A DNA stretch of 64,000 nucleotides from Rhodospirillaceae bacterium (lineage in GTDB: Bacteria > Pseudomonadota > Alphaproteobacteria > Rhodospirillales > UBA2165). The stretch is from NCBI GenBank assembly GCA_018674495.1, contig JABHAA010000121.1, positions 22,848-86,847 on the forward strand, in the 5' to 3' direction. This document shows positions 1 through 64,000 of the stretch, one piece after another (the stretch's first letter is position 1; every line of letters starts with the position of its first letter). The position numbers and the translations under genes are program-made. Below the pieces are notes generated by a model, which saw only the letters and a program-made list of their open reading frames with translations, made no database searches and was not told where the DNA came from.

Positions 1-2
1 GC

Positions 3-731
3 AATAGCTTGCGGCTTCTTTACCCCTATCATATCGCGACCTTCTTTCTCATCTCCTTTCAAAGCACAGGCATCGACAGTTTTGCCAAGCTTAAAGGCAA
101 GACCATTCACAACGGCCCGCCCCGTGGCGGTGCATTGATATCTGCACGCCAGATCATTCAACTCTCCGCCGGATATAAGGAAGGCAGGGATTATACGGGC
201 AAACAGATTGCCTGGGGTCAGGCCAATTCGATCTTTTTGGACCGTTCCGTTGACGCCGCATTGCGTCCCGGGACAAATCCTTCTGCATTTATGCCGGTCT
301 TTATGGCTGCGGGAAAATTGAATTTGATATCTGTTCCGAAGGCCAAATTCGAAGGTAAGGGCTGGACAAAATACAAAAATGCGCCTGGAAATGTTGCCCA
401 GGTATTTCCGGTTAGCGAACTGGCCCATTATGGCCCGAAAGTGCGGGTTATATCCGACGACGCGATGTTCCGGACGATTGCCAACGCGGCCGGCGACATG
501 GTCCACAAAAACATGGACAAGAAATTGGCGAAGGCGCTGACGGCAGCCTTCATTAAAAGCCTTCCCGACCTTTACCGGAAAGTGCCCTTTGCGAGGAATT
601 CACAGTTCGGCAATATATCCGATAAAGGTATGGGGATTTGCAAAGCCGGCATCCAGTTCCATCCGGGCGCCGTTGAAGCTTGGGCGGAGGCCGGTAAGCC
701 CGTGCCAAAGTGCGCCTTGCCGCCGAGCTAG
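3..731 (+). CDS. TAXI-family TRAP transporter solute-binding subunit (5'-truncated by window edge)
   Basis: Frame open from the window start; SFAKLKGKTIHNGPPRG and C-terminal FHPGAVEAW motifs typical of TAXI receptors; directly upstream of a fused TRAP permease. Confidence 0.85.
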   Translation, partial: NSLRLLYPYHIATFFLISFQSTGIDSFAKLKGKTIHNGPPRGGALISARQIIQLSAGYKEGRDYTGKQIAWGQANSIFLDRSVDAALRPGTNPSAFMPVFMAAGKLNLISVPKAKFEGKGWTKYKNAPGNVAQVFPVSELAHYGPKVRVISDDAMFRTIANAAGDMVHKNMDKKLAKALTAAFIKSLPDLYRKVPFARNSQFGNISDKGMGICKAGIQFHPGAVEAWAEAGKPVPKCALPPS

Positions 732-830
732 GCCTTTTCGATAAGCAGACCGATTATCCAAGAGCCGGAGCGCTAATCCCCCGCTTCGGCTCTAAATTCA
801 ACATCACCAGTGATCGTTCGGAAATAGCAT

Positions 831-3182
831 ATGCCGGAATCCGATATCACCAAGCAGCATGATTTGATGCAGCGGCTGGCGCTATTTCTTGCCTTCATCC
901 TGGTTTTGATGGGGATGGCAAACAATCTGCCCAATATCCCCGGCCTTCTGGAATCAGTACAGCTAATCCCGGGTCTGGCGGAATTGCCCCGCCTCAGCAA
1001 ATACAATTCCGAGTTCTTTTTCCCACTGAGCTTCGCGTTCATGATGGTAGTTGCCTTGTTGGGAGCGTCTTTCGCCCGTGGATGGCGGGACCGCTCGCCA
1101 GCGAAACGTCTGTTCGGTCTCGCCCTCGATATCCTGATGCTGGTCATGATATTGGGCCTGGTACTGGTCTATTTGATCGAGCACGAGCAGGTTTGCCTGA
1201 TCGATACTCTCAATGGCGAGCGGGCACGGCTGATGGCGGAGAATGCAGCGCGCGCAAAAGAATATATGGAGGTTTTTGGCACCGAGCCGGACAACGATTT
1301 TCCTGACTGCCAAACCAACTTGGGAAACTGGATACTGCCATTTCTGATTGTGGCTGTCGGTGTATTTTTTATTTACATCATCAAGGCCTGGGGCTTTCCC
1401 ATAGTCGCCGTCGCGATCGTTGTTACCCTCTATACAGTGATTTCCTCAGCGGCCTGGTATTTCGAATGGTCCGACAACCGATATTTAACAACGTCGATCG
1501 GCACGGTTATCGATGGCGTTCGCAACTATTCGGCGGGTGTGGTCGCCGCCCGTAACGCCATTATTTTGGAATCCAATAGCCTGTTTGGACAGTTCCTGAA
1601 TATCACCATGAATGTTGTGTTTCCCTATGTGGTATTGGGCGCGCTTTTCGGCGCTTCCGCCGGCGGGCACTCCCTAATAAAATTGGCGGTGGTTATTACG
1701 CGGAGGCTGCGCGGCGGGCCGGCCCATGCCGCCATTGTCGGCTCGGCCGTATTCGGGACCATATCGGGTGGTCCCGTGGTCAATGTTCTCGGTACCGGCA
1801 CATTGACGATCCCGATGATGATCCGCAATGGTTTCAGGCCAGTATTCGCCGGCGGCGTGGAGGCCGCTGCGTCCAGTGGCGGGCAAATTATGCCACCGGT
1901 TATGGGTATCGCCGCCTTTGTCCTGGCCGCCCTTTCGACGGTGCCCTATTCGGACGTTATTGTTGCCGCCTTCATTCCCGCAGTTGCCTATTTTTTCAGC
2001 CTGTTCCTGATGGTCGTGTTCGAATCCCGGCGCATGAAGATAGAACCTGTCGGCGATATCACCGAGGAGCAGAAGCTTACCAAACGGGACTGGTTGAACT
2101 TGCTCATGATCCTCGGGCCGATCCTGGTCATCCTGGTCTTGCTCTTGAGTACAAAAGATTCGGTCGGCACCGGGCTCCTTGGCTTCCTCGTGGGATATGA
2201 TCCGGCTGCGGGCAAAGAGATGCCTTGGTTTCTAGTGGTCTATCAGAATGCGGCGGGCGATCCGGACTCGGCGGGATTTTGGGCGGTCATGACGCTACTG
2301 GTATTAATGTTCCTGGATCCCGAAATTCGCAAAAAACCACGGAAAATTCTTTCGGCGCTGGCCGACGCGGGCGTTATCATATCAGAGTTATTCCTATTGC
2401 TGGTCGCCGTCGCTCTGATCGATGTCTCCGTCAATTTCACCAATTTTACCGGCATATTGACCATTGATGTCCTAAATTGGCTCAAATCGGTGTCGGCGTT
2501 TTCGCTCTTCGGCGCCGAATTTACCATCGACGGGGCGCTCTACCTGATGCTGGCGCTGGTAGTGACCATGGTCGCAACCATCTTGCTGGGTATGGGCATG
2601 CCGACGTTGCCGGCCTATGTAAACGTGGTATTGATCATCGGTCCGCTGCTTGCCGCCCTTGGGACATCATTCTTTACCGCGCATATGTTCATATTTTACT
2701 TCGCCGTGGCGTCGGCCATAACGCCGCCCGTTGCCATAGCCGCGTTTGCGGCCTCAACGATCTCCAAGGCGGAGCCATTATCAACGGGATTTGCGGCGGT
2801 GCGCGCCGGAATTGTTATGTTTACCATCCCCTTCGTTTTCGCCTTCTATCCGGAATTGTTGCTCATCGAACAGGCGCAGCTAGCCCAATCCTTGGAAGGT
2901 GGCGCCAGCGCCGACAAAACTTATTTACCGGGATATGACGGAACCGTCCATTTCGGCACCCTGAGTTGGCTCCTGTTTAAGTTGGTTGTGGTGCTGTATC
3001 TGGTCGCCAGTGCCCTAAGCCGCCAGGACAAAACGGGCCTGTCGCTGGGCGGAATCGTGCTCAGGATGGTATTGGCAGTCTTGATATTGCTGAAGCTTCC
3101 GATTATCGCGAACTCGGCGCTCGCAGTGACCGCGGTGTACCTGATTTACCATCACCTGATCGGCGCCCGGCGCAGCCCCTAA
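831..3182 (+). CDS. TRAP transporter fused permease (4TM/12TM, DctQM)
   Basis: GGPAHAAIVGSAVFGTISG, EAAASSGGQIMPPVMG, LGMGMPT and SAITPPVA motifs; many TM segments. Confidence 0.93.
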   Translation: MPESDITKQHDLMQRLALFLAFILVLMGMANNLPNIPGLLESVQLIPGLAELPRLSKYNSEFFFPLSFAFMMVVALLGASFARGWRDRSPAKRLFGLALDILMLVMILGLVLVYLIEHEQVCLIDTLNGERARLMAENAARAKEYMEVFGTEPDNDFPDCQTNLGNWILPFLIVAVGVFFIYIIKAWGFPIVAVAIVVTLYTVISSAAWYFEWSDNRYLTTSIGTVIDGVRNYSAGVVAARNAIILESNSLFGQFLNITMNVVFPYVVLGALFGASAGGHSLIKLAVVITRRLRGGPAHAAIVGSAVFGTISGGPVVNVLGTGTLTIPMMIRNGFRPVFAGGVEAAASSGGQIMPPVMGIAAFVLAALSTVPYSDVIVAAFIPAVAYFFSLFLMVVFESRRMKIEPVGDITEEQKLTKRDWLNLLMILGPILVILVLLLSTKDSVGTGLLGFLVGYDPAAGKEMPWFLVVYQNAAGDPDSAGFWAVMTLLVLMFLDPEIRKKPRKILSALADAGVIISELFLLLVAVALIDVSVNFTNFTGILTIDVLNWLKSVSAFSLFGAEFTIDGALYLMLALVVTMVATILLGMGMPTLPAYVNVVLIIGPLLAALGTSFFTAHMFIFYFAVASAITPPVAIAAFAASTISKAEPLSTGFAAVRAGIVMFTIPFVFAFYPELLLIEQAQLAQSLEGGASADKTYLPGYDGTVHFGTLSWLLFKLVVVLYLVASALSRQDKTGLSLGGIVLRMVLAVLILLKLPIIANSALAVTAVYLIYHHLIGARRSP

Positions 3183-6100
3183 ACCGTCCGCACCTCGACG
3201 ACGCCGGGGATGGCTTTGACCGCCTGTGCCATGGCCGGTGATACAGAATATTTTTCGGGCAGTCGGATTTCAACTTCTTCAGACAGGTTTTCCACCTGCA
3301 GGCGCGAGATCAGAACCACTTCGCCCCGGCCCTTAGGCTCCTGGCCGAGCACTTCCTTGATCGAGGTGAGCGCCTCGGCTCCGTCGATAAATACCTTTAG
3401 CGCCATATCGGTGCGCGCCGTCGCCTGATCCAGATCTTCGATGTTTTGCACCGTGATGCGTACGCTTTCGCCGGTAAATTGAATGGCGCCTTTTATGTAA
3501 ACCGCCTTGCCGCTCTCCAGCAGGTCCCGGTGAGCGGTCAGGGTTTCCGAAAAAACCGTCACCTCATATTCGCCGGAACTGTCCGATAGCTGCACGAAGG
3601 CATATTTGTTGCCTTTTTGCGACACGCGCTCTCGTTTCGATATTACCATGCCCGCGAGGCGGACCGGCCCGTCCTTGCCCGCCGTCATGGCGTCCTGATA
3701 ACTCACCGCCCGCAATCGCTCCAGCGTTGGGCCATAGGAATCAATTGGGTGCGCTGACAGATAAAAGCCGACGGCGCCGAACTCCTCTTTAAGGCGGTCT
3801 GCCTCCAGCCAATCGGGAGTTTCAGGCAAGGGTACGTCGGCGGCGACCGGGTCTTCTTCACCAAAGAGGCCGATCTGATTGCTTTCCCGTTCGGCCCGCG
3901 CCGCGTTGGCGTGGCGGATCAAAAGCTCGGCGCCCTCCATCAGTCGGTGGCGGTTGTTGTCAAGGCGGTCGAAGACCCCAGCCCGAATCAGGTTCTCCAA
4001 CTGGCGCTTGTTGAGCACCTTGGAATTCATGCGCCCGGCGAAATCGTGGATGGAAGTATAGGCGCCGTCGGTTTCGCGCGCCGCAACGACGCTTTCCATG
4101 GCGCCCTCGCCTACATTTTTGAGAGCCGCCAGGGCATAACGGACGGCGCCGATCTCGTCGCCGGTTTCCTCCACCTGAAAGACCGCGCCGGAAACATTGA
4201 TATCGGGCGGCAACAAAGGAACTTCCATATTCTTGAGCTCACCTTTGAAAGTGGCCAGCTTGTCCGTGTTATGGATATCCAGCGTCATCGAGGCGGCCAT
4301 GAACTCGACCGGAAAATTGGCTTTCAAATAGGCCGTCTGATAGGCCACCAGCGCATAGGCGGCGGCGTGGGATTTGTTGAAGCCGTAGCCGGCGAACTTG
4401 GCCATCTGATCGAAAATTTCCGACGCCTTGGCTTCCGGCACGCCCCTGGCCATGGCGCCGTCGGTGAATTGCTTGCGCTGGTCGTCCATTTCTTTTTGGT
4501 CTTTTTTGCCCATGGCGCGCCGCAAAATATCGGCGCCGCCGAGAGAATAGCCGGCCAGTTCCTGGGCGATCTGCATGACCTGTTCCTGATAGATCATGAT
4601 GCCGTAGGTCTCTTTCAAGATCGCTTCCAGCGATGGATAAAGGTAATCGGGCTCTTCGCGGCCATGCTTGCGCGCCACATAGCTGGGAATATTGTCCATG
4701 GGCCCTGGCCGGTAGAGGGACACAATGGCGATAATCTCTTCGAAACTGTCCGGCTTCATATTGCGCAAAATGTCGCGCATGCCGGAACTTTCCAATTGGA
4801 ACACGCCGGTGGTTGCGCCCCGGCCTAGCATCGCGAAGGTCTTGGCATCATCGAAGGGCAAATCCAAAAGATCGATTTCGTGGCCGCGGGCTTTCATCAA
4901 TTCCAACGCGGTCGACAGCACCGTCAGAGTCTTGAGGCCGAGGAAATCGAACTTGACCAGACCCGCAGCCTCCACCGGCTTCCAGGAATACTGGGTTACC
5001 GGAATGTCGGAACGGGGATCGCGGTATAGCGGGATCAATTCGGTCAATGGCCGGTCGCCGATGACCACGCCGGCGGCGTGGGTTGAGGCGTGCCGGTATA
5101 GCCCTTCCAGCTTTTTGGCGATCTCCACCAGCCGCGCCACGGTCGGATCGGTCTTGATTTCCTCCTGCAATTGCGGCTCGCCGTCGATGGCTTGGCTCAA
5201 CGTGACCGGTGCGGCCGGATTGTTGGGCACCAATTTGCATATCCGGTCCACATGCGGATAGGGCATTTGCAATACGCGGCCCACATCGCGAAGCGCGGCG
5301 CGCGGCTGCAAAGTTCCGAAGGTGATAATCTGGGCCACCCGATCAGCGCCGTATTTTTCTTGCACGTAACGGATCACTTCGTCGCGCCGGTCCTGACAGA
5401 AATCGATGTCAAAGTCAGGCATGGACACCCGCTCGGGGTTCAAGAAGCGCTCGAACAACAGCCCGAAGCGCAAGGGATCAAGATCGGTGATGGTCAAAGC
5501 CCAAGCGGCGACCGAGCCGGCGCCCGAGCCCCTGCCCGGCCCGACCGGAATGCCCTGGCTCTTGGTCCATTGGATAAAGTCGGCGACGATGAGAAAATAG
5601 CCCACATAATCCATCTGCTCGATGATACCAAGCTCGTAAGCCAAGCGCTCCCGATAGGGTTTGGCGGCAGCTTCTTTTTCTTCCTCGCTCATGGTATCGA
5701 TATAGATCTGAGCCTGCATCCGGGCTTCCAGCCCTTGGCTGGCCAGCGTCTCGAAAATCTCGAAATCGCTGCGCCCGTCGCCGGAACTTGGCGGGCGCGG
5801 CAATAATGGCGGGCGCCCCTCGGCCATGACGCCGCAGCGCTGGGCGATGACCAGGGTATTATCGATGGCTTCGGGCAGGTCGGCGAACAGGGCGCGCATT
5901 TCCTGGGGCGACTTGAAGCGATGCTCTGGCGTCAATTTGCGCCGCCCGGTCTGGCTCACATAGGCACCGTCGGCGATGCAGATAAGGGCGTCGTGCGCCT
6001 CGTACATATCGTCGAAAATAAAGAAACATTCGTTGGTGGCCACCAGCGGGATACCCCGCGCGTACGCCAGGTCCAGAAAGGCCGCTTCGATGGCCCGCTC

Positions 6101-6679
6101 CTCAGCCAAATTGTGGCGCATGATCTCCATGTATAATCGGTCGCCAAAAGCCGCGTGCAGCCGGCCCAAAAGCGCCTCAGCCGCCGGTGTTTGGCCGCCG
6201 CCCAGGAGCCGCCCAAGCCCGCCCGCCGGCCCGCCGGTCAGCGCGATCAGCCAACCCGCATGCGCCTCGACATCTTCGAGGGATAAGCGCGGCTCCCCCT
6301 CCCCATCCGGGTCCAGGTGGGACTTACTTATTAATTTCAACAGGTTGCCATAGCCAGCATCATTTTGCGCTAGGAGCACGAGCTGGTCGGGAGCTTCCGT
6401 GGCGGTGCTGCCGGGTGGCCGTTGGGCAGCGTTGTCTTCATCGCCGTCGCCCCGGTATGGGGTCAGCGCTAGCTGGCATCCGATGATCGGCTGTACGCCC
6501 CCGGCTGCGCATTTGCCGGAAAATTCCATGGCGCCAAACAGATTGACCGTGTCGGTCATGGCCACCGCCGGCATATGCATGCCCTGGCATTGCTTGACCA
6601 GATCGGGAACCTTTATGGCACCTTCCAAAAGTGAATAGGCGGTGTGGACGCGAAGATGAACAAAATCGGCTATGGGCAT
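3179..6679 (-). CDS. dnaE: DNA polymerase III alpha subunit
   Basis: FVHLRVHTAYSLLEG PHP start, GPGRGSGAGS, PDFDIDF, KFDFLGL, YGFNKSHAAAY; 1166 aa. Confidence 0.99.
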   Translation of the reverse strand: MPIADFVHLRVHTAYSLLEGAIKVPDLVKQCQGMHMPAVAMTDTVNLFGAMEFSGKCAAGGVQPIIGCQLALTPYRGDGDEDNAAQRPPGSTATEAPDQLVLLAQNDAGYGNLLKLISKSHLDPDGEGEPRLSLEDVEAHAGWLIALTGGPAGGLGRLLGGGQTPAAEALLGRLHAAFGDRLYMEIMRHNLAEERAIEAAFLDLAYARGIPLVATNECFFIFDDMYEAHDALICIADGAYVSQTGRRKLTPEHRFKSPQEMRALFADLPEAIDNTLVIAQRCGVMAEGRPPLLPRPPSSGDGRSDFEIFETLASQGLEARMQAQIYIDTMSEEEKEAAAKPYRERLAYELGIIEQMDYVGYFLIVADFIQWTKSQGIPVGPGRGSGAGSVAAWALTITDLDPLRFGLLFERFLNPERVSMPDFDIDFCQDRRDEVIRYVQEKYGADRVAQIITFGTLQPRAALRDVGRVLQMPYPHVDRICKLVPNNPAAPVTLSQAIDGEPQLQEEIKTDPTVARLVEIAKKLEGLYRHASTHAAGVVIGDRPLTELIPLYRDPRSDIPVTQYSWKPVEAAGLVKFDFLGLKTLTVLSTALELMKARGHEIDLLDLPFDDAKTFAMLGRGATTGVFQLESSGMRDILRNMKPDSFEEIIAIVSLYRPGPMDNIPSYVARKHGREEPDYLYPSLEAILKETYGIMIYQEQVMQIAQELAGYSLGGADILRRAMGKKDQKEMDDQRKQFTDGAMARGVPEAKASEIFDQMAKFAGYGFNKSHAAAYALVAYQTAYLKANFPVEFMAASMTLDIHNTDKLATFKGELKNMEVPLLPPDINVSGAVFQVEETGDEIGAVRYALAALKNVGEGAMESVVAARETDGAYTSIHDFAGRMNSKVLNKRQLENLIRAGVFDRLDNNRHRLMEGAELLIRHANAARAERESNQIGLFGEEDPVAADVPLPETPDWLEADRLKEEFGAVGFYLSAHPIDSYGPTLERLRAVSYQDAMTAGKDGPVRLAGMVISKRERVSQKGNKYAFVQLSDSSGEYEVTVFSETLTAHRDLLESGKAVYIKGAIQFTGESVRITVQNIEDLDQATARTDMALKVFIDGAEALTSIKEVLGQEPKGRGEVVLISRLQVENLSEEVEIRLPEKYSVSPAMAQAVKAIPGVVEVRTV

Positions 6680-6717
6680 CCCGGAAGGATTTCAGATTCG
6701 CATTCCCCTGTCACCGA

Positions 6718-6753
6718 CTTATCCCCAAAATTTTGAATAAAACGGGGGATAAG
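6718..6753. promoter_or_regulatory. Inverted repeat made of DnaA-box-like half sites (also possible terminator hairpin) upstream of dnaE
   Basis: CTTATCCCC(6718-6726) ... GGGGATAAG(6745-6753); TTATCCCCA differs from TTATCCACA at one position. Confidence 0.45.
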
Positions 6754-6762
6754 CTGTGAGCC

Positions 6763-7635
6763 CTACTCCCCTTCGTAGTGAAAGCGGTAGGCGTCGCCGT
6801 CGCGCATGATGGTGCCGAAGGTGGGCGGTGGAAAATGCGCTGGCACGACGATCAAATCGGTCTCGGCGGCACGCTCGCAAAAATCCCGGCGCGTCTTGAT
6901 CGCCATTGGCTTATCGTCGCAGAAGCCGGAGCACCAATCGGGATAGGTGAGCTGCAAGGGATGGTGCGTCATATCGCCAATGAAGATAGCGTGCTCGCCG
7001 CCATCTTCGACATTGATACCTACATGGCCGGGCGAGTGACCGATCATTGGCTCAAGCCAAAGGCCATCCTCGACTTCATGGTCCATGGGAACCAGTTGCG
7101 ACTGGCCAGCGGCGACGATGGGCAACACACTGTCGACCAGATGCACCAGAGGCTGCTCGGCGGCATTGTTGACGGCTTCCCAATGGGTGAATTCAGGCTC
7201 GGCAAACAGATATTTGGCGTTGGGGAATGTGGGCACCCACTGGCCGTTCTCCAACTTGGTGTTCCAGCCCACATGATCCGGGTGCAGATGTGAGCACAGC
7301 ACGATATCGATATCTTCAGGGGTCGCGCCGGCGGCAGCCAAGCGTTCCAGCCAGCGCGTATTCAACTGATTGGCCATGGGATTGGGGCGATCCTTGTGGT
7401 TGCCGAAGCAGCCATCGATCAAAATCGTGTGGTGCGGGGTTTTCAACAGGAAGCTTTGTATCGGCGCCACAAACAAATCAGTTTCAGGGTCATAATGGCG
7501 GGGAATCAGCCAGGACGCATGTTCCTTCAATATCTCCGGCGTGCAGTCGGGCAACAGGCGCCAAGGCTCAAACCTGGGACCCTCCAGTTCGATGATCATG
7601 TCGATGCCGTATTTGCCGATGTTTCGTGTTGGCAT
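6763..7635 (-). CDS. MBL-fold metallo-hydrolase (AHL-lactonase/YtnP-like)
   Basis: SHLHPDHVG, GHSPGH, GD and PAHFP metal-binding motifs. Confidence 0.9.
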   Translation of the reverse strand: MPTRNIGKYGIDMIIELEGPRFEPWRLLPDCTPEILKEHASWLIPRHYDPETDLFVAPIQSFLLKTPHHTILIDGCFGNHKDRPNPMANQLNTRWLERLAAAGATPEDIDIVLCSHLHPDHVGWNTKLENGQWVPTFPNAKYLFAEPEFTHWEAVNNAAEQPLVHLVDSVLPIVAAGQSQLVPMDHEVEDGLWLEPMIGHSPGHVGINVEDGGEHAIFIGDMTHHPLQLTYPDWCSGFCDDKPMAIKTRRDFCERAAETDLIVVPAHFPPPTFGTIMRDGDAYRFHYEGE

Positions 7636-7667
7636 GAGACTCTCCCTTGTTGAATAATTGCCGTGGA

Positions 7668-8366
7668 CTACCTCTCTAGCAGGACGCCGTCTTCGAGGCG
7701 CAGCACCCTGTCCATGCGCGCCGCCAATACCGGGTTGTGGGTGGCGATCAGGGCGGCGAGACCGGCGCCGCGCGCTTGGCTCATCAAAAGCTGAAACACC
7801 TCGTCGGCGGTGCCGGGATCGAGATTGCCGGTAGGCTCGTCGGCGAGCAAGATTTTGGGTGCGTTAGCCAGCGCCCGGGCGATGGCGATACGTTGCTGCT
7901 CGCCCCCCGATAGGCGCGCCGGGCGGTGGCTGGCGCGGGCTTCAAGGCCCATAGCGGAGATCAACTCAGACGCCCGGATGCGCGCGTGGCTTTTGGATAT
8001 GCCGGCGATCAACTGCGGGATGACGATATTTTCCAAGGCCGTAAACTCGGCCAGCAAATGATGATACTGATAGACAAAGCCCAGATCACTGCGCCGCACC
8101 AGGGTGCGCTCTGCTTCGGATAATGAGCCCGCCGGACGACCGCCAATTTCGATATCGCCTGCTTCGGCTTGTTCCAGCAGTCCGGCGATTTGCAACAGCG
8201 TGGATTTGCCGGACCCGGACGGCCCCACCAGGGCGACAATCTCTCCTTCCTTCAATTCCATATCGACGCCGCGCAGCACTTTCAGGTCGGTCTCGCCCTG
8301 GTGAAAGGTCTGCGCAATACCGGTGAGTTTGAGGAGGCTATCGGGCATGGGTTTTCGCCGCGTCAC
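7668..8366 (-). CDS. lolD: Lipoprotein-releasing ABC transporter ATP-binding protein (start GTG 8366 or ATG 8348)
   Basis: [35 protein letters not shown]; follows lolC/E. Confidence 0.95.
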
Positions 8367-9607
8367 TCGTAGCGGAGCGCTTCAACCGGATCCAGACGCG
8401 CCGCGCGCCAGGACGGATAGAGGGTCGCCAGGATCGATAGGGTCAATCCCATCAACACAATCGCGGTCACCTCGCCGGCATCGACGATGGCCGGCAGGCG
8501 GGACAGGAAATATATCTCCGATGCGAACAGCTCGGTTCCGGTGAGGCCCTGCAGCCATTGGCGTATGGTTTCGATATTCTCGGCGAAGCTCAATCCTAAG
8601 ATAAAGCCGAACAAGGTTCCGATCACACCAACGCTGGCGCCCGATATAAAGAAGACGCGCATGATCATGCCCCGGGTCGCCCCCATGGTGCGCAGAATGG
8701 CAATGTCCCTGCCCTTGTCCTTGACCAGCATGATCAGGCTGGAAATGATGTTGAAAGCGGCGACCACGATGATCAGGGTCAAGATCAGGAACATGACGTT
8801 GCGTTCCACCTGAATGGCGTTGAAGAAGCTGGAGTTTCGCCGTTGCCAGTCGACCGTCTTGCCCTTGCGGTCCAAAACCCGCCAGATGGTTCGGGCCATG
8901 GCCGGCGCGGCGTCCGGATTGCCCAGCACAACGTCCAGGTAATTGACCGCTTTGGGCAGCTTAAAATAGATCTGAGCCGCCTCCAAAGGCATGAAGATGA
9001 AGCTGGAATCATATTCATGCATGCCAACATTGAAAAGGGCAGAGACCGTATAGGCGCGCATGCGGGGCACCGTGCCGAAGGCGGTGATATTGCCTTTCGG
9101 CGAGATCAACGTGATTTTGCTGCCCACTTGAAGCCCCAGATTGCGGGCCAGTCTTGTGCCGATCAGCACGCTGTCCTGGCCGCCGAATTTCTGCAAACTG
9201 CCGGCGACGATATTGTCGGCGATGATCGGGCGGGCGCGGGCATCGGCGGGCCGCATACCGCGCACCAAGGCGCCATTGGCGTTGCCGCCGGCGGACGCCA
9301 TCACCTGACCCTCGATAATCGGCGTAACTTTGCGCACCCCGGCCATCTTGGCGACTTTGTTCGCCGTGGCATCAAAGTCGGTGAGGCTTTGCGAGGCGCC
9401 ATAGACGCTGATATGGCCATTGACGCCAAGGATACGGCCCAGCAATTCCTGGCGGAAACCATTCATCACCGACATGACGATGATCAGCGTGGCGACGCCA
9501 AGACCAATGCCGAGCAGAGAAAACCACGCGATGACGGAGATAAATCCTTCCTGGCGGCGGGCACGCAAATAGCGCATGGCCATCATCCATTCGAAGGAGG
9601 AAAACAT
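8363..9607 (-). CDS. lolE: Lipoprotein-releasing ABC transporter permease LolC/E
   Basis: [24 protein letters not shown]-terminal [17 protein letters not shown]. Confidence 0.93.
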
Positions 9608-9611
9608 AACC

Positions 9612-10934
9612 CTAGCCCACCGAACCGGTAAGCTTGTTCAAGGCGGCATCGATGCTCATTTCCTCGCGCTCGCCGCTTGCCCGGGACTTCAATTCAACAA
9701 CACCGTTCTCCAGCCCGCGCGGCCCGACAATTATCTGCCAGGGCAAACCGATCAAATCCATGTCTGCGAATTTGACGCCGCCGCGCTGGTCGCGATCATC
9801 AATAAGCGCATCCTTACCCGCATTGCCGAGTTTCAGATAAATTTCTTCCGAGGCCGCATCACATTTCTCGTCGCCGCTGCGCAAATTGATGATGCCCGCA
9901 TCGAACGGCGCTACGGCTTCGGGCCAGATAATGCCGTCGTCGTCATGGGAGGCCTCTATAATGCCGCCGACAAGACGCGAGACGCCAATGCCATAAGAGC
10001 CCATTTCGATGGCCACCTTGTCGCCCTTTTCATTATTGACGTAGGCGTTCATGGCGACGGAGTACTTGGTGCCGAAATAAAAGATGTGGCCCACTTCAAT
10101 ACCGCGGGCGACGGTCAGATCATCGCCCAATCCCGCCTCAATCGCCGGATCCCTCTTTTCATCGGTGGCAGCATAGTAGCTGGTCAGGCTATCAACGGTG
10201 GACTGCATGTCTCCCTTTGGATCGAGACCCATCAAATCTATATCCAGATCGAGCAGATTTATGTGGCAGGCCACTTCGCTTTCGCCGGTCTCGGCCAGGA
10301 TCATAAACTCGTGGCTCATATCGCCACCGATGGGGCCAGGGTCGGCGGCCATAGGGATCGCCTTCAGGCCAAGCCGCTGGAAGGTGCGCAAATAGGCAAC
10401 GAACATGCGGTTGTAGGCGCGCCGGGCGCCGTCGTAATCCAGATCGAACGAATAACAATCCTTCATCAGGAATTCCCGCCCGCGCATGATGCCGAAACGC
10501 GGGCGCACCTCGTCGCGGAACTTCCATTGAATATGATACAGCATTTTCGGCAAATCCCGGTAGCTGCGTACCGAATCCCGGAAAATCTCGGTGATCAATT
10601 CTTCGTTGGTGGGACCGTAGAGCATATCGCGGTCGTGGCGGTCGGTGATGCGCAGCATCTCCTTGCCGTAATCATCGTAGCGCCCGCTTTCTCGCCAAAT
10701 CTCGGCGGGCTGGATTGTTGGCATCAGCAATTCCTGGGCGCCGGCGCGGTCCTGTTCCTCGCGCACGATCTGTTCGATCTTTTTGAGCACCCGGTGGCCC
10801 AAGGGCAGCCAGGAATAGATGCCGGCGCTGGATTGGCGGATCATGCCGGCGCGCAGCATAAAGCGGTGCGATACGATTTGCGCCTCGTTCGGATTTTCCT
10901 TGAGGGTCGGCATAAAAAATTCGGTGAGGCGCAT
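9612..10934 (-). CDS. proS: Proline--tRNA ligase (short alphaproteobacterial form)
   Basis: [45 protein letters not shown]; ATG at 10934. Confidence 0.98.
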
Positions 10935-11020
10935 CGGCGGGCATTCCTTTGGGTACAAGCGTCGCGCGACTGTAGGAAAAGCTTAGCGGCTTGTCCATCA
11001 CACCCTTGGGGTGGGAGCTT

Positions 11021-12181
11021 CTAGCGCCCCCGGCGTAGTACCGCCGCACATTGCCGCGCCAGTTCTTTCTGATCGGAACCGCCGAGGGATTGTCCGTTGA
11101 AGGTCAGCCGCCCGCTGGCGATGTTGTATTTGACCTTGCCGACGACCCCATCGCCGAGGTTTTCACCGATCTTGGCCGCCGCATTGTGGGCACTGATATT
11201 GTCCGTGTTAGCGGTTTCCGAAACGGTGGCCGCATCAGAAGCCGCCGTCGCATTTGTGGAGGCCGTATTGGCGGCGGTTAACAGGGCGGCCTTTGACGTT
11301 GCGTCAGTCGCCGCAGCCGTGGCTGCAGTCGCCGCCGTGGTTGCCGCCGCCGCGAGATCGGTGTCGCCAGGATGTTTGGCAGCCTTGGCCGCCGCCGCCG
11401 TTGATGCTGCTGCCGCCGTGGTTGAGGCTGCCGTTGCAGCATCGGAAATGGCTTTGGCACTGTCGGCGGCGGATTTGGCCGCCGTTGCTGCCGATTTGGC
11501 GGCACTAGCCTTGCTTGCGGCGCTGGAGGCGTCAGTGGCGGTCGCCGCCGCCGTGGTTGCGGTGGTGGCAAGGGCTGAGACTGCGTCCGCTTCGGCTTTG
11601 GTTTCGGTATATTCCGCCGCCGCAGCGGTGGCAGCGGTCCTCGCGTTATCTTCTGCAATATCAAGCGCGTTGTTGCCGGGATCGGCTTTCGATGCGGCAA
11701 TGGCGGTCGTTAGTGCGGTATCGGCGGCGGTCTTAGCAGTGAGAGCGGTGGTGGCGAGGGTTTGCGCGGCGGTCGCGGCGGCGGTGGCGGACGTGGCCGC
11801 CGTCGATGCCGACGTGGCGGCAGATTTGGCCTTGTCGGCGGCGATGGAGGCTGAGCTGGCAGCCTTGGCGTCGGCTTCCGCCTTACCGAGATAATTTTTG
11901 ATGTCGAATTTGACGTCAAATGTGATGACGTTGGGGATTTTGATGGGTGAGCCACCATGCAAATCCGCCGGCGCAACCTTGCGCCCGCGCACATCGATGC
12001 CGGGCCGGTATTTAACATCGGCGCGCGCCTGATGGCGGACCAGACGCTGGCAGTCTTTTTTGCCGATAGCCAGTTGCGGGCCCTTGGCATGGGCGGCACC
12101 GGTGCCGGCCGCGAAATACATCGCGCTCACGACCGGGACCAGAATTGTGGATGCGCGAACACAGAATCGCCAATTCATCAC
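11021..12181 (-). CDS. Secreted hypothetical protein with ~240-aa Ala/Thr-rich helical insertion
   Basis: Signal peptide ending AHA|K; globular-looking N-part (C..LVRH..YRPGIDVRGRKVAPADL) and C-part (GRLTFNGQSL..C) flank a low-complexity A/T/S segment. Confidence 0.8.
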   Translation of the reverse strand: MMNWRFCVRASTILVPVVSAMYFAAGTGAAHAKGPQLAIGKKDCQRLVRHQARADVKYRPGIDVRGRKVAPADLHGGSPIKIPNVITFDVKFDIKNYLGKAEADAKAASSASIAADKAKSAATSASTAATSATAAATAAQTLATTALTAKTAADTALTTAIAASKADPGNNALDIAEDNARTAATAAAAEYTETKAEADAVSALATTATTAAATATDASSAASKASAAKSAATAAKSAADSAKAISDAATAASTTAAAASTAAAAKAAKHPGDTDLAAAATTAATAATAAATDATSKAALLTAANTASTNATAASDAATVSETANTDNISAHNAAAKIGENLGDGVVGKVKYNIASGRLTFNGQSLGGSDQKELARQCAAVLRRGR

Positions 12182-12296
12182 ATTTCTCCCATTATTCTAT
12201 TCACATGGGGCGGCTAAGCACGTACGTCATGCGCCGCAGCTTGCCGCAGAAAATAGCAAATCTAAGTTGAAGATCGGTTAAACGGGCGCGCCCGCG

Positions 12297-12857
12297 TCAG
12301 CACGCTTCCTTGATGCCTTCGGATGCCGCCAGCCAGGACGGGTTGTGGGTGGCGATTTTCTCAAAGATGGGGCAGTTTTCCCGGTGCGCGCCGGGCAAAT
12401 AGCCGATGCTCATCAAAAACTCGCCCACAATCTCGCCGCCGACGAACTTGAAGTTCTGGCGGAACAGCTTAACCCATTCGCCTTTATTTTTGGGCGCGTG
12501 GGCTTCGATCCAGTTGGCGAAGCTGCCGTGACTTTCGCGGATGAAGACGATTTTGCGCGCGTTCTCCACCGTTGCCTCGATCTTGCGCCGATTGCGGATG
12601 ATGGAGGCGTCTTTGATGAGGCGCTCAATATCATCAGCATCGAAACCGGCAACCCGGTCGATATTGAAGTTTTCGAAGGCGATCTTAAAGCCTTCGCGTT
12701 TTTTCAGGATGATCAACCAGGATAGCCCGGCCTGAAATATCTCGAGAGTCAGCCGCTCGAACAATACGGACTCATCGGTGACCGGATATCCATATTCGGT
12801 GTCGTGATATGGCCCGTGGAACTGATGGCCGGGGGCCTTGTCGCAATAACTGCTCAT
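12297..12857 (-). CDS. tag: DNA-3-methyladenine glycosylase I
   Basis: YHDTEYG, LEIFQAGLSW, IIRNRRKI, FKFVG, H..C zinc motif. Confidence 0.95.
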   Translation of the reverse strand: MSSYCDKAPGHQFHGPYHDTEYGYPVTDESVLFERLTLEIFQAGLSWLIILKKREGFKIAFENFNIDRVAGFDADDIERLIKDASIIRNRRKIEATVENARKIVFIRESHGSFANWIEAHAPKNKGEWVKLFRQNFKFVGGEIVGEFLMSIGYLPGAHRENCPIFEKIATHNPSWLAASEGIKEAC

Positions 12858-13002
12858 GGGACACTTACTGGTTTAATTTACAGAAGGGGCGCGGGCGGTT
12901 TCTTTCGTCACGGATATGGTATTAGGTCTCGGATTATCCCCTATAAAGTTGTGCATTTGAATTACGTTTTCGTCAATGGACGATTGCAAAATACGCAGGG
13001 CT

Positions 13003-13251
13003 TCAACGCGTAATGCCGAAATCACCAAGGGTGATCAGGTCAAACTCGATGATCGCGTAGACAATCGCCCAGACCACCAGCGCGACACCGGTGTTGATGG
13101 CGACCTTGCCCCACATGCGTGACATTGCCGGCGCGCCGGGATCATTGCCCTCCTCTATATCGCTGTCCCGGCGGACACCGAAGGGAAGCACCAGAAACAA
13201 AGTCATCCACCAAATGATGAAATAGATGGCGGCGCCGGTTACCCAGGTCAT
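13003..13251 (-). CDS. DUF1467-family small membrane protein
   Basis: AIYFIIWW..LFLVLPFGVR and G.DPGAP motif; usual position downstream of rnj. Confidence 0.9.
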   Translation of the reverse strand: MTWVTGAAIYFIIWWMTLFLVLPFGVRRDSDIEEGNDPGAPAMSRMWGKVAINTGVALVVWAIVYAIIEFDLITLGDFGITR

Positions 13252-13266
13252 TCTCTACAAATCCCT

Positions 13267-14934
13267 CTAGACACGGACGACATGGACCGTTGTCAGCGGC
13301 CGCTTGTGGAAAGTGTCACGCAAATGGCGGCGGACGGCGCGGCGGGTCATCTCGCCAATCTCGGCATCATCGCGCCGGTCGGCCTGGCTCATTTCGGCAA
13401 TGGCGGCTTTTGCTTCCTCGGTCAATTGTTGGAGCACATAGGGCGCCTCGTCATCGTCGGCGAGCCCGAGCATAGTCAATTGCGGCGGCGCAGCCATGCC
13501 GCCATCGCCATCAACAATCAAGGTAAAGACCGCCGAGCCGTTGTGCAAAACCCGGGTGCGTTCGCGCACCACCTGGCCGTCGAGAGGTACCAGCCGGCCA
13601 CCGTCCAGGGCCAGACGCCCGACCGGGGCCTGATCGATGATGGCGGCCTTGCCGGGCGCAATCCGAACCACCGAGCCATTTTCCACCAAGACAGAATCCG
13701 GCACCTGACATTCCGCGCCAAGCTCTGCATGTTTTTTCAAATGCCGCTGTTCGCCGTGCACCGGGATCAGAATTTGCGGGCGCACCAGTTGATACATTTC
13801 GGTCAGCTCGCCGCGCGCGGGGTGGCCTGATACATGGATGTCTTCGTCATTTTCCGAGATCACATCTGCGCCCTGCCGTATCAAGGAGTTATGCAGACGG
13901 CCAATAGCCAGCTCGTTGCCGGGAATGATGCGCGAGGAAAATATCACCGTATCGCCCTCACCCAATTTGACCGAACGGTGATCGTCGGCGGCGATACGGG
14001 TCAGGGCCGCGCGCGGCTCGCCCTGACTGCCGGTGCAGATGTAAAGGATTTCGCTATCGTCCATGGCAGCCATCTTTTCCGGCTCCAGGAATTCGGGCAG
14101 AACGGTAAGGTAGCCGGTTTCGCGCGCCGCCGCGTTGATCCGCCAGAGCGATCGTCCCACCAGCGCCACGGCGCGGCCGTTGGCAGATGCGGCCTGAAAT
14201 ATGGTTTTGAGGCGCGCCACGTTGGAAGCGAAACAGGCCACCGCGACCTTGCCGTTGCAGCGCCCGATCACGGTGGTTAGCCGGTCCAGCAGCGCCGCTT
14301 CGGAGCCTGATACGCCCTCGACGAACACATTGGTGGAATCGCCGATGGCCGCCAGCACACCCTCGTCGCCGAGCGCCTTAAGCGTCACCTGATCGGACGC
14401 CTCGCCAATCACCGGATCGGGATCGAACTTCCAATCGCCGGTGTGAAAGATATTGCCGAGTGGGGTTCGGAGCACTACGGCGTTGGGCTCCGGCATGGAA
14501 TGGGTAAGGGTGATCAATTCCAGCTCGAACGGGCCGACGCTGAATTTGCCCTTTAAGGGGATTTCAATGATCTCTACGGGGGCCGGCTGTTTGTCGGCCT
14601 CCAACTTGCGGCGCAACAATGCGGCGGTGAACGGCGTCGCATAAACCGGACAGCGGAGCCGCCCCCACAAATAGGGCACCGCGCCCAGATGATCTTCGTG
14701 ACCATGGGTGAGGACAATGCCCGCCAATTGCTTCAAGCGGTCTTCGATGAATTGGGGGTCGGGAAGAATGACATCGATGGACGGCGTTGTATCGTCGCCG
14801 AAGGTAATGCCGAGATCGATAATCAGCCAGTCGTGTTCATCCGGGGGCCCGAACCCATAAAGGTTGAAGTTCATGCCTATTTCCTCGGCGCCGCCGAGGG
14901 GCACGAATAAAAGCTCGTCGTCCTGTCCCGCCAT
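13267..14934 (-). CDS. rnj: Ribonuclease J
   Basis: PLGGAEEIGMN, THGHEDH, TGSQGEP, HVSGH, PVHGE; ATG at 14934. Confidence 0.96.
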   Translation of the reverse strand: MAGQDDELLFVPLGGAEEIGMNFNLYGFGPPDEHDWLIIDLGITFGDDTTPSIDVILPDPQFIEDRLKQLAGIVLTHGHEDHLGAVPYLWGRLRCPVYATPFTAALLRRKLEADKQPAPVEIIEIPLKGKFSVGPFELELITLTHSMPEPNAVVLRTPLGNIFHTGDWKFDPDPVIGEASDQVTLKALGDEGVLAAIGDSTNVFVEGVSGSEAALLDRLTTVIGRCNGKVAVACFASNVARLKTIFQAASANGRAVALVGRSLWRINAAARETGYLTVLPEFLEPEKMAAMDDSEILYICTGSQGEPRAALTRIAADDHRSVKLGEGDTVIFSSRIIPGNELAIGRLHNSLIRQGADVISENDEDIHVSGHPARGELTEMYQLVRPQILIPVHGEQRHLKKHAELGAECQVPDSVLVENGSVVRIAPGKAAIIDQAPVGRLALDGGRLVPLDGQVVRERTRVLHNGSAVFTLIVDGDGGMAAPPQLTMLGLADDDEAPYVLQQLTEEAKAAIAEMSQADRRDDAEIGEMTRRAVRRHLRDTFHKRPLTTVHVVRV

Positions 14935-14936
14935 GA

Positions 14937-15710
14937 TCAACCGGCGTTCCGCTGATGCAACAGATAGAGCCCGCGTAAAGTAAGGTACTGATCGCAATGC
15001 TGGATGGTTTCGGTGGCCTCGGCAAACAAAGGCGCCAGACCGCCGGTGGCAACAACCGTGAGATCGGCGCCATATTCATCGCGAATGCGCGCCGCCAGCC
15101 CTTCGATAATCGCGACGTGGCCCCAGAAGATGCCAGACTGCATGGCCGACACTGTGCCGGTGCCGATTACCTTGTCCGGCCTATCGACGGCAACCCGGGG
15201 CAATTGCGCGGCGCCCAGATGCAACGCTTCCAGTGATAGGTTGATGCCTGGATAGATCACCCCGCCCCTGTAATCGCCGTTGGCATCTACCACGTCAAAA
15301 GTGGTGGCGGTGCCGAAATCGAGAACCAGAAGCGGGCCATCGTAAGATGCGTGCGCCGCCACCGCATTGCACAAACGATCGGCGCCGACCTCGTTCGGAT
15401 TGTCGATCAGAACTCCAATGCCCAGGTCCACGTCCGATTTGCCGACCGCCAGGGGCGTGCAGTGGAAATATTTCTCGCACAGGGTTTGCAGATGCACCAG
15501 ATTGGCCGGAACCACGGTGGCGATAATGGCTCTATTGATATTATCCTGCGCGATATCATCGCCTTGCATGAGCTGGCCGAGCCAGACGCCGAACTCATCG
15601 GCGGTGCGATTGGCGCTGGTGGCGGCGCGCCATTCACCGATAACCTCGCCATCATCGTCAAAGACGGCGAAGACCACATTGGTGTTCCCTGAATCAATGG
15701 CCAACAGCAT
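14937..15710 (-). CDS. coaX: Type III pantothenate kinase
   Basis: LAIDSGNTN, GADR, DFGTATT, ATGG. Confidence 0.96.
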   Translation of the reverse strand: MLLAIDSGNTNVVFAVFDDDGEVIGEWRAATSANRTADEFGVWLGQLMQGDDIAQDNINRAIIATVVPANLVHLQTLCEKYFHCTPLAVGKSDVDLGIGVLIDNPNEVGADRLCNAVAAHASYDGPLLVLDFGTATTFDVVDANGDYRGGVIYPGINLSLEALHLGAAQLPRVAVDRPDKVIGTGTVSAMQSGIFWGHVAIIEGLAARIRDEYGADLTVVATGGLAPLFAEATETIQHCDQYLTLRGLYLLHQRNAG

Positions 15711-15723
15711 TTACCGGTACTTC

Positions 15724-16467
15724 CTATTCCTGGCCGGCGAAAAAAACATCGCCGGAATCAAGCCGTTCAATCTTGCCGGCCCGATCTAATAGAAGTGCGC
15801 CGCTTTCGTCCAGACCGTGGAAAGCGCCGGAGACATCGCCGTCCGCGCGGCGCACCCGGAGCGGGGTTCCGGGCGGGTGAGATTTCGCCAGCCAAGCCTC
15901 GCGGATGGGCTGAAATCCCTCCTCCCGCCAGCGTCCGTACCAATGCTCGAAGCGGCTACAGAAAGCGGCCAGCGCGTCTTCCGGCAAGGCCGTGGCACCA
16001 GCGGCTTTGAGAGAGGTTGCCGGAAACTCGGTGCCGTCCGGATGCGAAGCCAGGTTAAGGCCGATCCCGGCCACCACCCAGTCAACAGCGCCATCGCGTA
16101 ATGATGATTCCATCAAAATACCGCCAACCTTTTTGCCCGCCGCCAAAATGTCATTGGGCCATTTGAGGCTTAAGTCCAAATTGTTGCTGAGAGATGCTAG
16201 CGTTTCAAGGCCCGCCAGTGGCACTGCGAAGCCGATTTCAGCGGCCCTATCTGGGGCGCAATCGGGGCGTAGCAGAACAGAGCAAAACAAATTGCCGGGC
16301 TCTGATATCCAAAGCCGGTTCTGGCGACCGCGCCCCGCGGTTTGGCTGTGCGCCCAGACAAGGGTGCCGTCCGGCGCGCCGTCTTCTGCGGCCAAGCGCT
16401 TGGCTTCGTCGTTGGTGCTGGCGAGGCTTTCGTGTTCCGCCAGAGTAAACCAGGGCGGGAGTATCAA
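15724..16467 (-). CDS. birA: Biotin--protein ligase (no HTH domain)
   Basis: STND, QTAGRGR, KWPND, KVGGIL, GIGLN. Confidence 0.95.
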   Translation of the reverse strand: MILPPWFTLAEHESLASTNDEAKRLAAEDGAPDGTLVWAHSQTAGRGRQNRLWISEPGNLFCSVLLRPDCAPDRAAEIGFAVPLAGLETLASLSNNLDLSLKWPNDILAAGKKVGGILMESSLRDGAVDWVVAGIGLNLASHPDGTEFPATSLKAAGATALPEDALAAFCSRFEHWYGRWREEGFQPIREAWLAKSHPPGTPLRVRRADGDVSGAFHGLDESGALLLDRAGKIERLDSGDVFFAGQE

Positions 16468-17945
16468 TTGAAAAGCGAAGCCGTCGCCGCCGCTGCGCTA
16501 TCCAGCAACGGGACCGGCAGCAAAATAAAGAACAGGATGAAGATTGAGGACACCACCAGGATGCTTTTCATCTCAAAGCTGACTGGGCCGTCGAACTCCT
16601 CTTCCGGAGCGTCGAAATACATGATCTTGACGATGCGCAGGTAATAGAACGCGGCCACCACGCTTGCCAGGACGCCAATGATCGCCAGGGTGAACAGCTC
16701 CGCCCGGATCGCCGCTTGGAACACGTACAGCTTGCCGAGGAACCCGGCCAATGGTGGAATGCCGGCCATGGAGAACATGAAGATGCCAAGAGCTAGCGCC
16801 AGTGCCGGGTTGGATTTTCCGAGCCCTGCGAGGGCTGAGATATCTTCAACATGACGTCCCTGGCGGCGCATCAAAAGGATACAGGCAAAGGTGCCGATAT
16901 TCATAAACATATAAATAGCGAGGTAGACCAGCATGCCTTCGACGCCGCTGGCGCTGATTTCGGCATCGCCGGAATGGCCGGCCGCTGCCAGACCGATCAG
17001 CGCATAACCCATATTACCGATGGACGAATAGGCCATCAGCCGCTTGATGTTGGTCTGGTTGATGGCGGCAAAGGCGCCGAGCAGCATGGAAGCCACCGAA
17101 ATGAATATGATCACCTGCTGCCACTGGTCACTCAAATCGCCGAACGGGCCGACCATGATGCGGATGAACAATGCCATGGCCGCGATCTTCGGTGCCACCG
17201 CGAACAAGGCCGTGACCGGTGTCGGCGCGCCTTCATAGACGTCCGGCGTCCACATATGGAAAGGCACGGCGGACACCTTGAACGCCAATCCGGCGATGAT
17301 GAAGACAATACCGATGGTAACGCCTAGCGGCACTCCATGTTCTGCGTCGCCGTGGAACAGTTTGGCCAATGCATCGAACCCGGTGGAGCCGGAAAAGCCG
17401 TAAACGAGGCTCATGCCATAGAGCAACAAACCCGACGCCAATGCGCCGAGGACAAAATATTTGAGCCCGGCTTCCGCCGAACGGCTGCTGTCCCGCTGGA
17501 AAGATGCGATCACATAGAGCGATAGGCTCTGCAATTCAATGCCGAGATAGAGCGCGATCAAATCGTTGGCCGAAATCATCATCAGCATGCCGAGGGCGGC
17601 AAGCACCACGAGAACCGGAAATTCGAAGCGGAATATTTTGTTTGTTTCGAGATATTCGCGGCTCATCAAAATGGCCGCCGCCGCCGACAGCAGAACCAGC
17701 GCCTTCATATAAACCGCGAAGGTATCGACAATGAAGGTGCCGCCGAAGGTAACGGCACGCCCATCGGTAACCAGCCCCACCATGACAATGGTGAACAGCA
17801 AAACCAGGATCGATGCATAAGACACCGTGCGCGCGGCGGCGCTTTCCCGTGAAAAGACGCCGAGCATCAATAAAACCATGGCGGCAGCGGCGAGAAATAT
17901 CTCCGGCAAGGCCAGGGTCAGATCGGGGAATGCCAATTGGGTCAT
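16464..17945 (-). CDS. nuoN: NADH-quinone oxidoreductase subunit N
   Basis: EAGLKYF, FKVSAVPFHMWTPDVYEGAP; operon order. Confidence 0.97.
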   Translation of the reverse strand: MTQLAFPDLTLALPEIFLAAAAMVLLMLGVFSRESAAARTVSYASILVLLFTIVMVGLVTDGRAVTFGGTFIVDTFAVYMKALVLLSAAAAILMSREYLETNKIFRFEFPVLVVLAALGMLMMISANDLIALYLGIELQSLSLYVIASFQRDSSRSAEAGLKYFVLGALASGLLLYGMSLVYGFSGSTGFDALAKLFHGDAEHGVPLGVTIGIVFIIAGLAFKVSAVPFHMWTPDVYEGAPTPVTALFAVAPKIAAMALFIRIMVGPFGDLSDQWQQVIIFISVASMLLGAFAAINQTNIKRLMAYSSIGNMGYALIGLAAAGHSGDAEISASGVEGMLVYLAIYMFMNIGTFACILLMRRQGRHVEDISALAGLGKSNPALALALGIFMFSMAGIPPLAGFLGKLYVFQAAIRAELFTLAIIGVLASVVAAFYYLRIVKIMYFDAPEEEFDGPVSFEMKSILVVSSIFILFFILLPVPLLDSAAAATASLFN

Positions 17946-17955
17946 GTGCGCGCCC

Positions 17956-19473
17956 TCACTTTGCCGCTACCGAAGCGGCGCCTTGAGCCGCCGCCAGCGC
18001 GCTTTCATAACGCTCGATCAAATTTTCCACGGACACATGCATCACGGCCAGGAACGGTTCCGGATAAATTCCCATGATGAAGACAATCAGCAGCAGGGGC
18101 GCAAAGACCGCAATTTCCCGCCCGTTCATATCGCGGATGGCGGCCAGGCTTTCCTTGGTCAATTGCCCAAATATTACCCGGCGATAAAGATAGAGCATGT
18201 AGACGGCGCCCAATATCACGCCGGTGGCCGCCAGCAATGCCACCCAGGCGTTGACCTGGAAGGTGCCAGTCAGCACCAGGAACTCGCCAACAAAACCGGA
18301 CGTGCCAGGCAAGCCCACGGACGCCAACATGAAGACCATGAACACTAGGGCATAGGACGGCATGCGGTGCACCAGCCCGCCATAATCGGCAATCTCGCGG
18401 GAATGGATGCGGTCATAGACAACGCCGACGATCAGGAACAACGCGGCCGAGACAACGCCGTGGCTCAGCATCTGGACAATTGCTCCCTCGACCGCCTGAA
18501 TGTTGGCGGCAAAGGCGCCCATGGTGACAAACCCCATATGGGCCACAGATGAATAGGCGATCAGCTTTTTCATGTCCTCTTGGGCCAGGGCCACCAAGGA
18601 GGTGTAGATGATGGCGATCACCGACAGGGTGAAGATCAAGGGCGTGAAATCGGCGGACGCGATGGGGAACATGGGCAGCGAGAAACGTAAGAAGCCGTAG
18701 CCGCCGAACTTCAACAATACGCCCGCCAGGATAACCGAGCCCGCCGTCGGCGCCTCTACATGCGCGTCGGGCAGCCAGGTATGCACCGGCCACATGGGCA
18801 TCTTGACCGCGAACGATGCAAAGAACGCCAGCCACAGCCATGGCTGCAAGCCCAGCGGGAAATCATGCGTTAGCAGCACCGTCATGTCGGCGGTGCCAGC
18901 CTCGAAAATCATGGTCAGGATGGCAAGCAGCATCAGCACCGATCCGGCCAGCGTAAACAGGAAGAACTTGAAGGCCGCGTAATTCCGCCTCGGCCCGCCC
19001 CAGACGCCGATGATGATGAACATCGGGATCAACACGCCCTCGAAGAAGACGTAGAAGAGGATCAGATCCAGCGACGAGAACATACCCACCATCAAGGTTT
19101 CCAGGACCAAAAAGGCGATCATGAATTCTTTGACCCGCTCGGTGATCGACACCCAGCTCGCCGCGATACAAAGCACCGTCAGCAGCGTTGCCAGAATGAT
19201 AAAGAACATCGATATGCCGTCGATGCCGAGATGATAGGTGAGCCCGAGGCCCGGCATCCATTCCACCTTTTCGACAAACTGGAAGTCGGCGGTGGAATTA
19301 TCGAAATTGATCCAAAGGCCAAGTGAGACGGCGAAAGTGATCAATGATGTCCAGAGCGCGCCGGAGCGGGCATTGCGGGCCACGGTTTCCACATCGCCCC
19401 GGATCAGGAGGATGAAAAACACGCCCAAGAGCGGCAGGAACGTGACGACGCTGAGCCAGGGAAAATTTGTCAT
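17956..19473 (-). CDS. nuoM: NADH-quinone oxidoreductase subunit M
   Basis: [20 protein letters not shown]; operon order. Confidence 0.97.
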
Positions 19474-19474
19474 G

Positions 19475-21430
19475 TCAGCCTCCCACCACCAGGAACCAGG
19501 TTACCAAACCGGCGATACCCAGCAGCATGGCGAAGGCGTAGTGATAGAGATAGCCGCTTTGCACAGCCCCGGCGCGGCGCGCGATATCGCGGACTGCGGC
19601 GGCGATGCCGTCCGGCCCGACGCCATCGATCAGATCTCCGTCGCCGGATTTCCAGAAGCCGCGCCCCAAAACGAAAGCCGGGCGCACAAACAAAATGTCG
19701 TACAGTTCGTCGAAATACCATTTGTTGAGCACGAACCGGTAGGTGCGGGCAAATCCGCTGGCCAATGCTTTCGGCAGATCTGGCGCAAACATATACATCA
19801 CATAGGCCAGCAATATGCCCGCCAGCCCAACCACCAGCGGCGCAAATTTAACCCACAGCGGCACATGATGGGCGTCTTCCAGGGCCTTGTGACTTTCCAA
19901 AACGAACAGGGAATTGCCCCAGAATTCGGGCGCCGCCTCGCCGACGAAGAAGGTAAAGAGCGCAAAGCCGGCAAAGATGGCGCCGAGGGCCAGCACCGCC
20001 AGCGGGATCAACATCACCTTGGGCGATTCATGCACATGCGCCAATGTCACCTCGTCGGCCCGGGACGTTCCATGGAAAGTCATGATCAACAGGCGCCAGG
20101 AATAGAACGCGGTCAGGAAGGCGGCGACGATGCCCAGCCAGAAAGCATATTGGCCGACGCCGGTATTGGCGGCAAAGGCCGCTTCCAGCACGATATCTTT
20201 GGAAAAGAACCCCGCGAACGGCCAGATACCCGCCAAGGCGAGACTGCCAATCCACATCAGCACATAGGTCACCGGAATCAATTTGTAGAGCCCGCCCATC
20301 TTGCGCATGTCCTGCTCGTCCGACATGGCGTGGATTACCGAGCCAGCGCCGAGGAACAGAAGCGCCTTGAAAAACGCGTGCGTGATCAAATGGAACATGC
20401 CCGCCGAATAGGCCGATACGCCTAGAGCGAAGAACATATAGCCCAGCTGCGACATGGTGGAATAGGCGATCACCCGTTTGATGTCGTTTTGCACGCAGCC
20501 GATGGTGGCCGCGAAGATGGCGGTCGAGGCGCCGACGATCACCACCACATTGAGGGCTATCTCCGACTGCTCGAACAACGGTGATAGGCGCGCCACCATA
20601 AAGACACCGGCGGTAACCATAGTGGCGGCGTGAATCAGGGCGGAGACCGGTGTCGGGCCTTCCATGGCGTCCGGCAGCCAGGTATGCAGGCCAAGCTGTG
20701 CCGACTTGCCCATGGCACCCACGAATAGAAGTAAGCAGATCACCGTCAGGGCGTGGAATTCGCCGCCGAAGACCTGCATGGTGGCGCCGGCTTTTTCGCC
20801 AGCGAGGCCGAAAATGGTGTCGAAGGAGACGCTATCAAACAGCATGAAGGTTGCGAAGATACCGAGTGCAAAGCCGAAGTCGCCAACTCGGTTGACCACA
20901 AAGGCCTTGATGGCGGCGGCGTTGGCGGCGGGCCGGTCGTACCAGAAGCCAATCAACAGGTAGGAGGCCAGGCCAACCCCTTCCCAGCCGAAGAACAGTT
21001 GCACCAGATTGTTGGCCGAAACCAGCATCAGCATAAAAAATGTGAACAGGCTGAGATAACCCATGAAGCGGGGAATGCCCGGATCGTGGCCCATATAGCC
21101 GATGGAATAGACATGGATCATCGAGGAGACCACGGTGACCATGGTAACCATGACGATGGACAAGGTGTCGGACCGCAATTCCCATGAAAATTCCAGGCTG
21201 CCAGAATCGATCCAGGTGAAAATCTCTACCGCCTGGGTGTTGCCGCCGGAAACAATATCCATGAGAGCGAAGATGGCCGCCACCGCCGCCAATAGCATGG
21301 CGCCCGACGTCACCCACTGGGCGGCGCGATCCAGACCGGGCCCCCGATCCTCAGCCCCATGTTTGGCGAAGGCCAAGACGCCGGCGATGATGGCGCCAAT
21401 CAAGGGTAAGAAAACGGCTGCAAGATACAT
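19475..21430 (-). CDS. nuoL: NADH-quinone oxidoreductase subunit L
   Basis: [32 protein letters not shown]. Confidence 0.97.
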
Positions 21431-21437
21431 ATGCTCC

Positions 21438-21749
21438 CTACCCTTTCATGATGTGAATGTCTTCGACGGCGATGGAGCCGCGATTACGGAAATAGACCAC
21501 CAGGATGGCAAGACCGATAGCCGCCTCGCCGGCCGCCACGGTCAGTACGAACAGGGCGAATACCTGGCCTACCAGATCGCCGAGATGGGCGGAGAAGGCA
21601 ACCAGATTGATATTCACGGCCAGCAAAATCAGCTCGATCGACATCAAAATAATGATCACGTTTTTGCGGTTCAAGAATATGCCGAACACGCCGAGCGTAA
21701 ACAGGATGGCGGCCAGGGTCAGGTAATGGGCGAGACCGATTTCTAACAT
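21438..21749 (-). CDS. nuoK: NADH-quinone oxidoreductase subunit K
   Basis: [17 protein letters not shown]. Confidence 0.97.
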
Positions 21750-22363
21750 CAGATGCCGCTCCCCGTCGGTACGTCCTTGACCTCAACCGTGTCTTCGGGG
21801 CGCCGATTTATTTGATCGGAAATGCGCTGTTTGTGGACCCCTGAGCGCGTCCGGTGGGTGAGCACAATGGCGCCGATCATGGCGACCAAAAGGATCATGC
21901 CTGCCGCCTCGAAGAAATAGACATAGTTGGTATAGATAATCTCGCCGAGCGCTTCGGTGTTGCTAACCGCGCCGCCTTTTGGGATCGGCGCGGCAAAATG
22001 CTCGGACGCTTCGGGCGAAAACACGAAGCCGCCGAGGACGATGGCCAGCTCCAACAACAGGATTAACCCAATAATGCCGCCGAGGGGCAGATATTGCAGG
22101 AACCCTTCGCGCAATTCGGCGAACGAGATATCCAGCATCATGACCACGAACATGAACAGCACCGCAACCGCGCCCACATAAACAACCACCAGGATCATCG
22201 CCAGGAACTCGGCGCCCAGCAAAACGAATAAAGCCGCCGAGTTGAAAAATGCCAGGATCAGGAACAGCACCGAATGCACAGGATTGCGCGCCGATACCAC
22301 CATCACCGCGGCGGCGACGGTCATGATCGCAAACAGATAGAAGGCCAGCGCCTGAACAATCAT
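21749..22363 (-). CDS. nuoJ: NADH-quinone oxidoreductase subunit J
   Basis: [16 protein letters not shown]. Confidence 0.97.
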
Positions 22364-22426
22364 GCCCGCCTCGACAATATTTGGTTTTGATCTCGCAACA
22401 TTTTCATCATCCTCATGACCGCCCGC

Positions 22427-22915
22427 CTAACGATAGGGCGCGTCGGCTTCAAGCCGGGCAGCCAGTTCGGTCTCCCACCTATCACCGTTCGAAAGCAGCT
22501 TGTCCTTGTCGTAGAGCAGCTCTTCGCGGGTCTCGGCGGCAAATTCAAAATTCGGTCCCTCGACGATGGCGTCTACCGGGCATGCCTCCTGGCAGAAGCC
22601 GCAATAGATGCACTTCACCATGTCGATATCGTAGCGCGTCGTCCGCCTCGATCCATCGTCCCTCGGCTCGGCCTCGATGGTAATTGCCTGGGCCGGGCAG
22701 ATCGCCTCGCACAGCTTGCAGGCAATGCAGCGTTCCTCGCCATTGGGATAACGACGGAGCGCGTGCTCACCTCGGAAGCGGGGGCTGAGGACGCCTTTTT
22801 CATATGGGTAATTCAAGGTCACCTTGGGCCGGAAGAAATAACGCAATGTTAGCGCCATGCCCGATACCAGTTCGGCCAGGAATATGGCGCGCGCGCCGCG
22901 GTCAAGATAGTTCAT
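22427..22915 (-). CDS. nuoI: NADH-quinone oxidoreductase subunit I
   Basis: [12 protein letters not shown] and [12 protein letters not shown] ferredoxin motifs; ATG at 22915. Confidence 0.97.
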
Positions 22916-22919
22916 AGCC

Positions 22920-23942
22920 TTATCCCTTCCCCAGCAAATCGATATCAAAGCCAACGACGAAACCAGCGACGATCACCACGGAGGCCAAGGAGATCGGCAG
23001 GAACACTTTCCAGCCCAAACGCATTAATTGGTCATACCGGTAGCGCGGGAATGTGGCCCGCACCCACAAGAATATGAACAGGCAAAAGGCGATTTTGGCG
23101 GCGAACCAAACCGGACCCGGTATCCAGGTAAAGGGCGCAATGCCGAACGGCGGCAGCCAGCCACCCAAAAACAGGATGGTGGTCATCGACGCCATCAGGA
23201 TCATATTGGCGTATTCGCCGAGGAAAAACAGCGCAAACGTCATCGCCGAATATTCCACATTGTAGCCCGACACCAACTCCGCTTCCGCTTCGGGCATATC
23301 GAACGGATGGCGGTTTGTCTCGGCCAAGGTGGAGATGAAAAAGATCACCGCCATGGGGAACATGGGCACCACAAACCAGATGGAATTTTCCTGGGCGCGC
23401 ACGATATCGCTCAAGTTCAGCGATCCTGAAACAAGCAACACGGTAATGATGATGAAACCCATGGACACTTCGTAGGACACCATCTGCGCTGCCGAGCGCA
23501 ATGACCCCAGGAACGCATATTTGGAATTCGAGGCCCAACCGGCCATTAGAATGCCATAGACGCCGAGTGATGAAATGGCGAACAGGAAAAGAATGCCCAC
23601 ATTGATGTCCGCCAAGACCAGCCCGTCGCCGACCGGTATCACCGCCCAGGCAACCAGCGCCAGAACAAAGGTCATCATCGGCGCCAATATAAAGACGCCC
23701 CGGTTGGCGCCGGTCGGGATGATGGTTTCCTTGAAGAACAGCTTCATGCCGTCGGCGATGGGTTGCAACAAACCGTACGGTCCGACCACGTTTGGGCCGC
23801 GCCGCAAATGCATGGCGGCGATCACCTTGCGTTCGAAATAGGTAAGGTAGGCTACGCCAAGCAGCAACGGCACGATGATGGCGATCACCTTGATGGCGAT
23901 CCAGACCACCGGCCAGAGATATGCCCACCAAAACTCAACCAT
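22920..23942 (-). CDS. nuoH: NADH-quinone oxidoreductase subunit H
   Basis: [35 protein letters not shown]. Confidence 0.97.
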
Positions 23943-25998
23943 CGGTACCGGTCCTGGGCGCAGAGCCTTGCAGAATTTCGCTGATGCAGCGGGCCATGGT
24001 TTCCGATGCCCGGCTGATCGGATCGGTTATGTAATAGTTTTCAATCTCGCTGTTGAAATCATCGCTGGATAAAGCGCCGGCCTCGCCGAAGGTGCCCCAA
24101 TCAGCGCGGATGATATCATCGATGGCGCCGAACACGGGGTTCGCCATGGTCATTTTTTCGCGCAAATCAGACAAGGTATCGTAAGGCAAAGTTTTGCCGA
24201 GAACGGCGGACAGAGCGCGAATGATGGCCCAATCTTCGCGCGCATCGCCTGGCGGGAAAGTGGCCAGTTGGGCGCGCTGGGCGCGGCCCTCGGTATTTAC
24301 ATAGGTGGCGTTCTTTTCCGTATAGGCGGCGCCGGGCAATATCACGTCGGCCCGGTGCGCACCGGCATCGCCGTGATGGCCCTGATAAATCACAAAGGCA
24401 TCGCCGAGGCGGCTCATATCGATCTCGTCGGCGCCCAACAGATACACCGCTTCGATGGCCCCCGATGCGGCACCGTCCAAAATGGCGTTGGTGCCGAGCC
24501 CACTTGCCCCGGGCAGGAAACCCACTTCGATGCCGCCGACCCGGGCGGCCCGGGAATGCAGCATGTTGAAACCGTTCCAGCCATCTCTGACCGCGCCGGA
24601 TGATTCGGCGATTGCGCGAGCGGCGGCCAAAACGGCGGCGCCATCGGGCCGCGCCACTGCACCGGCGGCAAGGATGATCATCGGCTTCGATGCGTCTTTG
24701 AGAACCCCGGCGAATGGCGATGTACCATCTGTAATGGCGGCCAACGCATCAGTTCCGGCGCCCAGATGCTCATAGCGGTAAGTCAGCTCCAACGCCTCGC
24801 CGATAACGCCGATGGAGAGACCGCCTTCCAGATAGCGCTTACGGATACGGGCGTTCAGCACCGGCGCTTCCCATCTGGGGTTAGAGCCAATGATCAGGAT
24901 GGCGTCGGCTTCATCGATACCGGCGATTGTTGAATTGAACAGATGACCGGCGCGGGCGCCCTCGCCTATGGACGCGCCGTCCTGGCGGCAATCGATATTG
25001 TTAGAGCCCAGCGCCGCCATCAAATCTTTGAGCGCGGCCATGGCTTCGGTGTCCACCAGATCACCGGCAAGGGCCGCGAATTTGGCTCCATCCATACCAT
25101 CCAGCCGGCCCGCAATGGCGGCAAAGGCCTGATCCCAGCTCACAGGGGCCAGCTTACCATCTTTGCGCACATAGGGTTTGTCCAGCCTTTGCCGGGCCAG
25201 CCCGTCATTGGCAAAGCGGCCCTTGTCGGACAGCCATTCCTCATTCACATCGTCATTGTTACGGGGCAGGATACGCATAACGCCGGGGCCGCGCGCATCG
25301 ACGCGGATGTTGGCCCCGAGGGCATCCATCACATCGATGCTTTCGGTCTTGCTCAGTTCCCATGAGCGCGCCATGAAGGCATAGGGCTTCGAAGTCAACG
25401 CACCGACCGGGCAAAGGTCGATCATGTTGCCCGACAATTCGGAAGTCAGAGCTTTCTCTACATAGGTGCCGATTTCCATGTGTTCGCCGCGACCGGTGGC
25501 GCCCAGTTCCGGAACGCCCGCCACTTCGGTGGCGAAACGGACGCAGCGGGTACAATGGATGCAGCGGGTCATGATGGTTTTCACCAACGGCCCCAAATTT
25601 TTGTCGTCGACGGCGCGCTTGCTCTCGCCGAAGCGGGAGCGGTCATAGCCGTAGCCCACGGCTTGGTCCTGCAAGTCGCACTCGCCGCCCTGATCGCAGA
25701 TCGGGCAATCCAGCGGGTGATTGATGAGCAGAAATTCCATCACCCCTTCGCGGGCCTTTTTGACCAGATCGGTATCGGTGCGGATCACCATACCGTCGCC
25801 CACCGGCATGGCGCAGGATGCAATCGGTTTCGGCGCCCGCTCCATCTCGACCAGGCACATGCGGCAATTGCCGGCCACCGACAGGCGTTCGTGGAAACAA
25901 AAGCGCGGGATTTCCTTGCCGGCCAGCTCGCAGGCCTGCAACACCGTCAGACCGGCCTCGACCTCCAATTCGATATCATCGATGGTGATTTTTGGCAT
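23935..25998 (-). CDS. nuoG: NADH-quinone oxidoreductase subunit G
   Basis: [37 protein letters not shown]. Confidence 0.97.
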
Positions 25999-26007
25999 GT
26001 CTGTCCC

Positions 26008-27285
26008 TTAAGCCGCCTGGCTCTTGGCTTGTTCGATGCGGGCTTCCAATTCAGGGCGGAAGTGGCGGATCAGACCCTGGATTGGCCAGGCCGCCGCGTC
26101 GCCAAGGGCGCAGATGGTGTGCCCTTCGATCTGGCGGGTGACTTGTTCCAACGTGTCAATCTCGTCCACGCTGGCCTCGCCCGATACCAGCCGCGCCATC
26201 ATGCGCGACATCCAGCCGGTGCCTTCCCGGCAGGGCGTGCACTGACCGCAGCTCTCATGCGTATAGAACGCCGACAGGCGCGCGATGGCGGCAATGATAT
26301 CGGTGGATTGGTCCATGACCATGATCGCCGCCGTGCCGAGGCCCGATTGAACTTCGCGCAAGCTGTCAAAATCCATCAACACCGAATCGCAGATTGAGCG
26401 CGGCAGGCACGGCACCGAAGCGCCGCCCGGAATGATCGCCTTCAGATTTTCCCAGCCGCCGATGACGCCGCCCGCATGCACCTCAATCAACTCTTTCAAG
26501 GGCACGCTCATTTCTTCTTCAACGGTGCAGGGGTTGTTCACATGGCCGGAGATGTTGAACAATTTGGTGCCGGTATTGTTGGCGCGGCCGAGATTGGCGA
26601 ACCATTCGTGGCCGCGGCGCAGGATGGTCGGCGCAACGGCGATGGTTTCCACATTATTGACCGTGGTCGGGCAACCATAGAGCCCGGAGTTAGCCGGGAA
26701 CGGCGGCTTCAGGCGCGGCTGGCCCTTCTTGCCTTCCAGGCTTTCGATCAGCGCCGTTTCCTCGCCGCAGATATAGGCGCCCATGCCCCGGTGCACATAA
26801 CAATCGAAATCCCAGCCCGAACCACAGGCGTCCGGGCCGATCAAGCCGGCATCGTAGGCCTCGTCGATGGCGCTTTGCAGGGCTTCGGCTTCGCGGAAAA
26901 ACTCGCCGCGTATATAGATGTAGGCCGCGTGGGCACCCATGGCGAAGCTGGCGATCAGGCAACCCTCGACCAATTTGTGCGGCTCGAAGCGCAATATTTC
27001 CCGATCCTTGCAGGTGCCGGGTTCACCCTCATCGGCGTTGACCACCAGATAATGGGGCCGCTCGCCGATCTCCTTGGGCATGAATGACCATTTCAGCCCG
27101 GCACCGAAGCCGGCGCCGCCGCGTCCCCGCAGGCCCGATTCCTTGACCTCATCGACAATCTGGTCGCGGCCCTTGGCCAGGATTTCGCTGGTCGCCGACC
27201 AATCGCCGCGCGATTTCGCGCCGACCAGGCCGGCATCGCCAAGGCCATAGATATTGGTGAAGATGCGATCCGCGTCTTTAAGCAT
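26008..27285 (-). CDS. nuoF: NADH-quinone oxidoreductase subunit F
   Basis: [40 protein letters not shown]; ATG at 27285. Confidence 0.97.
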
Positions 27286-27884
27286 CACCCTTCCCCATCC
27301 ATTTCGGTTAGTGAGGTCAGACCGGATGAAGGCTCGCAAGATTTGCGTCCGATCTGGGAGCCGGTTTTGGGTGTCTCGCCAAGCCGTAATTCTGTGAGAA
27401 TGCTTTCGGCGCTAGTCGGGTCCAAATCTTCATAATAATCGTCGTTGATCTGCATCATTGGCGCGTTGACGCAGGCGCCGAGGCATTCCATTTCGGAAAG
27501 CGTAAAGAGCCCGTCCTCTGTGGTGCCGCCGAACTCGACGCCCAATGTGCGCTTGCAGGCTTCGACAATGCCGTCCGAGCCGCGCAGCCAGCAGGGCAGA
27601 TTGGTGCACACCTGGACATGATTTTTGCCCACCGGCTCCAAATTATACATGGTGTAGAAGGTGGCCACCTCATAGACGCGGATCGGCGGCATGGCTAGGT
27701 ATTCGGCCACATAATCCATGGCGGCGCGGGGCAACCAGCCATCGTGCTGGCGCTGGGCCAGATCCAACAAGGGCATGACCGCGCTTTCGTGGCGGCCCTT
27801 GGGATATTTGGCAATGAACGCGTCCGCCGCGTCGCGAAACTCAGGGCTGAATTCGAAGCTTTCGGGCTGGGTTACATCGCTCAT
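27285..27884 (-). CDS. nuoE: NADH-quinone oxidoreductase subunit E
   Basis: [17 protein letters not shown] 2Fe-2S ligands. Confidence 0.97.
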
Positions 27885-29059
27885 CGGTCGATCTCCCCAA
27901 AAACCACGTCCAGCGAGCCGATATTGGCCACCACGTCGGCCAGCATGTGGCCCCGGGACAGGAAATCGAGGGCTTGCAGGTGGGCAAACCCCGGCGCTCG
28001 TATTTTGCAGCGGTAGGGCTTGTTGGACCCGTCCGATACCAGATAGACACCGAACTCGCCCTTCGGCGCCTCGACCGCCGTATAGGTCTCGCCGGCGGGC
28101 ACGTGATAGCCCTCGGTATAAAGTTTGAAGTGATGGATCAGCGCTTCCATGGACTGCTTCATCTCACTGCGCTTGGGCGGCGTGAATTTGTGGTCATCGG
28201 CGGCCGCCGGGCCGGCCGGCATGTTGGCAATGCATTGTTTGATGATCTTGACCGATTCGCGCATCTCGTAAATGCGCATCAGGTAGCGGTCATAACAATC
28301 GCCGTGCTTGCCGATGGGCACGCCGAACTCGAATTTCTCATAGCCGTCATAGGGCTGTGATTTTCGCAGGTCCCAGGCGATACCGCAGGCACGCAAGTTG
28401 GGCCCGGTGAAACCCCAGTCATAGGCTTGTTCCGCCGTGGCGACGCCGATATCAACAGTGCGCTGCTTGAAAATGCGGTTGCCCGTCAAAAGGCTTTCCA
28501 GATCATCGATCATCGCCGGATAGGTATCGGCCCATTTGTCGATGTCTTCGAGCAATTGGAGCGGCACGTCCTGGGCCACACCACCGGGCCGGAAATAGGC
28601 CATATGCAGGCGCGCGCCCGAGGCCCGCTCGCAAAACTCCATCAAATGTTCCCGGTGCTCGAACGCCCACAGCATGGGCGTCATGGCGCCAACATCCATG
28701 GCGTAGGCGGTGACATTCAATATATGGCTGAGGATGCGCCCAATCTCCGCATAGAGGACGCGAATATATTGCCCTCTCGGCGGCACTTCGATGCCGGCCA
28801 GTTTTTCGACGGCCAGCGCGAAGGCATGCTCTTGGTTCTGCGGCGCCACATAATCCAGCCGGTCAAAATAGGGCACGGCCTGCAGATAGCTCTTATACTC
28901 GATCAGTTTTTCGGTGCCCCGGTGCAGCAATCCAATGTGGGGATCGGCCCGGTCAATCACCTCGCCGTCCATCTCCAGCACCATGCGCAGCACGCCGTGG
29001 GCGGCGGGATGCTGGGGCCCAAAATTGAGGGTGTAATTCTGGATGTTCTGATCGGCCAT
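27881..29059 (-). CDS. nuoD: NADH-quinone oxidoreductase subunit D
   Basis: [24 protein letters not shown]-terminal GEIDR. Confidence 0.98.
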
Positions 29060-29727
29060 CAGCCATCACCCTTTTCAGGTTCCGCGTCTTCGCCCGCCTC
29101 GGCCTTTTCATCACCGGGCAAAGGCCGCGTCATGCCTTCCCAGGGGCTGAGGAAATCAAATGTACGAAACTCCTGGGTCAGCTTGACCGGCTCATAGACT
29201 ACCCGCTTCTGCTCGTCGTCATAGCGTACTTCCACATAGCCGGTGAGCGGGAAATCCTTTCGCAAAGGATGTCCCTCAAAGCCATAGTCGGTGAGGATGC
29301 GGCGCAAATCGGGATGATCGGAAAACAAAATACCATAGAGGTCCCAGGCTTCCCGCTCCCACCAGCCGGCGGACGAGAATATGCCGGTGGCCGACGGTAC
29401 CGGCGTTACTTCATCGGTATCGATTTTCACCCGCACGCGGGCGTTCTGGGCCATGGAGAGGAGATGATAGACTACCTCGAAGCGTTTTTCCCGCTCTGGA
29501 TAATCGACGCCGCAAACATCAACAAGCTGCTTGAACTGGCAATTGATGTCATCGCGCAATGTCGCCAATACTTTTAACAATGCGTCCGGCGCAACATGCA
29601 GGGTCAACTCGCCGCCGGCAATGGTCTGCGACGTGATCGCGCCGGATAACTTGTCCGCGATATAATCGCCAATTTCCCCAACCGGTTGGACGTCTGCCAT
29701 ATTTGTTATGTGTTCAGGGAGCTCCAA
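29059..29727 (-). CDS. nuoC: NADH-quinone oxidoreductase subunit C (start TTG 29727 or ATG 29700)
   Basis: [32 protein letters not shown]. Confidence 0.97.
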
Positions 29728-29732
29728 TGCGC

Positions 29733-30287
29733 TTAGCGCCAGAGCGTTCCCGTCCTCCGAATTTTCTTTTGCAGTTGCAGGATGCCGTAAATCAAAGCCT
29801 CCGCCGTCGGCGGGCAGCCGGGCACGTAGATGTCAACCGGAACCACCCGGTCACAGCCGCGCACCACCGAATAGGAATAATGGTAATAGCCGCCGCCGTT
29901 GGCACAGGACCCCATGGAGATCACATAGCGCGGCTCGGCCATCTGGTCATAGACTTTGCGGAACGCCGGCGCCATTTTGTTGGTGAGCGTTCCGGCAACA
30001 ATGATCACATCCGATTGGCGCGGGCTGGGGCGCGGCACGACGCCGAAGCGGTCCAGATCATAGCGGCTTACATAGGCATGCATCATTTCAACGGCGCAAC
30101 AGGCCAGGCCAAAGGTCATCGGCCAAAGCGAGCCGGTGCGCGCCCAATTGACGAGATTGTCCAGCTGGGCAACGACGAAGCCCTTATCCATCATGGTTTG
30201 GGTGACGTTATTCAGTAGCGCGTCCTGATCGGCGCCCGGCGGTATCAGTGCGCCGCCCGGAGCCTGAACCATTGGTTCTATTCCCAT
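29733..30287 (-). CDS. nuoB: NADH-quinone oxidoreductase subunit B
   Basis: [27 protein letters not shown]; ATG at 30287. Confidence 0.98.
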
Positions 30288-30643
30288 TCCAAGGCTCCCT
30301 TTTTCCACTCATAGATAAAGCCGATGGTCAGAATGCCGAGGAACAACACCATCGACCAGAAGCCGAACAGGCCGATGGTGCCCAGCGACACCGCCCACGG
30401 AAACAGGAAAGCGACTTCCAGATCGAATATGATGAACAAGATGGCGACCAGATAGAAGCGGACATCGAACTTGATGCGGGCGTCTTCAAAGGCGGGAAAG
30501 CCGCACTCATAGGCATCCAGTTTTTCAGCGTCCGGATGCTGGTTCACGATGACCAGCGAGGCAATAAGAATGACGGCGGCCAAGCCGATGGCAATCCCAA
30601 GAAAGATGAGAATCGGCAGATATTGCAGCAGCAGATCGTTCAT
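30278..30643 (-). CDS. nuoA: NADH-quinone oxidoreductase subunit A
   Basis: [23 protein letters not shown]. Confidence 0.98.
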
Positions 30644-30708
30644 CCCAGTATCCTCTGCCTCACGCGCATTCGAATAGACCAGATTTCCGCCCCAATTGCG
30701 GGACCAAG

Positions 30709-30785
<77 letters not shown>

Positions 30786-30809
30786 GAAGCCCGGTGTATT
30801 CGCGAGACT

Positions 30810-30838
30810 TGAGTAAATCACGCCCCCAAACCTGTCAA
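30810..30838 (-). promoter_or_regulatory. sigma70-type promoter for tRNA-Asp (possibly reading into nuo)
   Basis: TTGACA-N17-TACTCA on minus strand, ~25 nt upstream of the tRNA. Confidence 0.6.
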
Positions 30839-31127
30839 GCAATCTCGCCTCCCTAATGGCGTTCATTCCGGTTCCGCATGCTTATTAGTACAGGTTTGGT
30901 GATTCGAGTGAAAAATCAAGGGGTAACAGCCCAGCCGGCCGGGGATGCTAAGGTCCGTTAGCCGGGCGTCCAGTCTAGGCACCTCGGTCTCTGCGTTGCT
31001 CAGCCAACTGCACGATCATTTACAAATTGAATCAAACCGAACTATGAAATCCAGCACGAGTTAATACCAACAAGCATTTGAAGGTGGTATCTCAACTCGA
31101 TACAATTTGAAGCTGTTGGAAAAATTT

Positions 31128-33515
31128 ATGAGGCACATTTGTGTGGTTCGATTTTTAGCAATATTAACATTCTCGGCAGCACTAATATCAGCGCATTCAG
31201 AAGTAGCTTTGGCGGAGAATGACCCGGGTAAAAAGGCCACCGGTGTCCTTCACAATAGCCTTGAAAAAGCGCGAACCAATCATCCGAAGGTCTGGCGTAA
31301 TAAGAAAAACAACACATCATTCACCATAACCATTACCAATACCAAGATCATGCCGGGCGGCGCTCCGTGCCGGAAGTATGAAATAGAAGCACAAGGGAAA
31401 AAGGGTGTGTATCTCACCAAAGGTGGGGCTTGCCGGGAGGACGATGGAAAGTGGAGGATCGTAACGAAGAACACGACTCTGACGAACAAAGTACCAACGG
31501 CGCCGCGCAAAAGAGGCGTATGGCTGCCCTCGTCTATCGATGAGATGATGAACGGTGAACAGGTGGCGACGTTCGAAAGTCTCGGCTATAGACAAGGCAG
31601 AACTTCAATAACAGAAGACGTTGGATTCAATTTCGCCAATAATATCTACACCTATAAAAATTCTCAGGGCAGAAACATCAAAACGAAAATTCGAAAACGC
31701 GGAAAACAATTCTGCGTCTTTTCCCCCAACACCAAATCGCCAGACAAAGTATTCGGCGGTCGGAAATGGCTATGCTTGACCGTGTTTTCCACGATAACCG
31801 ATGCGAGAGAAAGGGCGGCTCCTTATTTGACCCCGCATCCAGTTCTAGCATTTCGAATAGTTCATCGAAAAAAAACCGTCTACGACGTGATATCATCGGA
31901 ACACTGCAAGGTTGATACCTATAGAAATCCGCCGGCGCTAAATTGCATGCTGCGAAAGCGTTTCTGGCAAAAGAATATGCCTTTTGATCCCGTGGCAAGA
32001 GCCAGAACTATCCGTCAGACGAACGACGCCAACAAAAAAAGAAATTTGGAAATAGCCTGTCAGAAGGAAATGGCCAGATTGAAAGCGGCTAGGAAGGCCG
32101 CCGCACGCCGCATAAAGAAAATTCGGAAAGCCGAAGCCAAACGGGTAGCCGAAGCCGGAAGAAAATTGGCGGCGAAGCAGCGACGCGAACGTCTGGCTAG
32201 CGAAAAACGGGAAGCGAAAGCGAGGCGTGCGGCTGCGGAGCGAAAAAGAATAGCAGCGATTGCCGAAAAACGGCAGCGTGATGAAATTGAAGCGGAAAGA
32301 AAAGTACGAGAAGAAACCCAAAAGATACGTATGGCCGCGGAACAGGGAGATGCCGTTGCACAAGAACGTTTCGCCAATAGGTTAACCAATGGAATTGGCA
32401 TTGCAAAAAACAATGCCGAAGCGTTGAAATGGCTCCGCAATGCCGCCGAGCAGGGTAATGCAAAAGTGCAGGAACGCCTCGGTAATTGGCTTGCCGACGG
32501 AAAGGAAGTTCCCAAGAACAACAAAGAAGCAGTGAGGTGGTTCCGTAAAGCCGCTGAACAAGGGAAGGCAACAGCCCAGGTACGTCTTGGAAACATGCTT
32601 ACCGGTGGAATGGGTGCTTCAAAAGACGATACAGAAGCGGCGATTTGGTACCGCAAAGCGGCCGAACAAGGTCACGCCAATGCCCAATTCACTTTGGCAA
32701 ATGTATACTCGAAAGGTCTCGGCATCCCTCAGAATGAGGAGGAGGCACGTGTCTGGTACCGCAAGGCTGCCCTACAAGGTATTGCCGAAGCACAATTTAT
32801 CGTCGGAAATTGGTATTTGGATGACCTTGGAGTTCCCCGAAGCGAGGCAGAGAGATTAAGGTGGTTCCGCAAGGCCGCATATCAGGGGCATACCGAAGCA
32901 GCAGAAGCGGTTAAAGTCATCGAGGCAGCGATTGTGGCAAGAAATTCGAAAAACCTCTATCTACCTGTGCCGCCCTCGTTCGACCCTAGAAACGCCCGCA
33001 GCTTTATAACCTGGAGAAAACAAAGATTGCATCGCGCATACGTGATCAGTCCGGGAGGTGCTGCAGGATGGACGAGCGGCGCTGCATCGAGAATGTTGGC
33101 GGAATCAATTGCAATGGGTGGCTGCCGCAGAGAAGCGGGGCGAAATTTTTTAGGCCTTCTGGATGACAATGTTTTGCGGCGCAATCAAAACAAATGCACG
33201 TTGATTGCGGTCGATCGGAAAATTGTTGGTGCTAAACCCAGAAAGACAGAATCCGTTTATAGGAATTATGGCGCCGGTTCAGCTTCGACAAATGGCGCGT
33301 CTTCTGATGCTTATAAGATCATCGAAGACCGCAGAAAGGCGTTTTCTCATAAAAGCGTAAAAATTCGATGCCTGAAATCAAACGACACGAAGACCATTTT
33401 TTATAAACCTAAGCAGAAGAAGCCATACTGCCATCACCAAATCATCACTACTTGCTTTTCCCATGAAGCGGAAACCACGCTGGACGCCGCCGCCAAATAT
33501 TCCTGCCGCAATTGA
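31128..33515 (+). CDS. Secreted multidomain Sel1-repeat protein
   Basis: Signal peptide (..VALA|E); 17-kDa surface-antigen-like WRN..PCR.Y..GGACR..DGKWR domain; K/R/E coiled coil; ~5 Sel1 repeats (A..W.RKAAEQG..AQ..LG); Cys-containing C-terminal domains; AT-richer codon usage. Confidence 0.88.
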   Translation: MRHICVVRFLAILTFSAALISAHSEVALAENDPGKKATGVLHNSLEKARTNHPKVWRNKKNNTSFTITITNTKIMPGGAPCRKYEIEAQGKKGVYLTKGGACREDDGKWRIVTKNTTLTNKVPTAPRKRGVWLPSSIDEMMNGEQVATFESLGYRQGRTSITEDVGFNFANNIYTYKNSQGRNIKTKIRKRGKQFCVFSPNTKSPDKVFGGRKWLCLTVFSTITDARERAAPYLTPHPVLAFRIVHRKKTVYDVISSEHCKVDTYRNPPALNCMLRKRFWQKNMPFDPVARARTIRQTNDANKKRNLEIACQKEMARLKAARKAAARRIKKIRKAEAKRVAEAGRKLAAKQRRERLASEKREAKARRAAAERKRIAAIAEKRQRDEIEAERKVREETQKIRMAAEQGDAVAQERFANRLTNGIGIAKNNAEALKWLRNAAEQGNAKVQERLGNWLADGKEVPKNNKEAVRWFRKAAEQGKATAQVRLGNMLTGGMGASKDDTEAAIWYRKAAEQGHANAQFTLANVYSKGLGIPQNEEEARVWYRKAALQGIAEAQFIVGNWYLDDLGVPRSEAERLRWFRKAAYQGHTEAAEAVKVIEAAIVARNSKNLYLPVPPSFDPRNARSFITWRKQRLHRAYVISPGGAAGWTSGAASRMLAESIAMGGCRREAGRNFLGLLDDNVLRRNQNKCTLIAVDRKIVGAKPRKTESVYRNYGAGSASTNGASSDAYKIIEDRRKAFSHKSVKIRCLKSNDTKTIFYKPKQKKPYCHHQIITTCFSHEAETTLDAAAKYSCRN

Positions 33516-33534
33516 AGTGGGATCGACGAACAAC

Positions 33535-34041
33535 ATGTCCACCTACATTAGAAAGCCCGAGTTCGTGAAAGCCAAACGGATTGCCAGCGGCCATTGGGAC
33601 GTGACCCATCATGATGGTCGCTGCGAGGTTATGACCGACCCGGCGTTTCGCGCTGCCTTCGATCCTGCCAGCATGGACGCACAAGATGAGATGGATGGCT
33701 GGACTTTCGGTGTCTTCGCCAAACTGGATGCAGATTCCATGATGACCATCATCCGCAATGTGGAGGTGGACGTGATGGCCGCCGCCCTGAAATTTGCACC
33801 CCACGAAGATGTCATCAACGCTTTTTTCGAAAACATGTCCCCGGTGTCAGTCAAGATGGTCAGGGAGAAAATGGGCGACTTGGCGCAATCCCGAGTGAAC
33901 AACACGCCCAAGGCGCGCCACGAAATCCTTGAGATGGTTCGCCAGCTAGCCGAGGAGGGAAAAATCAATCTAAATGAAGGCATGGCCCTTTCCGTCAACA
34001 GCGACGCGGGCCCGGCGATCTGGAACGAGGATTTCGAGTAA
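33535..34041 (+). CDS. Hypothetical protein with FliG C-terminal-like domain
   Basis: C-terminal ~95 aa (WTF..FAKLD....AAALK...FFENMS...ILEMVRQLAEEGKINL) align by eye with FliG_C. Confidence 0.75.
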   Translation: MSTYIRKPEFVKAKRIASGHWDVTHHDGRCEVMTDPAFRAAFDPASMDAQDEMDGWTFGVFAKLDADSMMTIIRNVEVDVMAAALKFAPHEDVINAFFENMSPVSVKMVREKMGDLAQSRVNNTPKARHEILEMVRQLAEEGKINLNEGMALSVNSDAGPAIWNEDFE

Positions 34042-34202
34042 TTCGACCCCGATAAATTTCTATGCGCCTATCAAATTGCGCTCTCTGACCGCTATTCTAA
34101 TTTAAATCAACCGTTCTCCAATTCGAATTATATCTAATTTGCACCGACGGCTTCGCTCCCACGCGCGCAACGTCCATACACGGATTGCCCCCATCCCCTA
34201 CC

Positions 34203-34520
34203 CTAGCGGCTGAGCGTCAGACTAACGCCGGACTTGGTCAGATATTCGGCGATATTTTCGCCCAACCCGGTCAACCGCCAATCGGTTTCTCCATTCCACT
34301 CAAACGCCTGGACGAAATCCATTTCAACCAAAGCTGCGATGGTTGGATCGAACCAGTCTTGGCTGGTCAATTTGCCGGTGGAATGTATTTGGGTCATCAA
34401 AATTGCATAGCATTGGTTCTTGTCGAGTTTGTATGTAGCAAGGTCGGGCTTGGGTTCGGCGTCCTCCGCCGCAGCTTTGCGTTTGGAAAGAGCGCCCTTG
34501 ATCAAATTTCGAAGTGTCAT
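34203..34520 (-). CDS. Hypothetical protein, possibly winged-helix-like
   Basis: 105-aa ORF from ATG; LVEMDFV...WRLTGLG resembles the wing and terminal helix of wHTH domains. Confidence 0.55.
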   Translation of the reverse strand: MTLRNLIKGALSKRKAAAEDAEPKPDLATYKLDKNQCYAILMTQIHSTGKLTSQDWFDPTIAALVEMDFVQAFEWNGETDWRLTGLGENIAEYLTKSGVSLTLSR

Positions 34521-34646
34521 CTTCAATCCCAATCGGATTTGTACCGGGCGTCGCCCAAGACTGTCTGCCTCAGGAAATCACCCGGTGCGCATAAAGCGGC
34601 TCTGCCTGGCCGATTTGGTGGCAGGCTATTTCGATCAGTGATTTGG

Positions 34647-34778
34647 TTAGAGTTCGGAAATCAACAGGAGCAGACCCAAACAGGCGGCCACGCAAATAGC
34701 GGCAACCACCCACTTCCAGGTGCTGATTATCGGCGTACTATTGATCTGTGTTTCCGGCTTAGATACGTCTTCGGCCAT
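34647..34778 (-). CDS. 43-aa single-pass membrane protein (not in ORF track)
   Basis: MAEDVSKPETQINSTPIISTWKWVVAAICVAACLGLLLLISEL*; purine-rich GGATGGGAAAG upstream of ATG. Confidence 0.6.
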   Translation of the reverse strand: MAEDVSKPETQINSTPIISTWKWVVAAICVAACLGLLLLISEL

Positions 34779-34827
34779 GGCTTTCCCATCCACATTGCGA
34801 ATTCAAACCAACCAAAATACTGGTCGC

Positions 34828-35175
34828 TTAAATCCGAACGGGAGGAGCCCGGGTCTGGCATTGAAAGCCGGAATTGATCTTTTTCGCGGCGCGGCTTTCG
34901 CCGGGCCGGTGCGCAATCAGCGACTGATTGCGGTTTAAATTGGCCGCTGTTGCTTTGACCGCAGCCGAGGCGCCGTCGGATTGATCCTTGGATTCGCCAT
35001 CCTCGGCGGCTTCCAGTTCCAATTCGATGACCACACCGGCGTCGGCTTCTATCGCGGCGCTGAACGGTGATGCCGCGACCAACGCAAATACCAGCAAACC
35101 GAACAGAACCGCTACCGGCAAACCGGTCCCAATCGGGCGGCAAATTCTGGCGATGGCGGATGTAAATTGCTGCAT
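34828..35175 (-). CDS. Putative ribosome-arrest leader protein (TM/signal segment plus C-terminal RAPP)
   Basis: 115 aa: hydrophobic VAVLFGLLVFALVAA, acidic linker, ends GFQCQTRAPPVRI*. Confidence 0.65.
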   Translation of the reverse strand: MQQFTSAIARICRPIGTGLPVAVLFGLLVFALVAASPFSAAIEADAGVVIELELEAAEDGESKDQSDGASAAVKATAANLNRNQSLIAHRPGESRAAKKINSGFQCQTRAPPVRI

Positions 35176-35590
35176 CGTCTTCCGGGTAATTTGTTTGAAC
35201 CGCAACACGATATTCTTGGCCAGCCGGTTTTTCAATTCAGAAATGCAATCTGGTTGCTCGAGGCTGGAATTGCTTGCATTTGTACCCAGTATGTTCTATA
35301 CTATTCGATTCCAAATTTACCGCAGATACGCAATGAATAAAGGCTCCGATTGGCCATGCCCTGTATGCATGCCCGGCTGTCAAATAGTGTTGCACGGCTG
35401 CGAAAAATAAAGGGTTATCTGCCATAAAATCCACACCAATCCTTACTAAACCATACTTATCCATATCAGATTCCGCAGACAAGATGTCGCACCCGCCATG
35501 CACTGCTCGCACGGCTCTGCCCCGCGTTGACAGGTGGAAGTTGGCGTGGAACCTTGGCTCAAATTGGGCAGCGGAATTGAGGGGGAAATT

Positions 35591-36763
35591 ATGAAAATCA
35601 CCGCACTGGAAACCATGGCCTGCGATGCCGGGCGGCGGAATTATTACTTTTGCAAGGTGACCACCGAGGATGGGGTCGAGGGCTGGTCGGAATTCGATGA
35701 AAGTTTCGGGCCGCCCGGCGTCTCCCTCGCCATCGAGCGGTTCGCGCCTTTCGTCATCGGCGAAGACGTGCTCGCCCACGAAAAAATATATGCCAAATTG
35801 TTCAACGCAAAGCGCACCGCCACTGGCGCCACGTCTGCCCTGGCCGCCGGCGCTATCGAAAACGCCGTGCTGGATGCCAAGGCAAAGACCCTGGGCGTGC
35901 CCTGCCATGCCATCCTCGGCGGCAAAATTCGCGATTCTGTCCGCGTCTATTGGTCTCACTGCGCCTTTTGGCAGGTGAATTTCCCAGATGACTACCCTGA
36001 GCCAGCCATCACCACGCTAGATGACATCAAGGCGGCCGGCGCGCGCGCACGGGATATGGGCTTTACGGCGCTGAAATCAGGCATCCTGTTGTCCGAGGAT
36101 GGGCCGCTCAAAAGCTGGGGCGCTGGGTTCGGGCGGCCGTTTTACCCTGAGCTGAACATGGAGAAAAAGATCACCCGACAGATCCACGCCGAATACGAAG
36201 CCTTCCGCGACGGCGCCGGGCCGGATATGGATATTCTCCTGGACCTCAATTTCAACGCCAAGACCGAAGGTTTTTTGCAGGTGATCCGCGCCATATCGGA
36301 CCTGGATATGTTCTGGATCGAGATCGACAGCGACAATCCCAAAGCCCTTGCCTATATCCGCGACCATAGCCCATTCCCCATATCATCGTGTGAGACACTC
36401 ATGGGCCTCCGCCGCTTCCTGCCCTATTTCGATAACCAGTCCATGGACGTGGCCATTATCGACGCAGTCTGGAACGGCATCTGGCAATCGATGAAAATTG
36501 CCGCCGCCGCCGACGCCTTCGAAGTGAACGTGGCGCCGCACAATTTCTACGGCCATCTGGCGACCATGATGAATGCCCATTTCGCCTGTGCCGTTCCCAA
36601 CCTCCGCATTGTCGAGACTGATATTGACCGCATCGCCATCGACAGTGTTGTGTTCGATGGTGAGCCCGAAATTGTCGACGGCTATCTGGTACTGCCCGAC
36701 ACACCGGGCTGGGGCATCACGCCGATCGAAGAAGCCATACGGGAAAATCCGCCGAAGACGTGA
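35591..36763 (+). CDS. Mandelate racemase/muconate lactonizing enzyme family protein (acid-sugar dehydratase-like)
   Basis: MKITALET, AVLDAKAK..GVP...LGGKIRD, metal ligands D(LN), E(ID), (C)E, PHN; RBS GAGGGG. Confidence 0.92.
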   Translation: MKITALETMACDAGRRNYYFCKVTTEDGVEGWSEFDESFGPPGVSLAIERFAPFVIGEDVLAHEKIYAKLFNAKRTATGATSALAAGAIENAVLDAKAKTLGVPCHAILGGKIRDSVRVYWSHCAFWQVNFPDDYPEPAITTLDDIKAAGARARDMGFTALKSGILLSEDGPLKSWGAGFGRPFYPELNMEKKITRQIHAEYEAFRDGAGPDMDILLDLNFNAKTEGFLQVIRAISDLDMFWIEIDSDNPKALAYIRDHSPFPISSCETLMGLRRFLPYFDNQSMDVAIIDAVWNGIWQSMKIAAAADAFEVNVAPHNFYGHLATMMNAHFACAVPNLRIVETDIDRIAIDSVVFDGEPEIVDGYLVLPDTPGWGITPIEEAIRENPPKT

Positions 36764-36791
36764 AGCCGGAATTACAAAAAGGAACAGGCCC

Positions 36792-37664
36792 ATGAGATGG
36801 CAGGCGCGCCGCGAGAATTTTCGAGATATTTTGGAAGGTGATACGTGCGTCCATCCGGGCTCTGTGTTCGATCCCATGAGTGCCCGCATCGCCGAGGATA
36901 TCGGCTTTGAGGTGGGCATGTTCGCGGGCTCGGTTGCTTCCATGGCGGTGCTGGGAGCGCCCGATTTGATTGTCCTCACGTTGACCGAATTCGCGGCCCA
37001 GGCCTATCGCATCAACCGGGCCGGTGAATTGCCGCTTCTGTGCGATGCGGACCACGGCTACGGCAACGCGCTTAACGTTGCGCGCACGGTGGAGGAATTG
37101 GAAAACGCCGGCGTCGCCGCCCTCACCATCGAAGACACCGAGCTGCCCGCCCCCTTCGGCGCGAACGGCAAGGCGCGGCTCATATCCATCGACGAAGGCG
37201 CCGGCAAGATGCGGGCGGCGATTGCGGCGCGGCGGGATAGCGCGTTGGTTATCGCCGGGCGCACCAGCGCCATGTCCATCGCCGGGCTGGATGACACGGT
37301 CCTGCGCATCCAGGCCTTTGAGGCCGCCGGCGTCGATGCCGTGTTCCTCACCGGCGTTACCAGCCGCGCCGAGCTGGACCGGTTATCCAATTCCATCGCC
37401 ATCCCCCTATTCCTGGCCAACGCCAAGGGCGAGCTGGCCGACAAGGAATACCTTGCGTTACGCCGCGTGCGCATCGTCCTGCAAGGCCACATGCCGATCA
37501 TGGCGGCAATGAAGGCGGCTCACGACACACTCAAGGCCTTACGCGATGGCACATCGCCAGATAAGCTGGAGGGCGTCCCGGACGGCGATTTCATCAAACG
37601 CATCACGCGGGGCGGAGACTATCAGGCAATGCTGGATAAGTATCTGAGCGCACCCGAAGACTGA
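36792..37664 (+). CDS. Oxaloacetate decarboxylase (PEP mutase/isocitrate lyase superfamily)
   Basis: SVFDPMSARIA, GSVAS..VL.APD, DADHGYGNALNV.RTV.ELE.AG.AALTIEDT closely recall P. aeruginosa PA4872. Confidence 0.85.
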   Translation: MRWQARRENFRDILEGDTCVHPGSVFDPMSARIAEDIGFEVGMFAGSVASMAVLGAPDLIVLTLTEFAAQAYRINRAGELPLLCDADHGYGNALNVARTVEELENAGVAALTIEDTELPAPFGANGKARLISIDEGAGKMRAAIAARRDSALVIAGRTSAMSIAGLDDTVLRIQAFEAAGVDAVFLTGVTSRAELDRLSNSIAIPLFLANAKGELADKEYLALRRVRIVLQGHMPIMAAMKAAHDTLKALRDGTSPDKLEGVPDGDFIKRITRGGDYQAMLDKYLSAPED

Positions 37665-37679
37665 CGCCTAAGTACCTCC

Positions 37680-38918
37680 ATGCCCCAATCCCTCGCCCTA
37701 CGCGTCTTCCTGCCCTTTGCCTTGGGCTATTTCGCGAGCTCGATCTTCCGCTCCATCAATGGCGTCATCGCGCCGGATCTGGTGCGCGATCTTGGGCTGG
37801 ATGCGACCGAACTTGGCTTTATCGGCTCAACCTATTTCGTCGGCGCCATGCTGCTGCAAATACCGCTCGGCATCCTCGTCGACCGTTATGGGCCTCGGAT
37901 TGTCTATGTAGTCTGCCTGGTTCTGGGGGCCGCCGGATCGGCAATCTTCGGGCTTGCGTACGGCGTCGCCGGGTTGGCCGTGGGGCGCTTTTTAACCGCC
38001 ATCGCGGCCGCTGCAAGCGCCGCCTGCGCGTTGAAAGCCTACGTGCTCTGGTACCCAAAAGAGCGCTTGCCGTTCCTCAACGGGCTTGGCTTCGCTGCGG
38101 GCGGACTAGGTGTCATGGTTGGCACCACACCGGTGGAGTTGGCACTGCCGTTACTGGATTGGCGGGACATTCATATAATCGCGGCGGCAGCCATATTAGC
38201 GACGGCGATATTTGTGTGGGCGGCAGTTCCCAGATCAAACGGCGGCCATAACAGCGGCTCCCTCACCGATCAGATAAAGGGCCTCGGCCTGGTGGTCCGG
38301 GATTTGAATTTTCTTCGCATTGCGCCATTGCTAGTCTTTATGGTCGGCGCCTTGGGCGCCATGCAGAGCCTGTGGGCGGGCCTTTGGCTACGCGACGTGG
38401 CCGCCATCTCGGGAACTCGCGCCGCCAATATATTGCTGCTCATCGCCGCCTCCATGACCCTATCGTTTTTCCTAAGCGGCCCGACGGCCAAGGTCCTGGG
38501 CGGGTTCGGGCTGAGCCCGATGAGCGGGAGCATCCTGGGTGCGGTATTATTCACAGGCGTGGCGGTAGCCTTGGTAAGCCAGGCGTTCCTGGCGCCGGCG
38601 GCGGTGGCCATTCTGTGGTTTCTGTTCGCGTATTTCGCCACCATGGGTATGCTGGCCTATGCTGGATTGGGCCAGTTGTATCCGGCAACGCTGATCGGCC
38701 GGGTCAATGCCTGCCTGCATCTATGCTGGATCCTCGGCGTCTTTGCCTTGCAGAATATTTTCGGTTTCGTGCTCGATAAATTTCCCACCGCCACGCCCGG
38801 CAGTTACGCGCCCGAAGGCCACCGGATCGTCATCGGCATCATCGCCGCCAGCACCGCCCTTGCGGTGCTCTGGTACTGGGCGGCGCCGAAGTTGATAGGT
38901 AAACGAAAGATTCTTTGA
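37680..38918 (+). CDS. MFS transporter
   Basis: ~12 TM; motif A G..VDRYGPR; PFALGYF.S..FRS.N. Confidence 0.9.
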   Translation: MPQSLALRVFLPFALGYFASSIFRSINGVIAPDLVRDLGLDATELGFIGSTYFVGAMLLQIPLGILVDRYGPRIVYVVCLVLGAAGSAIFGLAYGVAGLAVGRFLTAIAAAASAACALKAYVLWYPKERLPFLNGLGFAAGGLGVMVGTTPVELALPLLDWRDIHIIAAAAILATAIFVWAAVPRSNGGHNSGSLTDQIKGLGLVVRDLNFLRIAPLLVFMVGALGAMQSLWAGLWLRDVAAISGTRAANILLLIAASMTLSFFLSGPTAKVLGGFGLSPMSGSILGAVLFTGVAVALVSQAFLAPAAVAILWFLFAYFATMGMLAYAGLGQLYPATLIGRVNACLHLCWILGVFALQNIFGFVLDKFPTATPGSYAPEGHRIVIGIIAASTALAVLWYWAAPKLIGKRKIL

Positions 38919-40168
38919 CGATGCCGTTTCTTATGGTCCTCCGTATCTTTATCCCGTTTGCCCTCGGCTACATGCTGGCGTCCGTCTTCCGTTCGATCAC
39001 GGCGGTAATCACACCTGATCTCGTGCGCGACACCGGCATGGACGCTAGCGAACTTGGCCTTGCCACCAGCGCCTTTTTTCTGAGCGCCACAATCATGCAA
39101 ATACCTTATGGCGTGCTTCTCGACCGGTATGAGCCGCGAAGGGTCTATGCCGTGTTTCTTCTTATCTGTGCCGCCGGCGCGGTGGTGGCGTCACTGGCGG
39201 ACAATGGCCTCACCTTCGCAGCCGGGCGGGCGCTCATTGCTCTTGGCACCACGGCCAGCGCGGTTACATCGTACAAGGTTTACGCCATGTGGTATCCGGC
39301 CTCTCGGTTGCCGTTGGCCAACGGATTGAGTCTCAGCGCTGGCAGCATCGGTATGATGCTCGGTACTCTGCCGGTCCAAGCCGCACTCGCATTTATGGAT
39401 TGGCGCGCCATTCATCTCATCGTTGCCGCAATGTTGGTGCTCGCTGCCGTCGGCGTTTTAGCCTTGGTACCAGCCCGCCAACCAGAAAAAGCTGGCGAGG
39501 CGCTATGGCAACAGTTTAAAGGCCTCGGCGAAATCATTGGAAGCTCGAAATTTTGGCACGCGGCACCCCTGTTGGCGGTGGTGGCCGGCATGTATGGCGG
39601 CCTCATTCAACTGTGGTCGGGACCTTGGATCAGGGATGTGGCCGGGCTCAGTGGCGGTGCAACGGCCAACGTACTTTTCCTTGCAGCCGGCGCCATGGTC
39701 CTATCGGGGATTGCTACCGGCCCATTGAGCGGGCTGACAAGGCGGCTTGGGTTGCCGATCATGGGGTTCGCGGTCCTTGCCTCGTCCGCATTCACCATCA
39801 TTGTGTTTCTCATGGCCATGCCGTGGGTGGCCGGGCCTCTGGCGGCGTATCTATTGTGGGGAGTGTTCGGCATCGTGGCGCCGTTGACGATGGTTATGTA
39901 CGCTGCCCTTGGACCTGAATTTCCCAAGGAACTGAATGGGCGCCTGAACGCATGCCTCACCCTAAGCTGGTTGCTGGGCGCCTTCCTTGTTCAAAATATA
40001 TATGGCTTCGTCCTGGATTGGTTTCCGAACACCGAAACCGGATACGCGCCCGAAGGACATCGCCTGGCCATGGGCATCAATTTCGGAATTTTGGTGGTCA
40101 CATTAGCTTGGTACTTTGTCTTCGGCGCCATCATCCGGCGGTGGGCAAAAATCAAAACCCGGCCTTAA
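38915..40168 (+). CDS. MFS transporter (tandem paralogue; ATG 38921 alternative start)
   Basis: ~12 TM; GVLLDRYEPR; shares PFALGY and YAPEGHR with the upstream gene. Confidence 0.9.
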   Translation: MTMPFLMVLRIFIPFALGYMLASVFRSITAVITPDLVRDTGMDASELGLATSAFFLSATIMQIPYGVLLDRYEPRRVYAVFLLICAAGAVVASLADNGLTFAAGRALIALGTTASAVTSYKVYAMWYPASRLPLANGLSLSAGSIGMMLGTLPVQAALAFMDWRAIHLIVAAMLVLAAVGVLALVPARQPEKAGEALWQQFKGLGEIIGSSKFWHAAPLLAVVAGMYGGLIQLWSGPWIRDVAGLSGGATANVLFLAAGAMVLSGIATGPLSGLTRRLGLPIMGFAVLASSAFTIIVFLMAMPWVAGPLAAYLLWGVFGIVAPLTMVMYAALGPEFPKELNGRLNACLTLSWLLGAFLVQNIYGFVLDWFPNTETGYAPEGHRLAMGINFGILVVTLAWYFVFGAIIRRWAKIKTRP

Positions 40169-40758
40169 AGCCCGGTCGCGAACTTGACCATGATCACCAC
40201 GATCAGCAGCTGCATGACGCCTTGGGAGGCGATGGTATAAAAATAGCGGCGCATGATGCGGCCGACCATTTCCACCCTGGGCTCGTCTTTGCGCATCTCC
40301 AGATAGATGCGGAGATTGGCCGGAAGGAGAATAAAAAGCCCCTGGATGGCTAGGATAAACGACACACCAAGGGCGGCAACAACCCACCAGAATTGCGGGA
40401 AGCCGAATTCCAGATAACCGGTCTGCACGGCCAGGTACCAGCCCGAAGTGGGCGCGATAATGCCGAGTGGCGTCAGGATGAACAGGGTCTTGGGCAACAG
40501 GTTAAGGGAAAATGCGCGCCGTCCCTCGAAGTCCAGACGGCGCACCACCGGGCCGATGACAAAGCCCATGAGAATATCAAAGCCGGTCAACAATACGCCG
40601 GAAGCCACATGCACAAACCGCAACGGCCACTGCTCTTCATAAAGGATAACACCGACCAGGACGCCCAAAGCAATAAACACCCAGATCAGATTGCGAAAAT
40701 CCAGGCCGGCGACACGCCAAAACGGCTCCGGTCGAATGGCAACGGTTTCAGTATTCAT
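40165..40758 (-). CDS. Hypothetical integral membrane protein
   Basis: ~5 hydrophobic segments, FVHV.SG.L.TG.D..MG; GGGG RBS. Confidence 0.8.
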   Translation of the reverse strand: MNTETVAIRPEPFWRVAGLDFRNLIWVFIALGVLVGVILYEEQWPLRFVHVASGVLLTGFDILMGFVIGPVVRRLDFEGRRAFSLNLLPKTLFILTPLGIIAPTSGWYLAVQTGYLEFGFPQFWWVVAALGVSFILAIQGLFILLPANLRIYLEMRKDEPRVEMVGRIMRRYFYTIASQGVMQLLIVVIMVKFATGL

Positions 40759-41005
40759 GGTGCACCCCCAACAGTGCGGAGTATGCGCTCAATTGCACCG
40801 CAGCGCTATTGTCATTTAAGCCGGGCTTAATCCTCCCCCGGCTTGAAGGAAGTTGCCTGGGACGCCGGGAATGGCATCGGGGTCGAGGCGCGCTTGTCGT
40901 CCATGGGCTCCCTCCTTGGCGTTGCGCACCAAACCGCCAGCATAATGGTAAGCATGCCAGAGCCAACACAAAGAATGGAGAGGTAAAAAGGATGCGTGGA
41001 AAGAG

Positions 41006-41081
41006 TGGTGGGCGATGACGGGCTCGAACCGCCGACATCCACGGTGTAAACGTGGCGCTCTCCCAACTGAGCTAATCGCCC
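41006..41081 (-). tRNA. tRNA-Val(TAC)
   Basis: Reverse complement GGGCGATTAGCTCAGTTGGGAGAGCGCCACGTTTACACCGTGG...GGTTCGAGCCCGTCATCGCCCACCA. Confidence 0.98.
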
Positions 41082-41136
41082 TGATTTTATAAGTCAGCGG
41101 CCATTGATGCGGCAACAAAGGCCCAAAAGCAAGAAC

Positions 41137-41160
41137 GCCGGCCACGTTACCGTGGCCGGC
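41137..41160 (-). terminator. Intrinsic terminator after hupB
   Basis: Perfect 10-bp stem GCCGGCCACG/CGTGGCCGGC, GTAA loop on minus strand, followed by GTTCTTGCTTTT. Confidence 0.75.
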
Positions 41161-41183
41161 TGTTCCTCAAGCGCAAAATTGAT

Positions 41184-41456
41184 TTAGTTGACCGCGTCCT
41201 TCAGGCCTTTGCCGGCCTTGAATTTGGGCTGCTTGGACGCCGGAATTTGAATGGATTCACCCGTGCGTGGATTGCGGCCCGTGGTCGCCTTGCGATTGGC
41301 CACGGAGAAAGTGCCGAAACCAACGACCCTAACTTCACCACCCGACTGCAACGCGCCGGTAATTGCATCAAACACACCGTCCACAGCCTTGGCTGCATCG
41401 GCTTTCGACATTCCGGCTCCGTCTGCAACCGTCGAAACTAGATCGTTTTTGTTCAC
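41184..41456 (-). CDS. hupB: DNA-binding protein HU
   Basis: GFGTF, GRNPRTGE, PKFKAGKGLKDAVN; downstream of lon. Confidence 0.97.
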   Translation of the reverse strand: MNKNDLVSTVADGAGMSKADAAKAVDGVFDAITGALQSGGEVRVVGFGTFSVANRKATTGRNPRTGESIQIPASKQPKFKAGKGLKDAVN

Positions 41457-41580
41457 GTTAAGGCCCCCTTTTCTGAGGTGATAGGAAAAAAATCAAATAA
41501 GAATTTAAGGACACCCTGCGCCTTAAAACCGTGGCTAGTTTACGGCGGTCCTGACAAATGCGTCAATCGAAGACGCGAAT

Positions 41581-41589
41581 TTATCCACA
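41581..41589. promoter_or_regulatory. Perfect DnaA box upstream of hupB
   Basis: TTATCCACA in the lon-hupB intergenic region. Confidence 0.45.
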
Positions 41590-41648
41590 TATTTCTCAAT
41601 TTTTCGCCGATTTCAGGGGGTTTTGCTCCTATTTCGGCCAAAATAGCT

Positions 41649-41681
41649 GGCCCCGCGGCGGCGTTCATGCCGCGCGGGGCC
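41649..41681 (-). terminator. GC-rich hairpin after lon
   Basis: GGCCCCGCGGCGGC...GCCGCGCGGGGCC, followed on minus strand by AGCTATTTT. Confidence 0.5.
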
Positions 41682-41720
41682 TTGTTTTCGCGAATCGACT
41701 TTTGGCGGAAATAGGCGCGT

Positions 41721-44132
<2,412 letters not shown>

Positions 44133-44224
44133 CTTTATTTCTCCTTTTATTGGCCCCCTCGCGGACCGGCGCCTATCGCAGCTTGATGATCATTATGATT
44201 TTGACATCAGAACCGTTGTTACAC

Positions 44225-44252
44225 CTTATACAATTTGTTCGATTTTTTTCAA
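44225..44252 (-). promoter_or_regulatory. Putative lon promoter
   Basis: TTGAAA-N16-TATAAG on minus strand in the clpX-lon spacer. Confidence 0.45.
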
Positions 44253-44272
44253 AAATCAAGCCAACCGGAATA

Positions 44273-45538
44273 TTACGCGCTGGAATCCAGGTCGTCGCGA
44301 CGTTCCGAATAGATATAGAGGGGCTGGGCGCCGTCTTGAGCCACCTCGCGGTTGATCACCACTTCTTCGACGCTGTTCATATCGGGCAACTCGAACATGG
44401 TCTCCAAAAGGATGTCTTCCATGATGGAACGCAATCCACGGGCGCCGGTTTTCCGTTCAACCGCCTTCTCGGCGATGGCGTCCAATGCGTTTTCGCGGAA
44501 TGTGAGGGTCACGTCCTCCATCTCGAACAGGAGCTGGTACTGTTTGACCAGAGCGTTCTTCGGCGCCGTCAGGATTTTCACAAGCGCTTCTTCATCCAGA
44601 TCATCCAATGTGGCAATCACAGGCAGACGGCCGACAAATTCCGGGATCAAACCGAACTTTAAAAGATCCTCAGGCTCCACATCGCGTAAAATCTCGCCGG
44701 TCAGGCGTTCTTCGGGACCATGCACATCGGCGCCGAAACCGATCGAGGAGCCGCGCCCGCGTGCCGAAATAATTTTCTGCAACCCGGAAAAAGCACCGCC
44801 GCAGACGAACAGAATATTGGTAGTATCCACCTGCAGGAATTCTTGCTGTGGATGCTTGCGCCCGCCCTGGGGCGGCACGGAGGCGACAGTGCCTTCCATG
44901 ATCTTCAACAAGGCCTGCTGCACGCCCTCGCCAGAAACATCGCGGGTGATCGACGGATTGTCGGATTTGCGAGAAATTTTGTCGACCTCGTCGATATAGA
45001 CAATTCCGCGCTGCGCCCGCTCGACATTATAATCAGCGGCCTGCAGCAGTTTGAGAATGATATTTTCCACATCCTCGCCCACGTAGCCGGCTTCGGTAAG
45101 GGTCGTGGCATCGGCCATGGTAAACGGCACATCCAGGATGCGCGCCAAAGTCTGCGCCAACAGCGTCTTGCCGCAACCGGTGGGGCCGACAAGAAGGATA
45201 TTGGACTTGGCCAATTCCACCTCATTATTTTTGGAAGTATGACCAAGCCGTTTGTAATGATTGTGCACGGCAACGGCTAGCACCCGCTTAGCGTAATCCT
45301 GGCCGATCACATAGTCATCCAGCACCGAGCAAATTTCGGCAGGCGTGGGAACGCCGTCGCCGGATTTGACGATATGGGTTTTGTTCTCTTCGCGGATGAT
45401 GTCCATGCACAACTCAACGCATTCATCGCAGATGAATACAGTGGGTCCGGCTATCAATTTTCGGACTTCGTGCTGACTTTTTCCACAGAACGAGCAATAA
45501 AGTGTGTTCTTGGAATCGCCGCCGCTAGGTTTGTTCAT
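44273..45538 (-). CDS. clpX: ATP-dependent Clp protease ATP-binding subunit
   Basis: CSFCGK zinc domain, [23 protein letters not shown] loop. Confidence 0.99.
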
Positions 45539-45652
45539 TGGCCCTCCAGCCTCGACATCGGGCAGTTGCTGTCAATTTTAGGCATCGATTGCACTGCCGC
45601 ACAATCGATTATTTGGGTATGGGCCAACGCGGGCGAATACGCACTGCACCTT

Positions 45653-46333
45653 TTAATCGGTATCTCCCTTGCCGCCATTATCATTATCATCGCCATTTCC
45701 ACCTTGATCGCCGTCATCATCTTCTACAGGACGCTTGGTTACCACTTCGTCAATAAGCCCGAATTCCACGGCTTCCTGGGGTGACAAAAAGTTATCGCGC
45801 TCGACGGCAGTCTCGATATCCTTCAATTCCTGGCCAGTGTGCTTTACATAGATATTGTTCAGCCGAGCCCTCAGCGCAAGTATCTCACGCGCTTGAATTT
45901 CAATATCCGTTGCCTGCCCCTGGGCGCCGCCGGAAGGCTGGTGAACCATGATTCGGGAGTTGGGAAGTGCGAATCGCTGTCCGGGCGCGCCGGCGGCGAG
46001 CAGCAATGAGCCCATCGAAGCCGCCTGACCAATACATACTGTAGATATCGCCGGGCGTACATACTGCATGGTGTCGTAGATCGCCAAGCCCGAGGTCACG
46101 ATGCCGCCCGGAGAATTAATATAAAAGGCGATCTCTTTTTTCGGGTTTTCCGATTCTAAATACAGAAGCTGCGCGCAGACCAGGCTGGAAATATAATCGT
46201 CTATACCGCCGGTAACGAAAATAATCCGCTCCTTCAGCAGCCGCGAGTATATGTCGTAGGCGCGCTCTCCCCGATTGGTGGTTTCGACCACCATGGGAAC
46301 CAGATTGTTGTAGACTTCGTAGGGATCGCTCAT
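45653..46333 (-). CDS. clpP: ATP-dependent Clp protease proteolytic subunit
   Basis: [27 protein letters not shown]; ATG at 46333. Confidence 0.99.
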
Positions 46334-46394
46334 TTTTTGTTCCAAATTTGTCGTTACTGGGATCCGCGCGGATATATCGCCGTACGTATGTTAT

Positions 46395-47822
46395 TTAGTC
46401 ACTATCGACCGCCGGCGCTTTCTTTTTCTTCGGCGCCCGCTTTTTCTTGGCCGTCTTTTCGGCGTCATCGGACGCGCCAGCTTTTTTGGCGGCCGCATCC
46501 GCTTCATCGGCGGCGACCAATTCCTCCAAAGTCACTTCCTTGTCGGAAACCTGGGCCAGTTCCAATATAAAGTCGACAACCTTCTCCTCCAAAAGCGGCG
46601 ATTGTATGGCTTGTAACGCTTCGGGGTTCTTTTGGTAATACTCCATAACCTCTTGCTCGCGGCCCTGATAGCGCTGGGCCTCTTGCATGATGGCCCGGTT
46701 GACCTCTTCCGGGGTCACCTGAATTTCGTTGGTGCGCCCGATCTCGGCGAGCAGCAATCCCAAACGAACGCGGCGCTCGGCGATCTCGCCATACTGGGCC
46801 TTTAGATCATCGTCGCTTTTGTCCTTGTCGTCTTCGTCGATCTGGTCCGGGTGATGTTCGCGCTGATGCACGAACTGCTCCCAGATGGCATCGAACTCCT
46901 GGCCAATCAGGCCGGATGGTAGATCGAATTTGTGGCCTTCATCCAGGGTGTCCAACAGCTCCTTTTTGAGACGCATCCGGGACAGGCCATCCAATTCGCC
47001 TTCCTGGCTCTGGCGTAGATTCTTGCGTAGTTCCTCCAGGTTTTCGGCGCCCATTTTCTTGGCCAACTCGTCATCAATTTCCGCTGGAATACCTTCGCGT
47101 AATTCTTTGATTTCAACAGCAAAAACAGCATCCTTGCCGGCCAATTCTTCGGTATATTCTTCCGGGAATTTTACCTTAACTTCAAGCTTGTCGCCGACTT
47201 CTTTTTCGATCAACTGTTCCTCGAAACCGGGGATAAACATGTTCGAGCCGATCTCCAGCGGATAGTCGTCCGCCTTGCCGCCGGGGAACTCCTCGCCATC
47301 AACTGAGCCGGTGAAATCAATCACCGCAACATCGCCGCTTTTGATGGCGCGTTTTTCTTCGACCGGTTTGGTGTCTTTTTGTCCTTCGGCCATTTGCTTG
47401 AGCATGGTTTCGACCTGTTCTTCGTCGGCCGGAACCTTCAGCCGTTCCAGTTTGATCCCCGAAAAATCGATCAGTTGGATTTCCGGGAACAATTCGAATT
47501 CCACGTCATATTCCAGGTCCGAGCCGCTATCAAATTTTTTCACTTCGATCTTCGGCTGGCCGAGCGGGCGTAGATCTTTTTCGGTAATCGCCGCCTCGGT
47601 GCTTTCGCTCACGGTTTGCTCGAGCACCTCGCCCATGATCGAATCGCCATAGGTTTTGCGGAGCAGACTGACCGGCACCTTGCCGGGCCGGAAGCCGGGC
47701 ATTTGTGCAGTTTTGGCGATTTCCGATAGCCGCGCCGACAGCTTTTGCTCGATGTCATCTGCCGGGACCACTATCGTATAGGCGCGTTTCAATCCCTCGT
47801 TGACGGTTTCCGTGACCTGCAT
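46395..47822 (-). CDS. tig: Trigger factor
   Basis: GFRPGKVP, FIPGFEEQL; upstream of clpP. Confidence 0.99.
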   Translation of the reverse strand: MQVTETVNEGLKRAYTIVVPADDIEQKLSARLSEIAKTAQMPGFRPGKVPVSLLRKTYGDSIMGEVLEQTVSESTEAAITEKDLRPLGQPKIEVKKFDSGSDLEYDVEFELFPEIQLIDFSGIKLERLKVPADEEQVETMLKQMAEGQKDTKPVEEKRAIKSGDVAVIDFTGSVDGEEFPGGKADDYPLEIGSNMFIPGFEEQLIEKEVGDKLEVKVKFPEEYTEELAGKDAVFAVEIKELREGIPAEIDDELAKKMGAENLEELRKNLRQSQEGELDGLSRMRLKKELLDTLDEGHKFDLPSGLIGQEFDAIWEQFVHQREHHPDQIDEDDKDKSDDDLKAQYGEIAERRVRLGLLLAEIGRTNEIQVTPEEVNRAIMQEAQRYQGREQEVMEYYQKNPEALQAIQSPLLEEKVVDFILELAQVSDKEVTLEELVAADEADAAAKKAGASDDAEKTAKKKRAPKKKKAPAVDSD

Positions 47823-47892
47823 GGCTCACTCACTTTTTCATTGAAGCTAAAAATCTTAGAAGCAGCGCGATTGCCGCTTCCAGTTCATATTT

Positions 47893-47979
47893 TGGTGCGG
47901 GCGGAGGGACTTGAACCCCCACGGCGTCACCGCCACTAGGACCTAAACCTAGCGTGTCTACCAATTCCACCACGCCCGC
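47893..47979 (-). tRNA. tRNA-Leu(TAG)
   Basis: Reverse complement GCGGGCGTGGTGGAATTGGTAGACACGCTAGGTTTAGGTCCTAG, long variable arm, GGTTCAAGTCCCTCCGCCCGCACCA. Confidence 0.98.
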
Positions 47980-48020
47980 TGCTACACTCCGGCAACGGGC
48001 GGTCCCTTGCCGGAGCGCGC

Positions 48021-48048
48021 ACTCTATAAAAAAAAGCCCTTATGTCAA
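48021..48048 (-). promoter_or_regulatory. sigma70-type promoter for tRNA-Leu/tig
   Basis: TTGACA-N16-TAGAGT on minus strand. Confidence 0.6.
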
Positions 48049-48091
48049 TTGGAAGCTGGACTTTTTCGCTACTTTGGACTTTTGGGCCGCA

Positions 48092-49516
48092 TCAATAATC
48101 CTTGATCAGCGCCTGGATCGGGCCAGATGCAATCACTTCGAGCCCGCTGCGATAGGATTCATGGTTGCTTTCGATCTGATCGGGCTCATAGACATAATTC
48201 AGCATGATGCCCGCCGATTGCGCCAAGCCGCGCTCCGACAGGTCCGCACCCCAGTTCAATTGGCCTATATGGGCACCGTTGTTAAGGTGAAAATGGGCGA
48301 CCGAGTCTTGCGCCGTGCCGCTGCTGCGCTTTACGCGCATTAGGAAATAGGCGGCGGCGCGCAGCAGCGGCGCTTCCAGGGCCGTGGTCACATCGCCATG
48401 CTGGTGCCAGTCTTTCAATGTGAGCAGCGCCTTGATCGCCGCACCAGCATCGAGTTTACCTGCAAGGGAGGTAAGTGCCTCCGCCTCGCCGTCTTTCAAA
48501 AGCGTATAATCCGGATTTTCCAACGCCGCCATCAGCCATCGCATAAAGCCGGGTATGGGCGACAGGGTGGCGAACTGTTTCAGGCCTTTCAGTTCCACCG
48601 ACAGGCTGTCCAGCACCCGCTTGATCAGGAAGTTGCCGAAATTGATGCCGCTTAAACCATCCTGGGCGTTGGATATTGAATAAAATATGGCGGTGTCGGC
48701 GGCGTCCGCATCAAATACCGGCGCTGATTGGTCGAGCAGTTCCTGCACGTTGACGGCCATGCCTTTGACCAGGGCGACCCAAACGAAAATCAACGGCTCA
48801 TCGGGCATTCGGGGATGAAAAAAAGCAAAACAGCGGCGGTCCGAGGCCAGCCGGTTCTTCAAATCATCCCAGCCCTGGATCTCGTGCACTGCTTCGTATG
48901 CGAACAGTTTTTCCAAAAGCGCCGCCGGCGCCCGCCAATCGATCTGGCGCAATTCGAGGAACCCCACATCGAACCACGACGTCAGCAACCCCTTCAAATC
49001 GCCTTCAAGGCCCGCCAGCGCCGGCTCAGCTTTTTTCAAGGCCAGTAATTCGGCGCGCATATCGACCAGAAACTTGACCCCCTCGGGCAGACCGTTGAAC
49101 TGAGTAAGCAGCTTGAGCCGGGGCGCCGCCAAAGCAGCCCGCAATTCGGTTTCGGCGCGGAGGCGCGCGGCATCCTGCGTCGCCTTGCCCACAGCGCCCG
49201 CTTTATCGGCGACAGCTTCGTGGTCCACATCGAACTCAGTTGCCAGGATATTGAGAAACCTTTTCCGCCCCAATTCGTCGAGGGTGATGTATATGCGGCC
49301 CAATTGCGCGGCGCGGATGCGGGCCGACACCTCACCGCCCCTTGCTTCCAAGCAGGCCTGCATCTGATCGACCAGGCGCGCCTGGTCGTCCTCGTCCAAA
49401 GATGGCGAGACCGAAGTTTCCGAAAATTCGTCGCCGGAAGACCCGATTTTACCCCAGGCGCTTTTCAGGTTCGCCAGCGTCCGATCCCAAAATCCGATAG
49501 ACTTTTCTTCGTTCAT
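48092..49516 (-). CDS. matA: Malonyl-CoA decarboxylase
   Basis: YEAVHEI, DRRCFAFFHP, FYSISN, FATLSPIPGF, VAHFHLNNGA. Confidence 0.95.
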   Translation of the reverse strand: MNEEKSIGFWDRTLANLKSAWGKIGSSGDEFSETSVSPSLDEDDQARLVDQMQACLEARGGEVSARIRAAQLGRIYITLDELGRKRFLNILATEFDVDHEAVADKAGAVGKATQDAARLRAETELRAALAAPRLKLLTQFNGLPEGVKFLVDMRAELLALKKAEPALAGLEGDLKGLLTSWFDVGFLELRQIDWRAPAALLEKLFAYEAVHEIQGWDDLKNRLASDRRCFAFFHPRMPDEPLIFVWVALVKGMAVNVQELLDQSAPVFDADAADTAIFYSISNAQDGLSGINFGNFLIKRVLDSLSVELKGLKQFATLSPIPGFMRWLMAALENPDYTLLKDGEAEALTSLAGKLDAGAAIKALLTLKDWHQHGDVTTALEAPLLRAAAYFLMRVKRSSGTAQDSVAHFHLNNGAHIGQLNWGADLSERGLAQSAGIMLNYVYEPDQIESNHESYRSGLEVIASGPIQALIKDY

Positions 49517-49546
49517 TTTTGGTCCAATGAAAATCCATGCTAACGG

Positions 49547-51034
49547 TTATGTATGTTCGTTTGCCAGCTCTGCCAAGAGCAGCGGCAGTTGATCGGGCAA
49601 ATCTTCGGCAATCAGCCCGACCGGTGAGCCAAATTTTTGCGCCGCCGCACCATGCAACCACACCGCCGCCGCCGCCGCATCCAACGCATCCATCCCTTGG
49701 GCCAGCAGCGCGGCGATCATGCCCGCCAAAACATCGCCGGAGCCGGCGGTGGCCAGAATTGCCGGAGCATTGGCGTTGATCAGCGCGCGGCCACCCGGCT
49801 CGGCAATCACCGTATCGGCGCCTTTCAAGACAACCACGGCGCCGCTTCGCCGCGCGGCGGCGCGGGCGCATTGCAGCCGCCCGCCATCCAAATCGGGAAA
49901 CAGGCGCGCAAACTCGCCTTCGTGAGGGGTCAAAACGCATGGTCCCTTAATCCAGGCGAACAAATCTTCAGGCGCGTCTTCAAAGGCGCTCAAACCTTCG
50001 GCGTCGATTACCGTCGGCATTTGGCTGCGCAAGGCGGCGATTACGTTTTGCCTTGTAGCCAAGCCGTTGCCGTTGCCTGGGCCGACCAGGGCGGCACTAA
50101 CCCGGCGCTGGCCAAGCAGGCTATCGAATGTGGTTTTCGCGTTTAGGGCGCAGACTACCACTCCCGGATCACCGGCCCGGTAGACCGGAACCGCTTCTTC
50201 AAGCGCGGCAATGGAGACCATACCGGCGCCCATGCGCCTGGCGCCCCTTGCTGCCAGCCGGGCGGCGCCGGTCATCTCGGCCCCACCGCAAATAAGCAAA
50301 TGGCCACGAGTGTATTTGTGATCGTCATATCCCGGCCACGGCAAACGGCTGGCCCAGAGGGTTGGCAGGTTTTCGGCCAGCTCCGGTGCGATGCTTTGCA
50401 ACACCGTCTCCGGGATACCGATGTCGGCGAGCAGCAATTCTCCGCAATGAAGGCGCCCGGGAAACAAAAGATGGCCGGGTTTTTTGCGGAAAAATGTGAC
50501 CGTCAGTTGGGCCTTGGGGGCGGCGCCCAGAACCTGGCCGCTGTCGCCGTCGATACCGCACGGCATGTCGACGGCGGCGACGGGAATTGCGCTGGCATTC
50601 ATGGCCGCCACCATGTCCAGGGCTACGCCATCCAAAGCCCGTGACAGCCCAGCGCCGAAAATCGCATCGACAATCACATCGCAGCCGGCAATCAACTCCG
50701 GCGTAAACGGCTCGGCCTCCCGGTTCCAGCGATTGGCGTTGATGGCGGCATCGCCCAGAAGCGCGTCAGTTCCGGTTAGCGATCCCAGGCGGACATCCCA
50801 ACCGGCATCGGCTAGCAACCGCGCGACGACATAACCGTCGCCGCCGTTGTTGCCGGGACCGCAGAGCACGGCTGCCCGGCCCACCGGCCAGCGGTCGAGA
50901 ATGGCAACCGCAACGGCGCGCCCGGCCTTCTCCATCAGATCGAGGCTGCGCACGCCGGCTTCCACGGCAAGCGCATCGGCTGCCGTCATCTCGGCGACGC
51001 TGAGCAGGCTGCAATCCAAATTGGCGTTGGTCAA
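49547..51034 (-). CDS. nnr: Bifunctional NAD(P)H-hydrate epimerase/dehydratase
   Basis: LMEKAG, GPGNNGGDG, DAIFGAGL, HKYTRG, LTPHEGE, ATAGSGDVL. Confidence 0.95.
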   Translation of the reverse strand: MTNANLDCSLLSVAEMTAADALAVEAGVRSLDLMEKAGRAVAVAILDRWPVGRAAVLCGPGNNGGDGYVVARLLADAGWDVRLGSLTGTDALLGDAAINANRWNREAEPFTPELIAGCDVIVDAIFGAGLSRALDGVALDMVAAMNASAIPVAAVDMPCGIDGDSGQVLGAAPKAQLTVTFFRKKPGHLLFPGRLHCGELLLADIGIPETVLQSIAPELAENLPTLWASRLPWPGYDDHKYTRGHLLICGGAEMTGAARLAARGARRMGAGMVSIAALEEAVPVYRAGDPGVVVCALNAKTTFDSLLGQRRVSAALVGPGNGNGLATRQNVIAALRSQMPTVIDAEGLSAFEDAPEDLFAWIKGPCVLTPHEGEFARLFPDLDGGRLQCARAAARRSGAVVVLKGADTVIAEPGGRALINANAPAILATAGSGDVLAGMIAALLAQGMDALDAAAAAVWLHGAAAQKFGSPVGLIAEDLPDQLPLLLAELANEHT

Positions 51035-51132
51035 TTTACCCTCGATCAGCGGTCATACCCCTGCCCGGTCTGGCAGAATGCCGTGGCGATGCCTATAACA
51101 CCGGGTACCGAAAAATACCACGAGTTAGCATT

Positions 51133-52383
51133 TTGAAAGTCATCGTTCTCGGATCCGGCGTGATCGGCATATGCGCGGCCTATTATCTCAACAAGGCCGG
51201 GCACGAAGTCACCGTCATCGACCGCCAGGAAGGTCCCGGTCAGGAGACCAGCTTCGCCAATGGCGGCCAGATATCGGCCAGCCATGCCGCACCCTGGGCA
51301 GCACCCAGCGTGCCCTTGCAGATGCTGAAATGGCTTGGCCGCGCGGACGCGCCGCTGCTCTATCATTTCCGCCTGGATTGGCGGCAATGGGTTTGGAGTT
51401 TACGCTTCCTCATGAACTGCCTGCCATCCAGGGCGAGGCGAAACACCATTGGCAATATGCGCATCTGCCTTTACAGCCGCGCATTGATGCCGGAGATACG
51501 CGAAGATACCGGCATCGAATACGACCATCGCCCGGATGGTATCCTGCAGATCTACGAGAACCGCAATGATCTGGACTCCAGCGCCCGCCATGCGATGTGG
51601 CTGCGCGAACTGGGCTGCGACAATAAGGTGCTCACACGACAAGAATGCATCGCCCTGGAACCAGCCTTGGCCGAGCGGGCGGATCAACTAGCCGGCGGCA
51701 TCTACACGGAGACGGATGAAAGCGGCGACGCCTATAAATTCACCCACGAACTGGCCGCGGTTTGCGCTGCGCGCGGGGTCAGCTTCCATTACGGCGAAAC
51801 CATTGAGGCCATTGCCGCCGATGGCGCTCGCATCGGCGGCATCCGCACCAAGGGGCGGACCTTCGAAGCCGACGCGTATGTTTTGTCTCTGGGCAGTTAT
51901 AGCCCATTGTTCCTGCGCCCCCTCGGCATATCCCTGCCGGTGTTCCCCACCAAAGGCTATTCGGTCACGGTGCCGGTGAGCGGCTTGGGCAGCGCCCCCA
52001 AAATCAGCCTGACCGATCACGAGAACCGGATTGTTTACAGCCGCTTAGGGGACCGCCTGCGCGTCGCCGGCACGGCCGAATTTTCCGGCTACGATACAGA
52101 GCTGGACGAAGCCCGCGCCCGCACCATCCTGGCCAACGCCAAGGCGCGTTTTCCGGGCGCCGGCGATTTCAGTACCGCAGAGCTATGGACCGGCCTTCGC
52201 CCCTTGACGCCGGACGGCGTGCCGGTTGTCAGCGCCACCAAATATCCGAACTTGTTCTTGGACACCGGCCACGGCACTTTGGGCTGGACCATGTGCGCCG
52301 GGTCTGGCAAAGCCATCGCCGATCTGATATCCGGCAGCGCCCCGGAGATCGACCTGGCGGCCTTCTCCATCGACAGGTTTTAA
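51133..52383 (+). CDS. dadA: D-amino acid dehydrogenase
   Basis: GSGVIG, ETSFANGG, KGYS, RVAGTAE, WTGLRP, GHGTLGWT. Confidence 0.93.
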   Translation: MKVIVLGSGVIGICAAYYLNKAGHEVTVIDRQEGPGQETSFANGGQISASHAAPWAAPSVPLQMLKWLGRADAPLLYHFRLDWRQWVWSLRFLMNCLPSRARRNTIGNMRICLYSRALMPEIREDTGIEYDHRPDGILQIYENRNDLDSSARHAMWLRELGCDNKVLTRQECIALEPALAERADQLAGGIYTETDESGDAYKFTHELAAVCAARGVSFHYGETIEAIAADGARIGGIRTKGRTFEADAYVLSLGSYSPLFLRPLGISLPVFPTKGYSVTVPVSGLGSAPKISLTDHENRIVYSRLGDRLRVAGTAEFSGYDTELDEARARTILANAKARFPGAGDFSTAELWTGLRPLTPDGVPVVSATKYPNLFLDTGHGTLGWTMCAGSGKAIADLISGSAPEIDLAAFSIDRF

Positions 52384-53582
52384 CGCCAGAGCTCGCGCAC
52401 CCATTCCGCCGGATAGTCGCTGGGATTGGGGCGCCCGGAAAACGCCACCACTTTTGTCTCGGCGGGCGGGGCTATGGCAGCGCGCAGCCGGTACGGCACG
52501 CACCAAAGATGCGGCCACAATTCGGCGTCCGGCGCTTTTAGCGCAATCCAATCCTGATCACCGTCCAGGCGCTCCATATCCGCCTCGCTGAAATCTTCGA
52601 AGATTCCTGAGCGGGCGCCAGCTTCGAACAGCATCACCGACGAATTAAAACCGGGGACATAGTCGTTGTCCATGATCACAAAATCGCCCGGATGACAGAG
52701 CAACGGATCGAGATTACCGGTCACCACCACATCCAGGTCCAGATACAACACGCGCCCCTCCACGCCCGCCAGATCGCGCCGGAACAGAGCGACCTTGTTC
52801 CACCAGCCGGCCAGGCCGGCGCCCGGCGGAGGCTGAACCTGGATACCCGCATCCAGGCCTTCGGCGTTCTCGGTGAAGCAGACGAAGCCCGGTATGGACG
52901 CCGCATTGCGCCGCACCATCGCATGCAGCCGGTTGACATATTCGGGGCCGTATTTGTCCCCATGTTTGACGCAAACAACGGTGGCCGGTGCGGCCTCCGA
53001 GCGCGCGCCGGGCGGCGATGCGGCGCTCAGCGCCCGGCAGCGGGCCAGGCCGATTTGGGCGAGTACGTCTCCCGCTTGTTGGCGCGTAGCTTCTCCGAAG
53101 ACCGCCTCGGCAGCGTTGATATTTTTTTGCCTCAACAACACCCGACCGAGTTGATGGAGAATATCTATATCCTTTGGTGCCATCGCCTGCGCCCCCCGTA
53201 AGGCCGCTTCGGCTTCCGATAGGCGGCCTAGGAAATCGAGAGTGCGGCCTGCAAACACCTGACCTTCAAGCGACGTGGGTTCCAATTGGAGATGGCGTTG
53301 GAAATAATTCAGCGCGGCCGCCGGATCGCCGTTATCCATGTAGTGATAACCGAGGCTCATATGCAGATCGGCATCATCCGGTTTCAGCTCAAGCGCGCGC
53401 AACAGATGGCGGAGGCTCGGCGCGTCGGCCCCCAGCCGCTGGTAAAGCTGTCCCACCAGTATCAAATGCGCTGCTTGATCGGGGATTTGGCCGTCGATGG
53501 CCTCGAGGCAGACCAAGGCGGCATCGATTTCACCGGCACCGTCGAGCGTCAACGCCCGTTCCAATTGTTTCGCAATATCCAT
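52380..53582 (-). CDS. TPR-repeat protein fused to a GT-A (GT8-like) glycosyltransferase domain
   Basis: ATG 53582; ~5 TPRs, then VCVKHGDKY..EYVNRL, GWWNK, LYLDLD (DxD), NSSVM, GDQDW, F.GRPNP. Confidence 0.85.
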   Translation of the reverse strand: MDIAKQLERALTLDGAGEIDAALVCLEAIDGQIPDQAAHLILVGQLYQRLGADAPSLRHLLRALELKPDDADLHMSLGYHYMDNGDPAAALNYFQRHLQLEPTSLEGQVFAGRTLDFLGRLSEAEAALRGAQAMAPKDIDILHQLGRVLLRQKNINAAEAVFGEATRQQAGDVLAQIGLARCRALSAASPPGARSEAAPATVVCVKHGDKYGPEYVNRLHAMVRRNAASIPGFVCFTENAEGLDAGIQVQPPPGAGLAGWWNKVALFRRDLAGVEGRVLYLDLDVVVTGNLDPLLCHPGDFVIMDNDYVPGFNSSVMLFEAGARSGIFEDFSEADMERLDGDQDWIALKAPDAELWPHLWCVPYRLRAAIAPPAETKVVAFSGRPNPSDYPAEWVRELWR

Positions 53583-53676
53583 GCAACGCCAATCCTGCCT
53601 AACGGACCTTAACACACCGTTTATTCGCCGCACCTTTTGTGTTAGTATATCGGCCTCGATAGCAAGGGGGGATACC

Positions 53677-54132
53677 ATGCTTGATCGACCCGCGAACGAA
53701 TTGTTCGCTGAGCGTAAACATCGGGTAGCGAACGCAGTCGCGCTCTGCGAAACCGGCCGTGTACCATTTATTTTTTTCAGCCTTTTCTGGCCAGCCAAGC
53801 TGGCGGGCATCACCTTCGAAGAAGCCATGCACGACCCGGACAAGCTGGATGATGCCTATGGTCAGGCGGTGCGCCTGTTGCAGCCCGATGGCTTCGCCGC
53901 CATGCAGATGATTATCAGCACCGGGCGGGCCATGGAGGTCCTCGATTACAAGCAGATCAAATGGCCCGGCACCGGCACCGAAGACGATGTGGACAGCTAT
54001 TGCAAAAACCTGATCGAAAAGGTTGGCAAGGGCGGCGGCTTCATCCTCGACGGCTCCATCGGCATGCCCGATGAAGCTAAGGTAGAGAACGTCCTCGCCA
54101 TGGCTCAATCGGTGCACAAATACGCGAACTAA
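53677..54132 (+). pseudogene. UroD/MtaA-CmuA family gene with large in-frame internal deletion
   Basis: N-terminal GRVP..FWPAKLAG..KWPG joins directly to C-terminal GTEDDV..YCK.LIEKVGKGGGFIL...EN; only 151 aa. Confidence 0.75.
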
Positions 54133-54233
54133 ACAGGCTGCAGATTTCTGCGGCGAGACGGGCTTGGATTGAAGCAGAAAAGCGGCGGATCCCAGGAGCA
54201 CAAAAACTACTCGGACGCGGAACTGAGTAAGGG

Positions 54234-54965
54234 CTAGAATTTCAACATAACGGCAATGCCATAGACGGCGATGAACAAGGTCAAGGCAAAATTATAGGAT
54301 TGATTGCCAGTGCGGATGAAAATTCGATTTCCGACGAAAAGGTAAATCAGTGCCGCCATGGCGGCGGCAGATAAATTGCCAACGAGCTTATCGTGGTGGC
54401 CCATGATGGTCGCTAGAAGCAGCATCTGGATGGCACTAAATGCCAAGTAATAGTGTGCGACCGTATATCTGATCGCCTCCTTCTCGGTATTTATCCCACT
54501 TGCGAGAATTGCCAACAAGGCGCCTCCCAGGTTTGTCAGGCCGTGGATTATCCCCATTATTAGGTGATAGCTCGGGAGATGTTTTTCCAAAATGACGGTA
54601 AACAGCCTTCGCGACGGAGACCAAAACCGAACCAACGCCGAGAACAACAAAGTTCCACCGACCAGAATATTGGTCCAAGGCGCTAACCTGCTGGCATCCG
54701 CCAACAACAACCCGGCGCCGATTCCAGGCAGGCAGAGCAGATAAAGAAACCGGGAAACCGGGCCCCGGTTCGATCCGGCCGATAAAACCTGTAGCATTGA
54801 AATCGCGAAGGAGGCAGGAAGAAGGATGCCGAGGGCTGTTATGAAGTCATAACCCATCAGCAACAGCGTCGGTGTGCCAAACACCAGCACCCCCATTCCG
54901 AAAATTGATTGGACGACGGATAGAATGGCAACCACCGCCAAAATAGAGAGATATTCTGTTGTCAT
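54234..54965 (-). CDS. TSUP (TauE/SafE) family transporter
   Basis: QSIFGMG, HGLTNLGG; ~8 TM; ATG at 54965. Confidence 0.8.
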   Translation of the reverse strand: MTTEYLSILAVVAILSVVQSIFGMGVLVFGTPTLLLMGYDFITALGILLPASFAISMLQVLSAGSNRGPVSRFLYLLCLPGIGAGLLLADASRLAPWTNILVGGTLLFSALVRFWSPSRRLFTVILEKHLPSYHLIMGIIHGLTNLGGALLAILASGINTEKEAIRYTVAHYYLAFSAIQMLLLATIMGHHDKLVGNLSAAAMAALIYLFVGNRIFIRTGNQSYNFALTLFIAVYGIAVMLKF

Positions 54966-54976
54966 TGCTCGGGGAA

Positions 54977-55591
54977 TTACCTGGTCAGTGACTTCCAGTC
55001 GTCTTCGGCCTCGTGGGCAAGAAGTTCCCCGACCTCCAAGTCGAACCACCAGCCGTGCAGTTTCAGCCGCTCGTCTTCGACACGTTTTTTCACCCAGGGG
55101 AACGTCAGAAGGTTATCCAGCGAGACTTTTACCGCCTCCCGTTCCACGTGGCGGAGCTGGGCGTCGCCCGGCAGTTTTTCGTTGCGGGCCTGTTCGACGA
55201 TAGACATCCATCCGTCTAAGAACCTCCGTTTCTTGCCGTCTTCATGGCCCTCGCAAAGCCAACGGATGCCACCGCAATGAGAATGGCCGAGAACAATGAT
55301 GTGCCCTACATTGAGATCCCGCACCGCAAATTCGATCGCTGCGCTGGTACCATGGTAGTTGCTGTCTGGCTCAAACGGAGGCACCAAATTGGCCACATTA
55401 CGGACAATAAACACCTCGCCGGGCCCGACATTCGTGATGATAGATGGGTTAACTCGGCTATCGGAGCAGGCGATGACCATAATGTCTGGGTTCTGCCCCT
55501 TCTCAACCAATGACCGGAAAAAATCCGGCTGTCCCTCGTAATAGGTTTCCCGGAAGGATTTGAAGCCCATTATCAGTCGATCGATTGTCAT
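54977..55591 (-). CDS. Beta-class carbonic anhydrase
   Basis: CSDSRV, RNVANLVPP, GHSHCGG zinc ligands. Confidence 0.96.
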   Translation of the reverse strand: MTIDRLIMGFKSFRETYYEGQPDFFRSLVEKGQNPDIMVIACSDSRVNPSIITNVGPGEVFIVRNVANLVPPFEPDSNYHGTSAAIEFAVRDLNVGHIIVLGHSHCGGIRWLCEGHEDGKKRRFLDGWMSIVEQARNEKLPGDAQLRHVEREAVKVSLDNLLTFPWVKKRVEDERLKLHGWWFDLEVGELLAHEAEDDWKSLTR

Positions 55592-55602
55592 GATCAAAAG
55601 CT

Positions 55603-56367
55603 TTAGCGGCGCTGTCCGAACAACCTCAACAACATAATGAACAGGTTGATGAAGTCGAGATAGAGCGTCAGCGCACCCATGATAGCTTTCTTGGTCATAA
55701 CTTCCCCGCTGTCGGCTTCCATATACAGCAACTTAATCTTCTGTGTGTCGTAGGCGGTCAGACCGACGAAGATCAGCACGCCGACAACCGAGATGACGAA
55801 ATGCAGCGCTGAAGACGCCAGGAACATGTTGACAATGGAAGCGATGATGATGCCGATCAGGCCCATCATCAGGAACGACCCCATGCCCGACAGGTCGCGC
55901 TTGGTGGTGTAACCGTACAGGCTCATCCAGCCGAAGGTTCCTGCCGTGATGAAGAACACCCGCGTGATCGAAGCACCGGTATAAACAAGAAAGATATTCG
56001 CTAATGAGAGGCCCATGACCGCAGCGAAGGCCCAGAATACGGCTTGTGCGGTAGAAGCCTGCATCTTGTTGATGCCGAATGAAAGAACCAGCACGAAGGC
56101 CAGCGGCGAGAACATCACCAAATAGGCAAGTCCGGTCGGCTGCAGATTTCCACCTTCACCGGCGACGTACAGCATGTTCAAGATGGCCGGGGTATTTGCG
56201 CTGAAATAGGCGATCAGGCCGGTCAACACCAATCCAGACGTCATGTAGTTATAGACCCTGAGCATATACTCACGCAGGCCGGCGTCAATTTCAACGCCTG
56301 CGCCAGTTTGTGCATTCGTCATTGTCCGAGTGCTCGACGTGAACCGGCTATTTGAATCTGAAGACAT
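55603..56367 (-). CDS. Bax inhibitor-1/YccA (TMBIM) family membrane protein
   Basis: DAGLR.YM..VY, YGYTTKRDL, TAYDTQKIK, LYLDFINLF. Confidence 0.95.
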   Translation of the reverse strand: MSSDSNSRFTSSTRTMTNAQTGAGVEIDAGLREYMLRVYNYMTSGLVLTGLIAYFSANTPAILNMLYVAGEGGNLQPTGLAYLVMFSPLAFVLVLSFGINKMQASTAQAVFWAFAAVMGLSLANIFLVYTGASITRVFFITAGTFGWMSLYGYTTKRDLSGMGSFLMMGLIGIIIASIVNMFLASSALHFVISVVGVLIFVGLTAYDTQKIKLLYMEADSGEVMTKKAIMGALTLYLDFINLFIMLLRLFGQRR

Positions 56368-56392
56368 AAAAAACCTCTATTTCAGGATAAAT

Positions 56393-56434
56393 TAATATAT
56401 GATATTGTATTCACGAAATTTATATCGTATATTA
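56393..56434. promoter_or_regulatory. Inverted repeat in divergent promoter (candidate operator)
   Basis: TAATATATGATAT-N16-ATATCGTATATTA, 12/13 match. Confidence 0.6.
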
Positions 56435-56456
56435 GATCACCACAGGATGGTGCCCA

Positions 56457-56786
56457 ATGCAAGATGTAAAAGCTCAAAGATCGCCGACCGCAAACAGATG
56501 GACATTTATGAGCAACCACGCTCATGTGATTCTCTGCGTTGCCGAGAACCCGAGGTCCCGAACGCGAGATTTGGCTATGACCATAGGGATTACCGAAAGG
56601 GCGGTGCAGCGCATCATCGCTGAATTGGAAGCGGACGGATATCTCAGCCACCGCCGAGAAGGACGAAACAACCACTACACGGTGCACACTGATCTGCCAC
56701 TTCGCCATCCGGTCGAACAACACTGTGGGGTCTCAGCCTTAATCGAAATGTCGCTGACGGGAAGTCGTGCGAATCCTGCGTACTGA
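56457..56786 (+). CDS. Winged helix-turn-helix transcriptional regulator (MarR/AsnC-like, WTF.SNH family)
   Basis: WTFMSNHAHV, IGITERAVQRII.ELE..GY, GR.N.Y, LRHPVE. Confidence 0.9.
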   Translation: MQDVKAQRSPTANRWTFMSNHAHVILCVAENPRSRTRDLAMTIGITERAVQRIIAELEADGYLSHRREGRNNHYTVHTDLPLRHPVEQHCGVSALIEMSLTGSRANPAY

Positions 56787-56798
56787 AAGAATTTCGTT

Positions 56799-56885
56799 AT
56801 GGAATTAATAAAGAAATATTCGGTCACGGTGTGGCTCTTTATTGCCCTGGTATTTTTTATTGGCGTTACCGTGGCCCTTAGGTGA
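56799..56885 (+). CDS. 28-aa hydrophobic peptide (not in ORF track)
   Basis: MELIKKYSVTVWLFIALVFFIGVTVALR*; starts 12 nt after the regulator stop; GAAAGA upstream. Confidence 0.45.
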   Translation: MELIKKYSVTVWLFIALVFFIGVTVALR

Positions 56886-57088
56886 CGGCTAGATTGGAAA
56901 ATCGCGACTTCCGCGAACCAGGATGGCGCGTAGGCGGCTGATAGCGGCTTCATCAAGTGCCCTGATTGACCTCACTAAGGATGAAACAGATAAATTGAAT
57001 TGCACAATACTAAAACATCCGTCGTTGAATCCCAGCACGTTTGGCTCCCGAGCCTCCCCCCTGAAAAGCGTTCTGGTATTCCTCAACT

Positions 57089-57123
57089 GTGCCGGCCTTT
57101 CCCTGTTAGGCCGGCACTTTTTT
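57089..57123 (+). terminator. Intrinsic terminator/attenuator directly before nhaA
   Basis: Perfect 10-bp stem GTGCCGGCCT/AGGCCGGCAC, 9-nt loop, T6 tract. Confidence 0.85.
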
Positions 57124-57142
57124 GCTACCTGTAGGAGCCAAG

Positions 57143-58306
57143 ATGCCACTGTCTGCAATTCGTGAATTTCTTAGACTTGAAGCTGCTGGTGGGATTGTTT
57201 TAATCATTGCGTCGGCGCTCGCCATTATTCTAGCCAACTCGCCTCTTAGCGGATTCTACTCGGCAACACTCGATATTCCAGTCGCGATTCAGTTCGGCGC
57301 TTTAAAAATCGCCAAGCCTTTGTTGTTGTGGATCAACGACGGAATGATGGCCGTATTTTTTTTCCTAGTGGGATTGGAGATTAAACGGGAAATCCTAGAT
57401 GGCGAACTTTCGACGCCGTCGCAGTTGGCCCTCCCTACCATGGCAGCTGTTGGAGGTATGGCAGGACCTGCCTTAATTTACGCTGTGATCAATCATGGCA
57501 ATCCCATTAACATGAATGGATGGGCCATTCCCACGGCTACCGATATTGCCTTTGCTCTTGGTATTCTTGCGCTTTTGGGAAGCCGAGCACCGATTTCGTT
57601 AAAAATACTATTAACAGCCATTGCCATCATCGATGACCTGGGCGCGATCATTATTATCGCTGTGTTTTTTACCGAAAACCTCTCTCTTTTGTCCCTTTTA
57701 TTGGGTGGAGTGGCCATCGTTGGGCTGGTGATAATTAACCGACTACAAATAACCCGTCCCGCCGCCTACATATTGCTCGGCATCGTCTTGTGGGTTTGCA
57801 CCCTTAAATCAGGCGTTCACGCAACATTGGCGGGTGTCATCACGGCTTTCGCAATTCCTATGCGGACAACGGATATAACAGATAGATCGTTGCTGAAGGA
57901 CCTAGAGCACCGATTACATCCATGGATTGCGTTTATGATCTTGCCTATATTTGCCTTTGCAAATGCTGGCGTGTCCTTCAGTGGGATTGGCGTTTCAAGT
58001 TTTGTAGAGCCGGTAAAACTTGGGATTTCCTTTGGATTGTTTGCAGGAAAACAATTGGGTGTGTTTTTCATGCTATTGCTTGGCATTAAGCTCGGCGTAT
58101 CAGCCATGCCGCGTGACACAAACTGGGCACAGCTCTACGGAATTTCTTTGTTATGCGGTGTTGGCTTCACTATGAGTTTATTTATTGGCTCACTCGCTTT
58201 CGAGCATTCATCATTCGATGTACCAATTCGTTTAGGCGTACTAACTGGATCAATTCTTTCAGCTGTGACTGGATATTTATTGATACGTTTTGGGTCTTCT
58301 CGGTGA
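57143..58306 (+). CDS. nhaA: Na+/H+ antiporter NhaA
   Basis: WINDG.MAVFFF.VGLEIKRE, GWAIPTATDIAFA, IIDDLG, LKSGVHAT, CGVGFTMS; AGGAG RBS. Confidence 0.98.
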   Translation: MPLSAIREFLRLEAAGGIVLIIASALAIILANSPLSGFYSATLDIPVAIQFGALKIAKPLLLWINDGMMAVFFFLVGLEIKREILDGELSTPSQLALPTMAAVGGMAGPALIYAVINHGNPINMNGWAIPTATDIAFALGILALLGSRAPISLKILLTAIAIIDDLGAIIIIAVFFTENLSLLSLLLGGVAIVGLVIINRLQITRPAAYILLGIVLWVCTLKSGVHATLAGVITAFAIPMRTTDITDRSLLKDLEHRLHPWIAFMILPIFAFANAGVSFSGIGVSSFVEPVKLGISFGLFAGKQLGVFFMLLLGIKLGVSAMPRDTNWAQLYGISLLCGVGFTMSLFIGSLAFEHSSFDVPIRLGVLTGSILSAVTGYLLIRFGSSR

Positions 58307-58477
58307 GCAGCTGATTGCCGAAATTTATCATGCGTTGAATGATTTCAATGAACAAACAAGTAAGCCCTGAACGCAGTAATACCTTTTGACCAAAAAACAA
58401 ATATTTCTATTGAAGCGATTTGCGACCCTCAGACGCGATGGACTTCCCCAGAAGTTCAATTATAGAATCTCTAGTCT

Positions 58478-58777
58478 ATGAAGAACTTGCGGCGTCTTTG
58501 GTATGGCGAACTGGCGCTCCAAAATGCGTTTTAGGACTGGGCTGTTTTCGGCGGTCTTATCGTCAACATTTCGTCCAGCGGATTTGCTCTTCTCTTGATC
58601 ATGAGTGAACGCCCGATTTCGGGAATCATTGTCGGCTACGCTTTTTCCGTTCCATACAACATCACGGTCTTAGTGAGCGTGTGGCGTTCAGCCGAACGGT
58701 TCGCCGGTGAACGTCACTTGGCTGTCTTTGCTCGGATCATAACGGTTATTGGTATGGTTCTGCTCAGCGCTACATGA
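58478..58777 (+). pseudogene. Small membrane protein gene interrupted by in-frame TAG
   Basis: MKNLRRLWYGELALQNAF*DWAVFGG...VWRSAERF...; TAG at 58532-58534, probably from TGG. Confidence 0.7.
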
Positions 58778-59348
58778 TGGGCTGGCCCGGACCAAAGCGA
58801 TCCCGCAACTCCGTCTTCTCCACCACAACGAAACCTCGACGAAAAATTCGCCCTCTAATTAATCACTCCATCTTTCCATCAAAGATAAAGTGTTGCGTCG
58901 ATCACTTGAGTCCCCCCAGAAGCTCAAGTTCCCGCCGAATACGCTAAATGTGCACAGACCATAAAACGGCGGCAAATACCCAAACTAAATTTTTTGGGTA
59001 TTCACGGGTTTCGAAATTTTTTGATTTTTGTACTCCGCCAATTTCCACTTTGCCTCTCCCCCTCAATCGATCAACGCAACACATGCTCTAAATCTTTCTA
59101 CCGACGTTTCTCGCCTCCATTTTGGCATCGGAAAATAGCCTCGGTTGGGTGCCGCGCACGGCATCGGAAACAAAATAAATTACTTGTTGGAAATATTTCC
59201 AATATCATATGATGAGAGAAAGGAGAGTTTTATCGAGGCACATCTCAACGCGGTAGTATAGTATTCGTGCTATCGTTGAAGCGGAATTACGCTGATATTT
59301 CCTGCACTTATCCTACGGCATAACGATGAGCGATCCTGGGGAACAAAA

Positions 59349-61349
59349 TTGGTTGTAAAAAATCAATCGCAAATCACTGACACATTTTTCGAACATGAAG
59401 ACGTATTTAGGGGCATGTTCGAAGAAGCGGGAATCGGCATGGGCATCTCGACCATAGACGGTCAGTTTCTGCTGGTGAATCGCGCCTTGTGCCAGATGTT
59501 GGACTATTCCGAAAAAGAACTGTTGGCACAATCCGTGTATGATATTACGTGGAAAGAAGACCGCTCCCTTACCCGCGATGCTCGAGAACGTATCGTCAAC
59601 GATGGCAGGAAGATGGACACCATCGAAAAACGGTTTGTGCGCCGTGATGGGGTCGTTATCTGGGGGTTGCTGAACAGAACCCTGGTAAGAGACGAGCAGG
59701 GTAATCCGCATTATTTTGTCTCCCAAATCCAAGATATCAGCGAAAAGAAGGCTCACGAGGAAGAGTTGCGGCAAAGCCAGGAACAGTTGGAACTTGCTCA
59801 AACCCGTCTTCAGGACGCGATCAACTCACTGCCCATTGGGTTCAACTATTATGACGCTGACGAACGCCTTGTGTCTTTTAACCAGAATGTAATAACCCGG
59901 CTTGATCAGGCCATGGAATTAGCGCCTGGGAAACGTGCGGAAGAGATTATCCGGGATGCTGCGTATAGCGGGATCGTGCTTGAAGCGATCGGACGTGAGG
60001 ACGAATGGATCGAACAAAGGCTGAAACGCTTCCGCGAGAAAGGAAACGCGTTTGAATATGAGACCACCGATGGGCGTTCCATACTGATCAGAAACGCGGC
60101 GACCTCTGAAGGCGGCACCGTTGCCATTCGTATCGACATATCCGAACAAAAGCAGGCGGAAAGAGAGATACGTTTACTCAACGAATCCCTCGAGCAAAAA
60201 GTATCGGAAGCGACTACGGAGCTTCAGGCCAGCGAAAAACGATACAGGCTGGTCCTCGAAAATTTGGCCGATGCAGCGATTGTCATCGATACCATCGGCA
60301 TGATCCAATACGTAAATCCCGAGGCTGAAAACATATTTGGCTATTCAACGGATGAAATGATTGGCAACAATATCAATATGCTGATGCCGGAACCGGTTAG
60401 CAGCGCCCATGACGGCTATTTAGCCAGATATTTGAACACCGGTAAGTCTAAGATTATTGGTGTTGGCCGCGCGGTGGACGGTAAGCGCAAAAACGGGACT
60501 ACATTCCCCCTTGATTTGAACATCAGCGAAACAACGATCGACGGGGTAACATCATATTTCGGCACCATCCGCGATATGACTGATCGCGTCAAAGCGGAAA
60601 GAGAAATCGTTGAAGCGAGACTAGATGCCGAAACCTCAAACCGGGTAAAAACCGAATTTCTGGCCAATATGAGCCACGAATTACGAACGCCGTTGAATGC
60701 TATTCTCGGGTTTTCCGAAGCACTGTCTGGCAATATTTTCGGACCATTGGGCAACGAGAAACAGCACGAGTATCTGGACAATATTCACAAGTCTGGACAG
60801 CATTTGCTCGACCTCATCAACGATGTTCTCGATGTGTCAGTGATCGAGGCGGGCAAACTGGAATTGAATGTAACAGAAGTCGATATTGGCGATACAATAA
60901 CGGCCTCGTTGCTCCTCGTAAAATCAAGAGCCGAACAAGGTGGTGTTGAATTCATAAACGCGGACGACGGTCTTCGTCTGGTTTTGCGTGCCGATGAAAG
61001 GCGCATGAGGCAGGTATTTGTTAATCTGCTTTCCAATGCCGTAAAATTTACCGAACCCGGCGGCACAGTGGACGTTAGCGTACAGTGCAAAAAAGATGGA
61101 TCGGCAGTGATTGAGATCAAAGATTCAGGTGTCGGCATGACCAATAAAGATATCCGCCGGGCAATGGATCTGTTTGGACAAGTGCAACGCGACGATAAGA
61201 AAAATTACGAAGGAACCGGGTTGGGATTGCCCTTGACCAAACGGCTTGTCGAAGCCCAGGGGGGAAATTTATTGGTCGAAAGTGAACCCGAAATCGGCAC
61301 TACGGTAATCGTTGAATTCCCAAGAGACAAAATCGTTGCTCAGAACTAA
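59349..61349 (+). CDS. Cytoplasmic multi-PAS sensor histidine kinase (PleC/DivJ-like core)
   Basis: PAS-PAC, PAS7-like and FixL-like PAS domains; FLANMSHELRTPLNAILGFSE, NLLSNAVKFT, DSGVGM, GTGLGL; no TM; start uncertain. Confidence 0.93.
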   Translation: MVVKNQSQITDTFFEHEDVFRGMFEEAGIGMGISTIDGQFLLVNRALCQMLDYSEKELLAQSVYDITWKEDRSLTRDARERIVNDGRKMDTIEKRFVRRDGVVIWGLLNRTLVRDEQGNPHYFVSQIQDISEKKAHEEELRQSQEQLELAQTRLQDAINSLPIGFNYYDADERLVSFNQNVITRLDQAMELAPGKRAEEIIRDAAYSGIVLEAIGREDEWIEQRLKRFREKGNAFEYETTDGRSILIRNAATSEGGTVAIRIDISEQKQAEREIRLLNESLEQKVSEATTELQASEKRYRLVLENLADAAIVIDTIGMIQYVNPEAENIFGYSTDEMIGNNINMLMPEPVSSAHDGYLARYLNTGKSKIIGVGRAVDGKRKNGTTFPLDLNISETTIDGVTSYFGTIRDMTDRVKAEREIVEARLDAETSNRVKTEFLANMSHELRTPLNAILGFSEALSGNIFGPLGNEKQHEYLDNIHKSGQHLLDLINDVLDVSVIEAGKLELNVTEVDIGDTITASLLLVKSRAEQGGVEFINADDGLRLVLRADERRMRQVFVNLLSNAVKFTEPGGTVDVSVQCKKDGSAVIEIKDSGVGMTNKDIRRAMDLFGQVQRDDKKNYEGTGLGLPLTKRLVEAQGGNLLVESEPEIGTTVIVEFPRDKIVAQN

Positions 61350-61540
61350 CATATTCGAATTGCCGCGAAGGTGACCTAAGTAGGGTCAATAGGAGAGATT
61401 CAGCATAACTGGCGGTGTGTTCTGAATAACCCGTTTTGGCCCGACGCAGACAATCCTGCCAATTTATCCTGAATGATTGCCACCGGACCATCTTCCTCTA
61501 GAATGGCGTTTTGTTGGATCACCATAATGGGGGGGTGAAT

Positions 61541-62305
61541 TTGGCTGACCGAGCGGATGAGAGAGGTGCCGGGCGGGCTCTGGTGACTGGGGCTTCGACC
61601 GGAATTGGGCTTGAAATTGCGCTTAACCTGGCCAGGGCGGGCTATAAGCTGGCACTCACCAGCCGCGACACGGCCCGGCTGGAGAGCGTGATCGCCGATC
61701 AGGACTTTGCCGGCGTGACCACCATTCCCATCGAGCTTGAGCTCACTTCGGAGGCTAGCATCGATAATGCAATAGCGACCGCCACCGAATTCCTGGGCGG
61801 GCTCGACGTGCTGGTCAACAACGCGGCTGCGGCGCTGGTCAAACCAGCCGTCGAAGTGACCTGGGACGATTGGGACCGCGTTGTCGACGCCAACCTGAAA
61901 GGCGCCTATTTTCTCTCTTGCCGATTCGCTCAGCATTGCATGGATGCCGGGCACGGCGGCGCCGTCATCAGCATCGCCTCCACCCATGGCTTGCTGGGAT
62001 TTGGCGGGCGCACCGTTTATGGAACGTCCAAGGGTGGCCTGATCCAGATGGCGCGCATGCTGGCGATCGAATGGGCGGACAAAGATATCCGCGTCAATAC
62101 GGTTGCCCCGGCGACCGTGATGACGGAAAGCCGGAAAAAATCCCTGGACCCGGAGGCGCGCAAAACCATGCTCGGCCGTATCCCTTCGGGCCGGTTTCCC
62201 GAACCCGCTGACATCGCCGGCGCGGTGCGCTATCTCGCCAGCCCCGATGCCGGCTCCGTCACCGGTCAGACCCTGGTCGTCGATGGCGGCCTGTCGGTAG
62301 CCTGA
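61541..62305 (+). CDS. SDR family NAD(P)-dependent oxidoreductase
   Basis: TGASTGIG, NNAA, YGTSK, VDGG; TTG start after a G-rich RBS (start uncertain). Confidence 0.92.
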   Translation: MADRADERGAGRALVTGASTGIGLEIALNLARAGYKLALTSRDTARLESVIADQDFAGVTTIPIELELTSEASIDNAIATATEFLGGLDVLVNNAAAALVKPAVEVTWDDWDRVVDANLKGAYFLSCRFAQHCMDAGHGGAVISIASTHGLLGFGGRTVYGTSKGGLIQMARMLAIEWADKDIRVNTVAPATVMTESRKKSLDPEARKTMLGRIPSGRFPEPADIAGAVRYLASPDAGSVTGQTLVVDGGLSVA

Positions 62306-62347
62306 CATTGGGCTAATGCGAGCCAAAAATGGGGGAGTTAAAGACCT

Positions 62348-63568
62348 ATGTTTAACCTGCACCTCGACGCGGAGCAGATCGAATTTCGCGATACCGTCAG
62401 AAGTTTCGCGGCCAACGAAATCAGGCCCGTCGCCATTCATCCAGACCGGCTGGAGCCATTTGCAAAGCCATTGATGATGGACCTCCTGGGCCAAGCCTCG
62501 GAACTTGGCCTTCGTGTATTGACTCTTTCCGAAGCGGCTGGCGGCGTCGGCGCGGACACGCTGACATCATGCATTGTTCTTGAGGAGATGGCCGCAGGCG
62601 ACGTTGATATCGCGGTGACGCTCGGCGAGACCGATTTGCTCGGCCATCTTTTGTTCGACAACTGGATGACGCCGGATCAAAGCGAACGGTTTCTCAAGCG
62701 ATTTACAGAGGACCCGGCCTTTCACCTCGGCCACGGCGGAAGCACGCCGGAGGTTTCCGGGTGGAACTACCACGAAGACCTTCCAAACGAAACCGGCGCC
62801 GGGGTGAGCGCCGTCATGCAAGACGGAGACTGGGTGATCGACGGCTCGGTTTCCCTCGCCGCCAACGCGCCGATTGCCGATCTGATGGTGGTACCGGTGC
62901 GCAGCGATTGGGCCGGTGGCATGAGCGCGCTTGTTGTGCCCCGGGATACCCCTGGCCTGACCATCGCCGAGACCGGTGAACAGACCCAAGTCCGATGGCA
63001 TCATGGCAGCGCCGCCAATATCCAATTTCGTTCCTGCAAGGTGCCGTCTGAAAACCTGCTCGGCGAGGCAGGAAACAGCCCGCTCAGCGGTGGTGAGTAC
63101 GATGCTTTGCACACCCTCCAGCGCGCCGCGATAAATTTGGGCGTCGGCCAGGCCGCATTCGATGCCGCAGTTGCTTACGCCAAAATCCGGCGCCAGGGCG
63201 GGCGCAATATTGTTGAGCACCAAGCGATTGGTAAATTTATCGCCGGCATGGCGGTCAAGTTGGAAGCGGCGCGCACCATGATTTGGAAGGCGGCCTGGGT
63301 TGCCGACCATCCAGAGGCGATCGCCGACCGCAGCGTTTCGGATTTGCCGCAACAAATTATCGCCAGCATATTCACCGCCGAAACGGTTCTGGAAGTTACC
63401 CAGACGGCCGCCGAATGTTTTGGCGCCATGGCGGTCATGCGCGACATGCCGCTACAAAAATATGTCGAAGACGCGAACATGTTCGTACATTCGAACGGCA
63501 ATGATGTTTCCACCAGCCTTCAAATCGCCGAAGCGGTGGTGGGGTACGAACGCACGCCGGCGGCGTGA
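62348..63568 (+). CDS. Acyl-CoA dehydrogenase family protein (possibly non-catalytic subunit)
   Basis: EQ..FRD.VR.FA, W.IDG, RRQGG, FGA.A....PLQKY. Confidence 0.88.
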   Translation: MFNLHLDAEQIEFRDTVRSFAANEIRPVAIHPDRLEPFAKPLMMDLLGQASELGLRVLTLSEAAGGVGADTLTSCIVLEEMAAGDVDIAVTLGETDLLGHLLFDNWMTPDQSERFLKRFTEDPAFHLGHGGSTPEVSGWNYHEDLPNETGAGVSAVMQDGDWVIDGSVSLAANAPIADLMVVPVRSDWAGGMSALVVPRDTPGLTIAETGEQTQVRWHHGSAANIQFRSCKVPSENLLGEAGNSPLSGGEYDALHTLQRAAINLGVGQAAFDAAVAYAKIRRQGGRNIVEHQAIGKFIAGMAVKLEAARTMIWKAAWVADHPEAIADRSVSDLPQQIIASIFTAETVLEVTQTAAECFGAMAVMRDMPLQKYVEDANMFVHSNGNDVSTSLQIAEAVVGYERTPAA

Positions 63569-63596
63569 AACCGGCGTTAGATGAAAGAGGTTTGCG

Positions 63597-64000
63597 ATGG
63601 ATTTCTCGCTGAACGAAGAACAACAGGATTGGCAGCAAAAAGCGCGCGAATTCGCCACCCATGAAATCCGCCCGATTTCGCTGGCGCGGGATCAAATCGA
63701 AGGCGGCTTTGAGCCTTGGGACTGGGGTGTCATTGAAAAAGGCTCGCGGCTCGGTTTCCGCACGCTGGCAGTTCCGGCAAAATGGGGCGGGCCAGGCACC
63801 GGGTTCGTCACGCAAACACTGGTCATGATGGAGCTTGCCAAAGGCGACAGCGCCATCTGCAAAGCCTTCAGCCAGAACTGGAAATGGAGCCACTTGATCG
63901 CCATTGCCTGTAGCGACGATCAGAAAGAGCGGTTCTTGAAGCCCTTCCTTAGCGACCACAGATATCTTTTGGGCCGCGGCATTACCGAGCCCAACGCCGG
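63597..64000 (+). CDS. Acyl-CoA dehydrogenase family protein (3'-truncated by window edge)
   Basis: MDFSLNEEQQDWQQKAREFA, P.KWGG.G, EL.KGD, ITEPNA; GAGG RBS. Confidence 0.9.
   Translation, partial: MDFSLNEEQQDWQQKAREFATHEIRPISLARDQIEGGFEPWDWGVIEKGSRLGFRTLAVPAKWGGPGTGFVTQTLVMMELAKGDSAICKAFSQNWKWSHLIAIACSDDQKERFLKPFLSDHRYLLGRGITEPNA

Follow-up and report, generated by a model that had tools for sequence, protein, structure and literature searches.

Ribosome-arrest leaders that carry a RAPP motif are widespread, and for those that serve neither Sec components nor metal genes it is an open question, according to the accessible part of PMC12992588, where the releasing force comes from and what the output is for. 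The same text places the stall with the first Pro of the motif in the P site, reports arrest in vitro for 7/7 of the Streptomyces RAPP/RGPP proteins tested as well as for CruR, and describes the motif as selected against in ordinary proteins. RAPP alone is insufficient for arrest; according to the available part of PMC7897499, a permissive upstream context is needed. In SecM and uDF_RQH, the stalled ribosome opens a stem-loop over the next Shine–Dalgarno sequence (PMC7897499 and PMC10987492, in their accessible parts), and CruR acts through Rho (PMC9426467, likewise in part).

The stretch of Rhodospirillaceae DNA analysed here (64,000 nt, hereafter the window) lies on contig C117 of genome G000. 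On its minus strand, a 115-aa ORF ending in RAPP is followed by a 43-aa ORF and then by a winged-helix ORF (Table 1). We propose that the 115-aa ORF is probably an arrest leader, the stalled ribosome of which would unmask the start of the 43-aa gene.

Set against the class features given in the available part of PMC7897499 (80–200 aa, an N-terminal signal or transmembrane segment and a hydrophilic stretch of at least 40 residues), every feature of the RAPP class that can be tested is present in the leader: its size and N-terminal segment fit, the stretch is 71–79 residues long, RAPP is conserved and a stem is predicted at the G000 locus. It thereby shares with ApdP, ApdA, ApcA and SecM a length of 80–200 aa, an N-terminal topogenic signal, at least 40 hydrophilic residues and a conserved RAPP, as those proteins are described in the accessible parts of PMC7897499 and PMC10987492. 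With the RAPP/RGPP upstream ORFs in the accessible part of PMC12992588 it has in common a length below 300 aa, a localisation signal, RAPP near the C terminus and a same-strand gene downstream. The type of switch, predicted here, is that of SecM, uDF_RQH and CutF, in which the stall opens a stem. The likeness to ApdA, ApdP and SecM drawn in the first-pass annotation thus holds for the layout of signal, spacer and RAPP, but no secA, secDF or yidC follows the leader and no sequence family link was found. The yajC–secD–secF, secE, secY and yidC genes of G000 are located elsewhere, with secD following yajC on another contig. An Atlas match to SecM_small (0.90, 109 of 256 features shared) is treated as a lead only.

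Three features recall the metal-responsive leaders CruR (Bordetella) and CutF (Rhodobacter). RAPP stands three residues before the end, as in CruR; the spacing between an upstream element and RAPP is fixed in the leader family, as in both; and a stem is predicted over the next start site, as in CutF. Unlike these DUF2946 (PF11162) proteins, the leader has no CxxC, no conserved Cys or His and no metal gene downstream. PF11162 gave no match in the leader (P0001), in its six relatives or in the G000 genome, and the metal-responsive likeness that had been suggested is therefore abandoned.

The targets named for RAPP/RGPP upstream ORFs in the accessible part of PMC12992588 are TonB receptors, copper chaperones, YcnI, PepSY, DsbA, sigma factors and similar proteins, whereas the target here would be a 43-aa peptide of no family. 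What is new relative to the known RAPP leaders is this micro-protein target together with a metal-free acidic spacer; the switch itself is of a known kind. A search of the open full-text literature, with subscription papers outside its scope, brought up no report of a RAPP leader placed ahead of a gene for such a micro-membrane protein. One-helix peptides of 30–50 aa with a ribosome-binding site in a long stem are known among type I toxins and small single-helix membrane regulators such as Hok, TisB, MgrB and AcrZ. Unlike in these systems, control here would apparently be exerted by an arrest leader, and the peptide has no family match.

Table 1. Coordinates of the features of the unit within the window
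Feature	Position	Strand	Description or basis
115-aa leader ORF (P0001)	34828..35175	-	N-terminal hydrophobic segment, acidic spacer, C-terminal RAPP-VRI-stop
Hydrophobic signal/anchor segment	35071..35121	-	Residues 19–35; hydropathy and predicted helix 21–34
Acidic spacer	34975..35049	-	Residues 43–67; contains ExExE stretch
RAPP codons	34840..34851	-	R109–P112
Predicted mRNA stem	34779..34849	-	30 bp, including 6 G-U pairs
Shine–Dalgarno-like GGAUGGGA of the 43-aa gene	34784..34791	-	Predicted stem partner: leader Pro-Pro codons
43-aa ORF (P0002)	34647..34778	-	~20 polar residues, then one hydrophobic helix to the C terminus (tail-anchor layout)
105-aa winged-helix ORF	34203..34520	-	126 nt past the 43-aa stop; model and fold search
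Sigma-70-like promoter match, TTGAAA-17-TATCGT	35207..35235	-	Weak: 1 found versus 1.7 expected by chance

The probable RAPP leader and its family

The 115-aa ORF has the coordinates and the sequence first reported for it, including the hydrophobic segment, the acidic spacer and the end CQT-RAPP-VRI-stop. The hydrophobic segment covers about residues 15–35 (best 19-residue Kyte–Doolittle mean, 2.42), and E55, which is invariant among the relatives, lies 56 residues N-terminal of Pro111. By analogy with ApdP and CruR, the ribosome is expected to stall while Pro111 occupies the P site and Pro112 the A site. In the structure model (pLDDT 55.6, pTM 0.22) helix 21–34 is the single block that exceeds pLDDT 80; such a low-confidence predicted fold is as expected of a nascent-chain sensor. 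P0001 matched no Pfam family at E up to 1 and no NCBIfam family. An alternative start at TTG 35235, which would give 135 aa, is less likely, ATG 35175 being used in most records.

Protein and genome searches yielded a family alignment of seven members, in which the others are 23–79% identical to P0001. They comprise P0006 (79%), P0018 (54%), P0017, P0019, P0020 and a relative in genome G009 that was found by genome search, is 31–35% identical and ends QN-RAPP-CPS-stop. The conservation of RAPP among homologues to which the first-pass annotation had pointed is complete: the motif is invariant in 7/7 members, with exactly three residues between it and the stop in each. The only invariant columns of the alignment are A22, G26, L27, E55 and R-A-P-P. 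Because the search profile itself contained RAPP, we rescored the new members with the last 12 residues removed from both profile and targets. Three of the four remained significant (P0017, E 6e-22; P0018, E 1e-15; P0019, E 3e-7), and P0020 fell to E 0.2. The distance from the hydrophobic segment to the third RAPP residue is 71–79 residues in all seven members, with a best 19-residue hydropathy of 1.93–2.54. No Cys or His column is conserved, and 3/7 members have no Cys at all. The six relatives gave no Pfam match at E up to 0.1.

The family is rare (seven clusters), which limits its reach. A repeat protein search with the seven-row profile returned no further members. An order-level scan of 401 genomes found members in G000 and G009 only (two more weak matches were other frames or long genes), a class-level scan of 401 genomes found none beyond G000 (five weak partial matches), and a scan of GTDB contigs returned the G009 record only. 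None of the 560 + 282 pattern matches from JGI metagenome scans was confirmed as a family member, viral and plasmid scans contained no member, and no family row was found among those listed in the accessible supplements of the PMC12992588 survey. The family seems to have two branches, one that ends in RAPP-VRI and is tied to the 43-aa gene, and another with different targets, of which SulP is the sole one seen.

Taken alone, the layout of the leader is within chance in a single genome. Among 22,609 six-frame ORFs of 60–300 aa in G000, 29 have RAPP or RGPP near the end; a hydrophobic segment is present as well in 2 of these, where 1.3 would be expected. It is conservation, together with the stem described below, that raises the leader above chance.

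The 43-aa gene and the predicted stem over its start

As first noted, the 43-aa ORF (34778–34647) begins after a 49-nt gap past the leader stop. It is not unannotated, as had been thought: gene calls for it exist on 87 contigs, in records of NCBI, JGI/IMG, Logan and ENA. Relatives at 79% (P0021) and 74–78% identity keep the M1-A2-E3 start, the length of 43 residues and the C-terminal hydrophobic helix, which answers the question of small-ORF conservation in the affirmative. For both P0018, the 54% leader relative, and P0021, the sole ENA contig recorded is 1,284 bases long; the equal lengths suggest that the two are neighbours on the same contig, in which case the peptide would be better conserved than the leader. 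The peptide matched no Pfam or NCBIfam family over cut-off and no Rfam entry at E up to 1, showed no SulP similarity and had Atlas matches that were all below 0.9. A profile of the peptide turned up no true relative among 400 other genomes; of 12 weak matches, the 9 examined represented alternative reading frames or segments of longer genes. A role as a SecE stand-in was rejected because a normal secE is present in the genome. Its most likely role is that of a small accessory or stress protein of the membrane.

The CGACCA/TGGTTG hairpin that had been noticed in the spacer is present, but rather than a small isolated hairpin it is the 6-bp apex of a predicted 30-bp stem. The 5′ arm (34849–34820) consists of the Ala-Pro-Pro-Val-Arg-Ile-stop codons of the leader and 8 nt more, followed by the loop (34819–34816) and the 3′ arm (34815–34779). 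In the predicted fold, the Pro-Pro codons pair with GGAUGGG directly 5′ of the 43-aa ATG. The fold of 34880–34740 has an energy of −51.1 kcal/mol (z −3.61, 0/200 shuffles) and its 79-nt core a z of −3.02 (2/200 shuffles), giving a range for the stem of −3.0 to −3.6. Only 1.5% of 15,000 synonymous recodings are as stable as the native stem, 5 of 2,494 stop-anchored genome windows pair at least 22 coding bases, and 10 of 1,037 GC-matched genome windows reach equal stability. Pair probabilities are 0.61–1.0 in a 706-nt context. On these models, the leader codons look tuned to the 43-aa start site. No sequence change is listed inside the stem among eight same-species runs.

Opening of the 43-aa start site is predicted to cost 13.4 kcal/mol, a value equalled by 23 of 500 genome start sites. 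In a single-ribosome model, the cost drops to 6.4–6.8 kcal/mol with the P site at codons 108–111 (15-nt reach), and is 8.4 at codon 107 with an 18-nt reach and 8.8–10.3 at codons 114–115; a ribosome with codons 108–111 in the P site would thus free the Shine–Dalgarno sequence best. With queued ribosomes, the cost at Pro111 is 8.7, versus 8.4–8.9 at termination. Because this gain is no better than that at termination, an elongating or terminating ribosome would also open the stem.

In 4/4 RNA runs (three studies; four of the six RNA runs listed for the stretch were compared), contigs run across the end of the leader and the start of the 43-aa gene; one such contig covers 34582–34965. These contigs are unstranded, may contain DNA and come from runs chosen because they hold the stretch, so that they indicate presence in RNA libraries only. 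They end at 35185 and 35177 in one study and at 35149 in another, and none covers 35186–35581, where the DNA runs continue, which hints weakly at a 5′ end close to the ATG. A terminator-like pattern is called at 34826–34809, one of 5 in the region versus 2.3 expected.

Proposed switch and competing explanations

In the mechanism that we favour, and judge probable from sequence, modelling and analogy, the hydrophobic segment would bring the nascent chain to the Sec channel, as in ApdP, SecM and VemP. Under normal pull the stall would be released, the stem would refold and the peptide would stay off; under weak pull the stall would be prolonged, the stem would stay open and the peptide would be made. 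The signal is the least certain step. Given the lack of conserved Cys and His residues, export force is a likelier input than metal binding, which is unlikely. Nothing links the 43-aa peptide to the export machine, the usual control target of force sensors, and this counts against the proposed mechanism. The unit is compact (~530 nt), with no metal ligands and a clear predicted switch, and would be a small test case for an arrest peptide that reads export force or membrane potential and for the role of a stall-induced 43-aa peptide. Function-based surveys would file its target micro-protein as hypothetical.

A more specific proposal, which we consider unlikely, is that the leader is a natural sensor of membrane potential. 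The pull of an energised membrane would end the stall, and depolarisation would maintain it and open the stem, inducing a 43-aa peptide that would protect or shut down the membrane. At a Pro111 stall, ten acidic residues would be 44–68 residues out, eight of them at 44–60. This overlaps the distance near 50 at which, according to an experiment cited in the accessible part of bioRxiv 10.1101/310698, the pull of the membrane potential on engineered Asp stretches passing through SecYEG peaks. After the anchor, the net acidic charge is 7–9 in the three leaders that end in VRI, a level that 0–1 of 138 comparable G000 proteins reach. Against this reading, the other four members have a net 1–4 acids, and the acids found family-wide lie at 53–60.

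Also unlikely is a transcriptional explanation akin to that of CruR, in which the stall would block Rho or RNA cleavage at the stem, the output would be the full transcript downstream, above all the winged-helix gene, and the 43-aa ORF would be a passenger. CruR, in which RAPP is likewise three residues from the end, offers the precedent (PMC9426467, in its accessible part). The 3′ part of the leader is mildly C-rich (C/G of 27/23, 26/20 and 26/19 in three 78-nt segments), but the excess is small. RNA contigs reach over the winged-helix gene to ~34310 and a second stable hairpin lies at 34586–34543; yet the first stem directly masks the Shine–Dalgarno sequence of the 43-aa gene, whereas masking of the winged-helix start is nothing unusual (an equally high cost is found at 111 of 500 genome start sites) and termination on the 43-aa ORF barely changes it. 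Moreover, the winged-helix relatives occur in an unrelated flavin-oxidoreductase locus.

Slightly less likely again is a portable module for a transporter such as SulP, the target of which has been lost here, leaving the 43-aa gene merely behind the leader under plain translational coupling. Of the distant members, the one from G009 alone has readable DNA, and there a SulP gene follows the leader after 102 nt, which means that the 43-aa ORF is not the family-wide target. In the accessible part of the PMC12992588 survey, at least 15 RAPP rows likewise have SulP downstream, and in at least 13 of these the motif is close to the C terminus. The unit occupies a lower-GC variable segment, the leader is absent from 3/3 other genomes of the genus, and G000 has only a C-terminal SulP fragment. 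Against this explanation, a RAPP-ended ORF is missing from all 26 related SulP loci for which 350 nt or more of upstream sequence is available (30 loci were examined, four of them without upstream DNA; one has RAGP in an overlapping frame), and SulP as a fixed target of the leader family was rejected on this ground. The 43-aa protein, in addition, lacks SulP similarity, seems more strongly conserved than the leader and apparently accompanies it, and the leader codons look tuned to its start site. The unusual micro-membrane target put forward in the first-pass annotation is retained as a conserved 43-aa protein behind a predicted Shine–Dalgarno-masking stem, but not as the target of the whole family, given SulP in G009.

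Least probable, and rather improbable, is that the 115-aa protein is an ordinary non-stalling small membrane protein and the stem a terminator or processing site: the terminator-like pattern and the dependence of RAPP on a permissive context (PMC7897499, in part) would fit, but RAPP is the only conserved block in a divergent, low-confidence chain, is counter-selected in ordinary proteins (PMC12992588, in part), and the stem is crossed by RNA contigs in 4/4 runs.

The G009 spacer has no significant stem, 51% of 3,000 synonymous recodings being as stable as the native sequence. The SulP gene behind it (L030 1058–3397, +) is split by an in-frame stop into parts of 318 aa and 450 aa, and is either a pseudogene or the result of an assembly error. 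The only SulP match in G000 is a C-terminal fragment of ~235 aa (C155:20557–21264, −; locus L029), which directly follows what we take to be an alanine-dehydrogenase-like ORF.

The winged-helix gene and the genomic setting

The 105-aa ORF is possibly the third gene of the unit. Its most likely start is ATG 34520, which fits the MALRD starts of relatives. The model (pLDDT 66.7) gave a best Foldseek match to ZitR (E 0.009, TM 0.55), and structural alignment gave Z 9.4 and an rmsd of 2.2 over 70 aligned residues. A MarR-like winged-helix fold is therefore predicted, in agreement with the earlier description of the ORF as wHTH-like. It matched no Pfam or NCBIfam family, and its wing region is acidic. 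A 49% identical paralogue lies on contig C120 and relatives occur in two genomes of the genus, each of them next to a presumed flavin oxidoreductase gene, with none in 250 other sampled genomes of the order. The relatives (L076 1477–1809, −; L019 463–813; L020 1473–1826) form a genus-level family of ~105–118 aa with the winged-helix fold and no Pfam match; they presumably follow a flavin oxidoreductase gene and converge on an iron–sulfur protein gene. The idea of another relay, linking the end of the 43-aa ORF to the start of the winged-helix gene, was rejected, the opening cost falling from 9.6 to 8.6 kcal/mol only. The hairpin between the two genes (34543–34586, −) has 18 pairs and no U tail; the spacer that holds it folds with z −3.34 (1/200 shuffles) and forms no switch for the winged-helix start.

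Within the window, the unit falls between tRNA-Asp and a mandelate-racemase-family gene. GC content is 0.43–0.56 in its segment (~30.8–35.8 kb) versus 0.55–0.67 on the flanks. Two of the three other genus genomes part from the window sequence at ~35273 and ~35521; in the third, the winged-helix ORF and a short repeat are the sole matches. A Rhodospirillaceae bacterium is the recorded source of a leader copy with 97% identity, and the metagenome runs that hold DNA of the stretch are marine or seawater.

Two short sequences lie 5′ of the leader. The 36 bases at 35263–35298 are 86% alike to an intergenic stretch at C63:22304–22339 (E 0.023), a match that may reflect a shared regulatory site. At 35426–35473 there is a short, internally repetitive, dispersed intergenic element with copies on C34, C130, C12, C155, C116 and C87; similar stretches occur in the genus, and the element is present on other contigs in 4/4 DNA runs. 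On the far side, a gene at 33463–34041 (+) converges on the winged-helix gene and encodes a stand-alone protein with a FliG C-terminal domain only (E 3e-17), distant from the flagellar genes. Beside the tRNA-Asp, also in the low-GC segment, a gene at 31107–33515 (+) encodes a protein of 802 aa that contains five Sel1 repeats and a 17-kDa-antigen-like stretch.
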